Source of the DNA: a virus
IMG/VR virus record: IMGVR_UViG_3300044611_001420
Reading direction: 5' to 3' (one strand)
DNA length: 64,000 nt
In this document: one piece after another, positions 1 to 64,000 of the stretch
How positions within the stretch are numbered: position 1 is the stretch's first letter
How the letters are laid out: each line of letters opens with the position of its first letter
Made by a program: the position numbers and the translations under genes
Notes under the pieces: generated by a model
Databases searched by the model: none
What the model saw: only the letters and a program-made list of their open reading frames with translations
What the model was told of the DNA's origin: nothing

Positions 1-2
1 TT

Positions 3-1157
3 TGTAATGATATTGCTGTTTATTGTGGTTCTGGTGGTGGTTGTGATTTAACTAATTCCAACTCATCCTTTGGAAATTATGCTCTAGTTGCAGATGGAGT
101 AAGTGCTAAAAAATATACAGGAATAGTTACAGTAGCAGCATCTGAAAATTCTGATACTTTTGTTTTAGATTTAAATATACCAACGTTAAATGTCACAAAC
201 GCAGTTTATGATAATGCAACTGGTTTAACGACTATTACTGTCAGTCAAAATCATAATTTCAGTGTTGGAATGGGAGTCTCAATTAATAATCTTACTTTTA
301 CTTGTTCCTATGGAGAGGGAACTTCTATATTTCCTTCGGGAAATAATGGATATGTTTTTGAGGTTGCAAATTTACCATCATCAACATCATTTGAAGTTTA
401 TGTTGGAGTTTCCACCATTCAGCACACTTATTCATCTGGAGGTGCTGTAAAAATAAATGTAGTTCGTCCATTTGATGGTCAAGTTGTTTATTTTGGGCAA
501 CCGTATTATACAATTGGAAGTGTGAACGTAAGTGCTGGTGGAACTGGTTACAGTGGAAATACATCAATTACATTTTCTTCACCAGAAACTTCTTGGGGAA
601 TATCTGCTTCTGGAATTGCTGAAGTTGAAAATGGATCAGTAGTTTCTGTTCAAATGGTTTCAAGTGGAAGAGGATATGGTTCAACTCCACCAACAGTTAC
701 TTTTGGTTCTCCTAATGTTGGAATAAATACTGCAATAGGGGTTGCTAATTTGATTCCATCTTATTATTCAATTCAAAGTTCTACTCCAATTGTATCTGGA
801 ATTTGTACAATTATTTTAAATGATAGTGTTCCATTTTCCGTTGGAGTTGGAACTACAACTTTTTTCTTTAAGCAAAGTCGTATTTTAGCATCTGGTCATT
901 CATTTGAATATATTGGGTCAGGAACAAACATCGCATCTGCTTTACCTGTAACTGGTGGTGTTGCAATTCAAGAAAATGAAATTGATATGAGAAATGGTGG
1001 ATTAGTTGTTTATACAAGTACAGACCAATCTGGAAATTTTAGAATAGGAGATGGTGTTACCATTAACCAACAAACAGGAACAATTAGTGGAACAATTTAT
1101 TCTAAGAGTTTGTTTTCATCAATGACACCATTCATTTTAGCACTTGGAGGAGAATAA
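3..1157 (+). CDS. Virion structural / tail-fibre-associated protein, 5'-truncated by the window edge
   Basis: Frame 3 is open from base 3 (CNDIAVYCGSGGGCDLTNSNSSFGNYALVADG...) into the tracked ORF 270-1157. It has Gly/Ser/Thr-rich beta repeats (GGTGYS, SGRGYG) and a C-terminal SGHSFEYIGSG...YTSTDQSGNFRIG segment typical of cyanophage structural proteins. Confidence 0.7.
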   Translation, partial: CNDIAVYCGSGGGCDLTNSNSSFGNYALVADGVSAKKYTGIVTVAASENSDTFVLDLNIPTLNVTNAVYDNATGLTTITVSQNHNFSVGMGVSINNLTFTCSYGEGTSIFPSGNNGYVFEVANLPSSTSFEVYVGVSTIQHTYSSGGAVKINVVRPFDGQVVYFGQPYYTIGSVNVSAGGTGYSGNTSITFSSPETSWGISASGIAEVENGSVVSVQMVSSGRGYGSTPPTVTFGSPNVGINTAIGVANLIPSYYSIQSSTPIVSGICTIILNDSVPFSVGVGTTTFFFKQSRILASGHSFEYIGSGTNIASALPVTGGVAIQENEIDMRNGGLVVYTSTDQSGNFRIGDGVTINQQTGTISGTIYSKSLFSSMTPFILALGGE

Positions 1158-1159
1158 GA

Positions 1160-1489
1160 ATGGCACTACCGTTAAATGTATTTCAGACAGTTACTGCAGT
1201 TGTATCTGCAAGTCCAACAGAAGTTTATACTGCTCCAGTTGGTTATACTGGAGTTGTACTTTTAGCACAAGTCACAAATATCGGAACAACTTCTCAAGAT
1301 ATTACAGTTTTTCATCGCAGAAGTTCTACTGACACAGAAATGTTAAAGCAATATCCAGTTGCTGGAAATGATACAATAAATCTTCTTTCTGGAAAATTAG
1401 TTCTTGAAAGTGGAGATAAATTAGTTATATCTGGTAGTAATGCAACTAATCTGAAACTTGTCGCAAGTATTTTAGAAACACTTAACTAA
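1160..1489 (+). CDS. Small beta-rich virion protein (hypothetical)
   Basis: 109-aa ORF with GGAG RBS, tightly packed between structural genes; KLVLESGDKL motif. Confidence 0.65.
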   Translation: MALPLNVFQTVTAVVSASPTEVYTAPVGYTGVVLLAQVTNIGTTSQDITVFHRRSSTDTEMLKQYPVAGNDTINLLSGKLVLESGDKLVISGSNATNLKLVASILETLN

Positions 1490-1497
1490 TACCAAAA

Positions 1498-4400
1498 ATG
1501 GCAAAGTACCTCAGCAATCGTCAAAAAAACTTTAAGATTGGTATAAGTTCTTATACAGAAGGGAAAACAGTACTTGAAGTTATTGGAAATGTAGGAATAG
1601 GAACTACAACTTCTGAGGGTAGAAGTTTATATGTAATTGGAGATGGTGAATTTACTGGAATTCTTACTGCTAAGGGTTTTTATGTTGATGGTGAATTAAT
1701 TGGTTCTGCGACATCACTAAGTAGTTTATATGTTTCTGGAATTTCAACTTTTAATAATAATGTAGATATTAATGCATCTGCAGACATTTTAAATGACTTA
1801 GTTATAAATGGTAATTTAAAAAGTATTGGAGTAACAACCTTAGCATTTGGTGGTGGCATTACTACAACTGGCGGAAACTTATATATCGGTGGAAATTTAG
1901 AAGTTGCTGGAAGTTCTAACTTTATAGGAACAGCAATTTTTAGGGGTGGGACAATTGGAATTGGTGACTCTACTTCTGATGATATTAATGTTGGTGGTGA
2001 ATTTGTATCAAATTTAGTTCCAAAATATGACAATACGTATGATATTGGTTTAGAAAGTAATAGATGGAGAAACGCAAGATTTTCTGGTTTAACAACAACT
2101 GGTAATCTTTATGTATCAGGTGTTGGTACTATTACATCGTTAGATGTTACTACTGGTGTTATTGACTATCTTTCTGGTATTGACCTGTATTATAGTGGAA
2201 TTAGTACTCTTGGTATCACATCTGCAACACAATTAACTGCCCAAAGTCTTACTGTTTCTGGGAATAGTAATTTTGGAATCACTGATATAACAGTTAACAG
2301 TTCCAGTGATGCTCTCAAAATCACTCAAACTGGAACTGGGAATGCATTAGTTGTTAGGGATGCTAATCCAGATTCCAGCCCTTTTGTAGTTACTGGTATT
2401 GGTTCTGTTGGTGTTGGTGTTGAAAATCCATTAGAAAAACTTCAAGTTGATGGAAATATCAGATTAGGTTCTTCTGATTCAAATTATATTGCGTTTAAAG
2501 GTACAACTGGAGATTCTCCTAATGGAGGATTTACTCACACCTTTATTGGAGAAAGAATTTACACTCCTGCAACAGAAGAATCCGAACTTCTTATATTTAA
2601 AGGGAACGACCACGATTTATCAGTTGAAGGACCAGATAGAATTCGATTAGCAGCAGCAGAAATTAGATTTGATACTTATACAATTCCAACTTCAGGTTCT
2701 TTTGAAGAAGTTGCTACTTCTGGAAATTTAGATACGAAATTTATAATAATAAATAGTGGTTTTGTTGGTGTAGGAACTACAAATCCAACTTCAAAACTTG
2801 ATGTCTATGGTGATTTTAAGGTTAGTGGCATTGGGACTGTTGAAACATTAGATGCCAATACAGGTACTATCGATTACCTAACAAATACCAACCTCAACAC
2901 TTCTGGTATTGGAACTATCATTACTTTAGATGCCACTACAGGTACTATTGATTATTTGACTAATACTAATCTCTATGTCTCTGGGGTTTCTACATTTATT
3001 GGAATAGCTACTTTCTCTGGTGACATTTATGTTGGTGGTGACCTGTATGTTGCTGATGATATTACTTTTGATGAACTTATTGCTCGTAATATCAATGTAA
3101 CTGGTATTGGAACAATCGAAACCCTTGACGTAACAACAGGTACGATTGATTATCTTTCAGGTACTAATTTATCTTATATTGGAATTTCCACTTTAGCAAC
3201 CTTGGGTGTTACTGGTCTTACCACAACTAAAAATCTTCAAGTTATCGGAGTATCAACACTCGGAGTCACCAGTGTTACTAATTTAACGGCTCAAACTATT
3301 AATTCCTCAGGTGTTGTAACTGCTTCAAGTTTTGTAGGTAACTTAACAGGTACAGCAACTACAGCAACAAACCTTGAAACTGCAAGAACTTTTGAAATTA
3401 CTGGAGATATTGTTGCTTCACCAGTCAGTTTTGATGGAACTGGTAATGTATCTTTAGCAGCAACAATTCAACCAAATAGTGTTGCTCTTGGTTCAGATAC
3501 TACTGGTGATTATATTCAGTCAGTTTCTGGAACTTCAAATCAAATTACTGTTACTGGTGGAACTGGTGAAGGTTCAACTCCAGTATTAAGTCTTCCAAAT
3601 AATCTAGTTGTTCCTCAAGATTTAACAGTAACTAGAGATGTTCAAATCAATCGTAACTTAAATGTAACTGGAAATATCACAATTGGTGGTACAACTGCAT
3701 TTGTTAATGTTCAAGAATTGGTTGTCACAGACCCTGATATTATTCTTGGTTATAGAACTGATGCATTTGGTAATGATGTTTCTAACGATAATACTGCAAA
3801 TCATGGTGGTGTTGCTCTTGCTTCAACAGAAGGAAATCCATTAGTTAATTTATTTGTTACTGGAATTGAGACAGCACCTTCCACATATAAGAAAATTATG
3901 TGGTTCAAGGAAGGCACTTTTGCTGGACTTGGAACTGATGCTTGGTTAATCAATTATGCAGTCGGTATTGGTTCAACACAATTCCCAACTGGAACAAGAC
4001 TTGCTGCTGGTAATGTACAATTTACTGAAAATGATTTAGCAGTTGTTAGAAATATTAATTCTTCTGGACTTATAACAGCAACCAGATTTATTGGAACAGC
4101 AACAAATCTTGATATTAATGGTCTTACGACAATTAATGACCCACAAAGTAATGATTTTATAGCACTTTATGATGTGAGTGGAGCAGTTGTAGGAAAAGCA
4201 ACTATTCAAAATGCTGCTCTTCAAGGAACTCAAGGTCTTCAGGGAACACAAGGTACACAGGGAACACAAGGTACTCAGGGAACTCAGGGAACACAAGGTC
4301 TTCAGGGTCTTCAAGGCACTCAGGGAACACAGGGAACACAGGGAACTCAAGGCACTCAGGGAACACAAGGTACTCAAGGCACTCAGGGAACTCAAGGAAC

Positions 4401-7400
4401 ACAGGGAACTCAAGGTACTCAAGGTCTTCAGGGAACCCAAGGTACTCAAGGTACTCAGGGAACACAAGGTACTCAAGGTACTCAAGGTACTCAAGGTACA
4501 CAGGGCACACAGGGAACTCAAGGTCTTCAAGGTCTTCAGGGAACCCAAGGTACTCAAGGTACTCAGGGAACACAAGGTACTCAGGGAACTCAAGGAACAC
4601 AGGGAACTCAAGGTACTCAAGGTCTTCAGGGAACCCAAGGTACTCAAGGCACTCAGGGAACTCAGGGAACTCAGGGAACTCAGGGAACTCAAGGTACTCA
4701 AGGTCTTCAGGGAACCCAAGGTACTCAAGGTCTTCAGGGAACCCAAGGTACTCAAGGTACTCAAGGTACTCAAGGTACACAGGGCACACAGGGAACTCAA
4801 GGTCTTCAAGGTCTTCAGGGAACCCAAGGTACTCAAGGTACTCAGGGAACACAAGGTACTCAAGGTACTCAGGGAACACAAGGTACTCAGGGAACACAGG
4901 GAACACAAGGTACACAAGGTACTCAAGGTGCTCAAGGAACACAGGGAACTCAAGGTGCTCAAGGTCTTCAAGGTACTCAAGGTACACAGGGCACACAGGG
5001 CACTCAGGGAACTCAAGGAACTCAAGGGACTCAAGGTCTTCAAGGACTTCAAGGAACACAGGGAACACAGGGAACTCAAGGCACTCAGGGAACACAAGGT
5101 ACACAAGGTACTCAAGGTACTCAAGGAACTCAAGGTCTTCAAGGACTTCAAGGAACACAGGGAACACAGGGAACTCAAGGCACTCAGGGAACACAAGGTA
5201 CACAAGGTACACAAGGTACACAAGGTACACAAGGTACTCAAGGAACTCAAGGACTTCAAGGAACTCAAGGTCTTCAAGGTCTTCAAGGTCTTCAAGGACT
5301 TCAAGGAACACAAGGTACACAAGGTACTCAAGGAACACAGGGAACACAGGGAACACAGGGAACTCAAGGCACTCAAGGCACTCAAGGTCTTCAAGGTCTT
5401 CAAGGTCGTCAAGGAACACAGGGAACTCAAGGTACTCAGGGAACACAAGGAACTCAGGGAACTCAAGGCACTCAAGGCACTCAGGGAACTCAAGGTACTC
5501 AAGGTCTTCAAGGTCTTCAAGGTCTTCAAGGTACTCAAGGTACTCAGGGAACACAGGGCACTCAGGGAACACAAGGAACACAAGGAACACAAGGAACTCA
5601 GGGAACACAAGGAACTCAGGGAACTCAAGGCACTCAAGGCACTCAGGGAACTCAAGGTCTTCAAGGTCTTCAAGGTACTCAAGGTACTCAGGGAACACAG
5701 GGCACTCAGGGAACACAAGGAACACAAGGAACACAAGGAACTCAGGGGTCTCAGGGAACTCAAGGCACTCAGGGTACTCAAGGTCTTCAAGGTCTTCAAG
5801 GTACTCAAGGTACTCAGGGAACACAGGGCACTCAGGGAACACAAGGAACACAAGGAACACAGGGAACTCAAGGTCTTCAAGGACTTCAAGGTACTCAGGG
5901 AAGACAAGGAACTCAAGGAAGACAGGGGACTCAAGGTCTTCAGGGAACACAAGGTACTCAGGGAACTCAGGGTATTCAAGGCACTCAGGGAACACAAGGT
6001 ACACAAGGTACACAAGGAACTCAAGGAACTCAAGGAACTACTGGACCTGTTGCTGGTTCAGCAAATCAAGTTGTTTATAAAGATGGCTCTAATAATCCAA
6101 CTGGTTCTGCAAACTTAACTTTTGATGGAACGACTCTGAGTGCTTATAATGTTAACATTACTAATAATTTAAGTATTGGTGGAACAACAACAATTGTTAC
6201 TGCTCAAGATTTAAGAGTTCTCGATGCTGATATTATTCTTGGTTTCACAACCAATGCTTTAGGGCAAGATGTTTCTACAGATATAACAGCAAATCACGGT
6301 GGCATTGCTGTTGCTTCTACTGAAGGTAGTCCATTAGTTAATCTGTTTATTGCTGGAATTGAGACATCACCTTCAACATATAAGAAAATTATGTGGTTTA
6401 AGTCTGGAGCATTCTCTGGACTTGGCACTGATGCTTGGTTAATCAATTATGGTGTTGGTATTGGTTCAACTCAAGTCCCATTTGGTGTAAGACTTGCTGC
6501 AGGGGGAATGCAAGTTACTGATAGTAAAATATCTTCTCCAAATCTTGACATAACTGGAATTGCAACTATCAATAAACTTGATGTCAATCAATTATCTCCA
6601 AATGGTACTGATTTTGGTACTGCTTCTTATGTTCCAATTGCAGATGGTACAGGAAATTGGAGTTGGGGAACAGTAAGTGCTGCTGGTGCTGCGACAACAA
6701 ATGCAATTAATATTAGAGATGAGAATTCTCCGCAAGGAAGTGCAACAATACTAAACTTTACTGGAGATGCCATAAGTGCCACAGTTGCTGGAAGCACTGC
6801 AACTATAACTGTTAGTTCTCTTCAAGGATTGCAGGGAACTCAAGGTACTCAAGGTCTTCAGGGACCTTCATTTGCAGTTGGTGGATTAAACTATTCGCAA
6901 ACTTTAGGTACAAAAGTAACAGTATTAAGTAGTGCTTCTTTCCCAGTTGGTATTGTTACAACTACTATTACAACTAATGGAAATCCAGTTCAGGTCACTG
7001 TAACTGGAGATGCTGAAAATCTAGCTGCTGGTGTTTGGGGTCGTCTGCAATTATACAGAGATAATACCCCAATTGGAAACGACATTCAGTTTGAAGGTTC
7101 TGCTGGAAGTGAAAACTCCCCATATGCCCTTTCTGTAATTGATACTCCTTCTGCTGGAACATATTCATATAATTTAAAAGTTGTAACTTTAGCTGGAGGT
7201 AATGTTGCCTTTGGTGAAAACACTGGTCCAGTCCTTTATGCTTATGAACTTGCAAATGTTTTAGGAGTTCAAGGACTTCAAGGTACACAAGGTACACAAG
7301 GTACACAAGGTACACAAGGTACACAAGGAACTCAGGGTACTCAAGGAACTCAAGGAACTCAAGGAACTCAAGGAACTCAGGGTACTCAAGGTCTCCAAGG

Positions 7401-9768
7401 ACTTCAAGGAAGACAAGGAACTCAGGGCACTCAGGGTACTCAAGGAACTCAAGGTACTCAAGGACTTCAGGGCACTCAAGGAACTCAAGGTCTCCAAGGT
7501 CTTCAAGGAACTCAGGGCACTCAAGGAACACAGGGTACTCAAGGAACACAGGGTACTCAAGGTCTTCAGGGTCTTCAAGGAACTCAAGGTACTCAAGGTC
7601 TTCAGGGAACACAAGGAACACAAGGAACTCAAGGTACTCAAGGAACACAAGGAACTCAAGGTAGTCAGGGCACTCAAGGTCTTCAAGGAACTCAAGGAAC
7701 ACAAGGAACTCAAGGTACTCAAGGAACACAAGGAACTCAAGGTAGTCAGGGCACTCAAGGTCTTCAAGGAACTCAAGGAACACAAGGAACTCAAGGTCTT
7801 CAGGGAACACAAGGTACACAAGGTCTTCAGGGATTGACTGGCCCTATTGCAGGATCTAATACTCAAGTTATTTTTAATAATAACAATGTTTCTGCTGGAG
7901 CAACTAATTTTGTTTATGATGCAACAAATCAAAGAGTTGGTATAGGAACCACAAATCTAGGAGCAACTTTAAATGTAGTCCCAACATCTACAAGTATTGC
8001 TGGACTCTTCTCTGGAACCACATCAAGTGATATGGTTCGTATTACTCAACTTGGTTCTGGTAATGCTCTGGTTGTTGAAGACGAAACAAATCCCGATTCT
8101 ACTCCATTTGTTATTAATGCAAGTGGTTCTATTGGTGTAGGTACTAACAATCCAACAAGAAAACTTCATGTTCGTGCTGGATCTAATGATGGTCTTTATT
8201 TAGATTCTTCTGATCAAACTGGTAATAGTGGTTCCCCAACAGTAAGAGTTCGTGGTCAGAGGGTTGATAGTAATTCATCACAATCTTTTGCGGGAACTCT
8301 GGTTCTTGAAAAATATAACATGAACCTTCCCACTCCAAGTGGGAATATGCTCGGAAACATAATCTTTGGTGGTAACTTCTCAACAGCACCAGGAATTACA
8401 ACTGGAATTACTTATGGTGCTTCTATATCTGGTATTTCAGAAGGAACATTCTCCGATATTAATACAGCACCAACTGCAATTGTTTTCAATACTGGAACGG
8501 TTGGATTGGGAACAATTTTACTTCCCAACTTAACTTATGGAACAGAAGCAGCAAGAATTACTAGCAACAGAAATCTGTTAATTGGAGCAACATCAGAAAC
8601 AGGAACTGCATCACAAAAACTTCAAGTTACTGGTGGTGCTTATGTTTCTGGTTCTGTTGGTATTGGAATCACAAATCCAGGATACAAATTATCAGTATAT
8701 GGTAATGCAATAAAGACTTCTGCTGATGGAAGTCCTTTTGCACTCAGTTCTAATGATGCAACAAATCCATTCCAATTATTAATAGCAAGGAGTAGTTCTT
8801 CAGTAACTAAACCATATTGGTCAATTGAATCTGTTGAACAAAATGTTGCTTATAGAAATCTTTCTCTATTACCTTCTGGTGGAAATATAACGATTGGAAG
8901 TACATTAGATACTGGAACAGCATCACAAAAACTTCAAGTTACTGGTGGTGCTTATGTTTCTGGTTCTGTTGGTGTAGGAACAACAAGTCCAGGTGAAAGA
9001 CTTCAAGTTGATGGTAATTTAAGACTTGGAATTTCGACAACTTCAAACTATATTGCATTTTATGGAACCACTGGAGATCTTCCTGGTTCTTATAATCACA
9101 CTTATATTGGTGAAAGAATTTGGAGCACTGGAACAGAAAGATCTGAATTATTCTTATTCAAAGGAAATGATGCTGATGCAAGTGGAGGACAAGATAGAAT
9201 CCGACTTGCAGCAGGTCAAATTAGAATTGATACATTTCCAAGTGGAACATTCGTTGGTGGTGCTTCTTTTGAATCGGTTGCTACATCTGCAAATTTAATC
9301 AATAGAGTTGTAGTTCATTCTACTGGAGAAGTTGGAATTGGAACTGATGTATTAACCGGAACATCATCGCAAAGACTTCAGGTGACTGGTGGTGCTTATG
9401 TTTCTGGTAATCTTGGAGTTGGAACCACAAATCCAGGAGCAACTTTAAATGTAGTTCCAACAGCAACAAGTATTGCTGGATTATTCTCTGGAACTACATC
9501 AAGTGATATGGTTCGCATTACTCAACTTGGTTCTGGTAATGCTCTTGTAGTTGAAGATTCTGCTAATCCCGATAGTAGTCCCTTTGTTGTGACTGGTATT
9601 GGTTCAGTTGGTATTGGAACTGCAAGTCCAGCATTTACCGCAGATATTGCAGGAGATGCCCGAGTAACCTCCACAAATAAAATGAGATTCGGTGGAACCG
9701 CAGGAACCACAAACTTCTATATACAGTACAACTCAACTGCAAATAGTTTGGACTTTGTAGCAGGATAA
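1498..9768 (+). CDS. Giant tail fibre protein with collagen-like triple-helix segments
   Basis: 2756 aa; repeated VGIGTT fibre motifs, two G-X-Y tracts, duplicated internal globular modules. Confidence 0.85.
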   Translation: MAKYLSNRQKNFKIGISSYTEGKTVLEVIGNVGIGTTTSEGRSLYVIGDGEFTGILTAKGFYVDGELIGSATSLSSLYVSGISTFNNNVDINASADILNDLVINGNLKSIGVTTLAFGGGITTTGGNLYIGGNLEVAGSSNFIGTAIFRGGTIGIGDSTSDDINVGGEFVSNLVPKYDNTYDIGLESNRWRNARFSGLTTTGNLYVSGVGTITSLDVTTGVIDYLSGIDLYYSGISTLGITSATQLTAQSLTVSGNSNFGITDITVNSSSDALKITQTGTGNALVVRDANPDSSPFVVTGIGSVGVGVENPLEKLQVDGNIRLGSSDSNYIAFKGTTGDSPNGGFTHTFIGERIYTPATEESELLIFKGNDHDLSVEGPDRIRLAAAEIRFDTYTIPTSGSFEEVATSGNLDTKFIIINSGFVGVGTTNPTSKLDVYGDFKVSGIGTVETLDANTGTIDYLTNTNLNTSGIGTIITLDATTGTIDYLTNTNLYVSGVSTFIGIATFSGDIYVGGDLYVADDITFDELIARNINVTGIGTIETLDVTTGTIDYLSGTNLSYIGISTLATLGVTGLTTTKNLQVIGVSTLGVTSVTNLTAQTINSSGVVTASSFVGNLTGTATTATNLETARTFEITGDIVASPVSFDGTGNVSLAATIQPNSVALGSDTTGDYIQSVSGTSNQITVTGGTGEGSTPVLSLPNNLVVPQDLTVTRDVQINRNLNVTGNITIGGTTAFVNVQELVVTDPDIILGYRTDAFGNDVSNDNTANHGGVALASTEGNPLVNLFVTGIETAPSTYKKIMWFKEGTFAGLGTDAWLINYAVGIGSTQFPTGTRLAAGNVQFTENDLAVVRNINSSGLITATRFIGTATNLDINGLTTINDPQSNDFIALYDVSGAVVGKATIQNAALQGTQGLQGTQGTQGTQGTQGTQGTQGLQGLQGTQGTQGTQGTQGTQGTQGTQGTQGTQGTQGTQGTQGLQGTQGTQGTQGTQGTQGTQGTQGTQGTQGTQGLQGLQGTQGTQGTQGTQGTQGTQGTQGTQGTQGLQGTQGTQGTQGTQGTQGTQGTQGTQGLQGTQGTQGLQGTQGTQGTQGTQGTQGTQGTQGLQGLQGTQGTQGTQGTQGTQGTQGTQGTQGTQGTQGTQGTQGAQGTQGTQGAQGLQGTQGTQGTQGTQGTQGTQGTQGLQGLQGTQGTQGTQGTQGTQGTQGTQGTQGTQGLQGLQGTQGTQGTQGTQGTQGTQGTQGTQGTQGTQGTQGLQGTQGLQGLQGLQGLQGTQGTQGTQGTQGTQGTQGTQGTQGTQGLQGLQGRQGTQGTQGTQGTQGTQGTQGTQGTQGTQGTQGLQGLQGLQGTQGTQGTQGTQGTQGTQGTQGTQGTQGTQGTQGTQGTQGTQGLQGLQGTQGTQGTQGTQGTQGTQGTQGTQGSQGTQGTQGTQGLQGLQGTQGTQGTQGTQGTQGTQGTQGTQGLQGLQGTQGRQGTQGRQGTQGLQGTQGTQGTQGIQGTQGTQGTQGTQGTQGTQGTTGPVAGSANQVVYKDGSNNPTGSANLTFDGTTLSAYNVNITNNLSIGGTTTIVTAQDLRVLDADIILGFTTNALGQDVSTDITANHGGIAVASTEGSPLVNLFIAGIETSPSTYKKIMWFKSGAFSGLGTDAWLINYGVGIGSTQVPFGVRLAAGGMQVTDSKISSPNLDITGIATINKLDVNQLSPNGTDFGTASYVPIADGTGNWSWGTVSAAGAATTNAINIRDENSPQGSATILNFTGDAISATVAGSTATITVSSLQGLQGTQGTQGLQGPSFAVGGLNYSQTLGTKVTVLSSASFPVGIVTTTITTNGNPVQVTVTGDAENLAAGVWGRLQLYRDNTPIGNDIQFEGSAGSENSPYALSVIDTPSAGTYSYNLKVVTLAGGNVAFGENTGPVLYAYELANVLGVQGLQGTQGTQGTQGTQGTQGTQGTQGTQGTQGTQGTQGTQGLQGLQGRQGTQGTQGTQGTQGTQGLQGTQGTQGLQGLQGTQGTQGTQGTQGTQGTQGLQGLQGTQGTQGLQGTQGTQGTQGTQGTQGTQGSQGTQGLQGTQGTQGTQGTQGTQGTQGSQGTQGLQGTQGTQGTQGLQGTQGTQGLQGLTGPIAGSNTQVIFNNNNVSAGATNFVYDATNQRVGIGTTNLGATLNVVPTSTSIAGLFSGTTSSDMVRITQLGSGNALVVEDETNPDSTPFVINASGSIGVGTNNPTRKLHVRAGSNDGLYLDSSDQTGNSGSPTVRVRGQRVDSNSSQSFAGTLVLEKYNMNLPTPSGNMLGNIIFGGNFSTAPGITTGITYGASISGISEGTFSDINTAPTAIVFNTGTVGLGTILLPNLTYGTEAARITSNRNLLIGATSETGTASQKLQVTGGAYVSGSVGIGITNPGYKLSVYGNAIKTSADGSPFALSSNDATNPFQLLIARSSSSVTKPYWSIESVEQNVAYRNLSLLPSGGNITIGSTLDTGTASQKLQVTGGAYVSGSVGVGTTSPGERLQVDGNLRLGISTTSNYIAFYGTTGDLPGSYNHTYIGERIWSTGTERSELFLFKGNDADASGGQDRIRLAAGQIRIDTFPSGTFVGGASFESVATSANLINRVVVHSTGEVGIGTDVLTGTSSQRLQVTGGAYVSGNLGVGTTNPGATLNVVPTATSIAGLFSGTTSSDMVRITQLGSGNALVVEDSANPDSSPFVVTGIGSVGIGTASPAFTADIAGDARVTSTNKMRFGGTAGTTNFYIQYNSTANSLDFVAG
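4225..6051 (+). repeat. 9-bp-period coding repeat, about 203 Gly-X-Y triplets (mostly GTQ/GLQ)
   Basis: ggwacwcar / ggtcttcar units in frame with the fibre ORF. Confidence 0.95.
7264..7848 (+). repeat. Second collagen-like tract, about 65 Gly-X-Y triplets
   Basis: Same GTQ/GLQ units. Confidence 0.95.
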
Positions 9769-9772
9769 GATT

Positions 9773-11305
9773 ATGGGTGTTGTAGGAAGATTAGACCAAT
9801 ATGCATCAATGCTCGCAACTGAGTTTGATGATTACTCTATGAGTGAGAATTTACTTCTTCGTAGCAATAGTTTTAATACTGGTACTTGGACTCCAGTTTC
9901 TGCAACTTGTGTTTTTGCACAGAATGTAACAGGACCTGATAATATATCCAATAGTGCTTGGACTATTGATGACCAATCAACTGCTTCTGATGGTGCTGGA
10001 TTTGAGCAAACAAAATCAATAACTCCAAGTACAACAACTAACTATTGTTTATCAATTTTTGTAAAACAGGGTACAGCAACTATCCTTGATTTTTATGCAT
10101 TTTTTACAGGTACTAGTACCAGAGGAAGTTATCTTAGATATAATTTTTCCACAGATACACTTACTGCAAATGCTGCAGAAGGACCAGGAATTACTCCCAC
10201 AATTTTTGGAAAAGTATTATATCCAAATGGGTGGATAAGAATATATTTTGTCGTAAATGATGCAAATAATGGATTGAATAATAACCTCCGGTACAGAATT
10301 TATCCAGCATCAAGAGATGCTGGTCCCATAGGAACTACTTTGTTTTATGGAGCACAATTAGAAATTGGTTCAGTAGCAACAGATTACACACCAACAACAA
10401 CCACAGCAATATCCAGAGTTTTATCATCAACAACCAACACAAATATCACAGGACTTGGGACATACTATAGTTCTGGATTTGATGAGAATGTTGGTTTTAC
10501 TACTTTTCTTTCTGCGAATGTTTTTGCTCCTTATGACCCTGTATATGATGAGTTTTCGGGAACTTCATTTGGTGCAGGACAAGGAAGATATATGAGACAA
10601 AATACTGATAAGTCGGTGATTGTTTATAATGAGATTGATGAAATCAGTGATTTTAGAGATATTGTAAGAAGTGGATTGGTTTTAGATTTAGATGCTGGAA
10701 TGAATGCTTCTTTCAATAATACTGGAACTACTTGGACTGATTTGATAGGGAATAGACAAGGAACGATAAACAACTCTCCAGTATTTAATGGAAATTATTT
10801 TAGTTTTGATGGTGTAGATGAAAATGTATCTTTTTCATCACCGGTAGAAGTATCAACAGCAGGATTTACGATGGGATTTTTGATGAGAGTTCCATCCACA
10901 CAAGTAAATGGTGTGAATTGGTGTCATATGCTTGCGGATAGAGATTTTGGTGCTGGAGATTATGAGATTGGAATTTATGGAACAAATAACACAACTTTTA
11001 TTTTTAAAGAAAATTCTTCAACACCAGATTCAGCAACTGCTTCTCTTGGAACAGGATGGAACTATTTGGTATTTGGAATGAATTCAAATCTTACCCCCTT
11101 TATATACATTAATGGTTCTTTGGTAACACAACTTGCTACTCCTTTTGTTTCTTCAACATTAGATTTTACTCGTTTGTTTAGTAGTCCAGGCAATACAAAT
11201 TATTTCAAATGTGATTGTTCTTACATCAACCTTTACAACAGAGCACTCTCCGCAGCAGAAATCTCACAAAACTATAATGCTCTAAAACATAGGTTTGGAC
11301 TATGA
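9773..11305 (+). CDS. Virion protein with carbohydrate-binding-like N-terminal domain and C-terminal LamG/concanavalin-A-like domain
   Basis: ENLLLRSNSF...GAQLEIGSVATDYTPT segment; GLVLDLDAG...YNRALSAAEISQNYNALKHRFGL C-terminal motif. Confidence 0.7.
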   Translation: MGVVGRLDQYASMLATEFDDYSMSENLLLRSNSFNTGTWTPVSATCVFAQNVTGPDNISNSAWTIDDQSTASDGAGFEQTKSITPSTTTNYCLSIFVKQGTATILDFYAFFTGTSTRGSYLRYNFSTDTLTANAAEGPGITPTIFGKVLYPNGWIRIYFVVNDANNGLNNNLRYRIYPASRDAGPIGTTLFYGAQLEIGSVATDYTPTTTTAISRVLSSTTNTNITGLGTYYSSGFDENVGFTTFLSANVFAPYDPVYDEFSGTSFGAGQGRYMRQNTDKSVIVYNEIDEISDFRDIVRSGLVLDLDAGMNASFNNTGTTWTDLIGNRQGTINNSPVFNGNYFSFDGVDENVSFSSPVEVSTAGFTMGFLMRVPSTQVNGVNWCHMLADRDFGAGDYEIGIYGTNNTTFIFKENSSTPDSATASLGTGWNYLVFGMNSNLTPFIYINGSLVTQLATPFVSSTLDFTRLFSSPGNTNYFKCDCSYINLYNRALSAAEISQNYNALKHRFGL

Positions 11306-11351
11306 CCTCTTATTTCTACTCTAATAAATATAACAAAGGTATTCATTAATT

Positions 11352-14300
11352 ATGGCAAGAAAGGCAATACTGGAAACTGGATATACATTTACCCCTTCCA
11401 CAAATACCATAGTTATTCCTCGTGTCATACCGAGAGAACGATTAATTCTGATTACCAATGTAACGACGAACACGGTAATCTATAATTTTTCTGACTCAAA
11501 CCTAAAGGCAAATACTTATACTGTTTCAACTTCTGGTGGTACAACTACAACCACAGTCGTATTAAATTATAATACTGCTGGAATGAGTAGTACTGATAAA
11601 CTTCAAATCACCGTAGATGAGTATGATGAGAAGTTTACACCTTCTGAAGCATATACAGACCCTGTAAATAAATTTAGAGTTTCAACTCCACAAGCACTGA
11701 TTGATACTGACTTTGAATATGGTAGTCAGATTACAAAGTGGGAAAATCTTGCGATGATTAATAATCGTCCTTTTGCTTATCCTTCTTCAGTTGGCATAAC
11801 TGGAATCGGCACAATTACATTACCTACTAACTCAAGAACAGTCACAGTTGTAGTTTCTGGTGGAGCTCCACCTGGAATTGGAACAGCAATTACGGTTCAA
11901 GATGCTTATCTGAATATTGCGAACGGAAACTTTATTGTAGAATCTGTTGGTGCTGGTAGTACAAACTTTACTTATACTGCAAGAGCAACAAATACAACAA
12001 CAGTTACAAATATTTTTGACTCCAATAAGACTGGTATATTTTCTGGAACCACATATACAAATGCTCAGATTGGTGGAACACCAACATTCTCTTGGACTTC
12101 TGGAACTGCAATTCCTGTAACAACTACAGTTCCTCATGGTCTTGCCATTGGTAATGAGGTTTCGGTTGTCGGAACATCGCAGGTAAATGCAAATGGTTCT
12201 TTTGTGGTTGCTACAATTACCAGTTCAACTGCATTTACTTATTATTCAACTACTGCACCAGCAGCAAACCCAACTGGTGGAAGAATCTTCGTAAGACCTC
12301 AAGGACAATTTTTGCACAGACCATTTGATGGTGGAATTATTTTCACATCAAACTCAAATGGAAACTTTGAGCAAGCAATTCGCCAAACCAGAAGATATTT
12401 TCGTTATCAATCTGGTAAAGGTATTCAAGTCAGTTCTGGTACTATTTTAAAACCAAGTTTGCAGATTGATAGTTTAACTTCTTCTGGAACAACTGTTACT
12501 GTTCAAACAAAAGAACAACATAATATTCAGGCAGCAACACCAGGAACTCAAGTTACAATTTCTGGTGCAAATGAATCTGCGTATAATGGAACTTTTACAA
12601 TTACTTCTGTTACTGGATACAATACTTTCCAATATACTGCATTATCAACTCCTTCCGCATCACCAGCATCTGGAACTTATAATTGTTCTGTTTCAAGTTG
12701 GTATGGATGCTCAAACCGTCTTGGAAGTTTTGATGCTCAAAATGGAATATTCTTTGAGTTTGATGGGCAAACACTTTCTGCGGTTCGTAGAAGTTCTACT
12801 TATCAACTTGCAGGAAAAGTGAGTGTTACAAACGGAAGCAATACTATAACACAAACTAATGCAACATTCCCAACTGTATTTTCAAAACAACTAAACATTG
12901 GAGATTTTATTGTTCTTCGTGGTCAGTCATATCGTGTTGTTGATATTGCAAGTGACACTTCTATGACGATTTCTCCTTCATATAGAGGAGCAACGGCATC
13001 GTTTGTAATCATTTCAAAAACACAAGACACAAAATATCCACAATCATCTTGGAATATTGATAAGTGTGATGGTACAGGTCCTTCTGGATATAATATTGAC
13101 CTCACCAAGATGCAGATGTTTTATATTGATTATTCTTGGTATGGTGCTGGATTTATTCGTTGGGGATTTAGAGGTCCAACTGGCGATGTAATTTACTGCC
13201 ATAAAGTACCAAATAATAATGTCAATACAGAAGCATATATGCGTTCTGGAAACTTACCAGCACGATATGAATCTGAAAGTCTTCCACCAACAACTAAAAT
13301 TACTGGCAATGTGGGAGCATCCGATACAACTATTGGTATTGCAAGTACTGCAGGATTCCCAACTGCCGGTACAATCGTAGTTCGTAATGCAAATACTTAT
13401 GAGTATATGAATTATGCTGGTATTGGTACAACAGCATTTACTGGAGTTACAAGAGCAAGATCTGGTAGTACTTCTCTTGCACTTACGGTTGCCTCTGGTT
13501 CTAATGTGGCAACTGCAACCACCACAAATTTACAAGTAGGTCAGAGAGTTATTGGTGGATTCCCAGAAGGAACATACGTCAGTGCAATTGGTGTTGGAAA
13601 TATTACGTTAAGTCAAGCAGCAACAACGGCAAACCCAACAGTAATTATTCCCCCAATGGGGGCATCAACGGGTCAGGCATTTACTTTCTCTGCTACAGAC
13701 CCAGTTGCCGTTGAACTTGCATTCCCAACTTATGGACCTTCTATATCACACTGGGGTACAAGTGTGATTATGGATGGTCGATATGATGATGATAAATCTT
13801 TGGTCTTTACTTATGGTCAAAGAACTGCTACTACTATTTCTCCTGGTGCAACACGGGCACTACTTGCAATTCGTGTTGCACCATCGGTGGATAATGGTAT
13901 TGCTGCGGCATTCGGACAAAGAGAATTAATTAATAGAATGCAATTGGTTCTTAGAAATCTGGGAATTTCAATTCGTGGTAGTAATACATCAAATATTCTT
14001 GTGCAAGCATTTTTAAATGCGACTCCATCAACTACAAATACTTGGACGAATGCTATTGGTAATGCTACGGGACAACAAAATTCCAGTTTGGCACAAATTG
14101 TTGATTATGGTGGTGGTTCTACCACAGTAACAGGTGGTGAAGTTACTGCAGGAATATTTTCTGCTGGTACTGACACACTTGATTTAAGTACTGTAAGGGA
14201 CTTGGGTAATTGTATTCTTGGTGGAGGTGGCACCACTTCAAATAGTGGAATATTCCCAGACGGTCCTGATACATTAACGATTACTGTAACTAATATTGCC

Positions 14301-14357
14301 GCCACTGGTGATGTTAATGTAACTGCAAGAATTTCTTGGACGGAGGCACAAGCATAA
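11352..14357 (+). CDS. Large virion structural protein (tail/baseplate-associated)
   Basis: 1001 aa, Thr/Gly/Ser-rich; PQALIDTDFEYG, RQTRRYFRYQSGKG and YIDYSWYGAGFIRWG motifs; late-promoter-like AATAAATA upstream at about 11323. Confidence 0.7.
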   Translation: MARKAILETGYTFTPSTNTIVIPRVIPRERLILITNVTTNTVIYNFSDSNLKANTYTVSTSGGTTTTTVVLNYNTAGMSSTDKLQITVDEYDEKFTPSEAYTDPVNKFRVSTPQALIDTDFEYGSQITKWENLAMINNRPFAYPSSVGITGIGTITLPTNSRTVTVVVSGGAPPGIGTAITVQDAYLNIANGNFIVESVGAGSTNFTYTARATNTTTVTNIFDSNKTGIFSGTTYTNAQIGGTPTFSWTSGTAIPVTTTVPHGLAIGNEVSVVGTSQVNANGSFVVATITSSTAFTYYSTTAPAANPTGGRIFVRPQGQFLHRPFDGGIIFTSNSNGNFEQAIRQTRRYFRYQSGKGIQVSSGTILKPSLQIDSLTSSGTTVTVQTKEQHNIQAATPGTQVTISGANESAYNGTFTITSVTGYNTFQYTALSTPSASPASGTYNCSVSSWYGCSNRLGSFDAQNGIFFEFDGQTLSAVRRSSTYQLAGKVSVTNGSNTITQTNATFPTVFSKQLNIGDFIVLRGQSYRVVDIASDTSMTISPSYRGATASFVIISKTQDTKYPQSSWNIDKCDGTGPSGYNIDLTKMQMFYIDYSWYGAGFIRWGFRGPTGDVIYCHKVPNNNVNTEAYMRSGNLPARYESESLPPTTKITGNVGASDTTIGIASTAGFPTAGTIVVRNANTYEYMNYAGIGTTAFTGVTRARSGSTSLALTVASGSNVATATTTNLQVGQRVIGGFPEGTYVSAIGVGNITLSQAATTANPTVIIPPMGASTGQAFTFSATDPVAVELAFPTYGPSISHWGTSVIMDGRYDDDKSLVFTYGQRTATTISPGATRALLAIRVAPSVDNGIAAAFGQRELINRMQLVLRNLGISIRGSNTSNILVQAFLNATPSTTNTWTNAIGNATGQQNSSLAQIVDYGGGSTTVTGGEVTAGIFSAGTDTLDLSTVRDLGNCILGGGGTTSNSGIFPDGPDTLTITVTNIAATGDVNVTARISWTEAQA

Positions 14358-14360
14358 AAA

Positions 14361-15887
14361 ATGGCAAAACTTAAGTCTGGCACTAGAGTTTATGGGAATT
14401 TTAAACTTGATGGTGGTCTTTATGATTTTAATAATCAAGTAGGGTCTGCAAGTTCGGTTCTTATTTCTACTGGTGCTGGAGTTAGTTGGACTCCAATTTC
14501 AACAGCAGCACTTCAAGGTCTTCAGGGACTTCAAGGAACTCAGGGAACTCAAGGAAGACAAGGTACTCAGGGAACAACAGGTACAGGTACTCAAGGTCTT
14601 CAGGGACTTCAAGGTACTCAAGGCACTCAAGGCACTCAAGGTACTCAGGGAACACAAGGTACTCAGGGAACTCAAGGTACTCAAGGTACACAGGGCACAC
14701 AGGGAACTCAAGGTCTTCAAGGTCTTCAGGGTACTCAGGGAACTCAAGGTACTCAGGGAACACAAGGTACTCAGGGAACTCAGGGAACTCAAGGTACTCA
14801 AGGTCTTCAGGGACTTCAAGGAACAACAGGTACAGGTACTCAAGGTACTCAGGGAACACAAGGAACACAAGGAACACAGGGCACTCAAGGTACTCAGGGA
14901 ACTCAAGGCACACAAGGAACACAAGGTACTCAGGGAACTCAAGGCACACAAGGAACCACAGGAACAGGTACACAAGGTACACAAGGAACCACAGGAACAG
15001 GCACACAAGGTACACAAGGTACACAAGGAACCACAGGAACAGGTACTCAAGGTCTTCAGGGAACTCAAGGTTCTAGTGCTGCAGGTGGTGGAGGTGGTTC
15101 TGGAACTTTTGACACTGGAATTACAACTTCTGTTTACATCTCTGCTATTTCTGGAGTTGGTATAAATACTGCACAAAATAACGACATTTTTACTGGTCCT
15201 GGAGTTGCTGGAACTTCTTTTGGAATTGGTCTTTCATTCCCATCAACAGCAAGTAGAGAATATGTAATTGAATCAATTCACGTCACCAATACATATTCAA
15301 ATGAATTATATTTAACTGCAAGACAAGATTTTTATGTTTCTGGAACTACTTGGAGAGCAGTTCCGATTACGCAAAGACTTATAGTTCCTTATCAAGGTTC
15401 TGTGGAACTTATTAATCAACCAATGATTGCTTCACCGAATGACCACCTAAGATTCCAAGCACTTTCTGGAACTGGTTCAACTGCAACAGGAATTGATGGT
15501 GGTTTGGATGTATTTACCGTTTATTCCACAAAAACTGATACAAACTTTGTTGGTGTTGGTTCAACAGTAGCAAGTACAACTGGTGCAGAAGTTTATCGTT
15601 CAATAACTTATCCTTCAGTTGTTCAATCTATTCGTCTTTGTAATTATAATTTGAATATTGATGTTGATGCATCTGTTTCTATCTATCGTGGAGGAACTGC
15701 AGGTTCTGTTGTATCTACCGGAGTACGACTTGGATACTTGACATATAATATGACTATACCTAAAAACAGTGTTGTTGAAATACTTGATAAACCAAAATAT
15801 CTTGCAATAAATGATACGATTGTTGCCGTTGGTTCTACAATTAACTCACTCTCTGCCTGTGTTGCTGCAAAACAAATAACATCGTAA
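14361..15887 (+). CDS. Collagen-like fibre protein
   Basis: 508 aa; interrupted (GTQ)n tract followed by a beta-rich C-terminal domain. Confidence 0.8.
   Translation: MAKLKSGTRVYGNFKLDGGLYDFNNQVGSASSVLISTGAGVSWTPISTAALQGLQGLQGTQGTQGRQGTQGTTGTGTQGLQGLQGTQGTQGTQGTQGTQGTQGTQGTQGTQGTQGTQGLQGLQGTQGTQGTQGTQGTQGTQGTQGTQGLQGLQGTTGTGTQGTQGTQGTQGTQGTQGTQGTQGTQGTQGTQGTQGTQGTTGTGTQGTQGTTGTGTQGTQGTQGTTGTGTQGLQGTQGSSAAGGGGGSGTFDTGITTSVYISAISGVGINTAQNNDIFTGPGVAGTSFGIGLSFPSTASREYVIESIHVTNTYSNELYLTARQDFYVSGTTWRAVPITQRLIVPYQGSVELINQPMIASPNDHLRFQALSGTGSTATGIDGGLDVFTVYSTKTDTNFVGVGSTVASTTGAEVYRSITYPSVVQSIRLCNYNLNIDVDASVSIYRGGTAGSVVSTGVRLGYLTYNMTIPKNSVVEILDKPKYLAINDTIVAVGSTINSLSACVAAKQITS
14517..15077 (+). repeat. 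Third collagen-like tract, with GTTGTGTQ interruptions
   Basis: GTQ/GLQ units broken by Gly-Thr dipeptides. Confidence 0.9.
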
Positions 15888-15920
15888 ATATATAGTATAA
15901 TAATATAAAATGGAGAAATT

Positions 15921-16580
15921 ATGTCTATCTTGATTGCGATGCCTTGTTATGGTGGATTAGTAAGTGATAAGACAGCAAAGGGACTATTTAATCTTGGAAA
16001 GGAATTAAGAACTGCTGGATTAGACCACGGATTATTGACAACTGCAAATGATAGTTTGATTACTCAAGCACGTTCAAGAATTGTTAATTTCTTTATGAAC
16101 AATACAGAATATGAAAGAATTCTGTTTATTGATGCTGATATTGGATTTACACCAGAAGATGTTTTCAATCTCTTAAGACAAGATAAAGATATTGTATGTG
16201 GTGCTTATCCTATGAAAGGAATTCCATTGAGATATAATTATAATATTACAAAACCAGAAGTTGTTGAAGGTGAACTGGTAAAGATTGAAAATATTGGATT
16301 TGGATTTTCTCTAATTAAAAGAAAAGTATTTGAAGATATTGTAAAAAGATATGGAGAAGAGTTGAAGTATTATCCACCAACAGATAATAGTTCAACTCCA
16401 CCAACAGAAAAAGAATATCATAATTCTTATCATTACTTTTTGGAACTCAAGAAAGAAATGAGATATTTACCAGAAGACTTTTCATTCTTTGAAAGAGCAA
16501 GAAGTGTTGGGTATGATGCTTGGTTAAATACTAATATTAGATTAGCACACGTTGGTTCTCACGTTTATCAAGAAGGATAA
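15921..16580 (+). CDS. GT-A fold glycosyltransferase-like protein
   Basis: ILIAMPCYGG start, LFIDADIGF (DxD) motif, PEDFSFFERAR...AHVG. Confidence 0.75.
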   Translation: MSILIAMPCYGGLVSDKTAKGLFNLGKELRTAGLDHGLLTTANDSLITQARSRIVNFFMNNTEYERILFIDADIGFTPEDVFNLLRQDKDIVCGAYPMKGIPLRYNYNITKPEVVEGELVKIENIGFGFSLIKRKVFEDIVKRYGEELKYYPPTDNSSTPPTEKEYHNSYHYFLELKKEMRYLPEDFSFFERARSVGYDAWLNTNIRLAHVGSHVYQEG

Positions 16581-16584
16581 TTAA

Positions 16585-18438
16585 ATGGCAACTGGGGTCT
16601 TCAGTCTTCGTAAGGTTTATATTAAACAATACCAAAATGTAACTAATAATAATTTTGCGAGTTGGCCTGAATATTCATCAGATTATGGGTATTATGGTGG
16701 AGGTTACTCTGTCAATTTTGATAGTACTATTGCAGCGCATGATTATTCTACTTCAACAGTCTATAGCGTTAGTTCTAGTCTTTCAAATACTAGAGATATG
16801 GGAACAACATCAAATTCTAATTATGGTTACTTTGTAGGAGGTACAGCAACTTCTTCATCTTTTATAACATATGCAGTACAAAGATTTGATTTTTCATCCA
16901 GAACAGTCAGTCTTCCTGGTAAAAATTTACCACCAACTTCACAAGCAACATCAATGGGTTCAACAGAAAATGATTCCTATGGATATTTTGTTGGAGGGCA
17001 AACTTATGTTTTTCCTGGGTTATTTCCTACATTTAGTACTGTTTTAAGATTTGATTTTTCTAGTGAAAATATAAGTCTTCCTGGAAAAAATTTACCTGGA
17101 GGAATTACACGGACAAAAACATCCTGCAAAAATCAAAACTACGGTTATTTTGCTGGTTCTGCTAATTCCACTTCCGCCATATTTAGACTTGATTTTTCAA
17201 GTGAAACAATAAATAACCCCGGAAAAAATTTATCAACAGCAACAACTAAATTAGGAGCAGTTTCAAACAATTCTTATGGTTACTTTGGTGGTGGATACAC
17301 CCCCACACTACCTAATCTAAGTACAATCACAAGACTTGATTTTTCAAGTGAAACTATAAGTGATCCTGGAAAAAATCTACCTGAAGGTTTAGCATTTGAT
17401 GCTGATGGCAATTCTTCAATAAGTTATGGTTTTCTTTATTCACGAACTCTATTATGTCGATTAGATTATTCTACAGAAAATATAACACCAGTAATTTCAA
17501 ACATAACACTATCTCCAGGATCACAAAGCAGAGACATAGGAACATTTGATGGTCCAAGGAAGATATTTAGGGGTTCTAAGACTTATGGATATTTTGGTGG
17601 TGGTCTCACACCTTTTGTAATAAATACGATCATAAGACTTGATTTTTCTAATGAAACTGTAAGTTTTCCTGGAAAAAATTTACCAACATTAAGAGGGTAT
17701 TTAGCAACAACATCAAGTAATTATTATGGTTACTTTGGTGGTGGATTTGCACCTCCTTTTATTAATACAATTTCAAGACTTGATTTTTCGACAGAAAATG
17801 TAAGTAATCCTGGAAGAAATTTGCCAACATCAAGAGCATATTTGGCAGCAACCTCAAGTAGTTCTTATGGTTACTTTGGTGGTGGTTCTACACCTACTAT
17901 AATTAACACAATTACAAGACTTGATTTTTCGAATGAAACTATAATTGATCCAGGAAAAAATTTACCAGGATCAAGAGAAAGATTGGCAGCAACCTCAAGT
18001 AGTTCTTATGGTTATTTTGGTGGTGGAAGCACTGGTACTGCAATTAATACTATTAGTAGACTTGATTTTTCGAATGAAACCACAAGTGATCCAGGAAAGA
18101 ATTTATCAGTTGCAAAATTTAGTTTAGCAGCAACCTCAAGTAGTTCTTATGGTTATTTTGGTGGTGGATATGCTCCTCCACTTGTATTTTATAACACTAT
18201 AACGAGAATTGATTTTTTTAATGAAACTGTTAGTGATCCAGGAAAGAATTTGCCAACAGTAAGATCAAATTTAGCAGCAACCTCTAGTGCTTTTTATGGT
18301 TACTTTGGTGGTGGTTTTATACCTCCTTATATTTGTACAATCACAAGACTTGATTTTTCGAATGAAACCACAAGTGATCCAGGAAAAAATTTACCAACGG
18401 TAAGAGCAGATTCAGCAACAGTTTCAAACTCAAACTAA
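16585..18438 (+). CDS. Kelch-like beta-propeller repeat protein 1 (12 YGYFGGG repeats)
   Basis: About 46-aa repeats YGYFGGG...ITRLDFSNET.S.PGKNLP..R..LAA; ends SNSN. Confidence 0.8.
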   Translation: MATGVFSLRKVYIKQYQNVTNNNFASWPEYSSDYGYYGGGYSVNFDSTIAAHDYSTSTVYSVSSSLSNTRDMGTTSNSNYGYFVGGTATSSSFITYAVQRFDFSSRTVSLPGKNLPPTSQATSMGSTENDSYGYFVGGQTYVFPGLFPTFSTVLRFDFSSENISLPGKNLPGGITRTKTSCKNQNYGYFAGSANSTSAIFRLDFSSETINNPGKNLSTATTKLGAVSNNSYGYFGGGYTPTLPNLSTITRLDFSSETISDPGKNLPEGLAFDADGNSSISYGFLYSRTLLCRLDYSTENITPVISNITLSPGSQSRDIGTFDGPRKIFRGSKTYGYFGGGLTPFVINTIIRLDFSNETVSFPGKNLPTLRGYLATTSSNYYGYFGGGFAPPFINTISRLDFSTENVSNPGRNLPTSRAYLAATSSSSYGYFGGGSTPTIINTITRLDFSNETIIDPGKNLPGSRERLAATSSSSYGYFGGGSTGTAINTISRLDFSNETTSDPGKNLSVAKFSLAATSSSSYGYFGGGYAPPLVFYNTITRIDFFNETVSDPGKNLPTVRSNLAATSSAFYGYFGGGFIPPYICTITRLDFSNETTSDPGKNLPTVRADSATVSNSN

Positions 18439-18441
18439 TTT

Positions 18442-19269
18442 ATGAAAACTTTTTATTTTATGTCTGGACTTCCACGTTCAGGTTCAACTTTATTAACAGC
18501 ACTACTCAATCAAAATCCAGAGATACACGCATCTACAAACTCACCACTTCTGGATACGATACATTATACGGAAGAGTATCTTTTATATAAATCCGAACAA
18601 TATAAAGCACATCCAAAACCAGAGTGTGCTCATAAGGTCTTGTCTTCTATTGCTCCCAACTATTATTTTAATACATCACAGAATATTATTGTAGATAAAT
18701 CAAGAGGTTGGGTGAATCAAATACAACATATTCAAGATTATATTACATCAGAACCAAAGATTATTTGTCCTGTAAGAAGTATTCCTGATATTATATCTTC
18801 ATTTTTAAATCTCATTTATCATTCCAAAACAACTTCATTCATTGATGAAGGACTTATAGCAAACAAGTTGGAAATTAGTAATGATAATCGTGCTGACTAT
18901 TTAATGTCCCCCCAAGGTATTATCGGACAATCTCATCACGCACTTGCTGAAGCATTTCGTAAAGGTAATGATAAGTATTTGTTATTGGTTGAGTATGATG
19001 ATTTAGTTCAAAATCCACAACAAGAACTGAACCGAATTTATGACTTCTTACAACTTCCAAGATTTACTCATACTTTTGAGAATGTAAAACCAAAGTTTGA
19101 TGAGAATGACGATGTTTATAAGTTAGAGAATATGCATACTGTAAGAAGCAAAGTAGAAAAAATACATCGTGACAATTCAAAGTTTTTAAGTGACTATGTA
19201 ATCAATAAATATAAGCATATGGAGTTCTGGAAAAAGGGGACTCAAAGATATTCTATTTTTGGTTTATAA
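18442..19269 (+). CDS. Sulfotransferase family protein
   Basis: 5'-PSB loop SGLPRSGSTLL, DKSR, CPVRS and VEYDDLVQNP motifs. Confidence 0.85.
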   Translation: MKTFYFMSGLPRSGSTLLTALLNQNPEIHASTNSPLLDTIHYTEEYLLYKSEQYKAHPKPECAHKVLSSIAPNYYFNTSQNIIVDKSRGWVNQIQHIQDYITSEPKIICPVRSIPDIISSFLNLIYHSKTTSFIDEGLIANKLEISNDNRADYLMSPQGIIGQSHHALAEAFRKGNDKYLLLVEYDDLVQNPQQELNRIYDFLQLPRFTHTFENVKPKFDENDDVYKLENMHTVRSKVEKIHRDNSKFLSDYVINKYKHMEFWKKGTQRYSIFGL

Positions 19270-21080
19270 TGCCAGTATTTTCTCTAAAAGAAGCAAAAGA
19301 ACTTCAAGTAAAAAATGTTTCTGAAAATACTTTTAAGTATTGGGGAGAAAGTGCGATTTATGGGTATTTTGGTGGTGGTGGGCCATTTCCTTATATGAAT
19401 ACAATCACAAGACTTGACTTTTCCAGTGAAACTATAAGTCTTCCTGGAAAAAATTTACCTTCGTCAAGAGGTAATTTAGCAGCAGTCTCAAGTAGTTCTT
19501 ATGGATACTTTGGTGGTGGATATAATTTTCCAGGAATAGTTATATCTACAATCACAAGACTTGATTTATCTAATGAGACTATAAGTGATCCAGGAAAAAA
19601 TTTACCAGTAGCAAATATTAATATAGCAGCAACCTCAAGTAGTTCTTATGGTTATTTTGGAGGAGGTGGATCGGGAATAACTGCATATCTTTGTACAATC
19701 ACAAGACTTGACTTTTCCAGTGAAACTATAAGTCTTCCTGGAAAAAATTTACCAGCAATAAGAAATAATCTAGCAGCAACCTCAAGTAGTTCTTATGGTT
19801 ATTTCGGTGGTGGATTTGATCTTAGTATTAGATTGTGTGTAATATCAAGACTTGATTTTTCAAGTGAAACTATAAGTGATCCTGGAAGAAATTTACCAAC
19901 ATCCAGACAAACTCTGGCAGAAACCTCAAGCAATTCTTATGGATACTTTGGTGGTGGATTTGCACCTCCTATAATTTGCACAATCACAAGACTTGATTTC
20001 TCTAATGAAACCGTAAGTGATCCAGGAAAAAATTTACCAGGATCAAGAGAAAGATCAGTAGCAACCAAAAGTAGTTCTTATGGTTACTTTGGTGGTGGTT
20101 ATACTCCTGGTGCAATTTCTACAATTACAAGACTTGATTTTTCAACCGAAAATGTAAGTAATCCTGGAAATAATTTTTCAACAGGAAGGGCATCTTTGGC
20201 AGCACTTTCTGGAGGTCAATCAATCTATCGTGGTTCAAAGACTTATGGGTATTTTGGTGGTGGAGGATCACCATACATCAATACAATCACAAGACTAGAG
20301 TTTTCTAATGAAACTGTAAGTGATCCTGGTAAAAATTTACCAGGGCAAGTGTCTTTATCTGCAGCAGTGGCAAGCAATTATTATGGGTACTTTGGTGGTG
20401 GATATATACCCTATATCTGTACAATTACAAGACTTGATTTTTCTAATGAAACCATTAGCAATCCTGGTAAAAATTTACCAACAGCACGAGGTTATTTAAC
20501 ATCAGTTTCAAGTAGTTCTTATGGTTATTTTGGTGGTGGTGAAACTTCTGGTGGTAATATCTCTACAATCACAAGACTAGAGTTTTCTAATGAAACTGTA
20601 AGTGATCCTGGTAAAAATTTACCATCAATAAGACGTAGTTTAACAGCAACCTCAAGTAGTTCTTATGGTTACTTTGGTGGTGGATTCCCAAATATCAACA
20701 CAATTACAAGATTAGAGTTTTCTAATGAAACTGTAAGTGATCCTGGTAAAAATTTACCATCAGCAATAAATTCTTTAGCAGCAGCATCAAGTAATTCTTA
20801 TGGTTACTTTGGTGGTGGGTTTAATATTAATACAATCACAAGACTTGATTTTTCAAATGAAACGATAAGTCTTCCTACAAAAAATTTACCAACACAAAGA
20901 TTTTCTTTAACTGCAACTTCAAGTGCTTTTTATGGTTATTTTGGTGGGGGATATTCTGGTTCTTTCTCTCTTGTTAATACAATATCAAGACTTGATTTTT
21001 CTAATGAAACGGTGGGTAATGCGGCAAATAATTTACCAACAGCAAGAAGCAATTCAGCAACACTTTCGAACTCAAACTAA
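19269..21080 (+). CDS. Kelch-like beta-propeller repeat protein 2 (12 repeats)
   Basis: Same repeat unit; 6+6 arrangement around an RGSKT linker; ends SNSN. Confidence 0.8.
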   Translation: MPVFSLKEAKELQVKNVSENTFKYWGESAIYGYFGGGGPFPYMNTITRLDFSSETISLPGKNLPSSRGNLAAVSSSSYGYFGGGYNFPGIVISTITRLDLSNETISDPGKNLPVANINIAATSSSSYGYFGGGGSGITAYLCTITRLDFSSETISLPGKNLPAIRNNLAATSSSSYGYFGGGFDLSIRLCVISRLDFSSETISDPGRNLPTSRQTLAETSSNSYGYFGGGFAPPIICTITRLDFSNETVSDPGKNLPGSRERSVATKSSSYGYFGGGYTPGAISTITRLDFSTENVSNPGNNFSTGRASLAALSGGQSIYRGSKTYGYFGGGGSPYINTITRLEFSNETVSDPGKNLPGQVSLSAAVASNYYGYFGGGYIPYICTITRLDFSNETISNPGKNLPTARGYLTSVSSSSYGYFGGGETSGGNISTITRLEFSNETVSDPGKNLPSIRRSLTATSSSSYGYFGGGFPNINTITRLEFSNETVSDPGKNLPSAINSLAAASSNSYGYFGGGFNINTITRLDFSNETISLPTKNLPTQRFSLTATSSAFYGYFGGGYSGSFSLVNTISRLDFSNETVGNAANNLPTARSNSATLSNSN

Positions 21081-21105
21081 ATAAAATCACCTACATCATT
21101 TTGAT

Positions 21106-22809
21106 ATGAAATCTGGAGCAACTGAAAGTTCTTTTTATTATCTCAATCAATATTATTCATTTCCAAATAATGTTGAAGTTTCAAGAAGCATAGAAGTCTT
21201 AGCACAATCAAATAAGCAATATAAAATACTCTGGGCACACGATAATTGTGACCAACCACAACTTTTAAGACTTCCAGAACTTGTATCGCAGATTGACTTG
21301 ATTGTCTGTGTATCAAACTGGGAAGCAGAGCAATACATTAAATACAACAGAGCACCCGCAGAAAAGATTGTAGTTATTCCAAATGGTGTTGCGGATATTT
21401 TTCATCTCAAAACACCAAAATCAAAGACGGCAATTTTCTTTTCTGGACCACATAAGGGCATCACACCACTTCCAAAAATCTGGAAACAAGTCATTAAAAA
21501 TCATCCAGATGCAAAATTAAAAGTATTTTCTTCTCATAATCTTTATGGGGAACAATACGAACAGCATTTTAAAATACCAGAACACTTAGAAGCAATTGAA
21601 GAACTTAAGTCTCTTCCTGGAGTAGAATATTCTCCTTGCATTGACCGAGAACAACTTCTTCCACACATACAAGATGCTGCATTCTTCGTGCATCCTAATG
21701 TCTGGGAAGAGACCTTCTGCGTGTCTATGGCAGAAGCAATGGTTTGTGGTTGCTACCCCATCACGAGTGATATAGGGGCACTGAGAGAGGTCTCATTCAA
21801 TCGTGGTAAGTATATTCCAATGACTGGAAAAAATACCCAAGTTGGTTGGGAACCATCTCCAAAGTTTATTAATGAGTTCGCACAAGAACTTTCAAGATGC
21901 TTTGAGTTTTTTGATAAGGAACCTCAAACATTTTATGCTGCGACAAAAGAACTTTCACAAATCACCAAAGAAACTTATGATTGGAAAAAGATTGCAGTTG
22001 GTTGGGAAAAACTTATTCAAGGTCTTCAAGGTTCAACTCAGCAAAGACCAAGATATTATTGTATGACGACAATGCAGTCTTCTGAAAAATACACTCATTA
22101 TGCTTTAGATACATTCTTTAGAAATAGTATTTTCGGAAAACAAGATAAGTTTTTCTTAATTGATAATGACAAAACATTTTCAAAAGACTATGATAATGTT
22201 ACAGTGGTTTCAAATTCTTCATCAAAATCATTTGCCGAGAATATGAACTTTATTCTTAAGCAAGCAATTATGGATGGTGCCGATTTTATCGGATTGAATA
22301 ATGATATTATCTTTACAAAAAACTGGAATCAAAATTTAGGAGATTTAAATTCAGTTTCTATTCCTTTATGCAATCAACACTTGCAGGGTGATTGGATAAA
22401 GGGGGAAATGGAACTTGAAGAATTTATTGGTAAAGAAGAATCATTAAATCAAATTGCTTCTCAAATTACATCTCAACTACAGAACGTGGCACCAAACTTA
22501 ATCAAAGCATTCTATTGTTTTTATGTTCCTTATGAAGTCAGTTCAAAGGTTGGTTTATTGGATGAAGAGTTTGGAAAGGGTGGTGGTGAAGATATTGATT
22601 ATGGACTAAGAGCAGAACAACTTGGATTTGAAACAAAGTTTAATCATCAGTCTTATCTTCTTCATTTTTCTCATAGAACTTTAGAGCACGAAACTAAAGA
22701 AGAGAAAGATAAAAGAACAGAGCAGTTATACTTACACTTCTGTAAAAAGTGGGGAAAGGAAATTGCCGATAAAAGATTGTCTCTTGCAGTAACGCAAAGG
22801 TTTTCTTGA
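21106..22809 (+). CDS. Two-domain glycosyltransferase (GT4-like plus GT2-like)
   Basis: VIPNGV and WEETFCVSMAEAMVCG (EX7E) in the N-terminal half; LNNDIIF and LDEEFGKGGGEDIDY in the C-terminal half. Confidence 0.85.
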   Translation: MKSGATESSFYYLNQYYSFPNNVEVSRSIEVLAQSNKQYKILWAHDNCDQPQLLRLPELVSQIDLIVCVSNWEAEQYIKYNRAPAEKIVVIPNGVADIFHLKTPKSKTAIFFSGPHKGITPLPKIWKQVIKNHPDAKLKVFSSHNLYGEQYEQHFKIPEHLEAIEELKSLPGVEYSPCIDREQLLPHIQDAAFFVHPNVWEETFCVSMAEAMVCGCYPITSDIGALREVSFNRGKYIPMTGKNTQVGWEPSPKFINEFAQELSRCFEFFDKEPQTFYAATKELSQITKETYDWKKIAVGWEKLIQGLQGSTQQRPRYYCMTTMQSSEKYTHYALDTFFRNSIFGKQDKFFLIDNDKTFSKDYDNVTVVSNSSSKSFAENMNFILKQAIMDGADFIGLNNDIIFTKNWNQNLGDLNSVSIPLCNQHLQGDWIKGEMELEEFIGKEESLNQIASQITSQLQNVAPNLIKAFYCFYVPYEVSSKVGLLDEEFGKGGGEDIDYGLRAEQLGFETKFNHQSYLLHFSHRTLEHETKEEKDKRTEQLYLHFCKKWGKEIADKRLSLAVTQRFS

Positions 22810-22846
22810 TAAATACAAACAACACTATTAGTTAAATTGGATAAGT

Positions 22847-23686
22847 ATGTCTAACAATTATGAAGCAATTGCACTTGCAACATCTAAAGAAGTTTTAGGT
22901 GATGATAATGAGTTTATGCTTAAGGTTCTTCAAGAGGCAACTCGTTGGGAACAAAGTGAAACTGAACTCGCACAAGGTCGTTCAGATTTCCAGATTGAAA
23001 AGTTTATCATTCACGATAATTTCACAATTCCATCAGCATTTAAGGCAGCACTTGTCAATCGTAGAAGTGTAGCAGAAGGTCTTCTACAGCAAGTCATTGA
23101 TGCAAAAAGAGCAGCAAGAGAATTTCATTATAAGTGGGACGGAAAAGATAAGACACAACCAATTTGGTGGAAAACAAGACAAGGTGGTGAAGAATTATCT
23201 TGGTATGATATTGATGAGTTTCATTTTCATCGTATGCTTGAGGGTTTGAATCGTGGGTTCAAAGCTTGTGTAGAAGAACTGGAGTGCTTTGATAAACTCA
23301 TTAATCGTTTGGTTGAACTGAATGGTGGTAAGTTAATTACCAGAGAACAATATAATGAAGACCAACCAAACTACTGGGAACGCAGACTTGCGAATCAATC
23401 ACTTGATGATTTACTTGCCGCAAGAACTGGAGTAAATGCTGGTAATATTCGTTCAATGAGACGTGCAAGTGCTCCTACGGTTCTTACAGATGATGTCAAT
23501 CGTACCAAAGGAACTTTTGGTGATCCAAATAATCCTATGGATTTCCTGAATAGTCTTCAGCAGGCAGTTGCTTCTGGTATTGAGGAGATTACTGGTATGG
23601 ATCAACAACTTCTTCGTGGTGTTGAAGAACAAGAGCAAAAGCAAATTCCTCAATCGTTATTCAATCCAGACCTTAAGATAGAGTAG
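22847..23686 (+). CDS. Hypothetical helical protein
   Basis: 279-aa ORF preceded by late-promoter-like GATAAATA; no family recognised. Confidence 0.7.
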   Translation: MSNNYEAIALATSKEVLGDDNEFMLKVLQEATRWEQSETELAQGRSDFQIEKFIIHDNFTIPSAFKAALVNRRSVAEGLLQQVIDAKRAAREFHYKWDGKDKTQPIWWKTRQGGEELSWYDIDEFHFHRMLEGLNRGFKACVEELECFDKLINRLVELNGGKLITREQYNEDQPNYWERRLANQSLDDLLAARTGVNAGNIRSMRRASAPTVLTDDVNRTKGTFGDPNNPMDFLNSLQQAVASGIEEITGMDQQLLRGVEEQEQKQIPQSLFNPDLKIE

Positions 23687-23693
23687 AAACCAA

Positions 23694-25577
23694 ATGCCTT
23701 TTGTAGGAGATGTTTTTGGATTAAATTCTGTTTATGACAGACAGTCTTTAAACGTAGAGCAAAGAAATTTATCAAATTGGCCCGAATATCCTACTTATGG
23801 GTATTTTGTTGGTGGCACTACGGTCAATGCTCCTACTCAGTCAAGTACGATTACGAGATTAGATCTTGCAACCAATACAACAGGTAACCCGGGAAAAAAT
23901 CTTCCAGTAGCAAGAGTTCAAATAGCAGCAGTCTCAAACAATTTTTATGGTTATTTTGGTGGTGGATATTTAAATACTTTAGTGAGAATTGATTTTTCAA
24001 ATGAAACATTAAGTCTTCCTGGAAAGAATTTTACTGCTGTCTCAAGAGCATCTCAAGCAGCAGTGTCAAATAGTCTTTATGGATTTTTTGGTGGAGGATA
24101 TGCTCCCGGTCTAGCATCTATTATATCAAGACTTGAATTCTCCAGTGAGACGGTAAGTAACCCAGGCACTAATTTTTCCCCAAGTAGAGCAAGGTTTGCA
24201 GGAGCATCAAGTAATCTTTATGGATATTTTGGTGGTGGATATACTCCAACTCTTGTAAGTACAATCACAAGACTTGATTTTTCCAATGGAACTTTAAATC
24301 TTCCCACAAGAAATTTGCCTGCTGGAGTTGGTGACCATTCTGCAGTATCAAATATATCTTATGGATATTTTGGTGGTGGAACTGGTGTTTGTTTAATATC
24401 AAGACTTGATTTCTCTAATGAAACTGTAAGTGCTCCTGGAAAAAATTTACCATCGGTAAGAAGGGGACCACTTGCATTTTCAAGTTCTCCGGCAACCAGT
24501 TCTTTAAATGGTGCTTATGGTTATTTTGGTGGTGGTGGAACTCCTGGAGGTAGTGGTATTATCAATACTATACAACGACTTGATTTTGCAAATGAGACTA
24601 TATCTACCTTAACCGCAACGTTGTTAAATCAAAGTAGATCAGGTTCTGCAGTTGCAAATAGTGGGTCATCTTTTAGAACAAGTTCTAAGACTTATGGGTA
24701 TTTTGTCGGTGGATATTCACCTACTTTTTCTGGAAATACTTGTACTATTGATAGATTGGATTTCTCAAATGAATCTATATCAGCATTGTCAAATACATTA
24801 ACTATTGCAAAAAATAGACTTGCATCATTTTCCAATAATTATTATGGTTATTTTGGTGGACAATATTCTACAAATATTGATCGTTTAGATTTTTCTAATG
24901 GAACTACGGCACCCAGTGGAAAAAATTTACCTCAAGCAAGAATTGACCTTGGTGGATCGGAATTAGGAGGTTTATCCAATTCAAATTATGGTTATTTTGG
25001 TGGTGGTTATGGTACTTGCAAAATTGACCGTTTAGATTTTTCCAGCGAAACTATATCAGAACCAACAACAACTATGTTAAACGTTTGTTCAAGTTTTGGT
25101 GTAGTTTCCAATTCAATATATGGGTATTTTGGTGGTGGATATTCAAATTCTGTTGTAACTTGTTCTTTTAAAAGACTTGATTTTTCTACAGAAATTGTTT
25201 CCTTCACACCAACAGCAAATTTTCCATTATCAAAACAAAAAATGGGAGCAACATCAAATAGTAATTATGGATATTTTGGTGGAGGCGTAACTGCAACAAA
25301 TAATATATCTAATATGAGCCGACTTGATTTTTCAAATGAAACTGTGGGTGATCCAGGTTCAAAATTAGGAAGTAATCGATATTGGTTAGCAGCAGTTTCA
25401 AGTATTTCTTATGGTTATTTTGGTGGTGGATATCGTGCTCTTCCTCCACTTGTAATTGGATATTTTTCTACTGTTATGAGACTTGATTTTTCAAGTGATA
25501 CTACTTCTACTCCAACATTGACAGCAAGGTTGACTGCTGCTAAATCTGAATTAACAGCAGTTTCAAACTCAAACTAA
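23694..25577 (+). CDS. Kelch-like beta-propeller repeat protein 3 (12 repeats)
   Basis: Same repeat unit; ends SNSN. Confidence 0.8.
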   Translation: MPFVGDVFGLNSVYDRQSLNVEQRNLSNWPEYPTYGYFVGGTTVNAPTQSSTITRLDLATNTTGNPGKNLPVARVQIAAVSNNFYGYFGGGYLNTLVRIDFSNETLSLPGKNFTAVSRASQAAVSNSLYGFFGGGYAPGLASIISRLEFSSETVSNPGTNFSPSRARFAGASSNLYGYFGGGYTPTLVSTITRLDFSNGTLNLPTRNLPAGVGDHSAVSNISYGYFGGGTGVCLISRLDFSNETVSAPGKNLPSVRRGPLAFSSSPATSSLNGAYGYFGGGGTPGGSGIINTIQRLDFANETISTLTATLLNQSRSGSAVANSGSSFRTSSKTYGYFVGGYSPTFSGNTCTIDRLDFSNESISALSNTLTIAKNRLASFSNNYYGYFGGQYSTNIDRLDFSNGTTAPSGKNLPQARIDLGGSELGGLSNSNYGYFGGGYGTCKIDRLDFSSETISEPTTTMLNVCSSFGVVSNSIYGYFGGGYSNSVVTCSFKRLDFSTEIVSFTPTANFPLSKQKMGATSNSNYGYFGGGVTATNNISNMSRLDFSNETVGDPGSKLGSNRYWLAAVSSISYGYFGGGYRALPPLVIGYFSTVMRLDFSSDTTSTPTLTARLTAAKSELTAVSNSN

Positions 25578-25602
25578 ATAAAAACATCTACAGTATTCTA
25601 CT

Positions 25603-26262
25603 ATGAATGATATTCTTGCGAATGTTTTGATTCAACCTAAAGTTGTTACACCAGAAGGGTTGAAGTTTTTAACGGATTATATGAGAAAATCTCATAAAGA
25701 ACAAATGTCCGTTTTTGATGCTGAAAATAGTGATAAGACTAGAGAAAGACAATCAAAAATTGACTTATCGGCAAGAAATGTAAAGTGTGCCGATTTACTT
25801 CCAGTTTTTCCACAAGTCAAAGAGTTACTTGATAATGTGGTAAAAAATGTAATCAATCCTTTTTATGGATTTGAAGTGAGAGATAGTGAAGAACCACAAC
25901 TACTTTGCTATGAACCAGGAGGACACTATAAACCTCACAATGATGCCGAAGGTTTATGGACAAATCCAGATGGAACTCAGGTTTGGAAGAAGACAATAGA
26001 CCGTGATGTATCTACTGTTCTTTTTCTAAATGATGATTTTGAAGGTGGATATTTTTCTTTTCCAGATTTAAGAATTAAAATTAAACCAGAACCAGGTCTT
26101 CTTGTTTGCTTTCCATCTTCAAGGTGGTTTACGCATATGGTAGAACCTGTGATTTCTGGAAATCGTTATACTCTTGTAACTTGGATGAGAGTCAAAGGAT
26201 TTAAAACAAAAGATGAGATGGACAAAGAGATTGCCGATAAATATAACATAGAGGTTTATTAA
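25603..26262 (+). CDS. 2OG-Fe(II) oxygenase, prolyl-4-hydroxylase-like
   Basis: YKPHND (HxD), LNDDFEGG, HMVEPVISGNRY motifs. Confidence 0.9.
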   Translation: MNDILANVLIQPKVVTPEGLKFLTDYMRKSHKEQMSVFDAENSDKTRERQSKIDLSARNVKCADLLPVFPQVKELLDNVVKNVINPFYGFEVRDSEEPQLLCYEPGGHYKPHNDAEGLWTNPDGTQVWKKTIDRDVSTVLFLNDDFEGGYFSFPDLRIKIKPEPGLLVCFPSSRWFTHMVEPVISGNRYTLVTWMRVKGFKTKDEMDKEIADKYNIEVY

Positions 26263-26264
26263 AG

Positions 26265-26972
26265 ATGTCTCAACTTCTTAAGCACTATTGGATTAATCGT
26301 GATACTGGTGGATGGGCAACAGATACACCTTATGGTTTAATGATGCCCAATATTAAGGGGTTGGAGGTTAAGTATAATTTATTTACTGAAGATAATATAC
26401 AATATTGTTTATCCACTATTCCTGAGTATTTTGAATATGAGGTTACAGTTTCTCAAGAGCAATTAACTGAATATCAAAACAATTCAAATATCACAGTAGT
26501 TAGTTTCACAGAAAAACAAGTTGAAGTTCCTAATCGTCCTGGTTTAGAATCAACTGAAGAAACAAGAACAGAAACTGTTTATGATGTTGTCTACCAAGAA
26601 TCATACATTATTCAAGAAACTGAAGGTGAAGGTCTTAAAATTATCACTCAACAAGAATGGGATACTGAAATTGAAGAATTTGATAATCGTCAGCAAGAAA
26701 AAAGATATGACATTTTAAGAGAAATTCGTGATAAAATACTTGAAATTACTGATTGGATGGCAATTAAATCCTTAGAGCAAGAAACCCTTTCAGCAGAATT
26801 TAAAACTTGGAGACAAACTTTAAGAGATTTGCCAAACTCAAGTACATTCCCAACAAGTTTTCCAACTCTTCCAACTGAACTTCAAAATCATACAGAAATT
26901 CAAGAACTTTATAATAGATTTGATGAGGTTAGATCTATTTTTATGATTCAAGATCCATTGAGTAGGTCATAA
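26265..26972 (+). CDS. Tail fibre assembly chaperone-like protein
   Basis: C-terminal R..RD..L..TDW...WRQTLRDLP motif. Confidence 0.7.
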   Translation: MSQLLKHYWINRDTGGWATDTPYGLMMPNIKGLEVKYNLFTEDNIQYCLSTIPEYFEYEVTVSQEQLTEYQNNSNITVVSFTEKQVEVPNRPGLESTEETRTETVYDVVYQESYIIQETEGEGLKIITQQEWDTEIEEFDNRQQEKRYDILREIRDKILEITDWMAIKSLEQETLSAEFKTWRQTLRDLPNSSTFPTSFPTLPTELQNHTEIQELYNRFDEVRSIFMIQDPLSRS

Positions 26973-27529
26973 CATTTTTGATTTTTATCATACGCATACT
27001 CAGCACAAGGACCATTTTTTCTTACAAAGTGCAGAAAGAGTTGCATAAATCTATCATTCTTGTGAGTCCTCATAGGACTTCTCCAATGAGGAACGGTCAT
27101 TCCAAGATAAGCAAGACCACAACCAACAGGAGTTACAACTGATTGTTTGTTGCCTTCTAAATCTTTAAGTTTAATTGGCCAAGCAGCATCACCACAGATA
27201 TTCATTGTGACTGATATTTCACAGGAAGGACGGTCGGTATGGCAATTCATCCATCCTTTATTGTGATATGTTGTAGAAAACCAGTATGATGGTATAAGTT
27301 CTTCACCAACTAATTGTTCTAATGTTGGTTGAATTCTTTTCATAACAAAAGCACAAGCAGGTGGTGCATAACAAGTTAATACATTTCCTCTTTCTGGGTC
27401 AAAGTGAGTTTTTAATCCTCCTAAATCTTGTATCGCGCCCATTAAATTTTTATATTTGACTTGCAATGCGTCTTCTTTTGTAATTATATCTGGTATATAA
27501 TACCAACCCTTTCTTAAAAATTCACTCAT
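26948..27529 (-). CDS. 2OG-Fe(II) oxygenase family protein
   Basis: HTDRPSCEISVT (HxD) and HWR...QLFLHFV motifs. Confidence 0.8.
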   Translation of the reverse strand: MSEFLRKGWYYIPDIITKEDALQVKYKNLMGAIQDLGGLKTHFDPERGNVLTCYAPPACAFVMKRIQPTLEQLVGEELIPSYWFSTTYHNKGWMNCHTDRPSCEISVTMNICGDAAWPIKLKDLEGNKQSVVTPVGCGLAYLGMTVPHWRSPMRTHKNDRFMQLFLHFVRKNGPCAEYAYDKNQKCYDLLNGS

Positions 27530-27577
27530 TTTATCTATGTTAAATAGTCATATATTTCATATTTATTTTGATAGTTT

Positions 27578-28552
27578 ATGAATAATTTTGTTAAACTCGC
27601 ACTAGAAAATGGTGGAATAATAAAACCTTTAATATTTGATTCAAAGGATTTTACTGGTCCTTCTTTAAATAATCCTTCTATTTTAATTTTAAATGAAAAA
27701 ATAATAGTTAATATTAGAAATGTTAATTATACTTTATATCATTCGGAATTGGATAGGTTTGAGCATATCTGGGGTCCCTTAACATATGTTCACCCTGAAG
27801 ATGATATGCATCTTAGAACTTGGAATTATATTGCACAACTAGATGATGATTTAAATGTAGAATACTATTCAAAAATAGATACTTCCAAATTTCCAGATCA
27901 AGAACTTTGGGAATTTGTTGGTCTTGAAGATGGTCGTTTGGTAAATTGGGAAGATAAAATTTACTTATGTGGTGTCAGAAGAGACACAACATCTAATGGT
28001 GTTGGGAGAATGGAAATGTGCGAACTTGAATTTGATGATGAATCTGTAAGGGAGGTATCAAGATACCGAATTCCAGGACCACCACCAGACGATGAATATT
28101 GTATGAAAAATTGCACTCCAATAGAAGGAAAACCATTTCATTTAATTAAGTGGACGAATCCAACTTGTATTATGAAATTTGACCCAAATGGAGGTGAAAC
28201 AATAGTCCAAGAAACTACTTCTTATGTTCCTGGATATAATGATATGAGAGGTGGTTCTCAAGTTATTAAATACAAAGATGGATATTTAACGATAATTCAC
28301 GAAACTGATTTATATGATTCGGTTCAAGGTAGGAAGAACGGAACATATAGGCATAGATTTGTATATTGGAATCATGATTTTACAGAACAAAAATTTTCTA
28401 AATTATTTTCTTTCTTAAACATGAAAATAGAATTTTGTTGTGGTTTGACAAAATATAAAAATGATTACCTAATTACATTTGGTGCATCAGATAATGCTGC
28501 ATATATTTTAAAAATTTCTGAGTCTTTTCTGGAGGATTTTATCAATGAATGA
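27578..28552 (+). CDS. Five-bladed beta-propeller glycoside hydrolase/phosphorylase-like protein
   Basis: NPSI, GLEDGRL, KN.TP, RGGSQ, IEFCCG...ITFG..D motifs. Confidence 0.6.
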   Translation: MNNFVKLALENGGIIKPLIFDSKDFTGPSLNNPSILILNEKIIVNIRNVNYTLYHSELDRFEHIWGPLTYVHPEDDMHLRTWNYIAQLDDDLNVEYYSKIDTSKFPDQELWEFVGLEDGRLVNWEDKIYLCGVRRDTTSNGVGRMEMCELEFDDESVREVSRYRIPGPPPDDEYCMKNCTPIEGKPFHLIKWTNPTCIMKFDPNGGETIVQETTSYVPGYNDMRGGSQVIKYKDGYLTIIHETDLYDSVQGRKNGTYRHRFVYWNHDFTEQKFSKLFSFLNMKIEFCCGLTKYKNDYLITFGASDNAAYILKISESFLEDFINE

Positions 28553-30431
28553 ACTAATTGATTTTTGTTTGGATACAGAAAATCCTGAAAAAAATTATAA
28601 ACTAGCTCAGTGGTATGAGAAGCAAAATCATACCGCATCAGCACACGTTTATTATTTTAGAGCAGCAGAAAGGACAGAGAATAAAAATTTTGCATATACT
28701 TCACTTCTTCGTTCTTCCGTTTGCTATAAAAGTCAAGGAAAACGAGATGCAACTGAAAAATTATTAATTCATGCTGCTTTATCTTTTCTGACAGAAAGAC
28801 CAGAGGCATACTATTTTCTTTCTTTGTTTTATGAAAGAAAAGAAGAATGGGACCAATGTTATTTGTATGCAGACTTTGGATTGAAATGTTATGAAAATGA
28901 GGTTGAATCAATAGATTTGCCAGAATATCAAGGAAAGTATGCACTTATTTACCAAAAAGCACTTGCCTCCTGGTGGTGGGGACGAGGAGAAGAAAGTAAA
29001 AAACTTTTTCAATCTCTTAAGAATGATTATTGGAATGTGATGAATGATAATTATAAAAATCTTGTTAATGAAAAATTATTTACTTTTTTTAAGCAAGAAA
29101 GTGCAAAATACTCCAAGGAAGTAATAAACGTTGATAATGCAATTTTAGAAAAATATACTCTTGAAAATAAAGATTTAAAGGTCAGCAATAATGAAGAAGT
29201 CGTGGAACCAAATACAATAAGAAAAAAAATAGGTTTTGATGTTGGAGCATGTGTTGGTGAAACAATCTCTAAATTTGATGGGTTTGATAAAATCTATGCA
29301 TTTGAACCAGCTCCTCATGTATTTAATATTCTTGTTGAAAAACATAAAAATGATCCAAGAATTGAATTTTATGAGATGGCAATATCTGATGAAGATGGGG
29401 TAAAATCTCTAAAGTATCATTACAATTATGGTTATTCTTCATTTTTAGAAATTGATAAAGAAGGAGAATTTGCAAAAAAATGTCAAGAGTTTGATCCAGG
29501 TTTTGATAATATCGTATCAATAATTGATGTCCAAACGAAAAGGATTGATACTTTTATGCAAGAAAATTGCATTGAACATATAGATTTTCTCAAAATAGAT
29601 ACACAAGGAAATGATTTAAATGTAATTAAATCTCTTGGTAAAATGATTGATAAAGTTGATACTATAGAGTTGGAAGTTCAGATTAAACCTTTGTATAAAA
29701 ATTCAAGTTCTAAAGAAGAAATTGTAGATTTTATGCAAAAGAATAATTTTAATCTCATATCAGAAGAATCAAATAATTTTTTACTAAAAGATTATGAAGA
29801 ACGACTAACTTTTAAACAAAAAAAAGATAAATCTTGTTTTTCTATTAATGAATATAAAAAATCAACTTCTTGGATTGTAGATAATTTTTATGATAACCCT
29901 GATGAGATTCGTAAATTTGCTTTGGAACAAGAATTTGGAGATGAAAGTGTAATTACTGGATTTGTTGGAAGAAGAACATTTAATCAATTCTTATTCCCTA
30001 AATTAAAAGAAGCATTTGAATCTGTGATGGGTAAAAAGATTACAAAATGGGAAGAACACGGAATGAATGGAAGGTTTCAAATTTGCTGGTCTGGAGAAAG
30101 ATTGGTCTATCACTGTGATAGTCAAAGATGGGGAGGTATGATTTATCTCACACCCAATGCTCCATTTCAATGTGGAACTACATTATATGCTGATAAGAAA
30201 AATAGAGCAAGAACTTATTATGACCAAGGATGGGATGAATATTGGGCTAATACCCCAGGAGATTGTCATTTAGACAGAACACCATTTGAACCTGTAGATG
30301 TATTTGGAAATGTATATAATCGTCTTGTAATTTTTGATGCAAGTTGTATTCATTCTGCTTCAGAATACTTTGGAACTAATAAGGAAAATGCAAGACTATG
30401 GCAAATGTTCTTCTTTGATACGGAGGATTGA
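28545..30431 (+). CDS. Fusion: TPR repeats, FkbM-family methyltransferase and 2OG-oxygenase-like domain
   Basis: RPEAYYFLS helical repeats; FDVGACVG, YAFEP, LKIDTQGND; IVDNFYDNPD...YHCD...NVYNRLVIFD...H. Confidence 0.8.
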   Translation: MNELIDFCLDTENPEKNYKLAQWYEKQNHTASAHVYYFRAAERTENKNFAYTSLLRSSVCYKSQGKRDATEKLLIHAALSFLTERPEAYYFLSLFYERKEEWDQCYLYADFGLKCYENEVESIDLPEYQGKYALIYQKALASWWWGRGEESKKLFQSLKNDYWNVMNDNYKNLVNEKLFTFFKQESAKYSKEVINVDNAILEKYTLENKDLKVSNNEEVVEPNTIRKKIGFDVGACVGETISKFDGFDKIYAFEPAPHVFNILVEKHKNDPRIEFYEMAISDEDGVKSLKYHYNYGYSSFLEIDKEGEFAKKCQEFDPGFDNIVSIIDVQTKRIDTFMQENCIEHIDFLKIDTQGNDLNVIKSLGKMIDKVDTIELEVQIKPLYKNSSSKEEIVDFMQKNNFNLISEESNNFLLKDYEERLTFKQKKDKSCFSINEYKKSTSWIVDNFYDNPDEIRKFALEQEFGDESVITGFVGRRTFNQFLFPKLKEAFESVMGKKITKWEEHGMNGRFQICWSGERLVYHCDSQRWGGMIYLTPNAPFQCGTTLYADKKNRARTYYDQGWDEYWANTPGDCHLDRTPFEPVDVFGNVYNRLVIFDASCIHSASEYFGTNKENARLWQMFFFDTED

Positions 30432-31204
30432 TAATGAACGAAAAATTAATAAATTTTCCCCCAGTTTATTATATTTCTTTAAGTGATTCTACCGACAGAC
30501 AACAATCATTTGAAAATCAATTTATTTTAAATGGAATTGAAAATGTAAAAATGATTGAAGCATATGATGGTAGGAAAGAAGATTATAGGAATAAACCCGA
30601 TATTGTTGATGGTCTTCATTTTGAGTCTATGGATTCTGGTGCAATTGCTGCTACAATTTCCCATTTAAAAGCAATATCAGAGTGGTATTATAATTCAGAT
30701 TCTGATTATGCAATCTTTTTTGAAGATGATATGGCAATAGAATCTATAAATTATTGGAATTTCAATTGGCAAGAATTTGCTAAAGAATTACCAAAAGATT
30801 GGAATGTAATTCAATTATCATTAATTAAATCAGAGATTCAAGAAAGTGATATGAAATTGAATCATAGAAATTGGGATATAAATTGGTCTGCAGGAAGTTA
30901 TTTAATTAAAAAAACTTATGCTAAAAAATTAATAGATTTATATTTTAATAATGAAAAATATTTTTTAAAAGTTGAATATAATGAGGAAACAATTCCTTAT
31001 ATAGAAACTATTTTGTTTTCTCCTGCAGTTAAAAATGCATATACAATTCCCTTATTTTATGAAAATATAAATTTTGCTTCAACTTTTTACCCACATTTTA
31101 TTCAATCAACTCATAAAGGAACTCAAATTGACTCTTCAAATTATGTTCGTTATTGGTGGAAAATAAAAGGGAAAGAATTAACTTTAAATGATTTAAAGTT
31201 ATAA
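30428..31204 (+). CDS. Glycosyltransferase family 25
   Basis: YYISL..STDR, EAYDG, ISHLKA, FFEDD motifs. Confidence 0.8.
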   Translation: MIMNEKLINFPPVYYISLSDSTDRQQSFENQFILNGIENVKMIEAYDGRKEDYRNKPDIVDGLHFESMDSGAIAATISHLKAISEWYYNSDSDYAIFFEDDMAIESINYWNFNWQEFAKELPKDWNVIQLSLIKSEIQESDMKLNHRNWDINWSAGSYLIKKTYAKKLIDLYFNNEKYFLKVEYNEETIPYIETILFSPAVKNAYTIPLFYENINFASTFYPHFIQSTHKGTQIDSSNYVRYWWKIKGKELTLNDLKL

Positions 31205-31260
31205 TTTATCTTCAAACCTAACAGAGTGATTTTAGTTAGATTTTTATGTCTTGTCAACAC

Positions 31261-31289
31261 TTGACACTCAAAAGTTGTTGATGTATGAT
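31261..31289 (+). promoter_or_regulatory. sigma70-type promoter
   Basis: TTGACA-N17-TATGAT. Confidence 0.75.
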
Positions 31290-31294
31290 GAAAA

Positions 31295-31391
31295 GGTCTT
31301 CGCAACTTCGTAGCTTTGAGTTGCAAGACCCGTCCTGTGGTGGGGACGGATTTCAAGGTGGAACAACGGGGGTCTCTGACCCCTTTTTTTT
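31295..31391 (+). ncRNA. Candidate small structured RNA (about 97 nt)
   Basis: Starts at the expected TSS of the promoter; two hairpins, a single-stranded linker and an intrinsic terminator (GGGGTC-TCT-GACCCC plus T run); no ORF. Confidence 0.6.
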
Positions 31392-31421
31392 ATAAATAAT
31401 AGTGTATAGTGTGTGTCCCTG

Positions 31422-32117
31422 ATGAAAAATACTTATTATACTTATGCTTGGTTAAGAGAAGATAAGACCCCTTACTATGTTGGTAAAGGTATTGGTAATA
31501 GAGCATATCGTTCTCATAAAAGAGGCAATAAATATATGCCTTCTCCACCAAAAGATAGAATAATATTTTTAAAGAAAAATCTAACGGAGTTTGATGCATA
31601 TAAGCACGAAAATTATATTATCACTATTTTGGGTTTAAAAAGTGAAGGTGGTTTATTGATTAATATGTCTTATGGTGGAGAAGGAAGTTCTGGAAGAAAA
31701 CCTAGTGAATATTGTATTGAAAGAACTAAACAAGCAAATATAGGGAAAACTCTTACCGAAGAACATAAGAAAAAGGTTTCGCAACAAGTATCTCAAAGGA
31801 GATGGTGGAATAATGGAGAAATAGACAAGCATACTATTGAATGTCCTGGTGATGGATGGGTTCTTGGTAGATTATTTAATTCTAAAAGTGAGAAATACAA
31901 AACAAAAGATTTTGCTGAAAAGTCAAGAAGAACCAATTTGGGGAAAATTGTTAGTGATGAAACAAAAATGAAACAAAGTCAAAAAAGAAAAGGAAGAAAG
32001 TGGTGGAATAATGGAGATAAAACAAAGTTATGTTATGAATGTCCTGGTGATGGTTGGGTTCAAGGAAGACCTGGACCACTTTTCCAAGTGTCCATTCGGG
32101 AATCCCAAGAGCAGTAG
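31422..32117 (+). mobile_element. Free-standing GIY-YIG-like homing endonuclease with NUMOD3-type and WWNNG repeat modules
   Basis: YYTYAWLREDKTPYYVGKG...RAY; TLTEEHKKKVS; two WWNNG...ECPGDGWV.GR repeats; TATAAATA at 31391. Confidence 0.75.
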
Positions 32118-32130
32118 TCTCTGGTATGAT
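32073..32130 (+). promoter_or_regulatory. Phage early/middle promoter element (dyad plus -10)
   Basis: GGACCACTT-TTCC-AAGTGTCC; TATGAT begins 39 nt after the start of the right half-site. Confidence 0.7.
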
Positions 32131-32155
32131 TACGGAGTAGTCAAAAGCAAACCAG

Positions 32156-34345
32156 ATGTCGGTAAATCTAGAAGTTAAAGGAATGCTGGCTAAATGCCTT
32201 GCGATGGAAAATATTATCATTGAGCATAAAAAAGTTCCAACTGCTATGTTTGATGTTGAACGTAGGGTATTGACTTTACCGACTTGGGACAAAGCAAGTG
32301 ATACGGTATATACACTTTTGGTTGCCCACGAAGTGGGCCATAGTTTGCATACCGATAATATTGACTGGACAAAAGATTACCCAGAAGTGCCCAAAGACTT
32401 CGTAAATGTTCTGGAAGATGTTCGTGTAGAACGTCTGATGAAGAAGAAGTATCCTGGTCTGTCTAGGACTTTCTATAATGGTTATAATGAACTCAACAAC
32501 GATGATTTCTTCTCCACCAAAGATGAGAAACTGGATGATTTGAGTTTTATTGACCGAATTAATCTCTACTTCAAGATTGGTGCATTTCACAACATTGCCT
32601 TCAATGATGAAGAAAATGAGTTTCTGACTCGTGCTTCATTGACGGAAACCTTTGATGAAGTTCTGCAACTTTCCCGTGATATTGTTGAGTTTGTAAAATA
32701 CAAAAGGCAAAAAATCAGCAATATGCCCACTCCTGGTGGTAGTGAAGAAATGTCTGGTCCTGGTGGGGAAGAAGTAGAAACTCCTCAACAAACGTCTTCA
32801 TCTGAAGATGGTGATAATTCTAACGGAAAGAACAAAACTGAATTGGATCAAGACTCACAGGGACAGTCTCAATCTGAAGGTGAATCTTTCGGTGAAGAAA
32901 TGTCCAAGTCTATTGAAGCACCAGAGGGTGGTGGATTCGGGCAAGACCCAAGTGATAAGCACGGAAAAACTCTTGAAGATGAACTGTCATCTAAAACTTC
33001 TCGTTCTTTTGATGAAAAGTCTAAAGATTTGGTGGATAAGTATGCTCAAGAAACTCATTATGTGGAACTTCCTAAGATGAATCTTGAGACAATGATTATT
33101 CCCAATAATTATATTCATTATAAAGCAAAAGAGCATTACGCAAGTGTTGGTTCTTGGGTTCGTGATGCTTATGACCTTGCTTGTAAGGAATATAATACCT
33201 ACAAGAAATCAGCAGAGAAAGAAGTTTCTTATCTGGTAAAGGAGTTTGAGTGCAAGAAGTCTGCTGACCAGTATGCTCGTTCTAGTGTTGCTAGAACTGG
33301 TGTTCTTGATACACAGAAACTTCATACTTACAAGTTTAACGAAGACCTGTTTAAGAAAGTTTCTGTAGTCCCTGATGGCAAGAATCACGGTCTTATCTTC
33401 ATTCTTGACTGGTCTGGTTCAATGGGTGAATTCATTCTGGATGCATACAAGCAACTTCTAAATCTCATTTGGTTCTGCCGTAAGGTGAATATTCCTTTTG
33501 AGGTTTATGCTTTTACTCTTGATTGTCATTCTTATGCAGAACTTCAACCAAATCATCCTCCTGTCTATGAAAGGGTTGCAAATGTTCTATCACCTGAGAA
33601 TTCTTTCCGTTTGATGAACTTCTTCACCAGCAAAACAAATACTCGTGTTCTTGAAGAACAACTGAAAAATATTTGGGTTGCTTGTTACTTCTTTCAAAAG
33701 AAAATGGGTTCTGTTCCTCGTCATCTTGACCTTTCTGGTTCTCCTATTGGTGAATCTCTGATGGCACTACACTCTTTGATTCCTGATTTCCAGGCAAAGA
33801 ATAAACTACAAAAGGTCAATGTCATCTTTCTGACTGACGGGGAAGGGTATCAGAATTCAGTGACAACTGAAAGAAAACTTGGAGATGGTACAACCAGAAT
33901 TGGTCATACCAAACACTCTCGGACTTCAATTCGTGATCGTAAGACTGGTAGAATCTATCAACCTTTGAATTACGATAACTTCCCTTTGTATGCTAAAGTT
34001 CTTCTTCAAACAGTCAAAGATAAGTTCCCTATGGTGAATGTGATTAACTTCCGTATCACCCCTAGTCGTGATTTTTCAAACTGTTATCGTTGGTATGGTG
34101 GGGGTCAGTCTTCGGAATACGAAAAAATCAAAACTGATTATCGTAAGGAAGGTTGTGTTCAATTTCAAAACACTGGGTTTGACCAATTCAATGTGGTTCT
34201 TGCATCTTCTCTTGCTCAAGATGAAGAGTTCTCTGTTCCTGAGAATGCAACAAAGTCCCAGATTAAATCATCATTTGTGAGGATGTTGGGTAAGAAGAAA
34301 ACTAACAAGAAACTGCTCAGCAATTTTATTACTCTAGTTGCCTGA
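32156..34345 (+). CDS. Metallopeptidase-motif / VWA domain protein (CobT-like partner of the MoxR ATPase)
   Basis: HEVGH and NVLEDVRVE near the N-terminus; MIDAS DWSGS and LTDGE; acidic linker. Confidence 0.8.
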   Translation: MSVNLEVKGMLAKCLAMENIIIEHKKVPTAMFDVERRVLTLPTWDKASDTVYTLLVAHEVGHSLHTDNIDWTKDYPEVPKDFVNVLEDVRVERLMKKKYPGLSRTFYNGYNELNNDDFFSTKDEKLDDLSFIDRINLYFKIGAFHNIAFNDEENEFLTRASLTETFDEVLQLSRDIVEFVKYKRQKISNMPTPGGSEEMSGPGGEEVETPQQTSSSEDGDNSNGKNKTELDQDSQGQSQSEGESFGEEMSKSIEAPEGGGFGQDPSDKHGKTLEDELSSKTSRSFDEKSKDLVDKYAQETHYVELPKMNLETMIIPNNYIHYKAKEHYASVGSWVRDAYDLACKEYNTYKKSAEKEVSYLVKEFECKKSADQYARSSVARTGVLDTQKLHTYKFNEDLFKKVSVVPDGKNHGLIFILDWSGSMGEFILDAYKQLLNLIWFCRKVNIPFEVYAFTLDCHSYAELQPNHPPVYERVANVLSPENSFRLMNFFTSKTNTRVLEEQLKNIWVACYFFQKKMGSVPRHLDLSGSPIGESLMALHSLIPDFQAKNKLQKVNVIFLTDGEGYQNSVTTERKLGDGTTRIGHTKHSRTSIRDRKTGRIYQPLNYDNFPLYAKVLLQTVKDKFPMVNVINFRITPSRDFSNCYRWYGGGQSSEYEKIKTDYRKEGCVQFQNTGFDQFNVVLASSLAQDEEFSVPENATKSQIKSSFVRMLGKKKTNKKLLSNFITLVA

Positions 34346-34351
34346 CCACCT

Positions 34352-34384
34352 GGGGGAGTATTTAATACTCCCCTCTTATAAATA
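34352..34384 (+). terminator. Hairpin terminator followed by T4-type late promoter
   Basis: GGGGAGTA-TTTAA-TACTCCCC stem, then TATAAATA at 34377. Confidence 0.6.
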
Positions 34385-34403
34385 ACTAAAAAGTATTTGT
34401 AAA

Positions 34404-35231
34404 ATGGACGCTAAAGACATTCGCAATCTTCATGAAGCATATTTGGAAGTTTATCAAGAACAGCAACTTGATGAAGGACTCAAAAAGGCATTTATAAAAG
34501 CATATGGTAGAGCATATGCTACTGCGGGTGATGATTATGCGGATGAAGATGATTTTGAACGAGAAGCAAAAATTAGATCACATATTGAAAGAAGATATGG
34601 ACCTGAAACTGCAAAACACGCAGATGAACATGGATATGTTCAAAGCACAGGAAGAAGATATGGAAGACCTGAACCAAGAATTCAACCAAATAGAAAGTTT
34701 AAGACTACAAAAGCAGGAAAAATGCCTAAAAATGCTCAAAAAGCATTTAAGAATGAGTTGATTCTTAATAAATCCGAAAGAGATAGTCCAACGATTGGTG
34801 GAGTACGTAAACCCAAACATTGGGGTAAAGTTGGTGGGGAAAAAGGACTTCCTGAACAAGTAGACCTCTACGACATCATCCTCTCACACCTTCTTGATGA
34901 AGGGTATGCTGAAACTCAAGAAGCAGCAGAAGCAATCATGGTGAATATGAGTGAAGATTGGAGAGATAGTATTTGTGAAGCAATGGTTGATTCTGGACTA
35001 AAAGGTCAAGAAAAGAAAAAAATTAGAAATGAAAGAAACTTTGAAACAAATACATTATCTAAATCCAAATCCACCAAAGAAAGACATAAAAAGCATAGAG
35101 AAATACGAGGTATGAAAAAAATAAAAGGTGATAAAACTGGAGAAAAAGAATCTTCAATTTTAGCACAAAGTTCTAGGGTTCATAAGTCATATAATAATGG
35201 ATATAATAGAGATGGTAGTTATATGGGTTGA
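34404..35231 (+). CDS. Late basic protein with EGYA...MSE.W module (putative internal head protein)
   Basis: Late promoter; DLYDIILSHLLDEGYAETQEAAEAIMVNMSEDW module shared with the 46071 and 49127 ORFs. Confidence 0.7.
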   Translation: MDAKDIRNLHEAYLEVYQEQQLDEGLKKAFIKAYGRAYATAGDDYADEDDFEREAKIRSHIERRYGPETAKHADEHGYVQSTGRRYGRPEPRIQPNRKFKTTKAGKMPKNAQKAFKNELILNKSERDSPTIGGVRKPKHWGKVGGEKGLPEQVDLYDIILSHLLDEGYAETQEAAEAIMVNMSEDWRDSICEAMVDSGLKGQEKKKIRNERNFETNTLSKSKSTKERHKKHREIRGMKKIKGDKTGEKESSILAQSSRVHKSYNNGYNRDGSYMG

Positions 35232-35288
35232 GACCACTCCCCAAACTGTCCCAAGGTGTCCCAGAGGCACCTTTTTTTGTGCTATGAT
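35231..35288 (+). promoter_or_regulatory. Terminator/promoter element (dyad, hairpin, -10)
   Basis: GACCACTC-CCCA-AACTGTCC, AAGGTGTC/GGCACCTT hairpin with T run, TATGAT at 35283. Confidence 0.7.
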
Positions 35289-35310
35289 TACGAAGTAATC
35301 AAACAAACCG

Positions 35311-36444
35311 ATGCCTACAAAATCTAACATTATGACTGACCAAGCAATCTCTATTCTGAAAGAAAAGTTTGGCACCGAGTTTGGTGTCGATGCTGTAAAA
35401 GAAGTGGCAGCAGAACTGGGCACTTCGTATGCGACTCTTTCTAAGTATCTGAATCAATACAAGACTGGTCGTGGTAAATGGAATCTGGAGGCAACTGTGC
35501 AAGAACTTGAAGAAACTTACAACTCTCCTGCTGCAGAAGGTTCCGATACGGTTCCTGGTGTGGCAACTATGAATTCTGTTGTTCAAAATCTTATTCCTAA
35601 AAAAGATGATACCTTCGTCAGCTTTGGTAATTTCTCTGATATTAAGAAAGTTATTCAGTCTGGTCTATTCTATCCTGCTTTCATCACTGGGCTTTCTGGT
35701 AATGGTAAAACTTTTGGTGTTGAGCAATCTTGTGCCCAACTGAAACGAGAACTTATTCGTGTTAATATCACGATTGAGACTGATGAGGATGACCTGATTG
35801 GTGGTTTCCGACTCGTCAATGGGGAAACCGTGTGGCACAATGGTCCTGTTGTGGAAGCAATGGAACGTGGTGCAATTCTTCTGCTTGATGAGATTGACCT
35901 GGCATCTAATAAGATTATGTGTCTGCAATCTGTCCTGGAAGGCAAAGGTGTCTTTCTGAAGAAAATTGGTAAGCACGTTGTTCCTAAAGCAGGATTCAAT
36001 GTGATTGCAACTGCAAATACCAAAGGTAAGGGTTCTGATGATGGACGTTTCATTGGCACCAATGTTCTCAATGAGGCATTTCTAGAACGATTCCCAATTA
36101 CCTTTGAGCAGGATTATCCTACTCTTGCAACGGAAACCAAAATTTTGACAAAGGTGGCAGAATCACTTAACATTCCTATGATTGGTGAGCATACTGATTT
36201 CATCAAGCATCTCTGTACTTGGTCTGAGATTATTCGTAAGACCTTTACTGATGGTGGTATTGATGAAGTAATTTCTACTCGTCGTCTGGTTCATATTATC
36301 AAAGCATATTCTATCTTTGGTAAGAAAGACAAAGCACTAAAAGTTTGTCTGAATCGTTTTGATGATGAGACTAAAAGTACCTTTGTTGAACTTTACGACA
36401 AGATTGATGCTGAATTTCAGCAAAATAAAACAGAAGAGGGGTGA
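35311..36444 (+). CDS. cobS: CobS-like / MoxR-family AAA+ ATPase
   Basis: Walker A GLSGNGKT, Walker B LLLDEID, ATANTKGKG, NEAFLERF, ISTRRL. Confidence 0.9.
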   Translation: MPTKSNIMTDQAISILKEKFGTEFGVDAVKEVAAELGTSYATLSKYLNQYKTGRGKWNLEATVQELEETYNSPAAEGSDTVPGVATMNSVVQNLIPKKDDTFVSFGNFSDIKKVIQSGLFYPAFITGLSGNGKTFGVEQSCAQLKRELIRVNITIETDEDDLIGGFRLVNGETVWHNGPVVEAMERGAILLLDEIDLASNKIMCLQSVLEGKGVFLKKIGKHVVPKAGFNVIATANTKGKGSDDGRFIGTNVLNEAFLERFPITFEQDYPTLATETKILTKVAESLNIPMIGEHTDFIKHLCTWSEIIRKTFTDGGIDEVISTRRLVHIIKAYSIFGKKDKALKVCLNRFDDETKSTFVELYDKIDAEFQQNKTEEG

Positions 36445-36499
36445 AACTCCCCTTTTCTTTGATATATAAGAACAAGTCCTCTACCCCTATTGATTTTCT

Positions 36500-39147
36500 A
36501 TGACTTCAATTTTTTTGGAAAAAGATTCGGACACAATTTACGAAGAATTTCAAGATACAACTGAAGACACTCAAGAGGAAGAATATAGAGAGGATAGGTT
36601 GGATCAAATGATTTCTAAGTACGGTTGATATGAGGTCTTATGATTCAAAATATGGAACAAATTATCAAAAAAGAACATATTGAAGAGCTTGAAAATTTTG
36701 CTAATTATTTGGGAGTTGATTTTGAAGATTACATAGAGTATCTTCATCCAGATGTAGATTTTGATGACTATTCTAGATAAAATGGAAGAATCACAAATTG
36801 ATGGGTACATTAGTTCAGATAGAATGTGGGCAGCAGTGCCCTGGCACAAAAATAAGTATATCTCCATTTATAATGGACAACAAATATGTGTTCATCATTC
36901 CCTTGAAACCGCAAAGAAATTCATTCAAAAGGAAACTCGTAGAAAAAAATGATTAGTGCAATTGAAACCTTTCAACAAAACGAAAATCACATCTATGTTC
37001 GTGGTATTGTGGAAGATATGGTGGAAGTATATCCTCCGACTCTTTATGACCCACCAGAATATGGTCCAGCACTTTGTGAAGCAAGTTTTGAATTGGATGA
37101 AGATGAAGTTCTTCCTGAAGGTGAAGATGCTTTGCTTGATTATCTAAATGAACTTTACCTTGATTGGAGGATTATAGATACTAGTGATTATAATCTTGGT
37201 TTTACTGAATGACTTCCTACTATTTTTGGTTTGGAATTTTTATGTTTGTTGGATACTTGATAGCAACAGATGATAGTGTTGCTTATGCTGTTGTATTAGT
37301 ATCTAAAATTGTAAAGTTCCAATACGAAAAAACAAAGTGGTGGATACTCCATAATCCTGCAAATCCAATTGTGAAGTACCTAATATGGCGTCGTGCATTA
37401 AGACTTGCGAAGGAACTTGAAAAAGAATTCAAGAAGTGATATAATTAGTATTGTGTTTATTCGCACACATTATGGCTAGAACTCATCGCAATCTTGAAGG
37501 AATGCATAGGGGAGCACTTCGTTTTCCACATACCTTCAACGAAATTAAACAGTTGGATGGAATCTTACACGAAGAAGACTTGGAGGGTCTTCCAGTTTCT
37601 GGATTGAATCATATGAAAGCACGAGAGCACCAGTTGCCGACTGCTTGGGATGATAGAGTTGTAAGTGGGTATTATCAAGAAGATTATGAAACAGACACCT
37701 AATTAAGTGTCCTTCACCCTTTCCCAAGAACGGGGAAGGGTGTTATAATATGGAGAGAACACAGGAGCATCTATGACCGAGGAACATCCCACCCACGAAG
37801 AAATGTTGGAAATCGCAGCACAACGAGAAGCAGAAAACAAAGAGCAAAAAGAAGAACAACAAAACACAGAAAACCTTGTTATTCATACACTCTAATGGCA
37901 TCCAAAAAAGAAGAAACAAAACCAGATTTTCCTCATATACAGTTTCCTATTCTTGTTATACATAAAGATGGAAAAGAATTGAAAGACACTAAAAAGTGTT
38001 ATTTTCAAAATATGAATCACGCAGAGAAATACATCTCTAAGTGCAATTTCAAACAAAAAGATTATCAACTATTCATTAAACCTGGAACAAATGTGGAGAC
38101 TGTGGTGCAAGGCACTGGGAGAAAAAGTAGGAAAAAACAATAAAGAGGCAGATAAGATTGCACTAATTAGAACAATTCTGTTCGCAACCTATTTGATTAC
38201 TAATTTATTCATATGTGCTGGTGTAATTCGTCATTGGAATGACAGCACAGAAATTTATATTCAAGTTGATGAAGTTAAAAGTGGAACAACTTTATGATGA
38301 TTGCTTTTATGTAAAGCAAATGAAATGGGGAACTTGGGACAGTTACGATAAAGATGGCAGACCAATTATTACTTCATTGACTGAAGATAATTGTGTTAGG
38401 GCAACAAGACAATACTTGAAGTGGAAACAAGAAGGTATCCTAAATGATGTAGGAGTTTCCTACGAGGGCACAGTAGGTGGAAAACTTTAAACATGGAGAT
38501 AAAGTAATTTACATTGGTTGTACTCAAGAACAAATTAATTGGGGGACCAATGATGATCCAAGAAAAATCTTATTTGAAAATACTGTGTATTACGTAGAAA
38601 AAGTCAACGTTCGTTCTCAACATACAAAATTGACTTTAAGGGGGGTTTGTGGTAATTTTAATAGTGTCTGCTTTAGGAAAATATGACTAAAAGAACTTAT
38701 ACGCAAAAAGATGGAACAATTTGGGAATGGAACGAAACTGCAGAACTTTCTAAGTTCATTAAACAACTACACACAAAAGAGCCAATTCCCCCAATTAGAC
38801 CCAACAACACCGTGGTTTGAATTTAATAGTTACATTGAATGTTGTAACAGTTTGGGAAGACCAGTAAGAGTTGGTGGGTTTATGAGGTATCAAGCATATC
38901 TTAAAGAAATAGGAGTAATATGAGTGATTCTTATTGGTTTAATAAAAAATGGGGTCTTAAACAGAATACTCCTATGGATGATGTTTATGAACGTTTAACT
39001 CAACTTGAAAATGAAGTCAACAAACTAAAAGAAGAAAATATAGAATTGACAAATTCGTTGTATGAGGTTGAACACAGATTACAAGCAAAGATTGACAATA
39101 TTCATCCAGTAACCTACAATTTAAGTAATTATACTCTAGACAAATGA
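36500..39147 (+). other. Run of short, tightly packed hypothetical ORFs (e.g. 36500-36628, 36761-36952, 36949-37212, 37209-37439, 37472-37702, 37773-37895, 37895-38143, 38091-38297, 38239-38490, 38477-38686, 38920-39147)
   Basis: ATGA/TAATG stop-start overlaps; dyad promoter element at 37694-37749. Confidence 0.6.
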
Positions 39148-39434
39148 CTTTTAATGTAACTCTCCGTTCCGCTGACGGAACCGAACAAACTATTCAATGC
39201 CCCGAAGACCAATACATTCTTGATGCTGCCGAATACGCAGGCATCGACCTTCCTTCGTCCTGCCGTGCTGGTGCTTGCTCTGCTTGCGTTGGTAAAGTTG
39301 TGGAAGGTGAAGTGGATAATTCCGAACAATCCTTCCTTGATGATGACCAAATGAATGAGGGGTTCTCTATGCTTTGTGTTGCATATCCTCTGAGCGATTG
39401 TGTGATTGAAACAGAGCAAGAGGAGAATCTCTGA
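39144..39434 (+). CDS. petF: Plant-type [2Fe-2S] ferredoxin
   Basis: [23 protein letters not shown]...QSFLDDDQ...[14 protein letters not shown]. Confidence 0.97.
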
Positions 39435-39634
39435 TGTACAATGACCTCACAGAATATGAACGGGCACTCGCACGATTTGGTGATAAAGTTGGACTCATTG
39501 CAGGACTTGAAATTGCAGATAAAATCTCACCAGAGGATGCTTATCAACAAATTCGTATCCTCTTTAAAGAACTTAAGAAACTTCGTAAAGTTGAAAAGAA
39601 ATCTTGGGAATCTGATATTCATATTGATATGTGA
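39434..39634 (+). CDS. Hypothetical protein
   Basis: 66 aa, coupled to petF by a TGATG overlap. Confidence 0.65.
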   Translation: MYNDLTEYERALARFGDKVGLIAGLEIADKISPEDAYQQIRILFKELKKLRKVEKKSWESDIHIDM

Positions 39635-39885
39635 TGGAAGATACTCTAAAAATCACTCAAAATGAAGATGGGTCTTATACAGTAGATTGGTCTCCAGATG
39701 ATCCCAAATGGAAGTTTATGAATAATCTTACTAGTAAAGAGGTGCAGATTATTATTGAGCAAGCGATTCAAGATTATCTTGCCAATAAATAATATTGCTT
39801 TTGTTTGTGGTTATTCAGAAGCAAAGAGTGGGAGCAGAAATGCTCCTTTTCTTGTATAAATACTATTACCACAAACAAAAAGCAG

Positions 39886-40482
39886 ATGGAATACTACACT
39901 TACGCTTATTTGCGTGAAGATGGCACACCTTATTATATTGGTAAGGGGAAGGGTAATAGAATGTATAAAAAAGGAAAGGGTGAAGTTTATCCACCAAAAA
40001 ATAAAGGTAAAATAATTAAATTAAAACAAAATCTAACTGAAAAAGAGGCATTTAAGCACGAAAAGTATATGATTTCCGTGTTTGGTAGAAAGGATTTAGG
40101 GACTGGTATTTTAAGAAACAAAACTGGTGGTGGAGATGGACCTTCTGGTTATATTATGAGTGAGGAGCAAAAAATGCTTTTAAGTAGGATACACTCTGGT
40201 AAAAATCTTACAGAAGAACATAGAAAAAAAATAAGTGAAGCAAATAAAAGACGAGATGCTGGAAAATATAAAAGAACTCCAGAAACTTTGTTAAAGATGA
40301 AAAATTCCAGAAAACTTATCAAGTATTACTTAAAACATAAGGATGGGACTGAATTGATAATTGATAGTATGAATGAGTTTTGTAAAAAATATCCACATTT
40401 GGATAGGAGTGCTATGAATAGAGTTGGGCGTGGAAAAAATAAAACACACAAGGGATGGACAGTTAAAAAATTGGAACAATAA
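39886..40482 (+). mobile_element. Second GIY-YIG-like homing endonuclease
   Basis: MEYYTYAYLREDGTPYYIGKG; paralogue of the 31422 ORF; TATAAATA at 39855 supports ATG 39886. Confidence 0.75.
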
Positions 40483-40538
40483 CTGGACACATCTTGAAAC
40501 TTGTGATATGATGGAACAAGCAATCGAGGACTTTATTA

Positions 40539-40997
40539 ATGGACTTTAATTACAAAAAGTACTCACTTGAACAACTTGAAAACTGGGTACACGATGCAGT
40601 AAATGGTGAGGCATCTCCACAAGAAATCTATGATGTCATCAAAGGTGTTGTAGATGAGCAATATCATTACCATAAACATCATACTGGTCGTTGTTATGAT
40701 CTTCTTGCTCTTCTGAATGGTAATGGTAAAGGTCATATTCAAGCATATGATGATTTTCTAAGCAAAGATCGCAATAGCAACTTTCCAGGTGAAAATACAA
40801 TAAAAGATAAAGTAACCAAGTGGCAACTTCCCATTGAAGTTGATGGTCCAAGTGGTGAATACTTTATTACTTTCCCTGATGATCTGCTAGAGGCAGCAAA
40901 TCTTAAAGAAGGGGATCAAATTGAGTGGGTAGATAATGGAGATGGTTCTTATACCATCTGTAAAGTGACTAAAGAAATTAAAATGGAGCAATGTTGA
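40539..40997 (+). CDS. Protein with C-terminal AbrB/MazE-like DNA-binding domain
   Basis: GEYFITFPDDLLEAANLKEGDQIEWVDNGDGSYTI. Confidence 0.65.
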   Translation: MDFNYKKYSLEQLENWVHDAVNGEASPQEIYDVIKGVVDEQYHYHKHHTGRCYDLLALLNGNGKGHIQAYDDFLSKDRNSNFPGENTIKDKVTKWQLPIEVDGPSGEYFITFPDDLLEAANLKEGDQIEWVDNGDGSYTICKVTKEIKMEQC

Positions 40998-41231
40998 ATG
41001 GCACTATCACAATCAGTTGAAGAATCTCTCAAAGAAGCAGAAGCATCTCTTAGGAATGCATTAGCATATGCTGCTCGTCAAGAACGTCCAATGGTTTGCA
41101 GTGTCATTGCGGATATGATTTCTCGCATTCAAACTCTACAAAATACTGATGCCCTTTTGGATAAACTAGAAAATCGTAAACCAGGAAGTAGTGGTTTCTT
41201 TGGAACATTTTTTGGAAAAGAAGATGAGTGA
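40998..41231 (+). CDS. Hypothetical protein
   Basis: 77-aa ORF abutting the previous gene. Confidence 0.6.
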   Translation: MALSQSVEESLKEAEASLRNALAYAARQERPMVCSVIADMISRIQTLQNTDALLDKLENRKPGSSGFFGTFFGKEDE

Positions 41232-41589
41232 AAAACAACCAAATGAATTCGGAAAAGCAATGCAAGAGTGGTGGGACTCTGATGCTTGTAAGCAATTGCA
41301 GAAGTCTCATAAGGAAGCAAAGGAACGAGCAGTAGGAAAGTATTTTATGCTTTCTGAAGAAGATAAACTAGATATGGTTGATGCAATTTGCACAATTATG
41401 TGCAAAGCAGAACAAGAAGGAACCAGTCATCGTGGTCTACAAGATAAACTTGGAATCTATCCTGCTGGTTTCTGGATTGATAATCTTATGGACGTGCATA
41501 ATGCTTTGTGGTCTTATTATCACGATAAGAAGCAAGAAAAGGAACTTGAAGAGGATATCAAAACTTTACAAGACTTTACAGAAACCTGA
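41224..41589 (+). CDS. Hypothetical protein
   Basis: MSEKQPNEFG... overlapping the upstream stop. Confidence 0.6.
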   Translation: MSEKQPNEFGKAMQEWWDSDACKQLQKSHKEAKERAVGKYFMLSEEDKLDMVDAICTIMCKAEQEGTSHRGLQDKLGIYPAGFWIDNLMDVHNALWSYYHDKKQEKELEEDIKTLQDFTET

Positions 41590-41864
41590 AGACAATATTA
41601 AGGAATCAGTGATTGTCTAGATAGTATGTTAGGATATGCTCATCAATTGAGGCTAGTATGACTTATTCGGAGAATTTCAATTCACAACTTTCTAATGATG
41701 AGTGGAATGAGTTAGTTGCACTTAAAAATGTAATCAATCAAAACCCAGCAGCAGTCCATCCAGAAAAAATGGAACTTTTTACTGCACTTCTTGTTAAAAC
41801 TCTTGAGGGTAAAGGTGATTGATTTTGACCTCTGATAAATAGTCAGAGGTTTTTTTGTATTCAA

Positions 41865-42665
41865 ATGCTTGATGAGGCAAAGAAAAGAGAGAAAATTGCC
41901 AATGCATTTTTAGCAGCAACAATGGCTGCATCTGCTGCTCAATCACCAAAAGATTTTGTAAGAACAGGAAATATTGAAGCACCAGGAACTGCTCTTATGC
42001 AAATGTGGGCAAAGAAGAGAGGAGAAGCAGAAAGAAACTTAGACCACGGAAGAGTTGTCGCAAGAAATGTAAAGAAGAAAACATTCAAAGAGTTTGTAGA
42101 AGAAGCATATTTAATTGAAGCAAGACAACCAACATTTTCAAGTCGTGCAGAACTTGAAAAGCATCACGGTGGAATCCCATCAGGATATTATGCAAATAAT
42201 GCTAATAGTAGTGAAAACCCAAAGTGGAGATTAAAACCAAAAGAGGGTGGTGTTAAGGAAAGACAAGTAAGAGCAGAAAGAATTGCAACTTTAAGTTCCG
42301 ATGAAGATAAGAAATCAGCAACAAAAAAAGCAAATAAATTAAAAAGAGCAGGACTTGACACACATCATATTACTCCATTACATTATTCTTCAAAATTAAA
42401 AGCATCTATGACTGATGCTGAGTGGCAGGAAAGGGTGAAAAAAGATGCAGCACAAGGAGTATATCACGGGCATCATCCTAAAAATATAATGGGAGCAGTA
42501 ACTAATAAAACTCCAGAGAGTAGAAGCAGAAGAGGTATTCTTCATAGAGCAGGTGGAGCACACGAATTAGAAGGAAAAACAAGAGATATTGCACACGTTG
42601 GACATAAAGGATTGCTTGCTGCAGCACATAAACAAAGACTTAGAAAAGAAAAGGGAAATAAATAA
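41865..42665 (+). CDS. Putative internal head protein with internal CTS-like motif and His-rich (HNH-like) C-terminus
   Basis: KKTFKEFVEEAYLIEA; DTHHITPL...HGHHPKN; GATAAATA upstream. Confidence 0.65.
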   Translation: MLDEAKKREKIANAFLAATMAASAAQSPKDFVRTGNIEAPGTALMQMWAKKRGEAERNLDHGRVVARNVKKKTFKEFVEEAYLIEARQPTFSSRAELEKHHGGIPSGYYANNANSSENPKWRLKPKEGGVKERQVRAERIATLSSDEDKKSATKKANKLKRAGLDTHHITPLHYSSKLKASMTDAEWQERVKKDAAQGVYHGHHPKNIMGAVTNKTPESRSRRGILHRAGGAHELEGKTRDIAHVGHKGLLAAAHKQRLRKEKGNK

Positions 42666-42682
42666 AAGAAAACCATAAGCAT

Positions 42683-43126
42683 ATGAAAACTTTCAGAGAG
42701 TTTATAGAAGAAGCATATCTTATTGAGATGCGTAAAGAGGATAAAGTTAAAGGAAGAACAAAAACTCCTCTTACAATTGACCGCACCAGAACATATAGTA
42801 CTCCAGGTTCAGCTAGACGAGCACCAGAAGGTAGTGGCAAAAAATGGATTGTAACTCCATCAAAAACAGAAACTCATACCGATAAGGCTATTAACCCAAC
42901 AGTATCAGGAGGAAGATTTAAACAAGGTGGTAGTGGAGGGAGCGAATATAATTATAGGAGACACGCACACGGAGGCGCTGCAAGTTGGCAAGATAGACCA
43001 GGTGCAGGAGCAGCAAGAGGAGTTAAGAAAGTCAAAGGTGAAAAGAAACCAGAAGTAGGGCATCTGACACCAGCATATCGAGTTGCATCTAGAAGAAGAA
43101 ACGCAGAATACCTAGGAAGAAGATGA
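42683..43126 (+). CDS. Putative internal head protein (CTS-like N-terminus)
   Basis: MKTFREFIEEAYLIE; very basic. Confidence 0.7.
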   Translation: MKTFREFIEEAYLIEMRKEDKVKGRTKTPLTIDRTRTYSTPGSARRAPEGSGKKWIVTPSKTETHTDKAINPTVSGGRFKQGGSGGSEYNYRRHAHGGAASWQDRPGAGAARGVKKVKGEKKPEVGHLTPAYRVASRRRNAEYLGRR

Positions 43127-43503
43127 AGACCTTTAGGCAGTTCCTAGAAGAAGCAAAGGCACCAAAACCTGATGCCCTAGAAACGATTCAAAGAAAAACA
43201 AAAGGAAGAACACCAGGAATGAAGTATGTTGTTCATACTACAAGTTCTGGTGATATTCGTGTAGATAACATTGAAGTTCCAGAGAATCAAAGAGGCAAAG
43301 GAATTGCAAAAAGAACATTTAAAGGACTTCATAAATATGCAGATAAGATTGGTAAAAATGTTTCTTTGACCCCAGTTGCAAAACCAGGATATAAAGAAAA
43401 ATTAGATAAGATGTATAGAGATCTAGGTTATCGAGACCGCACATCTTTGGATAAAATTGCTGGTGCAGATACAATGATTCGTACTCCCAAGGAGAAAAAA
43501 TGA
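43123..43503 (+). CDS. Putative internal head protein with GNAT acetyltransferase-like domain
   Basis: MKTFRQFLEEA; IEVPENQRGKGIA (motif A); LDKMYRDLGY. Confidence 0.7.
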   Translation: MKTFRQFLEEAKAPKPDALETIQRKTKGRTPGMKYVVHTTSSGDIRVDNIEVPENQRGKGIAKRTFKGLHKYADKIGKNVSLTPVAKPGYKEKLDKMYRDLGYRDRTSLDKIAGADTMIRTPKEKK

Positions 43504-45332
43504 AAACCTATCAAGAGTTTATTTCAGAAGCAAAGAAGTGTTGGCCTGGATATAAGAAGAAAGGCACACAAAAACTCTTTGGAAAGACTTATAATCGTTG
43601 TGTGAAAGAAGAAGTTGAACTTGAAGAAAGTTCAATGGGTGAAAGAAGTGGCAGAAGAACAAGAGGAAATGTCACACTCGCAAGAGGCAGAGGTGCTGAT
43701 ATGGATAAAAGTGAAAGAACCACTGCTGCTATTGCAAAGAAAGCAGGACTTAAAGGAACTGGTAAGTATTCCACTAAAGATTTGAGAACCCCATCAAGAT
43801 TATATACAACCAGTAACCCTGATGGTTATGGAGATAAAGGCAGCACAAAGGTAAGTCATTACATCACAACTCACGCATCTCCAAGAAGTGCAGCAACATC
43901 ACCGGATTTAGAAGTTATTAATAAAAAAGAATTTGCTGGTATTAAAGATGGAAAGGTAAAATTTAAATATCATCCATCCGCAGATAGTGTAAGAAAAGCA
44001 AAAGATTTTAGAAAAGCAATTACTCGTTCGGGTGGAGATAAACGAGGAAAAGTTCACGATGTAAGTATTATGCCAGATGATGCTTTTAGAGAAAAAAATC
44101 AAAATAAAGGTAGAATGCCTTTAGGAAGAAATTTAGTTAAAGGTGTTAAAGATATTCCTAAACATCTAAAATCAGCAGGAGCAAAAAAAGATGAAATAGT
44201 TACGGGGAAACCAGCTGCTGTATTGCCAGATGAGGATAAAAAAACTGGTGCAGAAAAAAGAGGAAAACTTTATGGTAAGATTTTAGGCTCTCGTGCTTCT
44301 AAAAGAAGTGAAAAAACTGGAGTAATGGTGGGATCCATTAAAGAAGTTTTGGAAATAATGCAAGAACTTGAAGAAAGTTCAATGGGTGAAAGAAGTAGAG
44401 GTAGAGCAACTCTCGCAAGAGGTCGTGGTGCTGATATGACTCGTCAAGAAAGAACCACTGCTGCTATTGCAAAGAAAGCAGGTCTTAAAGGAACTGGAAA
44501 ATTTTCAACAAAAGATTTGAGAACAAAGTCCAAAGATTATAAAACTTATGATAGTGAAGATACTGAAGATGATTATGGAAGCACAGAACAAGACCATTTT
44601 ATCCGCACTCATTCATCAGCAAGAAAAGCAGCAAAAGGTGAGCAACTAATTAAGAAGTTCAAACCAGCAGGAAGAACTCCATCTGGAATGACTAAACTCA
44701 AAACTGCACCTTCAAGTGAAAGTGTAAGAAGAGTGAAAGACTTGAAAAAGCAAATGACAAAAACAGGTGCAAATAAAACAGGAAAAGTCCATACCGTAGA
44801 TATTATGCACCGAGATAGTGAAGTTGGAAAAGGTGATAAACATCAACAAATGGAAAGAGGAAGAAACTTTATTCAAGCACTTAAAGATACTCCAAAACAT
44901 TTAAAGAAAGCAGGAGCACAGAAAGGTGATACTGTTGTTGGAAAACCAACTGCTGTTATGTCTGGTGAAGATATGAAAACTGGTGAAGCAAAAAGAGCAA
45001 AACTTTATAAGAAAGCATTCGGCAAAAGAAGCACTGAAAGGTCTGCAAAAACTGGATTGATGACGGGAGCCGTTGATGAAGAATTTAAGCAAATGCCTGG
45101 TGAATTAATGAATCAGCAAATAAGAAAACTGAGTCAAAGTCAATCTAATTTGAGAAAAGGAAGACAAACTGAAAAAAAAAGAGATAGAGAAATTAAATAT
45201 GATATTCAAATAAAAAGAATTCAAATGGCAGGAAAACAAGATTATAATAATGGAAAGGATTCTTATGATGTATTTTACAAAAATCCATTAGAAACTGGAA
45301 AAATTGTCAATCATAGATTTAGAAAAAAATAA
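43500..45332 (+). CDS. Putative internal head polyprotein with tandemly duplicated basic domain
   Basis: MKTYQEFISEA; two units each starting ELEESSMGERS. Confidence 0.75.
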   Translation: MKTYQEFISEAKKCWPGYKKKGTQKLFGKTYNRCVKEEVELEESSMGERSGRRTRGNVTLARGRGADMDKSERTTAAIAKKAGLKGTGKYSTKDLRTPSRLYTTSNPDGYGDKGSTKVSHYITTHASPRSAATSPDLEVINKKEFAGIKDGKVKFKYHPSADSVRKAKDFRKAITRSGGDKRGKVHDVSIMPDDAFREKNQNKGRMPLGRNLVKGVKDIPKHLKSAGAKKDEIVTGKPAAVLPDEDKKTGAEKRGKLYGKILGSRASKRSEKTGVMVGSIKEVLEIMQELEESSMGERSRGRATLARGRGADMTRQERTTAAIAKKAGLKGTGKFSTKDLRTKSKDYKTYDSEDTEDDYGSTEQDHFIRTHSSARKAAKGEQLIKKFKPAGRTPSGMTKLKTAPSSESVRRVKDLKKQMTKTGANKTGKVHTVDIMHRDSEVGKGDKHQQMERGRNFIQALKDTPKHLKKAGAQKGDTVVGKPTAVMSGEDMKTGEAKRAKLYKKAFGKRSTERSAKTGLMTGAVDEEFKQMPGELMNQQIRKLSQSQSNLRKGRQTEKKRDREIKYDIQIKRIQMAGKQDYNNGKDSYDVFYKNPLETGKIVNHRFRKK

Positions 45333-45389
45333 GACCACTTGCCAAACTGTCCCAAGGTGCCCCATAGGCACCTTTTTTTGTGCTATACT
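45332..45389 (+). promoter_or_regulatory. Terminator/promoter element, near-identical to the 35231 copy
   Basis: 51 of 55 nt identical to 35231-35285; TATACT at 45384. Confidence 0.7.
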
Positions 45390-45409
45390 ATTGGAAACAC
45401 AAGACTATT

Positions 45410-45817
45410 ATGGAACTTACAGTTGTAGCAATCAAACGAGACGACAATCTTTATCACTTCAATCATCCACACAATGATACTGTTGAAGAACTTTTGATGA
45501 ATGGAACTGAAGAAGCAATTGACGAACATTGCTACTTCAAAACTGGAAAGTATCCAATTGAAGGTGATGAAGTTGAGATTTCTCTTTTCCTCCAAGAACC
45601 TGATAATTGTGATACTCTTCTCGTGAAAGAAGTGTCTGATGAAGAAGGTACAACTTATACTGATACAACGATGTGTCTTCCCGTGTGGTTGTGTCCTTGG
45701 TTGCAAGGATACTTTGGTGAAGTTCCTGAAGAAATTTACATCAAAGTGCGTCCAATTAACAAAGGACTTGAATCATTTGTAAAAGCAACTGGTATGCGAG
45801 GGTTTCTCAATAAATAA
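45410..45817 (+). CDS. Hypothetical acidic protein
   Basis: ATG 45410 downstream of the promoter; WLCPWLQGYFGEVPEEIYIK motif. Confidence 0.65.
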   Translation: MELTVVAIKRDDNLYHFNHPHNDTVEELLMNGTEEAIDEHCYFKTGKYPIEGDEVEISLFLQEPDNCDTLLVKEVSDEEGTTYTDTTMCLPVWLCPWLQGYFGEVPEEIYIKVRPINKGLESFVKATGMRGFLNK

Positions 45818-45826
45818 AAGTAAAAA

Positions 45827-46066
45827 ATGAAAACCTTTCAAGAGTTTATGAGTGAGCATTGCGGTTGTGTAGATAATGCAGTCAATGAACTTGAAAGTGG
45901 ATTAAAAAAACTGAATGATACTTCTTATGATTCAATTGATAAATTGATGCGTAAGATTATGAAAAAGCATAAGATGACTGCAAAACAACTACACAATGCT
46001 TTTGTTGATACTCACGGTAAAATACCAGATGAGTGGATAAAAGAAATAAATAAAAGAAAAAAGTAG
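45827..46066 (+). CDS. Small protein with CTS-like N-terminus
   Basis: MKTFQEFMSE; AATAAATA upstream. Confidence 0.7.
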   Translation: MKTFQEFMSEHCGCVDNAVNELESGLKKLNDTSYDSIDKLMRKIMKKHKMTAKQLHNAFVDTHGKIPDEWIKEINKRKK

Positions 46067-46070
46067 TTAG

Positions 46071-46229
46071 ATGAAACCAACACCAAGAGAATTGCAGGAA
46101 ACCTATAAGATTCATTCACAACTTATAGAGCATCTCATCTCAGAGGGTTATGCAGATGATAATGAATCTGCAAATAAAATCATTGAGGGTATGAGTGAGA
46201 CTTGGTTCAGTACAATTATTAAGGACTGA
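46071..46229 (+). CDS. 52-aa stand-alone EGYA...MSE.W module protein (below the ORF-track cutoff)
   Basis: MKPTPRELQETYKIHSQLIEHLISEGYADDNESANKIIEGMSETWFSTIIKD. Confidence 0.65.
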   Translation: MKPTPRELQETYKIHSQLIEHLISEGYADDNESANKIIEGMSETWFSTIIKD

Positions 46230-46305
46230 CACTTCTCAAACCGTCCACTCCCCTTGCCACGCAGCAGCATCCGTGGTATGATTACTAGGTAATCGAGAGA
46301 GACAG

Positions 46306-46524
46306 ATGGAAGTTCTTGAATTTACTGATTCTTCTGCTATCGCAAAGATTCAGTTTGATTATGCTGAAAATCAGGTAGGTATTGCTTATACTTACAAACC
46401 AGAGCAAGTTTATGTCTTCAAGTGCAATGACTTGACTTTGGTGAAAGAACAGGTTAAAGTTACTGATAGTGTTGGGAAACTTATTTCTCAATTTCGTAAA
46501 GATGGGACTTTGATTTCTGTTTGA
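46306..46524 (+). CDS. KTSC-like small protein
   Basis: DSSAIAKIQFD...YVF...SVGK pattern; preceded by the dyad promoter at 46228-46282. Confidence 0.5.
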   Translation: MEVLEFTDSSAIAKIQFDYAENQVGIAYTYKPEQVYVFKCNDLTLVKEQVKVTDSVGKLISQFRKDGTLISV

Positions 46525-46549
46525 CAAAGAGTTCCAGATCCTCTATAAT
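46521..46549 (+). promoter_or_regulatory. Consensus sigma70 promoter for the first tRNA group
   Basis: TTGACA-N17-TATAAT. Confidence 0.85.
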
Positions 46550-46562
46550 TGATCTGGTTCAA

Positions 46563-46650
46563 GCGAGTGAGACTTGGTAGTCAGAGGAGTCTTATAAACT
46601 CTTTCCGCCAGATTAGCGGCTTTGACCTGGTTCGAATCCAGGCACTCGTA
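46563..46650 (+). tRNA. Atypical tRNA, anticodon UAU (Ile?), long variable arm
   Basis: GCGAGTG/CACTCGT acceptor, CT-TAT-AA loop, CCGC/GCGG variable stem, CCTGG-TTCGAAT-CCAGG T arm. Confidence 0.7.
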
Positions 46651-46703
46651 TTGCTATTCGTTATTTGCGAATAGCGAATAACTCATAATTTATATAAATA
46701 GTT

Positions 46704-47099
46704 ATGAGTTATTTACAATTTAATATGCCTAGAAAAAGAAAAACTTCTGCTGATTGTGATATAATACGAGAGTATCAACGCAATTGGTTGAAAGACAAAC
46801 TTAAAAATGACCCCGAGTACAAAGCAAGGCATTATGCCAACAGGCAAAATCGAGCAAAACAAAACAAAGAAAATTTAACTAATTTAAAAGAAAATATTTC
46901 TTGTTCTGCTTGTGGAGAATATCATCCCTCGTGTTGTATGGACTATCATCATTTAGATCCAAGTGTAAAAGAAAAGGGTGTGTCTCAAATGATACAAGGA
47001 AATTCTTGGCAAAAAATTGAAGAAGAAATTTCTAAATGTATTTTAGTATGTTCAAATTGTCATCGTAAAATACATGAAGGTCTAATCACGCTCGTTTAG
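46704..47099 (+). mobile_element. HNH homing endonuclease (Zn-binding) in tRNA cluster
   Basis: CSAC...DYHHLDP...KCILVCSNCHRKIH; TATAAATA at 46693. Confidence 0.8.
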
Positions 47100-47161
47100 C
47101 AATCTGGGAATGCAATCGTCTCATAAACGATAGAAGGTCGGATCGTAACCGACAACGAGCA
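47090..47161 (+). tRNA. tRNA-CAU (Met or Ile2)
   Basis: GCTCGTT/AACGAGC acceptor; ATCGT-CTCATAA-ACGAT; unusual T loop ATCGTAA. Confidence 0.8.
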
Positions 47162-47162
47162 C

Positions 47163-47191
47163 TTGACAATCAAAGCACACTCTGCTATGAT
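47163..47191 (+). promoter_or_regulatory. sigma70 promoter
   Basis: TTGACA-N17-TATGAT. Confidence 0.75.
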
Positions 47192-47201
47192 TGTCTTATA
47201 A

Positions 47202-47276
47202 GGGACTGTTGCTTATTGGTTAAAGCCCACTGCTTATAACGGTGTGAACAGAGTTCAATTCTCTGCAGTCCTACCA
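47202..47276 (+). tRNA. tRNA-Ile(UAU)
   Basis: GGGACTG/CAGTCCT; CACTG-CTTATAA-CGGTG; encoded CCA. Confidence 0.85.
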
Positions 47277-47277
47277 A

Positions 47278-47620
47278 GCGAGTATGGTGGAATCGGTAGA
47301 CACACCAGACTTATGAAAATTGAGCCTCATTTGAGAAATCTTATGAGTGTAATTCCTCAAATTCGGTGAAACCTGTAAAATGGCAATACCGAGCGAAGTT
47401 GCAAGACAGTTGGAAAGACAACGGCTACCCAATGTGCTTCTAGAGAGGGTTGGAATTATCTAGAAAATGCAAAACGTGTAGAGACTAGACGGGGAACACC
47501 TAAACTGAAAGGTATGGTGAAGGTATAGTCCAGACCACAAACCGAAAGGGTAGTGAAAACTATAGTGGTAAGAAAATCTGTTGGGCATTGCCCGTGGGAG
47601 TTCAAGTCTCCCTACTCGCA
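47278..47620 (+). tRNA. trnL: tRNA-Leu(UAA), split by a group I intron (exons 47278-47312 and 47573-47620)
   Basis: GCGAGTA/TACTCGC acceptor; spliced loop CAGA-CT-T|AA-AA-TCTG; long variable arm. Confidence 0.9.
47313..47572 (+). ncRNA. Group I self-splicing intron (260 nt, trnL-UAA type)
   Basis: Follows U, ends in G; IGS GAG; core elements AATTCGGTGAAAC, GGCAATACCGAGC, GTAGAGACTAGACGGG, AAGGTATAGTCC. Confidence 0.9.
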
Positions 47621-47664
47621 CTTGCCCGAAAGGGCAAACACACATTATTTCAGTTATTAGTATT

Positions 47665-48249
47665 ATGATTGAACAGTTTATTTCCGATTTGAAAACTATT
47701 CCCTCTGAGGAATATAAAAAATTCTTCATTCAAGCAAATAAAGTTGCTGCGATGTATCCCCTAAATGAAGGGATTGATTGTTTTGCTAGGGGTGAATCAA
47801 TTGAATTTGGATTCATTGAAACCTTCTCAAAATATATTGATATTAAAGCATCAGAAAAGAAAGAAAAAAATGACCCAGATGGTCTTTATCGCACAAAACA
47901 TCTTTGGGATGCAAAAACGAAAAAATTTGGTTTGGAACCCCAAGAAAAGAAATCTTGGTTGATCAAATCAAAAACTTGGGATTTCAAAAAAACTCAGTCG
48001 GGAGTTTCTGAGTTCAAAACTAGGTCCGAATGGTTTGTTTTGATTGATCCTTGGACTCACCGACTTGCCGTTCTTGACGCAAAACTTCTGTTTTCTAAAA
48101 ACTTTACTGAAGGTAAATCGAGAATTACTTTCTCAGTTTCTCAGGAAGATATTACAATGATTTATGATGGCATAAATGATGTAGAAGAAGTTAATGTTGT
48201 ACCTGAGAGCAAAACTCTGCTAAAATACATTTGGGAACAAGCACAATAG
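47665..48249 (+). CDS. Putative PD-(D/E)xK nuclease
   Basis: PDG...WDAK spacing; directly upstream of a DNA methylase; ATG 47665 (the tracked start lies inside the tRNA). Confidence 0.45.
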   Translation: MIEQFISDLKTIPSEEYKKFFIQANKVAAMYPLNEGIDCFARGESIEFGFIETFSKYIDIKASEKKEKNDPDGLYRTKHLWDAKTKKFGLEPQEKKSWLIKSKTWDFKKTQSGVSEFKTRSEWFVLIDPWTHRLAVLDAKLLFSKNFTEGKSRITFSVSQEDITMIYDGINDVEEVNVVPESKTLLKYIWEQAQ

Positions 48250-48254
48250 ACTAA

Positions 48255-49094
48255 ATGAAACAATTTCCATTAAAGACAATGCTCCGTTACCCCGGAGGAA
48301 AGAGTAAAGCACTTAAAACTCTTGCTCCTTGGTTTCCTACTGACTTCAAAGAATTCAGAGAACCATTCTTGGGTGGTGGAAGCATTTCTTTAATGGTATC
48401 ACAAAACTATCCAAAAGTTCCCATCTGGGTCAACGACAAGTATTATTACTTGTATAACTTTTGGATTCAACTAAGAGATAATGGTCAAACATTATCTGAG
48501 AAGTTGAGAGCAATCAAAGAAGAAGTGAATGGTGACGATGAGGCACATAAAGACTTGTTTAATAGGTATCAGAGTGACATTGAAACTCTGGAACCTTTTG
48601 AACAAGCAATTGCTTTCTTTATTTTAAATAAGTGTTCTTATTCAGGTTTGACTGAAAATTCTACTTTCTCAGTTCAAGCATCACGTTCCAACTTCTCTTT
48701 GGTTGGAATTGATAAACTTCCAAAGTATTCTTATATCATTAAGAATTGGAAGATTACGAACATTGATTATGCCGAGGTAATGAATGACCCTGGTGAGGAA
48801 GTATTTGTCTTTCTTGACCCTCCTTATGATATTAAAGATTTCCTGTATGGAACAGGGAGAAAACTACACTCATCATTCTCTCACGAAAGATTTGCAGACG
48901 ATGTGGATGCGTGTCCGCACCGTTTTATGATTACTTACAATCTAAATGATTGGTTATTGAATCGTTATAAAGAGTATAATTTAAATGAATGGAAACTTAG
49001 ATACTCTATGGTTCATCGTGGTGAAAAAGGAACTCAGGATAATGTAAAGACTGAACTTTTGGTTACAAATTATGATTTAAATTCAGTTTTATAA
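48255..49094 (+). CDS. dam: DNA adenine methyltransferase (Dam/D12 class)
   Basis: LRYPGGKS, EPFLGGGS, FLDPPY. Confidence 0.9.
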   Translation: MKQFPLKTMLRYPGGKSKALKTLAPWFPTDFKEFREPFLGGGSISLMVSQNYPKVPIWVNDKYYYLYNFWIQLRDNGQTLSEKLRAIKEEVNGDDEAHKDLFNRYQSDIETLEPFEQAIAFFILNKCSYSGLTENSTFSVQASRSNFSLVGIDKLPKYSYIIKNWKITNIDYAEVMNDPGEEVFVFLDPPYDIKDFLYGTGRKLHSSFSHERFADDVDACPHRFMITYNLNDWLLNRYKEYNLNEWKLRYSMVHRGEKGTQDNVKTELLVTNYDLNSVL

Positions 49095-49126
49095 ATAAAA
49101 GTATATAAAACACAATTTTTGGATCA

Positions 49127-49810
49127 ATGAACTATAAGGACCTTCAGAACATTTCCGAACTTTCTCAACAAATTCTTACAGAAGCTGCTTCAGAAGAGCA
49201 CAATGTGATGAATCGTTGGCCTTACACTTCACCTTATCTTCAAGAGGAAAGAGCACCTGGTGTAAAACCCTATCGTGCAAATCCAACTCAAGCAGAAGTT
49301 AGAGCAGATGCTGCAAAAGCAGCAAAGAAAAAGGCAGAAGCAGGAAAGGACAAACCAGGTTATGGTCCTGAAGAGAAGTTCAAAGATTGGAAAGACAGAG
49401 CAACCCCAACTTCAACACTCAAGAGAAAGGGTGGAGAAGAAGAAACTGTTTCTCAAAGAATGAACCGTGAAAAACCTTATGCTAAGAGAATGACTGGTCA
49501 AATGGCAAGAGAGTACGGAAGCCGTCATGCTGCTGAAGTTACTCGTGTCGTCAAAGGTGCTGGTGAACCACAAGCAGTTACATATCCAAGACAGGGCAGA
49601 GAAGAAGAAAAACCAAAAGCAAAGGCAAGACTCTCAAGAGAGATTATTCGTAAAGGTAAGCAAGAAGAAGGTTTTGACCTTTATGATTTAGTTCTCGCAC
49701 ACCTCATTGATGAAGGTTATGCAGAGACTCAAGAAGCAGCAACTGCAATTATGGCAAATATGAGTGAAGGATGGGTTGATGCCATCGTTGATTCTTATAT
49801 TCAAGACTGA
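49127..49810 (+). CDS. Late protein with C-terminal EGYA...MSE.W module
   Basis: TATAAATA at 49090; DLYDLVLAHLIDEGYAETQEAATAIMANMSEGW. Confidence 0.7.
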   Translation: MNYKDLQNISELSQQILTEAASEEHNVMNRWPYTSPYLQEERAPGVKPYRANPTQAEVRADAAKAAKKKAEAGKDKPGYGPEEKFKDWKDRATPTSTLKRKGGEEETVSQRMNREKPYAKRMTGQMAREYGSRHAAEVTRVVKGAGEPQAVTYPRQGREEEKPKAKARLSREIIRKGKQEEGFDLYDLVLAHLIDEGYAETQEAATAIMANMSEGWVDAIVDSYIQD

Positions 49811-49884
49811 GAATTTGACAATTTTAAACTAATAATTTAAAATTACATATATAAATAATAATTATTTTATTTTTTATAGAAATT

Positions 49885-50082
49885 ATGTCTGATACTGTAA
49901 ATCAAATTGCCTCTGCTTTTGAAACTTGGAAACAAGAAGATGAAAAGTTTGAGAATGGAAATGGTTCTGCTGGAACTAGAGCAAGAAAAGCACTTCAAGA
50001 AATTGCAAAACTTGCCAAAGTTCGTAGAGCAGAAATCTCAGAAACAAAAAATTCAAGAAAAGAAGAAAAAGCAGACTCTTGA
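49885..50082 (+). CDS. Hc1-like (histone H1-like) small DNA-binding protein
   Basis: KFENGNGSAGTRARKALQEIAKLAKVRRAEI; TATAAATA at 49850. Confidence 0.75.
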   Translation: MSDTVNQIASAFETWKQEDEKFENGNGSAGTRARKALQEIAKLAKVRRAEISETKNSRKEEKADS

Positions 50083-50085
50083 TTT

Positions 50086-50093
50086 TATAAATA
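50086..50093 (+). promoter_or_regulatory. T4-type late promoter for the leader transcript
   Basis: Exact TATAAATA. Confidence 0.7.
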
Positions 50094-50114
50094 AACACAT
50101 ACGATATTAAAACA

Positions 50115-50216
50115 ATGACTTACCTTCATACACAATCTAAGAGTGATTATCGTCCCATTACCTGCTGGTTTATGGGCGAATCCCTCTTGGTTGCGAATAT
50201 GGTAAGTCAAAGTTAA
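50115..50216 (+). CDS. Putative leader peptide containing all 20 amino acids
   Basis: MTYLHTQSKSDYRPITCWFMGESLLVANMVSQS*; lies within alternative RNA stems upstream of a terminator. Confidence 0.7.
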   Translation: MTYLHTQSKSDYRPITCWFMGESLLVANMVSQS

Positions 50217-50239
50217 AAGAACAAACCATAAAAGCAATC

Positions 50240-50275
50240 AAGAGGGAGAATCCAAAAGGTTCTCCCTCTTTTTTT
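50240..50275 (+). terminator. Intrinsic terminator of putative attenuator
   Basis: AAGAGGGAGAATC-CAAAA-GGTTCTCCCTCTT followed by a T run. Confidence 0.9.
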
Positions 50276-50282
50276 ATGCCTT

Positions 50283-50435
50283 GTGCCACTTGTTCAACTG
50301 GTCGTATCATTTTCCGCTGGGGTCCAAACCCTGGTATATTACTTGAGTCGGTGGGGGAACGAGACCCCAAGTGCCTGGGACCACTTCTGGAACTGGCACA
50401 AACCACTTGCCCCGCAACGGGTTCCGTGGTATTCT
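50283..50435 (+). promoter_or_regulatory. Tandem dyad-type promoters for the tRNA array
   Basis: GTGCCACTT-GTTC-AACTGG with TATATT at 50335; GGACCACTT-CTGG-AACTGGCAC with TTGCCC-N17-TATTCT at 50430. Confidence 0.7.
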
Positions 50436-50440
50436 TAAGG

Positions 50441-50478
50441 GGTGGTTGAGAGACCACCAGCACCTTGACAACTGAATA
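50441..50478 (+). promoter_or_regulatory. rrn-like boxB/boxA antitermination signal
   Basis: GGTGGTT-GAGA-GACCACC hairpin, then GCACCTTGACAACTGAATA. Confidence 0.6.
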
Positions 50479-50492
50479 ATTACCACATTATT

Positions 50493-50564
50493 GGGACATT
50501 AACTCAGCGGTAGAGTATCCGGCTTTTAACCGGTTAGTCCTCGGTTCGAATCCGAGATGTCCCA
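50493..50564 (+). tRNA. tRNA-Lys(UUU)
   Basis: Cloverleaf; CT-TTT-AA loop. Confidence 0.92.
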
Positions 50565-50568
50565 TCGT

Positions 50569-50659
50569 GGGAGAGTGGCTACTGCTGGCAATATGTGTGG
50601 CTGCGGTCTGTAAAACCGTTACATAAGAACCATCGGGGGTTCAATTCCCTCCTCTCTCA
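50569..50659 (+). tRNA. tRNA-Tyr(GUA), enlarged D arm
   Basis: GCGGT-CTGTAAA-ACCGT. Confidence 0.8.
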
Positions 50660-50663
50660 CCTT

Positions 50664-50736
50664 GGCCTCTTAACTCAGCGGTTAGAGTGTCTGCCTGTCT
50701 AGCAGAAAGTCAGGGGTTCGAATCCCCTAGGGGTCG
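50664..50736 (+). tRNA. tRNA-Asp(GUC)
   Basis: TCTGC-CTGTCTA-GCAGA; G73. Confidence 0.92.
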
Positions 50737-50793
50737 TTGGAGATTTATCTCCATATTCCAGGTAATCTAACATTATTTTAGATTACTCTGCGT

Positions 50794-50865
50794 GGTCCCA
50801 TCATCTAAGGGTTAGGATACCAGATTTTCAATCTGGGCATACGGGTTCGAATCCCGTTGGGACTA
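50794..50865 (+). tRNA. tRNA-Glu(UUC)
   Basis: CCAGA-TTTTCAA-TCTGG. Confidence 0.92.
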
Positions 50866-50869
50866 CCTT

Positions 50870-50943
50870 GGGAACATAGCTCCAACTGGTAGAGCACAGG
50901 GCTGAAGACCTTGGTGTTGTCGGTTCGAATCCGACTGTTCCCA
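50870..50943 (+). tRNA. tRNA-Phe(GAA)
   Basis: CAGGG-CTGAAGA-CCTTG. Confidence 0.92.
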
Positions 50944-51064
50944 CTTGACCTTTATGGTCACGGAGATTCACTTCCTCCGTTATGAAACTTTGGTTGGTTA
51001 GTGATAGGTTTTTCAGTCCGAAAACTGAAACTGGTAGGTTGTTGATATCGACTCCTACCTTGAT

Positions 51065-51136
51065 GGAATCGTAGCTCAGTGGTAGAGCACTCGGCTGATA
51101 ACCGAGCGGTCACAAGTTCAAATCTTGTCGGTTCCA
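51065..51136 (+). tRNA. tRNA-Ile(GAU)
   Basis: CTCGG-CTGATAA-CCGAG. Confidence 0.95.
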
Positions 51137-51190
51137 TTGTTGTCTTGAAGCAACTTAAATCGCACTTAGGATGCTTCAAGACAACATTAA

Positions 51191-51279
51191 GGAAGTGTGG
51201 CAGAGTGGCTTATCGCAGAATCCTGCTAAGATTCCGTGTCAAGTAATTGGCACCGTTGGTTCAAATCCAACCACTTCCG
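51191..51279 (+). tRNA. tRNA-Ser(GCU)
   Basis: GAATC-CTGCTAA-GATTC; long variable arm; G73. Confidence 0.92.
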
Positions 51280-51281
51280 TT

Positions 51282-51366
51282 GGAGAGTTGTCCGAGTGGT
51301 TTATGGTGAGATCTTGGAAAGGTCTTGTGTGTAACAGCACCAGAGGTTCGAATCCTCTACTCTCCG
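51282..51366 (+). tRNA. tRNA-Ser(GGA)
   Basis: AGATC-TTGGAAA-GGTCT; long variable arm. Confidence 0.9.
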
Positions 51367-51368
51367 TT

Positions 51369-51440
51369 GGCAGTGTAGTTCAGTGGTAGAACAAGAGATT
51401 CATACCCTCTATGTCGGTAGTTCAATTCTACCCACTGCCT
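51369..51440 (+). tRNA. tRNA-Met(CAU)
   Basis: GGCAGTG/CACTGCC; TT-CAT-AC loop. Confidence 0.85.
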
Positions 51441-51441
51441 T

Positions 51442-51513
51442 GTGTCGTTAGCCTAGTGGTTAAGGCAGTAGTTTGTGGAACTACCTAGATGGGTTCAATT
51501 CTCATACGACACA
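51442..51513 (+). tRNA. tRNA-His(GUG)
   Basis: GTAGT-TTGTGGA-ACTAC; A73, upstream base T. Confidence 0.88.
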
Positions 51514-51555
51514 TTGAATTCTAATAAATAATGTTATTAGGGTTCAATTTTTAAA

Positions 51556-52095
51556 ATGAAACATCATCATCATATTATACCAAAACATATGGGAGGTTCT
51601 GATTCTACAGAAAACTTAATCGAATTGAGTATTACTCAACACGCAATGTTTCATTATTGTAATTGGAGATTGTGGGGTAAAGTAGAAGATGAATTGGCTT
51701 GGAGGGGGTTGGTAAAATATTTACCAAAAAAAGAAATTATTTCCAAACTTATTGCGGAAAGTAATAGAAATAGACCCCACTCCCAATTATCTAAAGATGT
51801 TAGTAGTAAACTTCTTAAGGAAAGGTGGAATGACCCAGAATTCAAAATAAAACAAATAGAATTATTGAGAAAAATGTCTCCTAATGCAAGATTGTTGGCT
51901 TGCACTCCTGATGCTATTGAAAAGAAAAAAAAGACATTACAGAGAATAGGACATCAACAAGGAGAAAAAAATTCTATGTATGGTAAAATGTGGATTACTG
52001 ATGGAACAAAAGAAGGTTCTTATCGAATAGATAAAAATCAAGATATTCCAGAAGGGTTTAGAAAAGGTAGAGTATTATCAAATCCCGCCCGATAA
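51556..52095 (+). mobile_element. HNH homing endonuclease in tRNA array
   Basis: HHIIPKHMGGSDSTENLIELS..QH...H; C-terminal KNSMYGKMWITDG...IPEGFRKGR. Confidence 0.85.
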
Positions 52096-52157
52096 GCATT
52101 GTGGTGATGCAGCAGTTTAGTAAACTGCAGAGAACAGTTCAATTCTGTTATTGGGCT
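52087..52157 (+). tRNA. tRNA-Thr(AGU)
   Basis: GCCCGAT/ATTGGGC; GCAGT-TTAGTAA-ACTGC; AACAG-TTCAATT-CTGTT. Confidence 0.8.
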
Positions 52158-52190
52158 CTTAACTATCTGGAAATTCCAGATAGTTCAAAT

Positions 52191-52264
52191 GTTCAGGTGG
52201 CAGAGTGGTCAAATGCGGAAGTCTGCAAAACTTCTTATCGTGGGTTCAAATCCCACCCTGAACT
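52191..52264 (+). tRNA. tRNA-Cys(GCA)
   Basis: GAAGT-CTGCAAA-ACTTC; U73. Confidence 0.92.
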
Positions 52265-52269
52265 CCTAA

Positions 52270-52341
52270 TCCAGAATCGACTAACTGGCAGGTCAGCACC
52301 CTTTGAAGGTGTACGTCTAGGTTCGAATCCTAGTTCTGGAA
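52270..52341 (+). tRNA. tRNA-Gln(UUG)
   Basis: U1-A72; GCACC-CTTTGAA-GGTGT. Confidence 0.9.
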
Positions 52342-52345
52342 CTAT

Positions 52346-52419
52346 GCCCGATTGATGGAATTGGTATACATACTTGCCTTAGAAGCAAGGTTTTACAGGT
52401 TCGAGTCCTGTATCGGGCA
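52346..52419 (+). tRNA. tRNA-Leu(UAG), short variable loop
   Basis: CTTGC-CTTAGAA-GCAAG; variable region only GTTTT. Confidence 0.88.
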
Positions 52420-52423
52420 CCTA

Positions 52424-52495
52424 GCAGGATTGGTGTAATTGGTAGCACGAGAGTCTCCAAAACTTTTAGTAGAAGTTCAAATCTTCTATCCTGTG
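52424..52495 (+). tRNA. tRNA-Trp(CCA)
   Basis: AGAGT-CTCCAAA-ACTTT; G73. Confidence 0.92.
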
Positions 52496-52499
52496 CCTT

Positions 52500-52573
52500 G
52501 TCCTCTTAACTCAGTGGAATAGAGTGCTTGGCTACGAACCAAGAAGTCGCAAGTTCGAATCTTGCAGAGGACG
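52500..52573 (+). tRNA. tRNA-Arg(ACG)
   Basis: CTTGG-CTACGAA-CCAAG. Confidence 0.93.
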
Positions 52574-52688
52574 TTGACTTTCCTTAGAAAGTCATATATA
52601 CTATTGATAGAGGTTAAGTCCCTGTTATATCCTTATGAGATATATCACACTTAATCCATCAAACACACAAACACACAGGAGTAAAAGA

Positions 52689-52892
52689 ATGTCACCTTAC
52701 GAACTACGATTTGAGATTTTTAAGCAAGCATATGCATTTGCTAACGATAAGTTTAGCATTGAATATGATACTGCCCGTTGTTGGAATGAAAATTCTATGA
52801 ATACGGTTAAGATGGATTATCCAGATTTTCCTACATATGAGTATATTGAGCAACTTGCAGAGAAAATCAACACTTTTGTAAGTTCTAAATGA
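52689..52892 (+). CDS. Small hypothetical protein within the tRNA array
   Basis: AGGAG RBS; MSPYELRFEIFKQAY...YPDFPT...AEKINTFVS; own promoter TTGACT-N17-TATACT at 52574. Confidence 0.75.
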   Translation: MSPYELRFEIFKQAYAFANDKFSIEYDTARCWNENSMNTVKMDYPDFPTYEYIEQLAEKINTFVSSK

Positions 52893-52931
52893 TAAAATAG
52901 GGTGATAACACCCTTTAAAGATAGATTATAA

Positions 52932-53018
52932 GGAAGGTCAATCCGATTGGTGACGGAACCGCTCTTGAAAAGCGTTGAGGTGTTAAAGCCCTTGGGAGTT
53001 CGACTCTCCCACCTTCCG
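52932..53018 (+). tRNA. tRNA-Ser(UGA)
   Basis: CGCT-CTTGAAA-AGCG; long variable arm; G73. Confidence 0.9.
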
Positions 53019-53039
53019 TTGCTTCTTATGAAGCATAAT

Positions 53040-53111
53040 GCCCTTGTAGCACAATGGTAGTGCATCTCACTTGTAATGAGAAGGTTGCAAGTTCAAATCT
53101 TGTCGGGGGCT
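53040..53111 (+). tRNA. tRNA-Thr(UGU)
   Basis: TCTCA-CTTGTAA-TGAGA. Confidence 0.93.
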
Positions 53112-53147
53112 TGACAGAATTTCGATTCTGTCTTACAATCAAATAAT

Positions 53148-53222
53148 GCGAAATTAATTCAGCGGTAGAATGTCTGCCTTCCAAGCAGAACGTCAGGAGT
53201 TCGAATCTCCTATTTCGCTCCA
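53148..53222 (+). tRNA. tRNA-Gly(UCC)
   Basis: TCTGC-CTTCCAA-GCAGA; encoded CCA. Confidence 0.93.
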
Positions 53223-53297
53223 GGGTGATTAACTCAGTGGTAGAGTTTCTCGTTTACACCGAGACAGTCGGGGGTTCGAATCCCTCATCACCCACCA
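53223..53297 (+). tRNA. tRNA-Val(UAC)
   Basis: TCTCG-TTTACAC-CGAGA; encoded CCA. Confidence 0.93.
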
Positions 53298-53371
53298 CGG
53301 GATGTAGCTCAACTTGGTAGAGTGCTTGATTTGGGTTCAAGATGTTGCAGGTTCAAATCCTGTCATCCCGA
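53298..53371 (+). tRNA. tRNA-Pro(UGG)
   Basis: C1-G72; CTTGA-TTTGGGT-TCAAG. Confidence 0.93.
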
Positions 53372-53410
53372 CTTGGAGAACTAAATATCTCCAAATACTA
53401 CAAATTCATT

Positions 53411-53566
53411 ATGTCCTTAATTTCACAAAGAGATAGAGAAGTTGTAATTGAAGCACTGGACTTTTATCTTTTCAATAAAAAATTTGATTTTACTGAAGAA
53501 AAAAGAATGGAGTTAAATTCACTTCTGAATTGGATTAAAATCGAATACAATAAGAATGAAAATTAA
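53411..53566 (+). CDS. Small hypothetical protein
   Basis: MSLISQRDREVVIEALDFY...; the tracked start lies inside tRNA-Pro. Confidence 0.6.
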   Translation: MSLISQRDREVVIEALDFYLFNKKFDFTEEKRMELNSLLNWIKIEYNKNEN

Positions 53567-53717
53567 TCTTTGGTACTGTAAAGAAATGAAGCAATGGAGA
53601 TGGACTTTATGTGAAGATTCTCGTCCAATTGTTAAACAAGAATCAGGACAAAGAGAAGATTTACGAGATGCTATGAATGACGTAGCAAATACTGTTGAGT
53701 ATTTAATGAATACTTGA
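53556..53717 (+). CDS. Small hypothetical protein (53 aa, below the track cutoff)
   Basis: MKINLWYCKEMKQWRWTL...QESGQREDLRDAMNDVANTVEYLMNT. Confidence 0.6.
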   Translation: MKINLWYCKEMKQWRWTLCEDSRPIVKQESGQREDLRDAMNDVANTVEYLMNT

Positions 53718-53726
53718 CATTCTTAT

Positions 53727-53798
53727 TCCCCTGTAGCTCAGCGGTAGAGTCGTCGGCTGTTAACCGATTTGTCGCAAGTTCGAATCTTGCCGGGGGAG
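53727..53798 (+). tRNA. tRNA-Asn(GUU)
   Basis: GTCGG-CTGTTAA-CCGAT; G73. Confidence 0.93.
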
Positions 53799-53821
53799 TT
53801 GGATATAAATTATCCAAATAT

Positions 53822-53896
53822 CGTGGGGAAGTGTAACGGTTGCACAGAAATCTCATAAGCTTCAGGTTGGTGGTTCGATTCCACCCCCCGCCACCA
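53822..53896 (+). tRNA. tRNA-Met(CAU), initiator-like acceptor end
   Basis: C1xC72 mismatch; CT-CAT-AA loop; encoded CCA. Confidence 0.8.
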
Positions 53897-53900
53897 AAAT

Positions 53901-53973
53901 GGGGGATTAGCTCAATTGGTAGAGCAGAGTCTTTGCAAGGCTAAGGTTAGGAGTTCGAGTCTCCTATCTTCCA
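53901..53973 (+). tRNA. tRNA-Ala(UGC)
   Basis: G3-U70; TT-TGC-AA loop. Confidence 0.93.
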
Positions 53974-54009
53974 CTTTACAAAAATCAGATTCTTTGATAC
54001 TATATAATA

Positions 54010-54235
54010 AGTTCAAGAGGATGTGACCTCTATATTCCAGGACATCGGGGCAGTACCGATTATCTCCATTTCTTGGGGATAAATTAGAATCGACTGGGGT
54101 TTATGTTGTATCTGTTGACGGGACAAAAAACAAACGCAAACAAAATTGTTGCATTCACTCGTCAGACTGCTTTAGTCTGACCTAAAATGAGTGAAGGGGG
54201 TTTGTAAGTTTCCTTCTGATCCAAAACTTGTACTG
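54010..54235 (+). ncRNA. ssrA: Circularly permuted (two-piece) tmRNA; outer ends approximate
   Basis: Acceptor piece ...GAC-ATCGG-GGCAGTA-CCGAT-TATCTCC-A (ends 54068), then coding piece GGGGATA...CGAC (starts 54075); G3-U70; tag frame 54136-54180 ANKIVAFTRQTALV*. Confidence 0.88.
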
Positions 54236-54237
54236 GA

Positions 54238-54293
54238 GGACACTTTATCAAGTGTCCTTTTTTTGCTTCAGGGGCACTGAGAGGTGCTATGAT
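54238..54293 (+). promoter_or_regulatory. Dyad promoter element (perfect palindrome copy)
   Basis: GGACACTT-TATC-AAGTGTCC; TATGAT at 54288. Confidence 0.7.
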
Positions 54294-54315
54294 TACTAGA
54301 TAAACAAAAAAATCA

Positions 54316-54897
54316 ATGTTTGAATCTCTTGTTCCTTTCATTAAAGAACGTCTCACTAAGCATCACGAACTTTATAGTGCTCAATGTAAAGCAGAACTCT
54401 GGGAAGAAAATCTTTGTTGGGCATTAAAACAGGCGGGTTTTGGTAGTGATTGGAAACCAGACTTCAATCATAAAAGTGGACTTGATCAAACTACAGACGA
54501 AGGTATTCGTATTGGCAATAAGGGAGGAAATGTAATTAAAAATATTGTTGAAATTAGTGGATCACGATTGACTAAACACAAAACAATTCAAGATAAACTC
54601 AATTTCTTGAGTATAAAAAAAGAGGATTATATTTTTTGTTTGGGTACTGAAAAGGATGAATGGAAAAAAGGAATCAAACGTTATTATTTCATTGTAATTA
54701 AGTCAGATATTCTTGATTATCATAATCAACTCTGGGAAGAAACCTATGGAAAACAAACAAATATTGGTCAACTTGTTGGATGGAAATGTTCTTCCGAAGT
54801 ATTTAATGCTAAAATTATCAGATCTAACTCTGATCAACTTTGGACAACTGTTAAATTAGATTACTGCGAAGAAATACATGACATTACTATTGGGTGA
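54316..54897 (+). CDS. Hypothetical protein, possible restriction endonuclease
   Basis: 193 aa, overlaps a methylase gene; GLDQ...IGNK resembles a degenerate PD-(D/E)xK site. Confidence 0.4.
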   Translation: MFESLVPFIKERLTKHHELYSAQCKAELWEENLCWALKQAGFGSDWKPDFNHKSGLDQTTDEGIRIGNKGGNVIKNIVEISGSRLTKHKTIQDKLNFLSIKKEDYIFCLGTEKDEWKKGIKRYYFIVIKSDILDYHNQLWEETYGKQTNIGQLVGWKCSSEVFNAKIIRSNSDQLWTTVKLDYCEEIHDITIG

Positions 54898-55639
54898 TTG
54901 TTTGGAAATTCTACCAACACTTGCAGATAATTCTGTAGATATGGTTTTGGTAGATTTACCGTATGGCACAACTGCTTGTAAATGGGATAGTATTATTCCT
55001 TTGAATAAGTTGTGGGAACAGTATCATAGAATTTGTAAAAAGAATGGGGCGATGGTATTCACTGCCGCTCAACCATTTACAACGATTCTTGCTGCTTCTA
55101 ACATAGAAAACTTTAGGTATGAATGGATTTGGGAAAAACCACAAGGAACTAATCCTATGAACGCAAAGGTGATGCCTTTGAAATCACATGAAAATATTTT
55201 GGTTTTTTATCGCACCAAACCCACATATAATCCTCAAATGTGGTATTCAACTCCTTATTCTGGTTTCTCATCAGAGACCAGCAAGATTGGTGAGGTTTAT
55301 GGTAAAGCACAGAGCAAGCATCGTGACAATCCAGATGGGTCAAGATATCCCAAAACGATACTTAAGTTTAAGCAAGAGAAGGGATTGCATCCAACACAGA
55401 AACCAGTAGAATTGATGGAATACTTGATTAAAACATACACCAATGAAGGTGACACCGTGTTGGACAATACAATGGGAAGTGGGTCTACTGGTGTTGCTGC
55501 AGTTCGTTGTAAAAGAAATTTTATTGGTATTGAAATGGATTCTGAGTATTATCAAGTTGCTGAAAAACGGATACAAGAAACTGTGCTAGTTTCTGAACTG
55601 GCACACAATACCTCCAATGCCCTTGCAGACCTGCTATAA
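54878..55639 (+). CDS. N4-cytosine/N6-adenine DNA methyltransferase (beta class)
   Basis: GDCLE, DLPYG, HPTQKPVEL, VLDNTMGSGSTG. Confidence 0.92.
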   Translation: MTLLLGDCLEILPTLADNSVDMVLVDLPYGTTACKWDSIIPLNKLWEQYHRICKKNGAMVFTAAQPFTTILAASNIENFRYEWIWEKPQGTNPMNAKVMPLKSHENILVFYRTKPTYNPQMWYSTPYSGFSSETSKIGEVYGKAQSKHRDNPDGSRYPKTILKFKQEKGLHPTQKPVELMEYLIKTYTNEGDTVLDNTMGSGSTGVAAVRCKRNFIGIEMDSEYYQVAEKRIQETVLVSELAHNTSNALADLL

Positions 55640-55663
55640 TACAAAGGTAATCAACGGAAATCT

Positions 55664-56068
55664 ATGGCAACACGTTCTCGAATTGGAATCCAACTTTCTG
55701 ATGAGTCTGTTCTCTCTGTGTATCATCATTGGGACGGGATGCCTTCTTGGTTGGGTCGTATTCTGAATACTCACTACAATACCAGAGAGAAAGTTGCAGA
55801 ACTGATTGATGGTGGTGATATGAGTTCTTGCTGGACTGATACTCCATTTAATTATGATGGAACTCCATCTGAGTATGGTCCTAATTATTACTCTTATCGT
55901 GGTGATGATTGTCCTCCTCGGCACGATGCAAATAAGTATGATTATCTTGCCGAGGGTGAAGAGTATGCCTATCTCTACACTCTGAATGATGAGTGGGTAT
56001 GTTATGCTCTTAATGAGAATGATTATCCCACAGTTGTTGAAATTCCTTCTGGTGCCCTTGCGGTTTGA
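55664..56068 (+). CDS. Conserved phage hypothetical protein
   Basis: MATRSRIG...YHHWDG.P...EEYAYL; dyad promoter at 55583-55640. Confidence 0.75.
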   Translation: MATRSRIGIQLSDESVLSVYHHWDGMPSWLGRILNTHYNTREKVAELIDGGDMSSCWTDTPFNYDGTPSEYGPNYYSYRGDDCPPRHDANKYDYLAEGEEYAYLYTLNDEWVCYALNENDYPTVVEIPSGALAV

Positions 56069-56071
56069 TAT

Positions 56072-56263
56072 ATGAAAACTTCTACTGCTCTTGGTGTTGC
56101 TTTTGGTGCGATTGTTTTTGCAGTTGTCTTCCTATTCTTTGAAGCATGGTTGCTTGGACTGATTCTGTCTTGGTTTAATGTTTCTTTGACTATTTGGCAA
56201 AATCTTGCTATTGTAGTTCTTGCTAATATGATTTTCAAAAACACTGGAGTCTCTTCAAAATGA
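56072..56263 (+). CDS. Small membrane protein
   Basis: Two hydrophobic helices. Confidence 0.6.
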   Translation: MKTSTALGVAFGAIVFAVVFLFFEAWLLGLILSWFNVSLTIWQNLAIVVLANMIFKNTGVSSK

Positions 56264-56664
56264 AACCTGATAACACTCTTCGTAACGCTAGTATCATTGG
56301 CGTTTCTTTCCTCGTCTCTCTGGTAATTATCAATGCTGTTGTTGGTCCGATCTATAATGTATGGGCACAATCCCTTGCAGGTAAAGCAGAACTTCAGAAA
56401 GCAGAATATACCCGTCAAGTTGCAGTTCTTGAAGCACAAGCAAAGAAAGATTCTGCACAACAACTTGCCGATGCTGAAGTGATTCGTGCCACTGGTGTTG
56501 CAAAAGCAAACCAAATCATTGGTGATTCACTGAAAGATAATCGTGAGTATCTTCAATATCTTTATATCACTGGACTGGAAGATGGTAGCAAGAATGGTAA
56601 TGTAACCATTTATGTTCCTACAGAAAATGGTATGCCTGTTCCTACTCTGCAAATGAACAAATGA
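56260..56664 (+). CDS. Membrane-anchored SPFH/band-7-like coiled-coil protein
   Basis: N-terminal TM helix; AEVIRATGVAKANQII..SL...YLQYL...IYVPTE. Confidence 0.6.
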   Translation: MKPDNTLRNASIIGVSFLVSLVIINAVVGPIYNVWAQSLAGKAELQKAEYTRQVAVLEAQAKKDSAQQLADAEVIRATGVAKANQIIGDSLKDNREYLQYLYITGLEDGSKNGNVTIYVPTENGMPVPTLQMNK

Positions 56665-57487
56665 CAACAAAAGTGAAACGTAAAATGGTAAATGTGGAAC
56701 CTGTTTCTTCAAAAGCAAAAAACAGGTTTGTGAATATTATGGATAGTCTTCACGGTTGTGTAGTGGAGCAAGAGAAGGACAATCTTATTTTTCTTGCTTC
56801 TATCAACCGTAAATACTTTATGTGGTTGCCAAAAGAAGGAAACGAACATTGGAAAATTGTAAAATGAAACCAATTAAATTTTTTCAAGTTGCTAAATGGT
56901 CTCATCGTGAAGACTTTGGGCACGAGTGGTATATACAACTATTTTTTACAGACCGTTGGGCACTTCTTCAGGCATCGATTTCTTGGAATGACTTTCCTGG
57001 TTGGCCTTACATTCAAATCAAATCTGGAACTGGTAGTCTTTTGAGTATTATTTTCTGGGCATATAAATTTGGATTTGATATTGGTTTTATTGAGTACACT
57101 TGGAACTGGGAACGATTGGAAGAGATAGATGAAGACGAAACTGAACTGGTTTGAGTATTATTTTGGACACTGCTTTCAGACTGGTTGGAGAGAAATCTGG
57201 AACAATTTCAAGATGTGGAGAGACCTCATCAGTGGAAACTATAAGGACTATGCTCTTTTAAAAAATGATGACCCATATGAAGAATGTTATAATTGGTTCT
57301 GGACTTCTATCAATCTAGATGAAACATATCCCAAAGAGTTTCTTGAATACCTGATGGAAATGTGTGATAGAATTGATAGAGGTGAAGAGAAACTGATTCC
57401 ATTCACCAAAGAAATGTTTGATGACCTTGATGACCTTGTAGGTAATTTGATTGATGATTTGAAACTTGATGAGGAGTTGGACAAAGA

Positions 57488-57799
57488 ATGATTGGATTGA
57501 TTGCTGGACTGACTTGTGGAATTGCAACTTACTATGGAGTAGGTGATGGTTTTGATGGTCAGAGAACTGCATCAGGAAAAAGATTTGATGCTTATGCCCA
57601 TACCGTAGCCCATCCTTATCTTAAGTTTGGAACACGACTTCGGATTACAAATCAAGACAATATGAAACAAGTTTATGTGACCGTGACTGATAGAGGTCCA
57701 TATTCTCACGCTGATATGGATATGAGTTATGGAGCATTTCGTAAGATTGCAAATGTTAATAATGGAAATGCAACTATTTGTTGGAGAGTAGTTGGATGA
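57488..57799 (+). CDS. RlpA-like double-psi beta-barrel protein (lytic transglycosylase-like)
   Basis: GIATYYG...GQRTASG..FD....AHP.L.FGT...VTDRGPY...DMSYGAF. Confidence 0.85.
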   Translation: MIGLIAGLTCGIATYYGVGDGFDGQRTASGKRFDAYAHTVAHPYLKFGTRLRITNQDNMKQVYVTVTDRGPYSHADMDMSYGAFRKIANVNNGNATICWRVVG

Positions 57800-58842
57800 T
57801 AAAGAAACTACCTGATAAAAAAGAACTGGATATTATATGGACGGTGGCAACCAGTTCCGCAATTGAATGTAATGACAAACCTCATATTATCTTTGCCCGA
57901 CTGCTGTATTATGAGTTGTCGGATGAAGAGTTCCCTTACAAACTTGCTGATCCAAAATGAGTTTTTCTAAAACAATTTCAGTCTTTGCTGCTCTCGCAAG
58001 TATCTTTGCTGCTGGAGCAACTGGTTGGAAACTTGCAGATTCACAAAAAGAAGTTCCTTTGAGTCCATTAGACCAAAAGGTAATGGAGTTGGAAAAGAAA
58101 CTTGACCAAGCACAACAACCACAAGTTGCTCCAGAACCAGTCAAACTTCCACCACCTACAGTTCAAACAGTAGCACCACAACCTGCTATACTGCCACCAG
58201 TAACACCTCCTCCTCCTGTTCCTGAAAATGTCACTCCTTGATACTCTCAACTACTTCATACAAGACCAAGAAGGACACCTACAATGTCTTGAATGGGACA
58301 TCAGAGAGGAAACCAATTATGAGAACAATAATCTTGATTGGTATACTGAACAATACGACCTTACTAAACAACGAATAGAAGACCTCAAACAAATCAAAAT
58401 CATTATTGAAAATCAATGAAAACCTACAATCTCACCATCACTGAAAAGCAGGCACGAGCACTTGTAGATGCTACTGATTTGCTTCAAAGAGTTCAACTTG
58501 GTCAGTGGAGAGAAATTCAAGATAATCTACCTCTTCAAAAACCAATTGATTATGAGGAATTTCATCAGGATATGAAAATTATTGGAGCAATTCTATCCAA
58601 ACATATGATTGATGGTATTGATGGTGGTGCTTCCTCACTTGGAGTAGGACATCCAAACCTTCCAGAAAGTAATGGTATTCTTTATGACCTTCATCGGGTC
58701 ATTCGTAGGAAACTTTCTGTGGAAAGGGCAGTAGAACAGGGCATTATTGAGAATGAAAATGTTTCCAGAAATGAGATGCCTATCACTGTGGATTTTGATT
58801 TACCTATGAAATGGGGAACTGAACCACTTGCTAAACTGGAAA

Positions 58843-58900
58843 GGGTCAGTTGAGAAACTGGCACAGGGCATCTCCACAGGTGCCCTTTTTGGTCTATAAT
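58843..58900 (+). promoter_or_regulatory. Dyad promoter element with internal terminator-like hairpin
   Basis: GGTCAGTT-GAGA-AACTGGCAC; GGGCATCT/AGGTGCCC plus T run; TATAAT at 58895. Confidence 0.7.
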
Positions 58901-61560
58901 ACTCTCATACACACAGAGGACTGCTGATGACTTACCAAATCACCAAAGAAATCCGTATTCACCACGAAGATGGTTGGTTTTACCAATTTACTGATGATGG
59001 TGAAGGTTGTATTGAGGTTTCTTCTTATGAAACACACGGTATTCAAGAAACAAAAACGGGACAAACTCTTCACATTCCCAAAGATTGTATTATTGATTTT
59101 ATTGAAGTCCTGACTGAAATGCGATGAACTACCTTTGCCTTGTTGATGGTGTCGTAGAATACGGCAGCACAGACCTCAACGACTTCAATCATTACCGTAG
59201 TGTGTATTACGAAGACCACAAAGATGCTGAAAATGTAGAGTATCTTGTGTTGACTGATGAAGCATACAACGAAATGTTCCCTTGTGAGGATGAAGAATGA
59301 TTGAACAAGAAGAACTTCTCAAAGAGTATCAACAAGAAATTGAGAAATGTTGGGAACTTGCTCAAAAACTTGATTACCTAAATCCTGAACTTGTTGGTGC
59401 CTTTACTGGTTCTCCAAGTGAGAGGATTGAACGACAACTTTACACTCTTGGTATTTTGAACTGAAATGACTAAAATCCAACTCAAAGCAATCACAGTTAC
59501 ATACACCCGAACTCTCACAGTTGCTCCCACAACTGAAATGTTTGAGGACTGGGAGGATTATCCAGACCAAGAAGGATTTGAGAGTTTAGTGCTTAATGAA
59601 TTGTTTGATAAAATCCATTATGAGATGGGAGGACCTGCAAATCCTATGCCTTACACTAATGTAGAACAGTTTGAAACCGTTGAGATTGACTGGGAAGGTG
59701 ATGAAGAGGAGGATGAAGAATGACTGAAGAACTCCCAGTATCAAACGAATTCATCACATTTGTAAGAATTCAACTTGACCACGAACAAAGACAACAACTC
59801 CGTCGTTATCTAAATCTCCATTATCTTGGTGATGTAAATTGTAATGAGTATGATGAGAACTTCAAACTTGTTCCCAAATACCCAGAAAAAGAAACACAAG
59901 AGTTCAAAGATGCTATGTGGAGAGCAGATATGTCAGTAGATTATCAAGTCAAAGTGGTTTATGATGTGAATGGTAAATGTAAAATGGAGTTGCTATGAAA
60001 CCTTATCTTTTGATTGCTGGGGACAACTATTACCCTTCTGCTTATACTGGTGATTGGATTGCTTGTTATGAAACTAAAGAGGAAGCACAAGAAAAATGGG
60101 AAGAACTATTATCAAAAACAAAGTATAGATATGACTGGTATGAGATTGTTGATTTGAGGGAGTGGATGGAAGATACTACATTTGATACTTTTGGACCTAC
60201 TGGACTTATTGGAGACCCACAGTGAAACTCTTTCAATACGATAAGAAAATATGGGATAATGGTGAAACCTCACATACTTGGCAGTTTGGTATTCTCAAAA
60301 ATCATTCACTTCTGTGGGTGAATTATGAAAATCCCAGTGCTTTAGTTCATAGTAATGGTGGATTACACATCCTACTCTCATTTTTCACTTCTACTTCTTT
60401 TCTTGGAGTAGATTTTCAAGTTGGTAAGGTTGGTTTGAGTTTTAACTTTTTTACTGAATACTTTGATGGGTTTGGAGAGAATGAGTGATGAATAAGGACG
60501 CATACTACGACTGGATTGATGAAAACGACACCTACCCAGAACATTCTCATAAGTGGATAGTGGGACTTTATAACAAATATGAAGGTGTAGAGGGACTTCA
60601 TAGATACTTTGGAGTTTTTGAAACCAAAGAAGAAGCAAAAGTATTCGCAGCAGATTATAAAGACAAATATACAAAAGCAGGGTTTATAAGTAGTATGAGA
60701 GTTTTCCCTTTATGTGAGGTGAAAAAATGAGTATAAAAAAAGAATCTTTCTTTTTCTATTATCTTAAAAAAACGGGAGGACTACACGACCCAAGGTTTGT
60801 CATAGAAATGATAAAACTACTAAAGGAGTGGTTGCCCGAAACCACAGAAGATGAAGATAGTTGGAAAGAGTATAATTCCAACTATTATAACGGACAAGGT
60901 GATTACAAACAGTTTCTTATGGATAACTTGAAATGACTAAATGCACTTTTGACCCAACAGCAGACATCTACAAAGATACTCCTATTGGTATGTTTCACTG
61001 CCCTGAATGTGGTGAAATGGTGCTTGCTGGTATGCCTCATCCTGATTGGGATGAGTTTTATAATGAGGATGAAGAATGACTGATTACTCAACTGATAAAG
61101 TAACCCGTGTAGAAGTGATTGACCAAGATGGAAGGTCTTATGTAAATTGGGACGACAATAATAAGGTAGAGTTGTCCTTTCAGGATGACGGAAGAACTCT
61201 CAAAGTTTTTATTAGTAATCGGGAAGAAAAATGACTAAACTCTACAATCGTCCTATGAACTTCTTTGAGAAACTCCATTCTGGGTGGTATTGGATTTGGG
61301 AAATCTTTGATGAATGGTGCTATACTATGAGAAGTGAAGACGGAGAGTTCTTTAACTATCTTCAAAGTGATTATGTAAAATATGAGGAGGAAATGTATTA
61401 TGACTGATTGGTTGTCTGGTTTTAGAGAAGAAACCAATCAAATTAGAGAAGACAACAAACAAATTAGAAAGGAAGTTGAAAGATTGCGAAAAGAAAATGA
61501 AGCACTTCGTTCCATTACTCCTAAAAAATTATTAGAGATTGTGGAAAAATCTGTAAAGGA

Positions 61561-61618
61561 GGACACTTGAAGAACTGGCACAAGAGGGCATCCAGAGTGG
61601 TCTGTGATGCCTTATAAT
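61561..61618 (+). promoter_or_regulatory. Dyad promoter element
   Basis: GGACACTT-GAAG-AACTGGCAC; TATAAT at 61613; AAGGAG RBS downstream. Confidence 0.7.
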
Positions 61619-62386
61619 AGTAGGACAAACAAAGGAGAACTCAAATGTCCCTCGATGAATCTGATTGGGACCAACTATTTGGCAAAAATCTTACTGTTTA
61701 TGGAGAAACTAAAATGATTAAAATCAGTAAAACTTACCATCTTGCTCTCACAGAGGAACAAGCAAAAGAACTCTACCAATTTCTACGAACTGAAAGGGAT
61801 AGTGGATGTCTAACACCTGATAAAGAACTGGTGCTTGTTTATCACGAACTCAAAAACCTCTTTGATACTGGGATACGATGAAACCACCAGATTGTTTGGG
61901 TGTTGTTGGTAAATGCACCGATTGTGAAAATCCTGTGTTAGAATACCTGTGTAATCAATCTCTTTTGGAATTGCGACCAGAAAGTAAAAACTTTGACTAT
62001 TGGTTTTCTTGTAGTAATATGCTATGTAAAAATCATAGTGGTGGAGGTTCTTATGGATATTATTATGATGATTGGGTGGATGAGAAAAATGACTAAACTA
62101 TCAGCAGCAGACCTTATGGTAATTCATAATACTCTTTATAAAAGTTTGAGTGTCGTTGGAAATAGTATTTGGACACAAGAAACCAGAGAAAGAGTTATGG
62201 ATAAGGTGTCTATTATTATGGAGAATATGAACGCAGAAGTTGTCTGTGGTGATGTAGAACCTATTGTAGTGAGTGGAGATTTGGGAGGATGACCCACCCA
62301 TCTTATTGTTGCCCTAAATGCGGAGAACAGATAGGATGGACTGGAAGGCTCTTTCAGTTTCTTCGTATTCCATTACATCGGTGTAA

Positions 62387-62443
62387 GGACAGTTGAAGAA
62401 CTGGCACAAGGACACTCCATAAACCCTCTGGATGCCTTATAAT
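62387..62443 (+). promoter_or_regulatory. Dyad promoter element
   Basis: GGACAGTT-GAAG-AACTGGCAC; TATAAT at 62438. Confidence 0.7.
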
Positions 62444-64000
62444 ACTCTCATACACACAGATACCTTATGACTGAACAAGAACTTATTGAACTCTGGGGTG
62501 ATGGAACCCAGTTTGGAATGAATACTCTTGGTGCTGGTGTTATGACTGGTGCTATGAATAATGCCTTTCGTGAGGTTGCTGTAAAGTTTGCTCTTGTAGT
62601 TGCTGATAAAGCATATGGTATTGGTTATGATATTGGAGCAGGTGATGAGTATGATAGGGGATATGTTGATGGTGTGGAAAGTGTAAGGTCAGGTGTTCTT
62701 GGAGATTGAAATGACTGCCTTCACTTACAAAGGATACGGACGCATCTACACCAATCCAGAGAACATTCAAGATGTAGAACAAATCATTCAAGAACTTGAT
62801 GAGTTTGAGTGGGGTTATTATACAGGAGGACTTGTAGCATCTTGGGATATGTATCCAAATGTTGAGTATGTTGGTAAGTTTGAACTTGATGAAGAAAAGT
62901 TCAAACAAATCTGTAAAGAACGAAACATTCCTGTTTTTGTTTTTAATGCTTATGATAATGACTATCCTCGTGGTTATGTTAAAACTTTGAATAGAGAAGA
63001 AATTAAAGCACTTTCTTATGGAGAACTGAAATGACTAACGAAGAAATCGGTGAAACAATTGGATTTTATATTTTTGTAGGAGTATTGGGTTGGGCACTTG
63101 TGTCTTTCTTTTCTCTTACTTGGGCACAAGCACTCACAATCTCTTGGATGTATAGCAAACTTATTGATGTTCTACAATGACTAACGAAGAAAAACTCAAT
63201 CTTCTCCTCAAGGTTCTCAAAGAAGTAGCAGAGGTAAAACACTGCTATGAAGGTCTATTTGGAGATGATTATACTCCAAGTGCTGGTAGTTATGATGATG
63301 CCTTTGAGGATGGTTGTGCTTATGGTGAGATTACCTTTGCCCGCACTATGTTAGAATGTATTGGTGAAAAGTTTGAGTATCCTTGTATGAAAGAAAATGA
63401 CTAATAAAGTAAAATTCACACAAGTATCACGAGTGATTGACCCGAAGACATCTATTCATTATCTTGATGCTGTAGATGCTCAAGGGGTTCATTGGATGTC
63501 GCAAATGGAGCACAAAACAGAGAAATGGTTGTGCTACGATAGAGTATGGTATAAAGACCCACAACAACCATTAGACTTATGACTAAACAATACCCAATAG
63601 AAGACTGGGAGTTTGTTGAGGAGATTGAAACATCCTTCAACGAATGGTTTTATGGAAATCATACTGAATGGACTTGGACTGTTGAATGGTTTGCGGGAGA
63701 TTGTTCTGTTGAAGACCCAAAGACCCGTGAAGACCTGATGAGAAAATGGATTTACGCATCGTTCTATGAGGGTTTTATGCGAGGGAAATATGCTAAACTG
63801 GAAGAACAAACAGGACTGACGAATAATGACTGAATTTCAACCAAAACCACAACATCCCGAAGAAGTTGCCGATGGATTGCGTAATGCCTTTAGACAAGCA
63901 ATCAAAGATGGTGTGATGGATGCTACTCCTTACCTTAAACAAATGACTGACGAACAACTACTCAATTCACTACAAGGAACTATGGCAACGATTGACCCGT

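Follow-up and report, generated by a model that had tools for sequence, protein, structure and literature searches.

Between a late promoter and an array of 24 tRNA genes followed by a tmRNA, the window analyzed here (64,000 nucleotides, part of a 122,923-base virus record) carries a short open reading frame (ORF) in which every amino acid is represented, and the question raised by this arrangement is what such an ORF could do for the genes that follow it. A sequence-only reading had proposed a leader peptide whose translation governs an attenuator. We treat the source as a T4-like cyanophage, as suggested by its tRNA block, which is closest to those of the cyanomyoviruses S-PM2 and S-CREM1, and by its T4-type late promoters, which lie on one strand of the window only (all eight copies of TATAAATA are on the plus strand); relatives of the window come mainly from aquatic viromes. 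The leader and its attenuator occur once in the whole record, and the locus is laid out as follows.

50086..50093, plus strand: T4-type (gp55-type) late promoter TATAAATA; the ATG lies 18 to 22 nt on in most homologs
50115..50216, plus strand: leader ORF of 33 codons and 20 amino acids, with AAAACA and no Shine-Dalgarno (SD) motif ahead of it
50115..50177, plus strand: putative sensing zone, codons 1 to approximately 20 or 21, with 15 amino acids and Gly at the edge, as delimited by a stall-position folding model
50181..50209, plus strand: segment 2, with segment 1 (protector) or segment 3 (antiterminator) as its predicted partner; antiterminator strands 50181-50194 (outer) and 50198-50203 (inner)
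50225..50252, plus strand: segment 3; antiterminator strands 50225-50230 (inner) and 50234-50247 (outer)
50240..50276, plus strand: predicted intrinsic terminator 3:4 with U-run, 52 nt past the stop codon (mostly 49 to 62 nt in homologs)
50312..50340, plus strand: putative internal sigma70-like promoter 1, with extended -10 TGnTATATT and a weak -35
50407..50435, plus strand: putative internal sigma70-like promoter 2, TTGCCC, 17 nt, TGnTATTCT
50460..50479, plus strand: rrn-type boxA antitermination motif, a 17/20 match to the picocyanobacterial 16S-23S ITS boxA
50492..53974, plus strand: array of 24 tRNA genes with an inserted HNH gene
54019..54268, plus strand: permuted tmRNA (54019-54174) and the strong terminator closing the array

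The sensing zone doubles as segment 1 of the protector hairpin, and positions 50240-50252 within segment 3 also form the 5' arm of the terminator. The late promoter at 50086 and the strands of the protector, antiterminator, and terminator helices were all found where the sequence-only reading had placed them, as was the 33-codon ORF with 20 amino acids by codon 28 and 27 different codons among its first 28; its caveats (the lack of an SD motif, the position of the Val, Ala, and Asn codons within or beyond segment 2, and the presence of internal promoters) were likewise correct. A terminator scan from the upstream late promoter at 49850 to the attenuator found no terminator. Under that promoter lies the gene for a conserved 65-amino-acid Lys/Ala-rich protein (49885-50082) with no PHROG match, and tRNA clusters usually adjoin its relatives.

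The array encodes, in order, tRNAs for Lys, Tyr, Asp, Glu, Phe, Ile, Ser, Ser, Met, His, Thr, Cys, Gln, Leu, Trp, Arg, Ser, Thr, Gly, Val, Pro, Asn, Met, and Ala. The claim that its 24 tRNAs, accompanied by a tmRNA, cover all 20 amino acids holds once the tRNA at 50569, called Arg(GCG) by ARAGORN, is read from its CTGTAAA loop as Tyr(GUA). This tRNA-Tyr is atypically long (50569-50661), and in many relatives, too, ARAGORN miscalls it as Arg(GCG) or misses it. The tRNA-Thr at 52087-52158, which overlaps the end of the HNH gene (51556-52095), has the anticodon AGU, as it does in several relatives; such an A34 is rare in bacteria outside Arg tRNAs. After tRNA-His, an AT-rich hairpin with a U-run (51512-51548; -13 kcal/mol) is a possible weak terminator or processing site, and the permuted tmRNA, a two-piece molecule with a cyanobacterial-type tag ending in ALV, is found upstream of the leader in some relatives. 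A separate upstream tRNA group (46563-47560), with Ile-UAU twice and Met-CAU, has its own late promoter (46693), an HNH gene, and a group I intron (47303-47554), probably within tRNA-Leu-UAA, and its tRNAs read AT-rich codons of the phage that are largely kept out of the leader.

An extended -10 motif recurs between terminator and array, giving one or two sigma70-like promoters in most homologs. These would bypass the attenuator, which would then add late transcription rather than act as the sole gate, its control being confined to late read-through. The boxA motif stands directly before tRNA-Lys, is conserved in most homologs, and occurs once in the 122,923-base record; its 17/20 match to the boxA of the picocyanobacterial rrn ITS (PMC9769826) has a chance expectation of 0.01, and it precedes an untranslated operon, which suggests that the 3.7-kb, mostly untranslated array may borrow the rRNA antitermination or processing system of the host.

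The leader family and its RNA structure

Homologs were sought from three anchors: the upstream gene, terminator motifs, and a boxA plus tRNA-Lys pattern that ignores the leader. The same layout was found at 222 loci, a redundant set that yields 107 different peptides of 24 to 37 codons. Selection on promoter, first ATG, and terminator gave peptides with 15 to 20 amino acids, an ATG 18 to 22 nt past the promoter, a U-run 51 to 58 nt past the stop codon, and, almost always, tRNA-Lys next; the viral loci found through boxA and tRNA-Lys had a leader and a terminator at every site with enough upstream DNA. From lineage to lineage, the peptides differ almost completely in sequence but keep their length, diversity, and RNA geometry, and one subfamily has a conserved short core. 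The comparison of regions upstream of tRNA arrays that had been proposed with the sequence-only reading recovered diverse in-frame ORFs and a covarying 2:3 helix.

A BLASTN search with the window's leader against cultured phages gave chance matches only, and S-PM2 was reached through the leader of a relative. The S-PM2 leader (L211:5041-5145) is annotated only as the antisense S-PM2p160 (L211:4864-5220), a probably spurious gene call overlapping both the leader and the attenuator; those of S-CREM1 (SCREM1_59) and phage B3 (gp50; L214:4932-5024) were entered by gene callers as hypothetical proteins. The S-CRM01 leader (L213:467-547) is unannotated and unrelated in sequence to the others, with a perfect 20-bp antiterminator, a z score of -11.5, and its G-run in segment 2 instead of segment 3. 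The B3 and S-CRM01 leaders form a second attenuator subfamily with a G-rich segment 2, and that of B3 is made up of a Lys-, Asn-, Asp-, and Trp-rich unit in three imperfect copies. All three Kyanoviridae named in PMC9964418 as having more than 20 tRNAs are among the cultured members. Short leaders of 24 to 27 codons precede the differently ordered arrays of L258, L224, L250, L252, and L377, in which Asn, Pro, Ala, and Arg-UCU come early; those of L224, L250, and L252 are without a canonical TATAAATA. No comparable element was found in the stretches examined from S-CBWM1, S-H9-2, KVP40, and LR745206, and one candidate, in Vibrio phage 2.275.O, was discarded (z score of -1.3, no matched helices, no adjacent tRNA).

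Among the 455 ATG ORFs of 20 to 45 amino acids in the window, the leader alone reaches 20 amino acids, and the simulation suggested at the outset puts the probability that 28 random codons cover all 20 at 6e-5 to 4e-4. The description of the leader as pan-amino-acid fails for the family: all 20 amino acids are present in 13 of the 107 homologous peptides, Val is missing from 56%, and in the window itself Glu, Val, Ala, and Asn lie outside the sensing zone. Selection on the codons beyond the zone to complete the set is at best weakly supported (3.1 new amino acids versus 2.5 with shuffled bases). Across the family, zones contain 11 to 19 amino acids, mostly 15 or 16, compared with a mean of 10.8 in 20-residue stretches of the window's proteins; therefore, it is the diversity of the zone that is selected, and the count of 20 is partly incidental.

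Several patterns indicate that the leader ORF is under selection for translation. When nearest neighbors are compared, 26 of 34 indels in the sensing zone are multiples of 3, the count for the spacer beyond the stop codon being 7 of 91; pN/pS is 0.35, with changes mostly at third positions; and the spacing from promoter to ATG is fixed across homologs. From this coding selection we infer that the leader is translated. An SD motif is present in 1 of 115 leaders (14 of the window's 49 long genes have one), an A-rich AAAACA context precedes the ORF in 65 of 115 homologs, and the start codon lies inside the protector hairpin. In RNA runs, contigs of relatives make up small shares, and the leader is covered in three, in a form that gives neither strand, ends, nor level.

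The predicted energies are -40.2 kcal/mol for the 1:2 region, -30.6 for 2:3, and -20.2 for 3:4, the z score of the whole leader is -8.2 relative to shuffles, and the protector hairpin 1:2 is predicted in all members shown. Segment 2 lies within the ORF, the antiterminator excludes the terminator, and the two strands of 2:3, on either side of the stop codon, covary: in 51 distinct sequences, 92% of cells are paired and 11 of 19 pairs show two-sided changes, counts that are inflated by the relatedness of the sequences, and pairing falls to 42 to 60% when the partner is slid as a control. In an alignment-free swap among 11 lineages, cognate 2:3 duplexes averaged -26.3 kcal/mol and swapped duplexes averaged -17.8 kcal/mol (p<1e-5); the cognate partner was likewise favored for 1:2 (-20.6 versus -15.1 kcal/mol) and for 3:4. 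No Rfam family, the T-box included, matched the leader at gathering score, the best hit (E of 0.05) being far below the cutoff. The conserved geometry, the coding selection, the covarying antiterminator, and the sequence-unrelated version in S-CRM01 together lend strong comparative support to the attenuator logic that had been proposed.

The positions at which a stall might be sensed were modeled by folding the transcript downstream of the ribosome and cutting it at the terminator loop, before segment 4, as a proxy for cotranscriptional folding. In all 82 leaders modeled, stalls with the A-site codon up to approximately 19 to 21 gave the antiterminator and stalls beyond gave none, with the switch point approximately 13 codons ahead of the stop codon in 82 of 82; in the window, the result was stable for footprints of 8 to 14 nt. 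The zone here comprises Met, Thr, Tyr, Leu, His, Gln, Ser, Lys, Asp, Arg, Pro, Ile, Cys, Trp, and Phe; Gly21 is borderline, and Glu22, Val26, Ala27, and Asn28 are predicted to lie beyond it and so would not be sensed, since only stalls up to approximately codons 19 to 21 free segment 2. The earlier statement that a stall for almost any charged tRNA frees segment 2 would thus apply to codons 1 to approximately 20, with their 15 amino acids, and not to Glu, Val, Ala, and Asn. In equilibrium folds of the full transcript, the terminator prevails in many members and no switch is seen; therefore, switching must depend on kinetics, as it does in trp.

Codons of the sensing zone and the tRNA genes downstream

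On a tree of linked non-zone DNA, 33 independent contrasts between zone amino acids and the tRNA block agree and 7 oppose; the pooled p value of 2e-5 is optimistic, given that contrasts share branches across amino acids. Swaps of leader and block among 13 lineages gave p values of 1e-4 to 1e-3. The strongest contrast is that of Pro (5.7 agree versus 0.1 oppose), and no other single amino acid is significant alone in the independent contrasts, Pro itself possibly being so. The Tyr codon before Trp has disappeared mainly from leaders whose block no longer includes tRNA-Tyr (53/4 versus 3/7), that tRNA having been lost or moved upstream of the promoter, with examples in L103, L072, and L244. Zone Arg codons are CGY in 95 cases and AGA in 1, compared with 72% AGR in phage genes, and the sole AGA belongs to L258, whose block holds the tRNA-Arg(UCU) that elsewhere is usually upstream; zone Ile codons are never ATA. 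The choice among isoacceptors (CGY and not AGR, ATY and not ATA) follows the downstream and not the upstream tRNAs. The amino acids repeated in the B3 leader (Lys, Asn, Asp, Trp, and Ile) are those of the first five annotated tRNAs of the B3 block, and S-CRM01, which was found after the test had been set up, matches at 9 of 11 (p=0.02). Exceptions to tracking are Cys, kept without a tRNA-Cys in the block in 24 of 63 cases, and Asn and Val, which show none; Asp, Ile, Lys, Ser, His, Gln, and Trp are present in at least 95% of zones, whatever the small changes in the array. As judged by these comparisons, the conserved property is a 15- to 16-valent sensing zone whose content tracks the tRNAs encoded downstream. 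Of the two triggers first put forward, starvation or host anticodon nucleases, such tracking favors tRNA supply over general amino acid starvation.

The same attenuator could nevertheless act as a general gauge of translation speed or starvation, its codon diversity averaging inputs such as amino acid, nitrogen, or energy shortage and ribosome damage, with the match to the block reflecting shared ancestry. This explanation, which is closest to the earlier pan-amino-acid reading and to the E. coli toiL leader, a precedent for a multipurpose uORF (PMC12121999), would fit the predicted effectiveness of any stall in codons 1 to 20, the seven near-invariant amino acids, and the failure of Cys to track. 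We consider it unlikely, however, because contrasts and lineage swaps track block content, because the CGY and ATY choices follow the downstream tRNAs, and because an amino acid shortage would not be relieved by more tRNA. Also conceivable, and highly improbable in our judgment, is a minor timing or dosage device in which polymerase outruns the ribosomes to give a fixed read-through while internal promoters supply most of the tRNA. One or two sigma70-like promoters do lie past the terminator in most members, and coupling of transcription to translation is not universal in bacteria, uncoupling having been shown in Bacillus subtilis and predicted more widely (PMC7858274); its tightness in cyanobacteria is uncertain. 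A diverse, block-matched, frame-preserved ORF would, however, be needless for a fixed leak.

We give scarcely any credence to the idea that the ORF encodes a small late protein with a function of its own, that the ordinary terminator behind it insulates the tRNA operon, and that the other pairings are incidental: the pN/pS, the conserved core of one subfamily, and the annotation of SCREM1_59 and B3 gp50 as hypothetical proteins are what a protein would lead one to expect, but between lineages the peptides have hardly any sequence in common while retaining length, diversity, and RNA geometry, the 2:3 pairing covaries across the stop codon, and the peptide has no PHROG family. Equally faint is the prospect of a translation-independent RNA switch bound by a protein or small molecule, or of a terminated 180-nt RNA released to act in trans (compare rnTrpL; PMC6614838), with the ORF secondary, since the frame-preserving indels, third-position bias, and amino acid tracking of the block need translation and no Rfam family matches, notwithstanding the very stable structure and the lack of an SD motif.

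A probable multivalent stalling attenuator and its relatives

The explanation that we favor, and hold to be probable on the basis of comparative sequence analysis and modeled folding, is a multivalent attenuator, driven by ribosome stalling, that senses when the tRNAs supplied by the array run short and closes a feedback loop late in infection. Its input would be the decoding speed at approximately 15 kinds of codon, mostly with one or two codons each, and its output would be the tRNA/tmRNA array. Late RNA polymerase would start at TATAAATA, where the promoter motif is observed, and a ribosome would translate the leader, as its coding selection suggests. With fast decoding, the ribosome is predicted to cover segment 2, so that 3:4 pairs and terminates transcription; if no ribosome is present, the 1:2 hairpin would likewise leave 3:4 free to form. 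A ribosome lingering at codons 1 to approximately 20 for want of a charged tRNA would instead allow 2:3 to form before segment 4 is made, and polymerase would read through into the boxA-led array, whose new tRNAs may relieve the stall in a negative feedback loop. The likeliest trigger would be loss of host tRNAs late in infection, whether through anticodon nucleases, general degradation, or lost host transcription, because more tRNA would cure tRNA loss and not amino acid shortage. For the more specific proposition that the leader is a tRNA-pool sensor, its ORF listing the codons of its own block and evolving with that block so that destruction of any of approximately 15 tRNAs, by host defenses or by the infection itself, calls up late transcription, we regard the chances as even. 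Against the model stand the single codons, which stall more weakly than the runs of trpL and hisL, the lack of an SD motif, a start codon enclosed in the protector hairpin, the dependence on kinetics where the terminator prevails at equilibrium, the uncertain coupling of transcription to translation in cyanobacteria, the internal promoters that would bypass the switch, and the imperfect tracking.

Enterobacterial attenuators include trpL, hisL, pheL, and leuL and the multivalent leaders of thrL and ilvGMEDA. With these, the present element shares a short ORF over segments 1 and 2, the alternative helices 1:2, 2:3, and 3:4, an intrinsic terminator beyond the reach of a ribosome at the stop codon, and a stall, here predicted, that frees segment 2. 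The testable features of a ribosome-mediated attenuator (ORF, three helices, control codons) are all present; the classical amino acid-operon type does not accommodate a leader in which 27 of 28 codons differ and which precedes tRNA genes. Whereas trpL, hisL, thrL, and ilvL have runs for one to three amino acids, approximately 15 are represented here, mostly by single codons; the output is tRNA and tmRNA and not enzymes, the element is phage encoded under a T4 late promoter, and leader content follows array content. The pheM attenuator of E. coli pheST controls a synthetase; feedback on charged-tRNA supply is common to both systems, but pheM responds to one amino acid, and the leader described here would control tRNA genes. 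Some T-box riboswitches have been reported upstream of clostridial tRNA genes, and they, too, choose between terminator and antiterminator by tRNA status; a T-box, however, binds one uncharged tRNA directly and without translation, whereas the ORF here is under coding selection. In toiL, the uORF of E. coli topAI-yjhQ, stalls at many positions flip the RNA structure (PMC12121999), as is predicted here, but toiL controls translation and Rho termination in an antibiotic response, compared with the intrinsic terminator, tRNA genes, and tRNA-matched codons of the phage element.

Published work supports the view that host tRNAs are depleted in infection and that phage tRNAs rescue the loss (PMC10264068 and PMC11726456), and a role of phage tRNAs as replacements is described in PMC10264068 and in reports on PARIS (PMC11464382), a retron (PMC11555353), and a Synechococcus tRNA-Leu (PMC11726456). 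These reports give the biological reason for the array; the passages and abstracts consulted treat tRNA function, and no demand-driven control of transcription was found in them. The words leader, attenuation, and terminator are absent from the S-CREM1 genome paper. The statement that no equivalent has been described stands, in that no attenuator on phage tRNA genes was found in a literature search that drew mainly on open-access journals.

Whether near-complete phage tRNA sets serve codon compensation or the replacement of depleted host tRNAs is a long-standing question, which a sensor wired to the array makes directly testable. The match of leader codons to the downstream and not the upstream tRNAs, with CGY and ATY used and AGA and ATA avoided, favors replacement as the role of this block and codon compensation as that of the upstream group. 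The element is present in the cultured models S-PM2, S-CREM1, S-CRM01, and B3, where it has been unannotated, called hypothetical, or hidden under an antisense call, and it would bear on whether ribosome-coupled attenuation works in cyanobacterial cells; the leader could also serve as a compact reporter of tRNA depletion. To judge from sequence and modeled folding, late production of additional tRNAs by this virus is probably reserved for times when ribosomes lack them. A tRNA-pool sensor, if that is what the leader is, would amount to a demand-driven counterdefense against anticodon nucleases, and its codon list would also show which tRNAs are attacked in cyanobacteria.
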